Shown piece by piece: positions 1 through 20,000 of a stretch of 20,000 nucleotides of DNA. The DNA lies in NCBI GenBank assembly GCA_021432655.1, contig MU271194.1, forward strand, positions 60,412 through 80,411, given 5' to 3'. The translations under genes were made by a program, and so were the position numbers. Below the pieces are notes generated by a model. That model had not been told where the DNA came from. It searched no databases and was given only the letters and a program-made list of their open reading frames with translations. Position 1 is the first letter of the stretch. Every line of letters starts with the position of its first letter. This DNA is from Atractiella rhizophila. Lineage: Eukaryota.

Positions 1-267
1 CAACCATCGCAACCATCAGCTTTAACCCAGACCGAGGGACTACAAGCCATCTGGGAAGAATTGAACGGCGACGACGATAAGCCACGAGGTATTGGAAGGT
101 GGGAGAGAAAGGCGAATGCAGACATCAGGAATCAGATGAGCACGGATCCCGTCGTTGTGACAGTTGACCTGCTGAGGGAACAGAGGAATCTGATGGTGCA
201 GACTGTGCAACAACTTGTATTTGTGTATAACTGCTTTCGGTTCGAGCTACAGAGAAATACGCAATAG
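1..267 (+). CDS. Protein tyrosine phosphatase, C-terminal end (partial, 5' outside window)
   Basis: Frame is open from base 1 to TAG at 265-267. DPVVVTVDLLREQRNLMVQTVQQLVFVY matches the classical PTP Q-loop region (LRxQRxxMVQTxxQYxF). Confidence 0.8.
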   Translation, partial: QPSQPSALTQTEGLQAIWEELNGDDDKPRGIGRWERKANADIRNQMSTDPVVVTVDLLREQRNLMVQTVQQLVFVYNCFRFELQRNTQ

Positions 268-585
268 ATGACCTCATACTTTTACTGTAAAAGAGGAAGA
301 CGTGATGAAAGAGAGGAGAATGTCAGAGCAGAACATGATGATTTTATGCACCAAAAATAAGAAGCATTACCCTTGCGGGCTGAGAGAGATTTCTACAGCG
401 ACTTTGATGCTCCACGCTCCAGGTCTTCCTTAGTAAAAGGCGAAGAAAGAGTTCTATAGAAGAGCGAAGCTGCCGCGAGACATTACAAACTTTGTGACTG
501 TGCTTTATAAACATTTCGGTGCAAGAACAGCGTTCGATTCTGCTTAGCTTTCATTTTAATCGCATTCTTGAAAATGACATGACTC

Positions 586-2670
586 ATGAAGACGACCAAC
601 ATCCTTTGGCGGAGCATCATGAGCTCTCCCTTACAGCTCCCGGAGTGGTTTGGACGCGTCCCGCCAGCCATACCAAAGCGTTTACCGTTGCTGCAAAGCG
701 ATCCCCCTCTTTATGTTCCCGGTTCGCCTTTTTCTTTCCCATTCTGCAAGATTTGACGACGAAGAATTGATCGATCAGGCTCTCTATCACCCTCATCAGA
801 TGTTTCTCCACGGATATGTGAAGGATGGAAGGACACTTTTACGCAACGCGCGAAAGTATGGAGCCTGAAGGTGGATGCAAAGAGTACAGGAAAGTGGAGA
901 CAGATTCTGGAGCAACGGCCTGTATTCACATTGAGATTCTGACGGACGTATTTTGAAAAATGGCTAGAAAAATGCTTTTATCTATACCCTCTACACAAGT
1001 TATCTATGCAGATCCTACAGATGACACAAAGCGGCTTCTCCGCACCCAATACCTTGCCTCACCTATTGAGACCTCTTCTCCTTCTACCACGGAGGATAGG
1101 GTCCCTCAACCTGCGATCAATGATCAAGAACTGCCAGATGGGGTTCATTTTGTTCCAACAGAGATTGAGCTTGGATACGACCATTGGCAATCCGGTGCGC
1201 TCTGGGTCCAGCTTCGCATACTAGGAAACTGACGGGATGAGGAGAAAGAACAGATTCTTCAAGCTCTTCTTCCTGAAGAGCTGCTGAGCGAAACCCCCGC
1301 CAGTTTCACGATAGTGGGGGACATAGGTGAGCAGACGTAGCCACTCAAAGCTTTGATTAATGACGGCGACCTAGTACATTTGAACCTACGAGAGCAATAT
1401 TTACCGTATCGTTATCTTATCGGTCAAATAATCCTTGACGTGTGTTATTTGGCGCTTCTTTCTTTTCGGTGTGCTTACAAGACCTGCGTATACAGCATGC
1501 ACCGTACGCACGAATAGTAGTGAACAAGATCGGGGAGATCGAACATCAGTTCAGGTTTTTCGACATGGAGGTGTTAGCAAGGAAAGGACCTGCGCGTACA
1601 ACACCATCTGAATTTTCTGTCACTCTAGTTCGTCTTCTCGGCCCATCTGCCCAGTACTTACAAAGTGAAGCAAGAACTACAACACCACTGTTCTTTCCTT
1701 CGATTTTTCGAAAGTGTACTTCAACACGCGCCTGCACACCGAACACCTACGTCTCCTCATGCTTTACCTCTCTCCAGCAAACGCACATCAACTCACATCC
1801 AATGTGAAGAAGCTCCAGGCAGGATTCCCAAAGGTGCAAGAGGAATGGAAGAAGGCGACAGGTGAGGAAGTAGTCGCTGATGTCATGGCTGGAGTCGGAC
1901 CTTTTGCCATTCCCGCTGCCAAAACAGGTACGATTGCTCCTTGTTGAAACCTCTAAATTCCTTAAACAGATATTGACGGTCATGCACAGGAAAATTCGTG
2001 CTTGCTAACGACTTGAATTTCCACTCATACGAGGCTTGCGCTGAGAACGCTAAAATGAATAAAGTGGGTCGCTCCTTCTGAACTTGATGAGAAAGATGGA
2101 AGTTCATTCTCTAATACGTCCCCAGGTGCAAAATTTTGCTCGCTGTTTTAACCTTGATGGGCGAGAGTTCATTCGTCAATCCGTTCAAAACGTCTGGCGG
2201 GACCCTTTCCCCACTCCTCCTCCACCTCAGCCCAAGAAAGGCAAGCCAGAGTTTATTGCTGCTCCTCCGCCACCGCCACGGCACGTCTCCAACTACATAC
2301 TCAATCTCCCGTCAACCGCTTTGGAATTTCTTGACGCATTCCGGGGTCTGCTCGTGCCCGCCCTCGAAGAAGCGGCGTGGAAGCAGCTCTATGAGGAGAA
2401 GGGGATGCCGCTCGTTCATGTTTATTGTTTTACGCGCTGCGAGGGAGACGAAGAGATAAAAGCAGACATTGAAGGAAGAGCATGTGAGGCGATGAGGTGC
2501 GAAAGAGGGGATTTAGGCGTCACTGAATGCTTTTGGGTTCGAAAAGTTGCACCGAGAAAGGTGAGCTCACTTTTAAGGCTTGGCATAAGAGAGACTTCTA
2601 ACAGAGTAAGTAGGAGATGTATTGCTTAACCTTTCGGCTTCCAGAAAAAGTAGCCTTTGCCAAGGGATGA
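586..2670 (+). CDS. TRM5: tRNA (guanine37-N1)-methyltransferase Trm5 (Met-10+ family), about 9 exons
   Basis: Hand-spliced motifs: [146 protein letters not shown]. Introns have compatible phases (first intron 722-778). ATG at 586, stop TGA at 2668-2670. Confidence 0.93.
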
Positions 2671-2720
2671 AACGTTGCGCTTCCACAGCTGCTAGGTCTC
2701 CGTCAGTATAAGGAACTAAA

Positions 2721-2903
2721 TTAAACCATCGTCAAACTAATCCCAGATTCCAAACACATTCCTCTCAACTGTATGTCGGCCATGCTGTTAAACTTTTGGA
2801 CAAAACTGTCGTCCTCCGAGTGAGTGAAGTCGCGAGTCATGAACATGTTGTGGCACCATGATCTCATTGTGATTCTGGTAGTAAGTGCACCATAAGAGCG
2901 CAT
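2721..2903 (-). pseudogene. Remnant C-terminal fragment of a paralog of the neighbouring F-box/LRR gene
   Basis: FNSMADIQLRGMCLESGISLTMV* aligns with FSSMADTQLKEMCFALGISLTCL* of the adjacent gene. Nucleotide similarity between 2721-2792 and 3362-3433 is clear. No upstream coding region was found. Confidence 0.7.
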
Positions 2904-3361
2904 ATAAGTTTATTATGCCTTTTACCTTTTTCTCGAGATTAAAATATAGTTGTTTAAGCAAAGTTAGACTCAGATGTGACTTAACATGTAAAGGGACACT
3001 ACCTCTAACTTCCGTTTAACAGACCTGTATTTTGTATAGAACGGGGATAAGACTGAAAAGATGGACAAGCCCATACAGTCTGACATTCCATGCATATATC
3101 AACGCCTGCCCCACTCGGCCAGAGAGTTTCCATCCTATATAAGGAAATCGATAAGGTGTGGTGGGAAGAGGGGACGAATGTCGCGGAATGCTTTTGGTCC
3201 AAAAAGGTGGGCTCACATGGTGGCTCCTTCTATAACGGAAATCACTGATTCACTTATTACTTCACTTTTAACCAGCAGATGAAATACATGCCTGCCCTCA
3301 AGTCGCAAGTCTAGCAACTTCGAAAGCGTTAAGCGCTCAAGTGTCTTGCTCCTTCCTCAAG

Positions 3362-4943
3362 TCAAAGACAGGTCAAACTAATCCCAAGTGCGAAACACAT
3401 TTCTTTCAACTGAGTGTCGGCCATGCTGCTAAAAGCCTCATTGAAACCGGCACACGTCCACAGGTCAGACCGTTTCAGCCGGATGATTCGAAGTTTTCTG
3501 CTTCTTTGACGTTCGATGAGATCCATCAACTGGCCGATAGTATTCTTGATTGGCTGATAAGCAGTTTTCTGACATCTTTCCATCGTCATCCTGTCGGCTG
3601 CGAAATGAAACTCTTCAAGAGTGGGTGGAAAGAATTCAGGGAGGTGGAAGCTAGGTAGATCCAATCGTCGCAAGTTGAAACTTGTTGACATTGACAAAAC
3701 GATGCTCAATGTATCCTCGATATGGCCAAAGCTGCCTGAAGAACGTAGTTCGAAAGTCTCCAGGTGCTGGCATCGTGAAAGTAACATCTTGATGATATCA
3801 GGTCCAGGCTTCGAGTTGTAAGGAATCCCAAGGGCAAGAGATGACAAGTTTAGATCAGGAATTCGCTCGAGCAGTTTCAAGAAATTCAAAGCGAAGTCCC
3901 AATTATGGACGATATAAAGAAACCGCAGGTTTCGAAGTTTTAACAGCCATGAGAGTGACACTTCGCTCGCCAATAATGCCGTCACTGTGTTGATTTTCCG
4001 GCTCCTTATGTCTAAGCTGAGACTAGAGAGCGCCTGTGTCCATTCAAGACTATTGAATAATGCCTCAGCGGAATCCCACCCGATAGAATAAGATGTCAAA
4101 GCAAAACTGCGGAGATTCCTCGCCGCCAAAAGACCTTGTTTCACCAGCGAGCACGTCCAAAACGGAACATCATGGGTTGTGAGCTCAACATTTTCAACAT
4201 TTGGGCAAAAGAGGAGAACGTGCCCGAAATAAAAAGTCTCTATGATGCCGGAACCAGACCCGTGATGGCAGTAACTGCGAAAGCGTATGGACTTCAGGTT
4301 ATCTCGCACTGAAGATAAATGTTGTGCCCGACTGTGAGATAACCAGCGGTAGGCCTTGCGCGCGTCAAATGCGCTTGTGCACATATCTAGCGCTATCTGG
4401 ACCTGCAATGGGAGTTAGTTTAAAGTTGAGGGAAGGAGGACGTACAATTGGGAACAGGTACCTAGATAGGGTCAATAGAGAAGATATTTCCATCCGAGTG
4501 TAGGTGAATCGAAGATTGGAGAAGATTTCAAGCAGAATTTCAGGTGGCAATGAAGACAAGGTCAACAATTTTTGTCGTCTTCCAACACCAATCCACTCTT
4601 CTCCATAATTCCCCACAGACGCGGTATGTTTCTCCCGTAAAGCTTGTACGTGAAGCCTATTGGATTGTCCTAGCTTTAAATCCTGCAGGATGCTGTCAAG
4701 CCATAGTGAGTCTAGTAAGCAATACATCTTGATCACGATGCCATACCGAGATGCATTGAGCGTGAATCCAAACGAATTTGAGGAGCGGCAGCTCAGGTGG
4801 TCAAACACCGAAGCAATAAACTTCGACAGTTTGATTTCGTCGTCTGAGTTATTGAATTCGACCCGAGACATGAACTTGATGACCCAATTTTCGATGAGCT
4901 CATGAAGCTCTTGTTTCGCTTCATCGATTATATCCCAAGTCAT
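3362..4943 (-). CDS. F-box domain protein with LRR/RNI-like repeats (~512 aa, 2 exons)
   Basis: F-box motif LSSLPPEILLEIFSNL...LLTLSRYLFPI. A 43-nt intron at 4403-4445 (GTACGT...CTAAC...CAG) joins the two ORFs in frame. Downstream LxxLxL repeats include CPNVENVEL, NLRSFAL, KLRNLRFLYI, CQHLETFEL and NLRRLDL. Confidence 0.85.
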
Positions 4944-5556
4944 TTTATGCTGTACCCATGAACTTCAACATCAGCGCATCAGCGCCGACTAAACCTTAAA
5001 CTGCATGCACTCTTATCGTAGTACAGTTCCTGTTGCGCGTTCCTGTACTTATTTGGAGCAGAAGCGTACGCAAGTTGAGTAGAAAACAAGGAATTTATAT
5101 CAAAAAGTAACAACATTATATCAGGCCATCATATAAGAACGATACGACAGCCTACTCGTCTTAGCTTTCGTTCATACTCCATTTTATTTTCTTCTTTAAT
5201 CTCAATATAAGAATATAGTGAGTTCACATATGTCTCAACATGTTTTAAATCAGCTGTGGTAGTAAGAACATTGCTACACCAAGGAGCGCGCGAGGACTGC
5301 CTCGACCGTCTCATTGCACAACTCCATTTATCACAAATTCAGAGGAATGGATCTCACCTTCACCCAAAAATATTCCCACAATAAGTAACTTCGTAGCTTC
5401 GCATTCAAATTTACTCTTTAAGGTCGATCACGTCCCACGGCACGTGCCGCATTTCTCATTTCACATGTGCACAAGCAGAAGCAAGCAAAGCATCAGAAGC
5501 TGCGACCAGTTGAAACAGGGCAACGACGCAACGACCTTCTTTCCCTCGCCATACCC

Positions 5557-8500
5557 ATGCCCCTCCCCTTCCCCTTCTTCCGTTCTCCCCCAGCCTCCAC
5601 ATCTTTATCGCCTGACGCACAGCCGATTTCTGCGTCGTCGTCCAGATCAACAGCCAAGCCGACAGAACAGGCGAAGGCATTGGTCGATGAGATACTGCGA
5701 GAGGCAGACTTGTATAATGTCTTGGGGGTGAAGAGAGATGCGAAGAGTGAGGAGATTAGAAGAGCGTATATTCGAAGGTGTAGAATCGTCCATCCAGAGT
5801 AAGTTGTCTCGCTCACATTTGTCTTTATTGGATGGTATTTGCAAGGAGATATGTATGTAAACATGGGCATCGAGGTCACTGTTGAAGAGAAGAAGGGTGG
5901 CACTGGCACATATTGAGAGGAAATGGAGCGAGGGGCTTGGTGGCAGCAACGCCATGCATCAGTGATCAGTGGCTGGAGCACAAGAAAGTCATCACCCTGT
6001 TCCTGGTGGGCTCGTTCCCGCGTTCTCTCCATGTCATTTCACATGGTATTGTAACTACATTGCACGTCCCTTTGTACGATTCATTGGAGACGAAGCTTGA
6101 TTGGCCCAAGCGAAGGGTGGGTGAAGAAAGGGATTATCGCGGACTTCTTTGTGATCTATGCAAGCACCGCTTCCCGGTTCCCAGTCCAATGTCAAACGAA
6201 CAAGAAGCGAACAGCTTTTTCCCAAGGGAAACGGCTATGCGCTCTATGCTACCATGTTGATAGCACATGATTACTGTTCCTGTGTGCTTTCGTATCAATA
6301 TTTTTCTGTCCAACACCTGTCTCAGGAAGCTAAAGGATGTTGAAGACAATCTTACATGGGTTATGATCTTTGCGGTAGATTCTCTGTCCTGCAGGCGCTT
6401 ATGTCCACTGCGTGAAAGCAGGAAGGGGCGCGACGAATATCTGATTCTTCCGAATCTTGTCCGTTACGTTCTTTAGCTAGCTGCCTTCTAATCCTGACCT
6501 ACCAAAATCCAGTACTTTGCAATTGGTAGTCGAGATGGCCCTCAAATGTAGCGATAGGCGCTGACGCCAGTCGTCTCAATTGAGGTGCGTTTATCATGGC
6601 CTCTTTCAGTTAAAGCGACTGTCACAAGTTGAAACGGTCTCATGTAAACCAACCGAGGAATTGGCCACACTCTGTAAACGCTCAAATATAGTTGACGACC
6701 GTGATTATACCTTGACGCTGTCTTATGGACCGAAATTCTATTGAACTCATTCTTAACTGATATCCCGGCGACCAGTAAATTCCCAACCTACCCCGCAGCG
6801 ACGTCAGCCTTTCAGAAGCTTTCTTTCGCATACGAAACACTCTCCAAGCCTTCCTCGAGGCGGTTTTACGACCTCTCGCCTCATTCGCCATGCAATCCCA
6901 GCGCAGAATATCATACCAGAGGAGAGGACACTTTTAACGGCGTCTTGGGACAAATATGGCGCGAGATGATATTAGAGGGCGATTTTGAGATGGTCAGAGC
7001 TTTAGTTCGTAAGTTTTTCCTTCGTTACAAGCCATTCGACTGAAGGAATTCTCAGGTGCATTTATCGCCTGACGCACAGCCGATTTCTGCGTCGTCGTCC
7101 AGATCAACAGCCAAGCCGACAGAACAGGCGAAGGCATTGGTCGATGAGATACTGCGAGAGGCAGACTTGTATAATGTCTTGGGGGTGAAGAGAGATGCGA
7201 AGAGTGAGGAGATTAGAAGAGCGTATATTCGAAGGTGTAGAATCGTCCATCCAGAGTAAGTCGTCTCGCTCCCATTTGTCTTTATTGGATGGTATTTGCA
7301 AGGAGATATGTATGTAAACGTGGGCATCGAGGTCACCCTTGAAGAGAAGAAGGGTGGCACTGGCACATATTGAGAGGAAATGGAGTCAAGGGCTTTGTGG
7401 CAGCAACGCCATGATCAGTGATCAGTGGCTGGAGCACAAGAAGGTCATCACCCTGTTCCTGGTGGGCTCGTTCCCGCGTTCTCTCCATGTCATTTCACAT
7501 GGTATTGTGACGACATTGCACATTCCTTTGTACGATTCATTGGAGACGAAGCTTGATTGGCCCAAGCGAAGGGTGGGTGAAGAAACGGATTATCGCGCTT
7601 CTTTGTGATCTATGCAAGCACCGCTTCATGGTTCCCAGTCTAATGTCAACGAACAAGAAGAAAACAGCTGTTTCCCAAGGGAATGGCGATGGATTTTGTG
7701 CTAATGTGTTGATAGCACACGATGATTTTACTGTTCCTGGTGTGCTTTGGTATCAACATTTTTCTGTCCAACACCTGTCTCAGGAAGCCAAAGGATGTTG
7801 AAGACAATCTCACATGGGTTATGATCTTTGCGGTAGATTCTCTGTCCTGCAGGCGCTTATGTCCACTGCGTGAAAGCAGGAAGGGGCGCGACGAATATCT
7901 GATTCTTCCGAATCTTGTCCGTCACGTTCTTTTGGCAGGCTGCCTCCTAATCCTGACCTACCAAAATCCAATACTTTGCAATTGGTAGTCGAGATGGCCT
8001 GGCCCTCAAATGTAGCGATAGGCGCTGACGCTAGTCGTCTCAATTGAGGTGGGTTTATCATGGCCTCTTTCAGTTAAAGCGACAGTCACAGGTTGAATCG
8101 GTCACATTTCAAACCAACCGAGGAGTTGGCCACACTCTGTAAACGCTCAGATGTAATTGACGACCGTGATTATACCCTGGTGCTGTCTTATGGACCGAAA
8201 TTCTATTGAACTCATTCTTAACTGACATCCCGGCGATCAGTAAATTCCCAACCTACCCCGCAGCGACGTCAGCCTTTCAGAAGCTTTCTTTCGCATACGA
8301 AACACTCTCCAAGCCTTCCTCGAGGCGGTTTTACGACCTCTCGCCTCACTCGCCATGCAATCCCAGTATTTATCGCCTGACGCACAGCCGATTTCTGCGT
8401 CGTCGTCCAGATCAACAGCCAAGCCGACAGAACAGGCGAAGGCATTGGTCGATGAGATACTGCTAGAGGCAGACTTGTATAATGTCTTGGGGGTGAGGAG

Positions 8501-10322
8501 AGATGCGAAGGGTGAGGAGATTAGAAGAGCGTATATTCGAAGGTGTAGAATCGTCCATCCAGAGTAAGTTGTCTGCCTCGCATTTGTCTTTATTGGATGG
8601 TATTTGCAAGGAGATATGTATGTAAACATGGGCATCGAGGTCACCATTGAAGAGAAGAACGGTGGCACTGGCACATATTGAGAGGAAATGGAGTGAAGGG
8701 CTTTGTTGCAGCAGCGCCATGCATTAGTGGCTGGAGAACAACAACCTGGTCCTGCGTTTGTTCCCACGTTCTCTCCATGTCATTTCACATGATATTGTGA
8801 CAACATTGCCCGTTCCTTTGTACGATTCATTGGAGACGAAGCTTGATTGGCCCAAGCGAAGGGTGGGTGACGAAACGGATTATCGCGCGCTTCTTTGTGA
8901 TCAATGCAAGCACCGCTTCATGGTTTCCAGTGTAATGTCAATGAACAAGAAGAAAGCAGCTGTTTCCCAAGGGAAATGGTCATGGACTCTGTGCTACCGT
9001 GTTGATACACACGATGATATTACTGTTCCTGGTGTGCTCAGGTATCAACCTTTTGTCTGTCCAACACCTGCTTCAGGAAGCTGAAGGATGCTAAAGACGA
9101 TATCGGATGGGTTATGATCCTTGCGGTAGATTCTCTGTCCTGCAGGCGTTTGTATCCACTGCGTGAAAGCAGGGCCGGGAAGAGGCACAAAGAATCTCTG
9201 ATTCTTCTGAATCTCATCCGTTACGCTTTTTTGGCAGTCCAAGCTGCCTCCTAATCCTGACCTACCAAAATCCATACTTTGCAATTGGTAGTCGAGATGG
9301 CCCTCAAATGTAGCGATAGGCGCTGACGCCAGTCGTCTCAATTGAGGTGCATTTATCATGGCCTCTTTCTGTTAAAGCGACAGTCACGGATTGAATCGGT
9401 CACATATAAAACCAACCGAGGAATTGGGCACACTCTGTAAACGCTCAGATGTAATTGACGAGCGTGATTATACCTTGACGCTGTCTTATGGACCGAAATT
9501 CTATTGAACTCATTCTTAACTGATATCCCGGCGATCAGTAAATTCCCAACCTACCCCGCAGCGACGTCAGCCTTTCAGAAGCTTTCTTTCGCATACGAAA
9601 CACTCTCCAAGCCTTCTTCGAGGCGGTTTTACGACCTCTCGCCCCATTCGCCCTGCAATCCCAGCGCAGACTGTCATACCAGAGGAGAGGACACTTTTAA
9701 CGGCGTCTTGGGACAAATATGGCGCGAGATGATATTAGAGGGCGATTTTGAGATGGTCAGAGCTTTAGTTCGTAAGTTTTTCCTTCGTTACAAGCCATTC
9801 GACTGAAGGAATTCTCAGGTGCACTGAATGAGGGAAACCCCGCGCTGAACATTGGAGAAGAGGCGATTGAGAGTCTGGAAGGTGCTTTTCGGAGAGTGAG
9901 GGACATGATATTGTGTATGTCACCCTCCCCTCCCGCTTCCATGAAAACACCACTGAGGACGGATTTTGATAATAGCTGGTCAAAAATACCTACGCATCGT
10001 GCGATTTGAGCTCATCCGTCTGTACGAAATTCAACACAGTCTGCGTCAACTTTCCTACTTTAACGTTACCGGCCGACTACGTCTGACACTGCAAATGGCG
10101 CGCGTCACGCTGTCCATACCGATGGTGTGTCCTCTTCGCACACAATCGTTCCCCATGATTGATCTTTTGGGACAGGCGATAGACAAGGCTATGAAGGAGA
10201 ACGATGATTCGGATGATAGTGACGATGGGGAGAAGAATGCGAGGGGTTTGCTAGGAAAGAGAACGGCGGGTCTCTTGACTATGGCTGTTGGTGTTTTGGA
10301 AAAGGGAGAAAAAATAATTTAG
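5557..10322 (+). CDS. DnaJ (J-domain) protein gene, disrupted or rearranged by internal triplication
   Basis: J-domain DLYNVLGVKRDAKSEEIRRAYIRRCRIVHP|D KFPTYPAATSAFQKLSFAYETLSKPSSRRFYD, with the HPD motif completed across a phase-2 intron. The native ATG (5557) is only in copy 1. The C-terminal exons (from 9819, 9976 and about 10176 to TAG 10320-10322) follow only copy 3. Confidence 0.85.
5604..7060 (+). repeat. Tandem repeat unit 1 (exon1 3' part, intron 5799-6775, exon2 6776-7008, intron 7009-7055, 5 nt of exon3)
   Basis: Direct sequence similarity to units 2 and 3. Period to the next unit is 1457 nt. Confidence 0.95.
7061..8368 (+). repeat. Tandem repeat unit 2 (3'-truncated within exon2; intron 7256-8240)
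   Basis: Starts TTTATCGCCTGACGCAC and ends ...TGCAATCCCAG-TA. Length 1308 nt. Confidence 0.95.
8369..9823 (+). repeat. Tandem repeat unit 3 (intron 8564-9538), continuous with the unique 3' exons
   Basis: Same start sequence as units 1 and 2. Continues into exon3 (GTGCACTGAATGAG...). Confidence 0.95.
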
Positions 10323-10503
10323 ACGGCATCTGCAGTGTTATAATAATACGGAATCGTTGTAGCTTCAGGGTTTTCTGGACTGTTTTATATTGGATCAAAA
10401 GCCAAAACTTACTTTGCATTTTTGTGTCTGTTAGCATTGCATTGGTAATATTGGATACCCTTATGGTACAACAGCATGGACTGGATACAGTTGACCGCCA
10501 AAA

Positions 10504-13500
10504 TTAATCGTCATCAAGTTGCGTTAAGTCGATAAAAACGGGATTTGTTCGCCCGCTGCCGCCAATGTCAATAAGTCCCTCGTCTTCGCCTTTAACCAGG
10601 AAACCATCGTCTCTGGCAAACTTTTCCCACTCGTCCGCGAGACTCTTTTCTGCCACCCTCTCCGCCTGAATAAACATATTCATCCTAGTCTCACACCAGG
10701 TCTTTACGGGCATGAAGGGTCGCGACTTTGCTTTCCTCCCTGTCAGAGCTAGAATTTGATCGTTCTCCTCGACTGCTATGGAAGGTGAAGGATAAAATCT
10801 TCCTGCTATAGACGTTATAGGGAGAGTGTGCTGCTTCCCAGCAGGGGTGAGAGGAAAGAAAGTATGCTCGGGTGGAGGAGGAGGAAAGAGATCTTGTGGA
10901 GGAGGAAGATGACAATCTTGCGTCGGTCGAATGTCGTAAACCGTCCCAGATACTTTAATCTGCTTTGCTTCTGGGTCTAAGAAGATGGCATCAAGCTTCA
11001 GAATGAGACCATTAGAATACAAGTGTGGTTTGAATTCAAAAGCTGTGGTTGAAGATAGGTCCCATCGCGGCCGGAACTTCAAGCGAACGAGCTCGCCAAC
11101 CCATATCTTCTCTGCCCCGTACCACATGCCTTGGAAAAACTTCGATGGGATAGTTTCTTTCACCCGATCTGACGGCACACTCTGAACAGACGCAAGAGAC
11201 TGTCCTTTGTTTACTACGTCGTAAGGATCAAAGAGGTGGAAGAGGCGACTAGTATTGGTGCCGATGGAAAGGGCGAGAAGATAAGGGAGATGGGCATCCT
11301 TCAGGCTCTGCAATTGTCGTATCACAGGTCGTTGATGCTTCGCGCTAGGGTCAGCGATCCACGGTACAGCATGCGAGGGCCCATAGTCGACATTTTTCTC
11401 CGCCAGCAGGCGTTGATAAGGTTGCGCAAGCCATGGTAGAAGTAACGAGCCGTGGACCGATTCTACGGTGTCGGTCCCAACCAGGAGCATTACCGTGAAA
11501 ACGTATTCTCCTTTCACTTTGATCTCCTGCGAACTACCATAGACTGTTGACGGTTCAAGGTGCGCTATGGCTTTCCACTTTCTCTCCTTCACAATTGCTG
11601 GCCAATAACTGATCTCAAGGTCTCCTTCTCGAAAAGGAATCTGCAACCGTAACCACACAAGCTCGAAGGGTCGAAAAGTCGGGCTGAAACCTTCTCTACG
11701 CCAGTCTAAATCCTTAATTCGTTCCAGCGAGACAAAAGGGCCAGGGTAAAGGTCGAACTCCTCCTTTGGTGGCACGTAGACAGCGAAACTTTCTTCGACT
11801 TGGACACGTTTCCTCTTGCGCCGTGCTGGAACATTGTTGCTGAGAACCGAACCCAGTGCTACAGTTCGAGGGCTTTCCTCCAGACCAAGTTGGCGATTGA
11901 CTTCGCGCTGAAGCTTCTTGCCCGCGCAATACTTGCATTCACAAATCTTGATGGTACCTGGTGGTCGATGCGTAGCAAGCCAATAAAGATGTGGAGCAAA
12001 CTCGTTTGCTGAACGGAACTTTGGAATCTTTTTTGGACCTGTAACAAAATAATTGAACGCCAGAAAGGAGTAGGGTAAGGGACTCACCGAAGAGGTAAAC
12101 ATCACGACGATCTTTCTGCGTACTGCTCCCCATCTCTTTGACATGTTCAAAGAGTTTGTATCCAGGTGGCCACTCTACCGTCCATTGCCGATTCTCGTCT
12201 ACAGCCCCATTGATGACTATGGATGGGAGCATGAGAAGGCTCACCAAGCTTCAACAAGCGGGCGAGCTCGTTACCTAACTTGTTTTTCCAAGTTGTCTCC
12301 CTTTTCAAACCTTCGAGCGGTCTATGCCAATCAATCAACCCGTTCCTATCTCGCCTTTCGGTCGTATCTGTTGGCCACATGTGGTCCGTCCCATCAGAAT
12401 TCCTGACGATAAGTATGCAACGGTGGCTCTCGTCATCGACGATTGTGGTCGTAAACAGTTCTTCATCGTCGTTGACTTGGTTTATCAATCGATCTGTGGA
12501 AGGATGTGCACGGGCGGGTAGGGGGGCGATCAAGCGAGGCTGATCATTGTCCGTCTCCAACTCATCTTCTTCAGAGGTATCCTTGTTGACAAGTGGTTTT
12601 TCCTCTGACTGATCTAACTGCATCGCAGCTAAGCTCTCAGCTTCAGTCTCCGTCGGCTCCTCTGACGCCCCACTCTTGTCCTGTCTCGCTTCGACATGGG
12701 GCCAATTGGTGTCTGCACCGCTGAATCCATCGGTAGAGGGGTGTGACGCAGGATGCTGGTTGTTAGAGGTTGAAGCGCTCGCATCGGGGAGGCCAGGCTT
12801 CGATGAACGTAGCGGTGCGGAAGGATTATCATCCTGGTTTGCTGCTGCAGCTCCAGCACCTGAGAGCTGGCTGAAAGAGTTGAGGCGTGCGTTAGATTGT
12901 CCTCCGGTCGATTTTCGGCATGTAGAAGCCAATTTCCTATGGCGCGGGACGGTTGATGGGTCAATAACAAGAGCACGGGGAACTGGGGCACTTTGGTGTG
13001 ACAAGTTGGTGGAGTCCCGGAGCCAGGACATTGCACCTGCAGATTTTGCCGCCAGGGTAGGCAGCGAGATGTTATCCGCTCTGGAAGCTAATTGTGCTTC
13101 TCTGTTTGTCCCCCCTCCCTCACTTAAAATCGAAGTCGTAGCTTCCTGCGGATGGGAAGCATCGTGCGAATTGGATGATGACGAAACTTTTCCTGTAGCC
13201 AACTCGTTCGCTTTTGGTTGTATTCGATATGTGACGGTCCTTTCATTCGGTTCTTGGCGTGACGGGGAAGGGTCAGTACGGTGAGGGTCCACATCCATGT
13301 TCGCAGGAGGACGCTGCGACATGGTTGTAGAGAACCCTAGAAGCTGTTGAGCGCTCTGGCTGCGCCTCGATCCCCCCGAGAGCAGCATTTGCTTCGCCCT
13401 TAGCATTTGGCGGCGCTCACCTGCAGCGCCAGGTGGGACTGGTGGCTGACGAATTGAATCACTGGCAGTGGCTGGTTCGTCGGAGGGTACGTCTGGACGG

Positions 13501-14785
13501 TTGGCAGAGTCATCGGTGCATTTGGTGAGTGAAGAAGACGTGGGAGATTCTCTGGAAGACGACGCGCTGGGATCGCTGCAGGAAGAGTTAGGAGCGTTAA
13601 ATGACACCGTTGATGTTCTTCTCATGGAGGGAACACCCTATTCATGATTCATGTCTCTCAGTATTGCTCTCTTGGAAATACGAATAGGCGTCTACACACC
13701 GCAGGAAGCTGCCTCTCCTTCCTTTCCCTCTCCCGCTTCGCTCGAAAACCTTCCAATGAATTTTCCGATGCGCTTGCTGCAGGCGTACCACCTCTTATTT
13801 GGTCTGCAGCGCTCACCTCTATCGTCGCCGCGCCACTTTTTCCTTCAGCAGTGACTTCTTTCTTCTTCCATCGCGAGAGTAGGTATCTATCGAAACGTGC
13901 CTGTGCCTTCGCGAGTGTCCTTTCTGCCTCCTTCGCGCTATGTTCAGCCGCCGACTTTATCATCCTCGCCATCTCCATTTGATTACTCAGCGTCTCCCTT
14001 TCAGCTTCAAGGGTTTGTAGACTGAGTTCCGTAAGTTTAAGCTTCGCATCTGGCATGCTACCATCATCCGTCGATGTCCTCTCCTGCTTGTCAAACAGAT
14101 TTAGCAACGGTGGATCCTTAACCATGGACCTCCTTCCCTGATTGCTCTCTCCGTCCTCATTGTCGGAAAGGGCCCGTCCTTTTCCCTTCCAGCGACTCTC
14201 AATAGAAGTCGAGGCCGAATGCTCATGGCTCGGTCCACCACCACTAGGGTAGCCATCAAGAGCATTCATAGAGATCTTCTTCGGTGCGGGAACAATAGCG
14301 AGTTCGTCTATGTCCTCATCGTCCACATTCGGAGAAGTGTGAGCATGATGCGCAAGGAATTCCAAGAGTGTGGAAGACTGAGGAAGCGAAGTGGAAGTCA
14401 AAGGATCCGAGAAGGAAGATGGATTTCGAGGGTTTTGTGATGAAGACGCTCGAGAGGAAACTGACTGGAAGAGAGTCGGACGTATCTGAGGGTGCACGGG
14501 ATGGTGCCACTTGATGGCAGAGGTCGTCGTCGTATCTGGTAGCGTATGTAAAGTAGAACTTGCTGGGCTTGAAGTCTTGGAGGAAAGAGGAGGACGAGTA
14601 GTGCCAGATCTCGGAGCTCCTCTCGAGGAATATGTGGGTGTCGCGGCTTGCGCTGGCTCATTCAAAGAAGATGTTGACCCAGACTCATATGAGACATCGG
14701 CTCCCCCGGTTCTAGATATAGTCCCCTGTCGAGAGAGATTGGATCGTACATGCGACGAGCTCGTCGATTCAGTGGGGTTACTCAT
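10504..14785 (-). CDS. clr2: Cryptic loci regulator 2 (Clr2)-like heterochromatin/silencing protein with long low-complexity N-terminal extension (~1374 aa, 4 exons)
   Basis: Introns at 13638-13699, 12199-12244 and 12039-12087 join four ORF pieces in frame (4125 nt). Clr2 N-terminal-domain motifs: SDG..WP, WKNKLG, PPGYKLFEH, RRDVYLFG, KFRSANEFAPHLYWL, CECKYC. C-terminal-domain motif: FQGMWYGAEKIWVGELVRLK...IAGRFY. Confidence 0.85.
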
Positions 14786-15187
14786 GCTTGTGGAACTCTG
14801 TTGGTTTGAAGATTGCTCAGTTGATGTTCTACTAAACGCAAGTGGGAGTCAGCATCTACTCGTTATTCATCGAACAAAGATGCAACAGCAGTCGGAGGGA
14901 GTAAGGAAAGAACGGACGCAGGACTTATTGCAGAATGTCTCGAATCAGGCATTGAGCTTTCCTGCCACATGTACCGACTATGATTCACCAGTTGCACTAA
15001 GCGATCGACCTGCCCTATCGTCCTAAAGGTGAGGAACTGAGGAACTGAGCTGAGAATTCTACAATGGCATCAAATGGTGCAGTTAAATGCGGGATAATTA
15101 CGCGTACATTGGATAAGAAAGAGCTACACGCAGTAGAAATGTCTAAATCTATATGAAAGGCAGCTGTAAAACATGCCTGACTTGGAA

Positions 15188-15207
15188 GTTGTTGTTGTTG
15201 TTGTTGT
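15188..15207. repeat. (GTT)6 microsatellite
   Basis: gttgttgttgttgttgttgt is directly visible. Confidence 0.9.
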
Positions 15208-16404
15208 GATCATATTTCAGAGCTTTCAGACTATAGTCAACGTAGCTCTACATTTGGGGGAAGTCACATTTGGAGAAAGTGAAGGATATAGCCGAAACAA
15301 ACTGAACGATGATAGTGTGCCGGGAGGAATGAATCAGCTAATTGTGTGTAAGGTGTAAGTAAAAAGAAGCCCCCTGAATTCCCGTTGAAAAGTAAGACTT
15401 GGAAGTTGCGAGGTTGATTTCCTCATAATCACGTGACCACCGTAGGTCACACAATTACAACGACCAGTTGCGGTTGCTTTCAATGCTTTGGGACCTTGTT
15501 TGAAACGGTTGGATGTGGCGGCTTGGAGCGATGTCTTGAACATTTGAAGTTTTGAAACGGTGACGGGCGACAAGGAGAACTGGATGAGCAGATGAAGTAC
15601 GTGTTCCTCATGTATCTGTGTATTTGTGCGCTTGTCGTAGAGTTGTACCTCGACCACTGTCTGATCAAATCAGACTTTCGTGGACTGACGGCCGTCGTTA
15701 AGCAGTGTTGGGGACAAAGTTAACCAGCTCCAACTTGGAATTGCGTAACTTAAGTTCTTCTGATGGAGCTGATCACTTTCATTCTACTGCTTCGCGCGTA
15801 TCCTTTGAGCAAATCAGTTATCACTGATCATCCTTCTTCAGCTTAGCGAATGCTGACAGGTTAGGAGGTGATTGTGATTACCCTTGGTACCATACCGAAC
15901 AAACATTAATGGTGGAACTTTCAAACTTTTGGATATGTATACATCTCTTTTTTCACTCAAACAGACGATCCACTATTTTGCAATGCAAACGGGATGCGGT
16001 ATTACAGACTGAATTAGCTTGCATCGTTATAACGAATTGTTCGATAACAAATTTCTCAGGCTTAGACTTGATTCCCTTATTCACCTTAGAAGGATGGTCA
16101 CGTATCGCGGGAAGGGGGTGAATGAGTGGGCAATCAGTTTCCTGCTCCATTGTTTAATAAACATTAACATAATTAGGGGAATAAATTCTGAATGTTCCTG
16201 AGACGTTCTGAAGCGTTGGTTTTGCCTCAAAGTGCTCTGTTCATTCAGCCAAGTGCTCTCAGATTTGGGTCAACAGCAAGGGATGTAGAGACATAACATT
16301 CAGGAGTTCTCAATTGGCTAGTAATACATAATCCAAGAAGTCAGAGGAGCGAAACAAACAGAGCACAGTCGAAATAGAGAGAAGGCAAGTAGCAGAATTC
16401 CACC

Positions 16405-17323
16405 TCAAGGGTGACGGCTTGTTACTTCCAAGATTTGCAGAAATTCGGGCAACAACTCTTTCAATCTACACCTTTTCGTATGCTCCCTTAGTTCTGCCGG
16501 ACTCTTCGGGAATGGCGGCAAATCAAGGGGCTCATCGTTCTCTTTGTCTTCCAGACGCTTCTTCTCCACATCCTGAAACCACTTGAACCTTTTGCATTGA
16601 CAGTATCCAGCATAAGAGAAGGCGATACCGTTTACCCAAGCATTGCGTGCGTATCCTCTCGACCATGAGAAGACTTTTGCTCCCCGAAAGAAGACGGTGG
16701 GGTAGATACGGGCAGGGAGGTGGATTTGTGTCGGATCGCACCTTTCAAATTGATTCTCAGCTATCTCTTCTACCCGAGTGCCAACAATTCGAATGAAGGC
16801 GTCTGTTCCTTCTTGAAGGTAGATATAGCCTGGCTCTCGTATAAAGGCTCGTATTTTTTGAGAGAATCTTTCTCGGGGTATAAGCGGTGCAAAAGGAAAC
16901 GGCTCGAGATGAGCATTGCGGCATTGTGCAGCAGAGACAGAATCTTGCCGCTCTTCATTAGGAGTGGAAGCAACTGGCGTCGCGCTGTTGCTGTCAGGGA
17001 TGAGAAATTGGCTTGGAACAGCAGGCATCATAGCCGTTGAGTTGGAGCTAGATGAAGTGAACCAGTCGGATGGCAGTTGACAAGCCAAGCACCACTCTTC
17101 TATAAAATATTCAGTCATTTTTATGAATGAATAACAAACATTATTCACCAGATGTCAATAAACAGGTGGATCCTAATTGATTCAGTATCTTGTTGTAACG
17201 CTCCGCGTCTGGATCTGCGTCTGGATGTGCTTGAAATAGAAGAAGAGGACACTCACCGGTAAAGCGGAGCTGGTTGAATTCGATGACAATATTATCCCAA
17301 GAGGGATGCGGAAAGGTTTCCAT
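16405..17323 (-). CDS. Hypothetical protein (~289 aa, 2 exons)
   Basis: ORFs 17141-17323 and 16405-17148 are joined in frame by a 49-nt intron at 17100-17148 (GTGAAT...CTGAA...TAG). No family recognised. Confidence 0.6.
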
Positions 17324-17380
17324 TTTGAGTTATGTAAGAGTTTTGGCGTATTGCGTTGTGGCTGGTGAAGTGTTCAACAT

Positions 17381-17606
17381 GCTCGTTTTCAGACATACCC
17401 ACTCAGTGTGGGATGTCTGAAGGGAATCAGTTAGCTCTCGTGGATCGCAAGTGTTCGGTGGGCTACAAAACTCGAAAGAACTCAGCTCCCAGAGATAGAT
17501 TGGAAGTGTTCGGTGAGGTGTAGCCCACCGAACACTTGTGATCCACCAGAGCTAGCTGAGTCCCTTTAGACATCCCACACTGTGGGGGTATGAACTGAAA
17601 ACGGGC
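17381..17606. repeat. Long imperfect inverted repeat (MITE-like or hairpin): arms 17381-17467 and 17519-17606, ~51-nt loop
   Basis: The left arm ...GTGTGGGATGTCTGAAGGG...AAGTGTTCGGTGGGCTACA is the reverse complement of the right arm TGTAGCCCACCGAACACTT...CCCTTTAGACATCCCACAC..., with about 10 differences. Confidence 0.9.
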
Positions 17607-19501
17607 GAGCGAGTTACGAGTCTGGTGAGGAAATAATCATTCGTCGATTCTCCATCCACTCAGGCATGATGTTTTGCCAATGATAGTGATGGTGGAAGTA
17701 AGCGAGATGCCAAAGGAATGAAATAAAGAGCGTGCGAAGTTGGCCTATCAGGTTCATGGTGGCGTGGGAGAACGAGCATGCATTCTTTTATCGGCAGTGT
17801 GGAGACAGGCGCAAACGTAGGTGCGTTTGCGCCAATTTACGCGCTTCCTTTGCGTTCTTCGCATCCCTCGTTGCAGCCAGCAATTTCGTGCATGCCCCGT
17901 TGCACCTTCTCTCTACCTCCTCCCAGCATCCTGCCATGACTATACACGTGTACAACCCCAGCCCATTCGCAATCCTCCTTGTCACTAAATATATGCTGGA
18001 ATATCTCAATTTACCATTGCATTGCGAAATCTCCCACAAGTAGAGTCTATAGGAGGATCATGGTATTCTCATCTCAATCCACATGATTGTGCAGGAGACC
18101 ATTAAATGCGACCAGCCTTGTCGAACAACTACGAATGCCACTCTGTCGGCCTATGGTTAAGATCTCAACCGATTGTCCGATCCAATCCCTCTTACCTCCA
18201 CCGTTGCCCCCAGAGATGACCCATCCAGTTTATTCGCACGGACGTTTCTGATAAAAATGGCATCCTCAATTCCTGCCAATATAGTAAAGCGTTCCAATGG
18301 CCTAGGGGCAGTGACTTTCCGAGTCTAGCGAGAGGAGGGTTCGTACGTTTGGAAGAGCAGGAACCTAACTCCACACCTTCAGACTGAGAGCCTTAGGTCA
18401 TTTGCAAGGGAGGCAAGAAGATGGATATGGTGGCGAGGAAAAGCGTAACTCTCTTGTGCGAGAGCATAGAGGTATGGTATCAACTCAGACCTGCGTAGTT
18501 AGATTGCAGAGGTCCTCAGGCAGGCGAGGTCGTTTGGGTTCGGTTTGGACTGCGCATGCCATCCATCAATCGTCGCATGCACAAAATGAAGAGACAGAAG
18601 CGTGTAGAGAAATGATTTTGGAATCCTGAAGAGACAGTGAGTCTATGGTCCGCCTTGTGCACTACGTCGTTAGCAACGGCATAAAAGCGTAGCGGGAGAT
18701 AGGAAACGAGAAGGGGACGATGACTAGAACGGCAATATTGATACTCTAACGCATTAATGGTTTCCAATTCGCACACTTATCTCTGGTTCAGATCGAACAG
18801 AGTTTTGCATATCAGCAGAGTGCGGGAGATGTCTGCCTCTTCGATGCATCGTCGCATCGTCGCTCAGATGGCTCGCCGACGGAATGGCGGATCTTAGGAG
18901 GGGATACAGAGTGTATTCGACATCATTTCTACTGCCGTGATGGTGTTGTGAAACAGAAACCATGGATGAAATCGATACATATCACTTCCTTCTCTGTTGA
19001 TGGCGCGCCTCGTCACGTGTGGAAAAGCGGGCTGCCGTCTCCCCTCTCGAATTCACGCCAACACCTCTTCCACACACCATGTCCTCCCCATTGCCCCTTT
19101 GGACGCCCTCTCCCTCCTCCCCTCCCGCTAAGATCACGGAGTTCCTCAGCTTCGTGAACAAAACTCTCCTCCGTAACATGAGCTCTCTCTTTATGTGAAT
19201 GAGTCGGGTCAAATAGGACCGCGGGACCCTTGGTACCGCCTTACGATAGGTAAGCTTTACACCACAGATCCTGGACTGGTTTATTTTGATACATTCAATA
19301 AGTTATTATCCCCAGTTCTACGTGTACTTCGTTATTTCCTGTTTCTATTCACGGACCACACCGTACTTTGTTATGGAAGGTTTGTTGTTCTAAAGCAGCA
19401 GAGACAGGATTACCTGTGTAGTTAGTGATATTTTGTCTACTGACCGTTAGAGGGCAGGTTAGCGCGGCTTGGCCGCATATGCGTACGGATTCTCTTCGTG
19501 T

Positions 19502-19897
19502 TCAGAAACCTTGACTAAAGTAAGTCTTACCACCCCAGAGAAGGAGATTAAGGAGTTCCTTTATAGTCCAGTCAGAGTCGTGCCCGTGGAACACCGAGGC
19601 AACGACCTTAACAGACTGCAGGTCGGAATGACTAGCCACATCGGTTGCTGTATTTTAGTGTTTCATGGTAAATGTCTGGGTTTTGACCGTCAACGCTTTG
19701 ACAACCCTAAGTTAGTTTCTGATGATCGCTTACTTTACGTCAGTTTTAGTTCCTTTAATCTATACGTAGATTATTTTATATTTGCTTCGTTCGGCATTAT
19801 ACCGTGTTTCGATCGTTTCCGCTGCTTCTCTACTTTCTGCTGCTGTGCTTAGGGTGAATGGACAGGAGGAAAAAGAGACAGCGGTTGTTGTGGGCAT
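19502..19897 (-). pseudogene. Possible decayed ORF with four in-frame TAA/TAG stops
   Basis: ATG at 19897 begins a protein-like frame (MPTTTAVSF...REAAETIETRYNAERSK...DLQSVKVVASVFHGHDSDWTIKELLNLLLWGG) interrupted by 4 stops. The exact antisense frame is open (19469-19852). Confidence 0.35.
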
Positions 19898-20000
19898 TTG
19901 AGGGTATGGCGAGGGGTCTTAGACGGCTAGGGCAGTAGTGACTGCGAGGTAGATACGTCGACGGTTATCAGAAACTCGCCTCCTAGCTCTCGTTTCGCGC

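Follow-up and report, generated by a model that had tools for sequence, protein, structure and literature searches.

Lysine-bearing segments resembling the H3K9 region have been described in G9a/GLP, SETDB1 and ATF7IP, and pseudosubstrate or automethylation loops (K455/K472) in Clr4 (PMC10135481, PMC9768651, PMC7618375). DIM-5, a fungal H3K9 methyltransferase, requires only R8-G12/13 of H3, and the A7M substitution is without effect in vitro (PMC3248561). In PMC8303541, SUV39H1/2 are described as recognising the RKST core and SUV39H2 as recognising R8-G12, with phosphorylation of S10 or T11 blocking the SUV39 enzyme. The listed non-histone substrates of Clr4 are Clr4 itself and Mlo3 only (review PMC9768651). 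For the chromodomains that read the methylated lysine, Ala at -2 is given in PMC3013012 as an absolute requirement of the Cbx proteins, whose pocket is too small for anything larger; the same residue is strictly required by MPP8 (PMC7618375), and all validated H3K9-like ligands listed in PMC7618375 and PMC3013012 have it. A resemblance to a second histone tail is known from the ISWI AutoN motif, although its likeness to H4 is possibly pure coincidence and structures are not supportive of simple mimicry (PMC5305211). For Clr2 of S. pombe, three silencing motifs are reported in PMC3903592: C2SM1 (P137/Y140/L142), C2SM2 (R170/F175/H178/L182) and C2SM3 (G374-A375-E376).

No histone mimic was found described for Clr2 or SHREC in the portions of the literature searched, and papers on the H3K9 machinery of Pucciniomycotina yielded nothing relevant by title or opening of the abstract. 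In Atractiella rhizophila, the H3K9-like peptide TCRKSTGG belongs to a 1407-aa Clr2-family protein that is split in the public annotation.

Gene structure and Clr2 family membership

Gene structure was traced with contigs of run X1. The kind of this run is not on record; its contigs are without three introns at GT..AG borders and were hence taken as cDNA-like, and they give neither expression level nor transcript ends. Features are listed below by position in the window (the whole stretch of DNA analysed, 20,000 nt).

14918..14970 (-): putative exon 1, which supplies the public model's start codon; X1 does not confirm its junction and has a non-canonical joint from 14825 to 14954 instead
13700..14831 (-): exon 2, Ser/Thr-rich N-terminal part and charged helical stretch
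13699-13638 (-): 62-nt GT..AG intron between exon 2 and exon 3
12245..13637 (-): exon 3, the motif exon, a single open frame holding the bulk of the disordered extension
12933..12944 (-): RHRK (residues 627-630), which precedes TCRKSTGG by five residues
12900..12923 (-): TCRKSTGG, H3K9-like peptide, residues 634-641 of the 1407-aa model
12920-12918 (-): codon of Cys635, the -2 position
12914-12912 (-): codon of Lys637, candidate methyl-lysine
12911-12906 (-): codons of Ser638 and Thr639
12412..12455 (-): 44-nt gap, called an intron by the 794-aa model (...DDEEL/YRQEF-stop); GT..AG boundaries not found, unspliced in X1
12398-12246 (-): conserved pre-domain at the 3' end of exon 3, common to other Pucciniomycotina Clr2 proteins
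12199..12244 (-): 46-nt GT..AG intron, spliced out in X1 contig record 3
12088..12198 (-): exon 4, first half of Clr2_transil (profile positions 5-31), with C2SM1-type P..Y.L residues
12039..12087 (-): 49-nt GT..AG intron, spliced out in X1 contig record 3
10504..12038 (-): exon 5, stop codon included; carries the remaining half of Clr2_transil (ending near 11926), RRKRKR and PF10383
about 11139-10882 (-): PF10383 Clr2 domain in exon 5

The public model that holds TCRKSTGG, BT69DRAFT_174120, is a 794-aa "hypothetical protein" without a Clr2 domain. If this NCBI model, which stops at ...DDEELYRQEF, were correct, the peptide would lie in a separate protein ending before the Clr2 domains; X1 is not recorded as RNA, and a contig across two genes is alone no proof of one transcript. 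The separate protein, however, needs a 44-nt gap without placeable GT..AG boundaries. X1 contig record 3 is continuous from 13256 to 12245, across that gap, and then enters the Clr2 exons by an in-frame splice, with two canonical introns removed. In the X1 contigs the motif exon is thus continuous in frame with exons bearing both Clr2 Pfam domains; the resulting protein has 1407 aa, and Lys637 falls in its 859-aa N-terminal extension. The stop codon of the 794-aa model (TGA) is destroyed in the X1 allele by 12396 A>C, which is silent in the long frame. The 51 residues following the model's gap were aligned to the pre-domain of other Clr2 proteins (hhalign probability 78%, E 1.8e-5), and exon 4, which alone gives Clr2_transil profile positions 5-31 (20.8 bits, E 6.8e-4), supplies a part of that domain missing from the downstream frame. 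A separate 794-aa protein is extremely improbable on this evidence. No protein covering the Clr2 domains of the A. rhizophila gene was among the matches in the protein library searched.

Both Clr2 families were matched above the Pfam cut-offs: PF16761 (Clr2_transil) at 37.8 bits (gathering cut-off 27; profile positions 28-68, frame 10504-12174) and PF10383 (Clr2 C-terminal domain) at 36.5 bits (cut-off 25; residues 346-431 of the 556-aa frame). All three silencing motifs, as they are given in the S. pombe study, were found in the translation (PPGYKL, then FRSANEFAPHLYWL, then YGAEKIW), the latter two aligning to the matching S. pombe Clr2 residues. The only PDB sequence matched was the solved S. 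pombe Clr2 (5IKJ_A, E 7.4e-4). A nuclear-localisation-like cluster, RRKRKR, lies at residues 970-975 of the 1407-aa protein. A single match to a PxVxL-type HP1 chromoshadow motif (PFVSL, residue 997) was rejected, the relatives reading G-A-Y-V-N-R at the position judged equivalent by eye in a ten-sequence alignment.

The extension is lineage-specific, fast-evolving and intrinsically disordered. By charge-hydropathy, 8 of 9 100-aa windows of residues 1-900 fell on the disordered side, vs 0 of 5 in residues 901-1400, and the ESM Atlas model of the 794-aa public protein had a mean pLDDT of 0.42 and a pTM of 0.20 (its Atlas look-alikes, best feature score 0.82 with TM <=0.20, were below the tool's bar and gave no lead). 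Within 12245-13256, window and X1 allele differed by 10 non-synonymous and 2 synonymous codon changes and one 6-nt in-frame insertion. TCRKSTGG was the same in both, which is little informative because divergence of about 1.4% predicts 0.3 changes in 24 nt. In protein searches with the motif exon, the sole match among longer proteins was the organism's own model; none of similar length matched, and neither did shorter proteins probed with query words from residues 160-320 around the motif. Metagenome contigs scanned with the motif-bearing extension or with the Clr2 domain exon gave no match, and the extension was not significantly similar to the A. rhizophila paralogue P0004 (best E 0.088).

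The initial annotation had called the protein Clr2-like on the strength of its sequence, which the two Pfam domains confirm, and had placed the peptide in a disordered N-terminal extension, in agreement with the charge-hydropathy windows and the ESM Atlas model. Its proviso that the motif exon be part of the Clr2 transcript was borne out by the in-frame splice of X1 contig record 3, despite the split public model.

The H3-like peptide and its chance expectation

The peptide is encoded as the initial annotation claimed. The reverse complement of 12923..12900 on the minus strand reads ACA TGC CGA AAA TCG ACC GGA GGA (T-C-R-K-S-T-G-G) within a 496-codon open frame (12147-13637, minus strand), and is identical to H3 residues 6-13 (TARKSTGG) at 7 of 8 positions; its wider in-frame context is DPSTVPRHRKLASTCRKSTGGQSNARLNSFSQLS. 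Equivalents of the DIM-5/SUV39 determinants H3 R8, K9, S10, T11, G12 and G13 are all there (R636-K637-S638-T639-G640-G641). The Ala at -2 of the methyl-lysine in the A-R-K-S/T core is absent, Cys635 taking that position. The upstream RHRK exactly matches R17-H18-R19-K20 of histone H4, as well as the AutoN motif of ISWI (PMC5305211). A phmmer search of all PDB sequences with a 34-aa peptide returned no histone H3 (sole match cyanovirin, E 4.1, non-significant); the H3 likeness is limited to an 8-mer, too short for HMMER, so this result is uninformative either way. Other reading frames across the motif, on either strand (12613-13284 plus, 12629-13087 minus), matched no Pfam family, and the remaining long open reading frames of the window gave only a sub-threshold F-box-like match.

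Across all six frames of the window, TCRKSTGG was the only match to TARKSTGG at 6/8 or better, with 9.5e-4 matches of 7/8 or better expected per window. Calculated analytically, 7e-5 matches at 7/8 are expected in the 859-aa extension; composition-preserving shuffles of the extension gave such a match in 5 of 200,000, an undercount, since the script first demanded an intact RKST. Per 6-million-residue proteome, 0.25-0.5 chance 7/8 matches are expected. The match is thus rare for the Clr2 extension, yet not rare per proteome, and the finding was drawn from a scan over a very large number of windows. For an H3 or H4 tail 4-mer to fall within about 12 residues, the chance is around 0.02 (a rough post-hoc estimate, not computed).

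Among Clr2-family relatives, RKSTGG, RKSTG and KSTGG were found in 0 of the 149 non-self representatives listed (of 263 with E<=1e-3), and a 7/8 match to TARKSTGG in 0 of 166 proteins when near-duplicate cluster members were included (117,941 residues counted in 165). The best match in a relative was 6/8, TPRASTGG (P0031), which has no Lys. TGRASTGA of P0007 was dropped as a second H3-like word, being located inside the Clr2_transil domain itself. In all ten relatives of a Rhodosporidiobolus protein, a basic KKKR-type patch followed by R-x-S/T lies upstream of the domain, and in none of the ten does Lys follow the Arg.

Weighing mimicry against coincidence

The likeness of TCRKSTGG to H3 6-13 is probably a fortuitous match in a Ser/Thr/Arg/Ala/Pro-rich, fast-evolving disordered extension specific to the lineage, and the peptide would be at most a generic basic or phospho-acceptor patch; we infer that it has no mimic function tied to the H3K9 machinery. 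This reading is drawn from an extension with no detectable relative that evolves freely between window and X1 allele, from the absence of the motif in the listed Clr2-family relatives and of the Lys in the ten Rhodosporidiobolus-protein relatives, from a sole mismatch at the -2 residue that is irreplaceable for chromodomain readers (PMC7618375, PMC3013012), and from the proteome-wide chance expectation over so many windows scanned. All relatives compared are no more than 36-48% identical to the A. rhizophila protein in the domains, and absence of the motif at this distance counts only weakly against a lineage-specific linear motif. Counted against coincidence are the low chance of such a match in the extension of a heterochromatin-pathway protein (about 7e-5), the exact match over R-K-S-T-G-G, the residues DIM-5 needs and SUV39H2 prefers, and a second histone-tail word, RHRK (H4 17-20), five residues upstream. 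The same patch would also suit an ordinary linear motif that is H3-like by accident, in which RHRK...RK would assist nuclear localisation or contact DNA or RNA and R-K-S-T would be phosphorylated by a basophilic kinase. With R at -3 and K at -2, Thr639 would fit the consensus of such kinases, as would Ser638 with R at -2, and in the ten Rhodosporidiobolus-protein relatives the basic cluster with Ser/Thr recurs in the N-terminal extension while the Lys does not. A strong basic cluster is, however, already present at residues 970-975, and in the relatives the patch precedes the conserved region by about 20 residues vs about 190 in A. rhizophila, so positional homology is putative at best; an ordinary motif of this kind is decidedly unlikely.

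Of the mimicry proposed by the initial annotation, the methylation step agrees with published enzyme specificity, since the equivalents of R8-G12/13 are all present, and methylation of Lys637 by a Clr4/DIM-5-type enzyme is chemically plausible. A mimic recognised by the writer alone would place R-K-S-T-G-G in the H3-binding groove as substrate or pseudosubstrate and so tether or tune the enzyme beside a Clr2 (SHREC-like) deacetylase/remodeller module, with Cys at -2 barring HP1-type reading and phosphorylation of Ser638 or Thr639 blocking the interaction. The tolerance of DIM-5 for A7M in vitro (PMC3248561), the use of RKST and R8-G12 by the SUV39 enzymes and the block by phospho-S10 or phospho-T11 (PMC8303541), the accessible disordered setting, the Clr4, G9a/GLP, SETDB1 and ATF7IP precedents and the improbability of a 7/8 match in this protein all speak for it; the relatives without the motif, the extension without detected relatives and thus no demonstrable conservation, and the two-member list of Clr4 non-histone substrates (PMC9768651) speak against it, and we consider it unlikely. 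As an extension of the same idea, RHRK and T-C-R-K-S-T-G-G could form a tandem histone-tail cassette, its H3-like part a substrate or pseudosubstrate that HP1 would be unable to read and that might couple or buffer the writer as decoy or tether, might together with the H4-like patch affect the SHREC-like module, and would be switched by phosphorylation of Ser638/Thr639; this is a long shot. The full proposal of the initial annotation, in which methylated Lys637 is then bound by an HP1-type chromodomain with Ser638 as phospho-switch, shares the points made for the writer and can add the Aurora-B switch of G9a/GLP (PMC9768651) and a Thr at -3 in keeping with the T/V preference of the HP1 class (PMC3013012). 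The peptide's sole mismatch to H3 nevertheless hits the residue that HP1/Pc/MPP8 chromodomains strictly require, Cys replacing an Ala that MPP8 and every Cbx chromodomain examined absolutely need (PMC7618375, PMC3013012), and -4 is Ser vs the Q/N of the Cbx3 consensus (PMC3013012); we judge it very unlikely. Overall, the Clr2 family, disorder, transcript and writer-specificity parts of the original interpretation held, whereas chromodomain reading was unsupported and the motif was not found conserved at the long range compared.

Implications and comparison with known systems

If the match is fortuitous, as we think likelier, the lasting result is a correction of annotation, the A. rhizophila Clr2 orthologue being 1407 aa and split in the public record, together with a caution that 7/8 matches to a histone tail are expected about once per two to four fungal proteomes. 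Were Lys637 methylated, a SHREC-type subunit would for the first time be known to carry an H3K9-like mimic, a rare natural instance in which recognition by the writer (R-K-S-T-G-G retained) is uncoupled from that by the reader (Ala at -2 replaced), and the peptide would offer a useful probe of how methyltransferases are coupled to deacetylase/remodeller activities in fungal heterochromatin.

S. pombe Clr2 (SHREC subunit; PDB 5IKJ) shares with the A. rhizophila protein both Pfam domains and the conserved P..Y.L, R....F..H...L and G-A-E residues; its solved chain has 548 residues vs 1407, of which 859 form the orphan disordered N-terminal extension. ISWI AutoN also shares RHRK with H4 R17-K20 and likewise belongs to a chromatin protein, in a disordered region with a regulatory role (PMC5305211), but it lies in the remodeller itself and is backed by mutations, whereas RHRK of Clr2 is a candidate. 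The automethylated mimics of G9a/GLP, with those of ATF7IP and SETDB1, also present an H3K9-like Lys within disordered sequence of a protein of the heterochromatin pathway, next to a Ser/Thr that may serve as phospho-switch (PMC9768651, PMC7618375, PMC3013012). Of H3 they retain only A-R/x-K-S/T, and Ala at -2 is invariably present, whereas A. rhizophila Clr2 keeps R-K-S-T-G-G with Cys at -2; they are animal motifs on methyltransferases or cofactors, and the putative A. rhizophila one is on a fungal Clr2-family protein. In the Clr4 autoregulatory loop (K455/K472) and at SUV39H2 K392, lysines of flexible segments similarly sit in the groove where a SUV39-family enzyme binds its H3K9 substrate, and become methylated (PMC10135481, PMC9768651); these act in cis within the enzyme, whereas the Clr2 segment, which is much closer to H3, would act in trans.

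The H3-like motif and the odds of a chance match

The peptide T-C-R-K-S-T-G-G was obtained by translating the reverse complement of window 12900-12923, part of a minus-strand open frame of 496 codons (12147-13637; in-frame peptide around the motif: VPRHRKLASTCRKSTGGQSNARLNSF). As the initial annotation had claimed, it resembled histone H3 residues 6-13 (TARKSTGG), being identical at 7/8 positions and differing solely at the second, where H3 has Ala and the peptide Cys. It was the only match of at least 6/8 to the H3 word in six frames of the whole window.

Features of the Clr2-like gene and its motif
Window 10504-14970, minus strand: whole gene; split by the public annotation, supported as a single 1407-aa reading frame by spliced contigs
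Residues 636-641 of the 1407-aa protein (assembled exons): R-K-S-T-G-G
Window 12933-12944, minus strand (residues 627-630): RHRK, five residues upstream of the H3-like motif

Given the N-terminal extension's own composition, 7e-5 matches of 7/8 were expected in its 859 residues, and 5 of 200,000 shuffles contained one, an undercount because the script demanded an intact RKST first. Expectations were 9.5e-4 per 20-kb window (six frames) and 0.25-0.5 per 6-million-residue proteome with either composition. Set against the expectations per extension and per proteome, the match is improbable for this protein yet unremarkable per proteome. The motif was picked out of a very large scan, and the remaining notable point is where the match fell. 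RHRK is identical to histone H4 R17-K20 and, in the form given by PMC5305211, to AutoN of ISWI; that paper cautions that such histone likeness 'may be purely coincidental'. A rough post-hoc estimate, made from composition and not computed, was ~0.02 for any H3/H4 tail 4-mer at most ~12 residues from the motif; RHRK nudges the odds toward mimicry without establishing it.

Gene structure and Clr2 identity

The frame just downstream of the motif frame (10504-12174, minus) contained both Clr2 Pfam domains above curated cut-offs (PF16761, 37.8 bits against 27; PF10383, 36.5 bits against 25). In common with S. pombe Clr2 (5IKJ_A), its sole PDB sequence match (E 7.4e-4), all three Clr2 'silencing motifs', as defined in PMC3903592, were found with conserved residues, and the description 'Clr2-like' is upheld by these similarities.

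With the motif exon as query, one 100%-identical protein came up, from Atractiella rhizophila (Pucciniomycotina, Atractiellomycetes): a 'hypothetical protein' of 794 aa. It includes the motif, has no Pfam domain, and stops at ...DDEEL/YRQEF just before the Clr2 part, which favors two genes; this public model, however, omits 44 nt (12455-12412) for which no fit to GT..AG boundaries was found. The only 100%-identical match to the Clr2 exon, among the matches listed from a 50%-identity representative library, was a 69-aa fragment.

Contigs of a sequencing run (X1; kind not on record) were placed on the window and covered 30/30 depth bins. A 1951-nt contig matched 11217-12036, skipped 49 nt, matched 12086-12198, skipped 46 nt, and then ran unbroken over 12245-13256, which argues against the 44-nt gap. 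Both skips were CT..AC on the plus strand (GT..AG on the minus), and neither joint interrupts the long frame, which reads on into the Clr2 exons. Three further results agree with a single gene: Clr2_transil profile positions 5-31 come from the small exon between the introns and are absent from the downstream frame; the motif exon ends in 51 residues that can be aligned to a pre-domain conserved in ten further Clr2 proteins (hhalign probability 78%, E 1.8e-5); and 12396 A>C in the X1 allele alters the public model's stop codon and is synonymous in the long frame. X1 settles most of the question in favor of one gene, and it would be surprising in the extreme if the two-gene model were correct. 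That the motif is part of the Clr2 transcript is supported, as is the gene identity, contrary to the public annotation.

A third X1 joint (13636 to 13699, 62 nt) joins the upstream 396-codon frame, agreeing with the public model, and the assembled exons, separated by four GT..AG introns, encode a protein of 1407 aa whose Clr2 region starts at ~residue 860. The first exon is taken solely from the public model. An X1 joint at 14825-14954 (128 nt; non-canonical GT..TT on the plus strand, possible unknown letters between) conflicts with the first intron of that model (14917-14832), which leaves the start codon and 5' exon provisional, and X1 contigs carry no information on transcript ends. X1 contig depth, a poor measure, was 179 at 10300-10466 versus ~36-40 over the Clr2 gene and therefore suggests a separate, more abundant transcript directly downstream. 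Elsewhere, an F-box-like match in a 199-codon frame (4365-4964, minus) stayed below threshold (PF12937, 20.0 bits versus a cut-off of 24.3).

The N-terminal extension and motif conservation

Residues 1-859 contained 15.7% Ser, 7.7% Pro and 2.9% Phe, Trp and Tyr together. By charge-hydropathy test (100-aa windows), 8/9 windows in residues 1-900 and 0/5 in 901-1400 fell on the disordered side, and the public 794-aa protein had a pLDDT of 0.42 in its ESM Atlas model, bearing out the disorder previously ascribed to the extension. No relatives of the extension were found by protein searches, in metagenome contigs or among ESM Atlas look-alikes. A second Clr2-family gene of A. rhizophila (BT69DRAFT_1281344, partial, 594 aa) is 36% identical in the domains; it had no significant similarity to the long extension, and the motif was absent. 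Compared with the window, the extension in X1 has 10 codons changed non-synonymously, 2 changed synonymously and 6 nt inserted in frame. A mostly non-synonymous cluster of differences lies at 13061-13225 (9/10 of the codons changed there; insertion behind 13100), which suggests that X1 represents another allele or strain and that this part of the extension evolves freely. The extension is a young, fast-evolving, disordered arm.

Clr2-family representatives numbered 263 at E<=1e-3, including proteins from Microbotryomycetes spp., Puccinia sorghi, Rhodosporidiobolus nylandii and Leucosporidium creatinivorum, and the best 150 of 263 were compared. At long range, the conservation of [AC]RKSTGG that the initial annotation proposed to look for did not materialize: RKSTGG, RKSTG and KSTGG occurred in 0/149 non-self proteins from this set, which are distant (top-scoring match 36% identical, none >48% over matched stretches), the extension itself being an orphan. 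[AC]RK[ST] occurred in 11/149 of them at scattered positions. With cluster members added, some of them near-duplicates, 0/166 proteins had a 7/8 match; the best was 6/8 (TPRASTGG, without lysine). Among ten aligned relatives of the Rhodosporidiobolus protein, 10/10 had, a short way ahead of the conserved region, a basic patch of KKKR type and after it R-x-S/T; in 0/10 did Lys follow the Arg. A basic cluster combined with Ser/Thr is what recurs in the family, and an H3K9-like lysine does not. The same alignment (columns ~240-300) contained a nearly invariant Y-x-P-P-P-L-P-H-Y-T-V ~20 residues after this patch, ahead of the Clr2_transil domain; the pre-domain stretch of the A. rhizophila protein had no Pfam match.

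Writing, reading and competing explanations

The initial annotation proposed that the motif lysine (Lys637) could be methylated by Clr4/DIM-5 and bound by HP1-type chromodomains, with the adjacent Ser as a possible phospho-switch. According to PMC3248561, DIM-5 is not significantly affected by A7M and is inhibited by S10 phosphorylation; according to PMC8303541, the RKST motif is recognised by SUV39H1/2, R8-G12 are read by SUV39H2, and phosphorylated S10 or T11 blocks SUV39H2. The residues read by SUV39H1/2 are all kept in the A. rhizophila peptide. For the chromodomain reader MPP8, a 'strict requirement' for Ala at -2 is given in PMC7618375; because of it, the sole residue differing from H3 would be one that readers cannot spare, if animal reader rules apply to Atractiella HP1. 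The two steps would then separate, with writing allowed and reading disfavored, and the proposed mechanism is partly supported.

The H3 likeness is probably fortuitous, and the motif may double as a patch of generic basic or phospho type. It may instead be a writer-only substrate or pseudosubstrate of an H3K9 methyltransferase, as the retained SUV39H1/2-recognised residues would allow, an unlikely explanation that stands ahead of a plain kinase or localisation motif, for which the chances look slim. Methylation followed by HP1 reading, which the same residues would permit at the first step and Cys at -2 opposes at the second, is very improbable.

No H3K9-like mimic on Clr2 or SHREC was described in the available portions of the literature searched, and the non-histone substrates of Clr4 listed in one review (PMC9768651) are Clr4 itself and Mlo3 only. 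Heterochromatin factors with H3K9-like mimics are already known in animals (PMC9768651, PMC7618375); the A. rhizophila candidate lies in the Clr2 family and, if true, would be an additional mimic of this kind, unusual in being writer-only.
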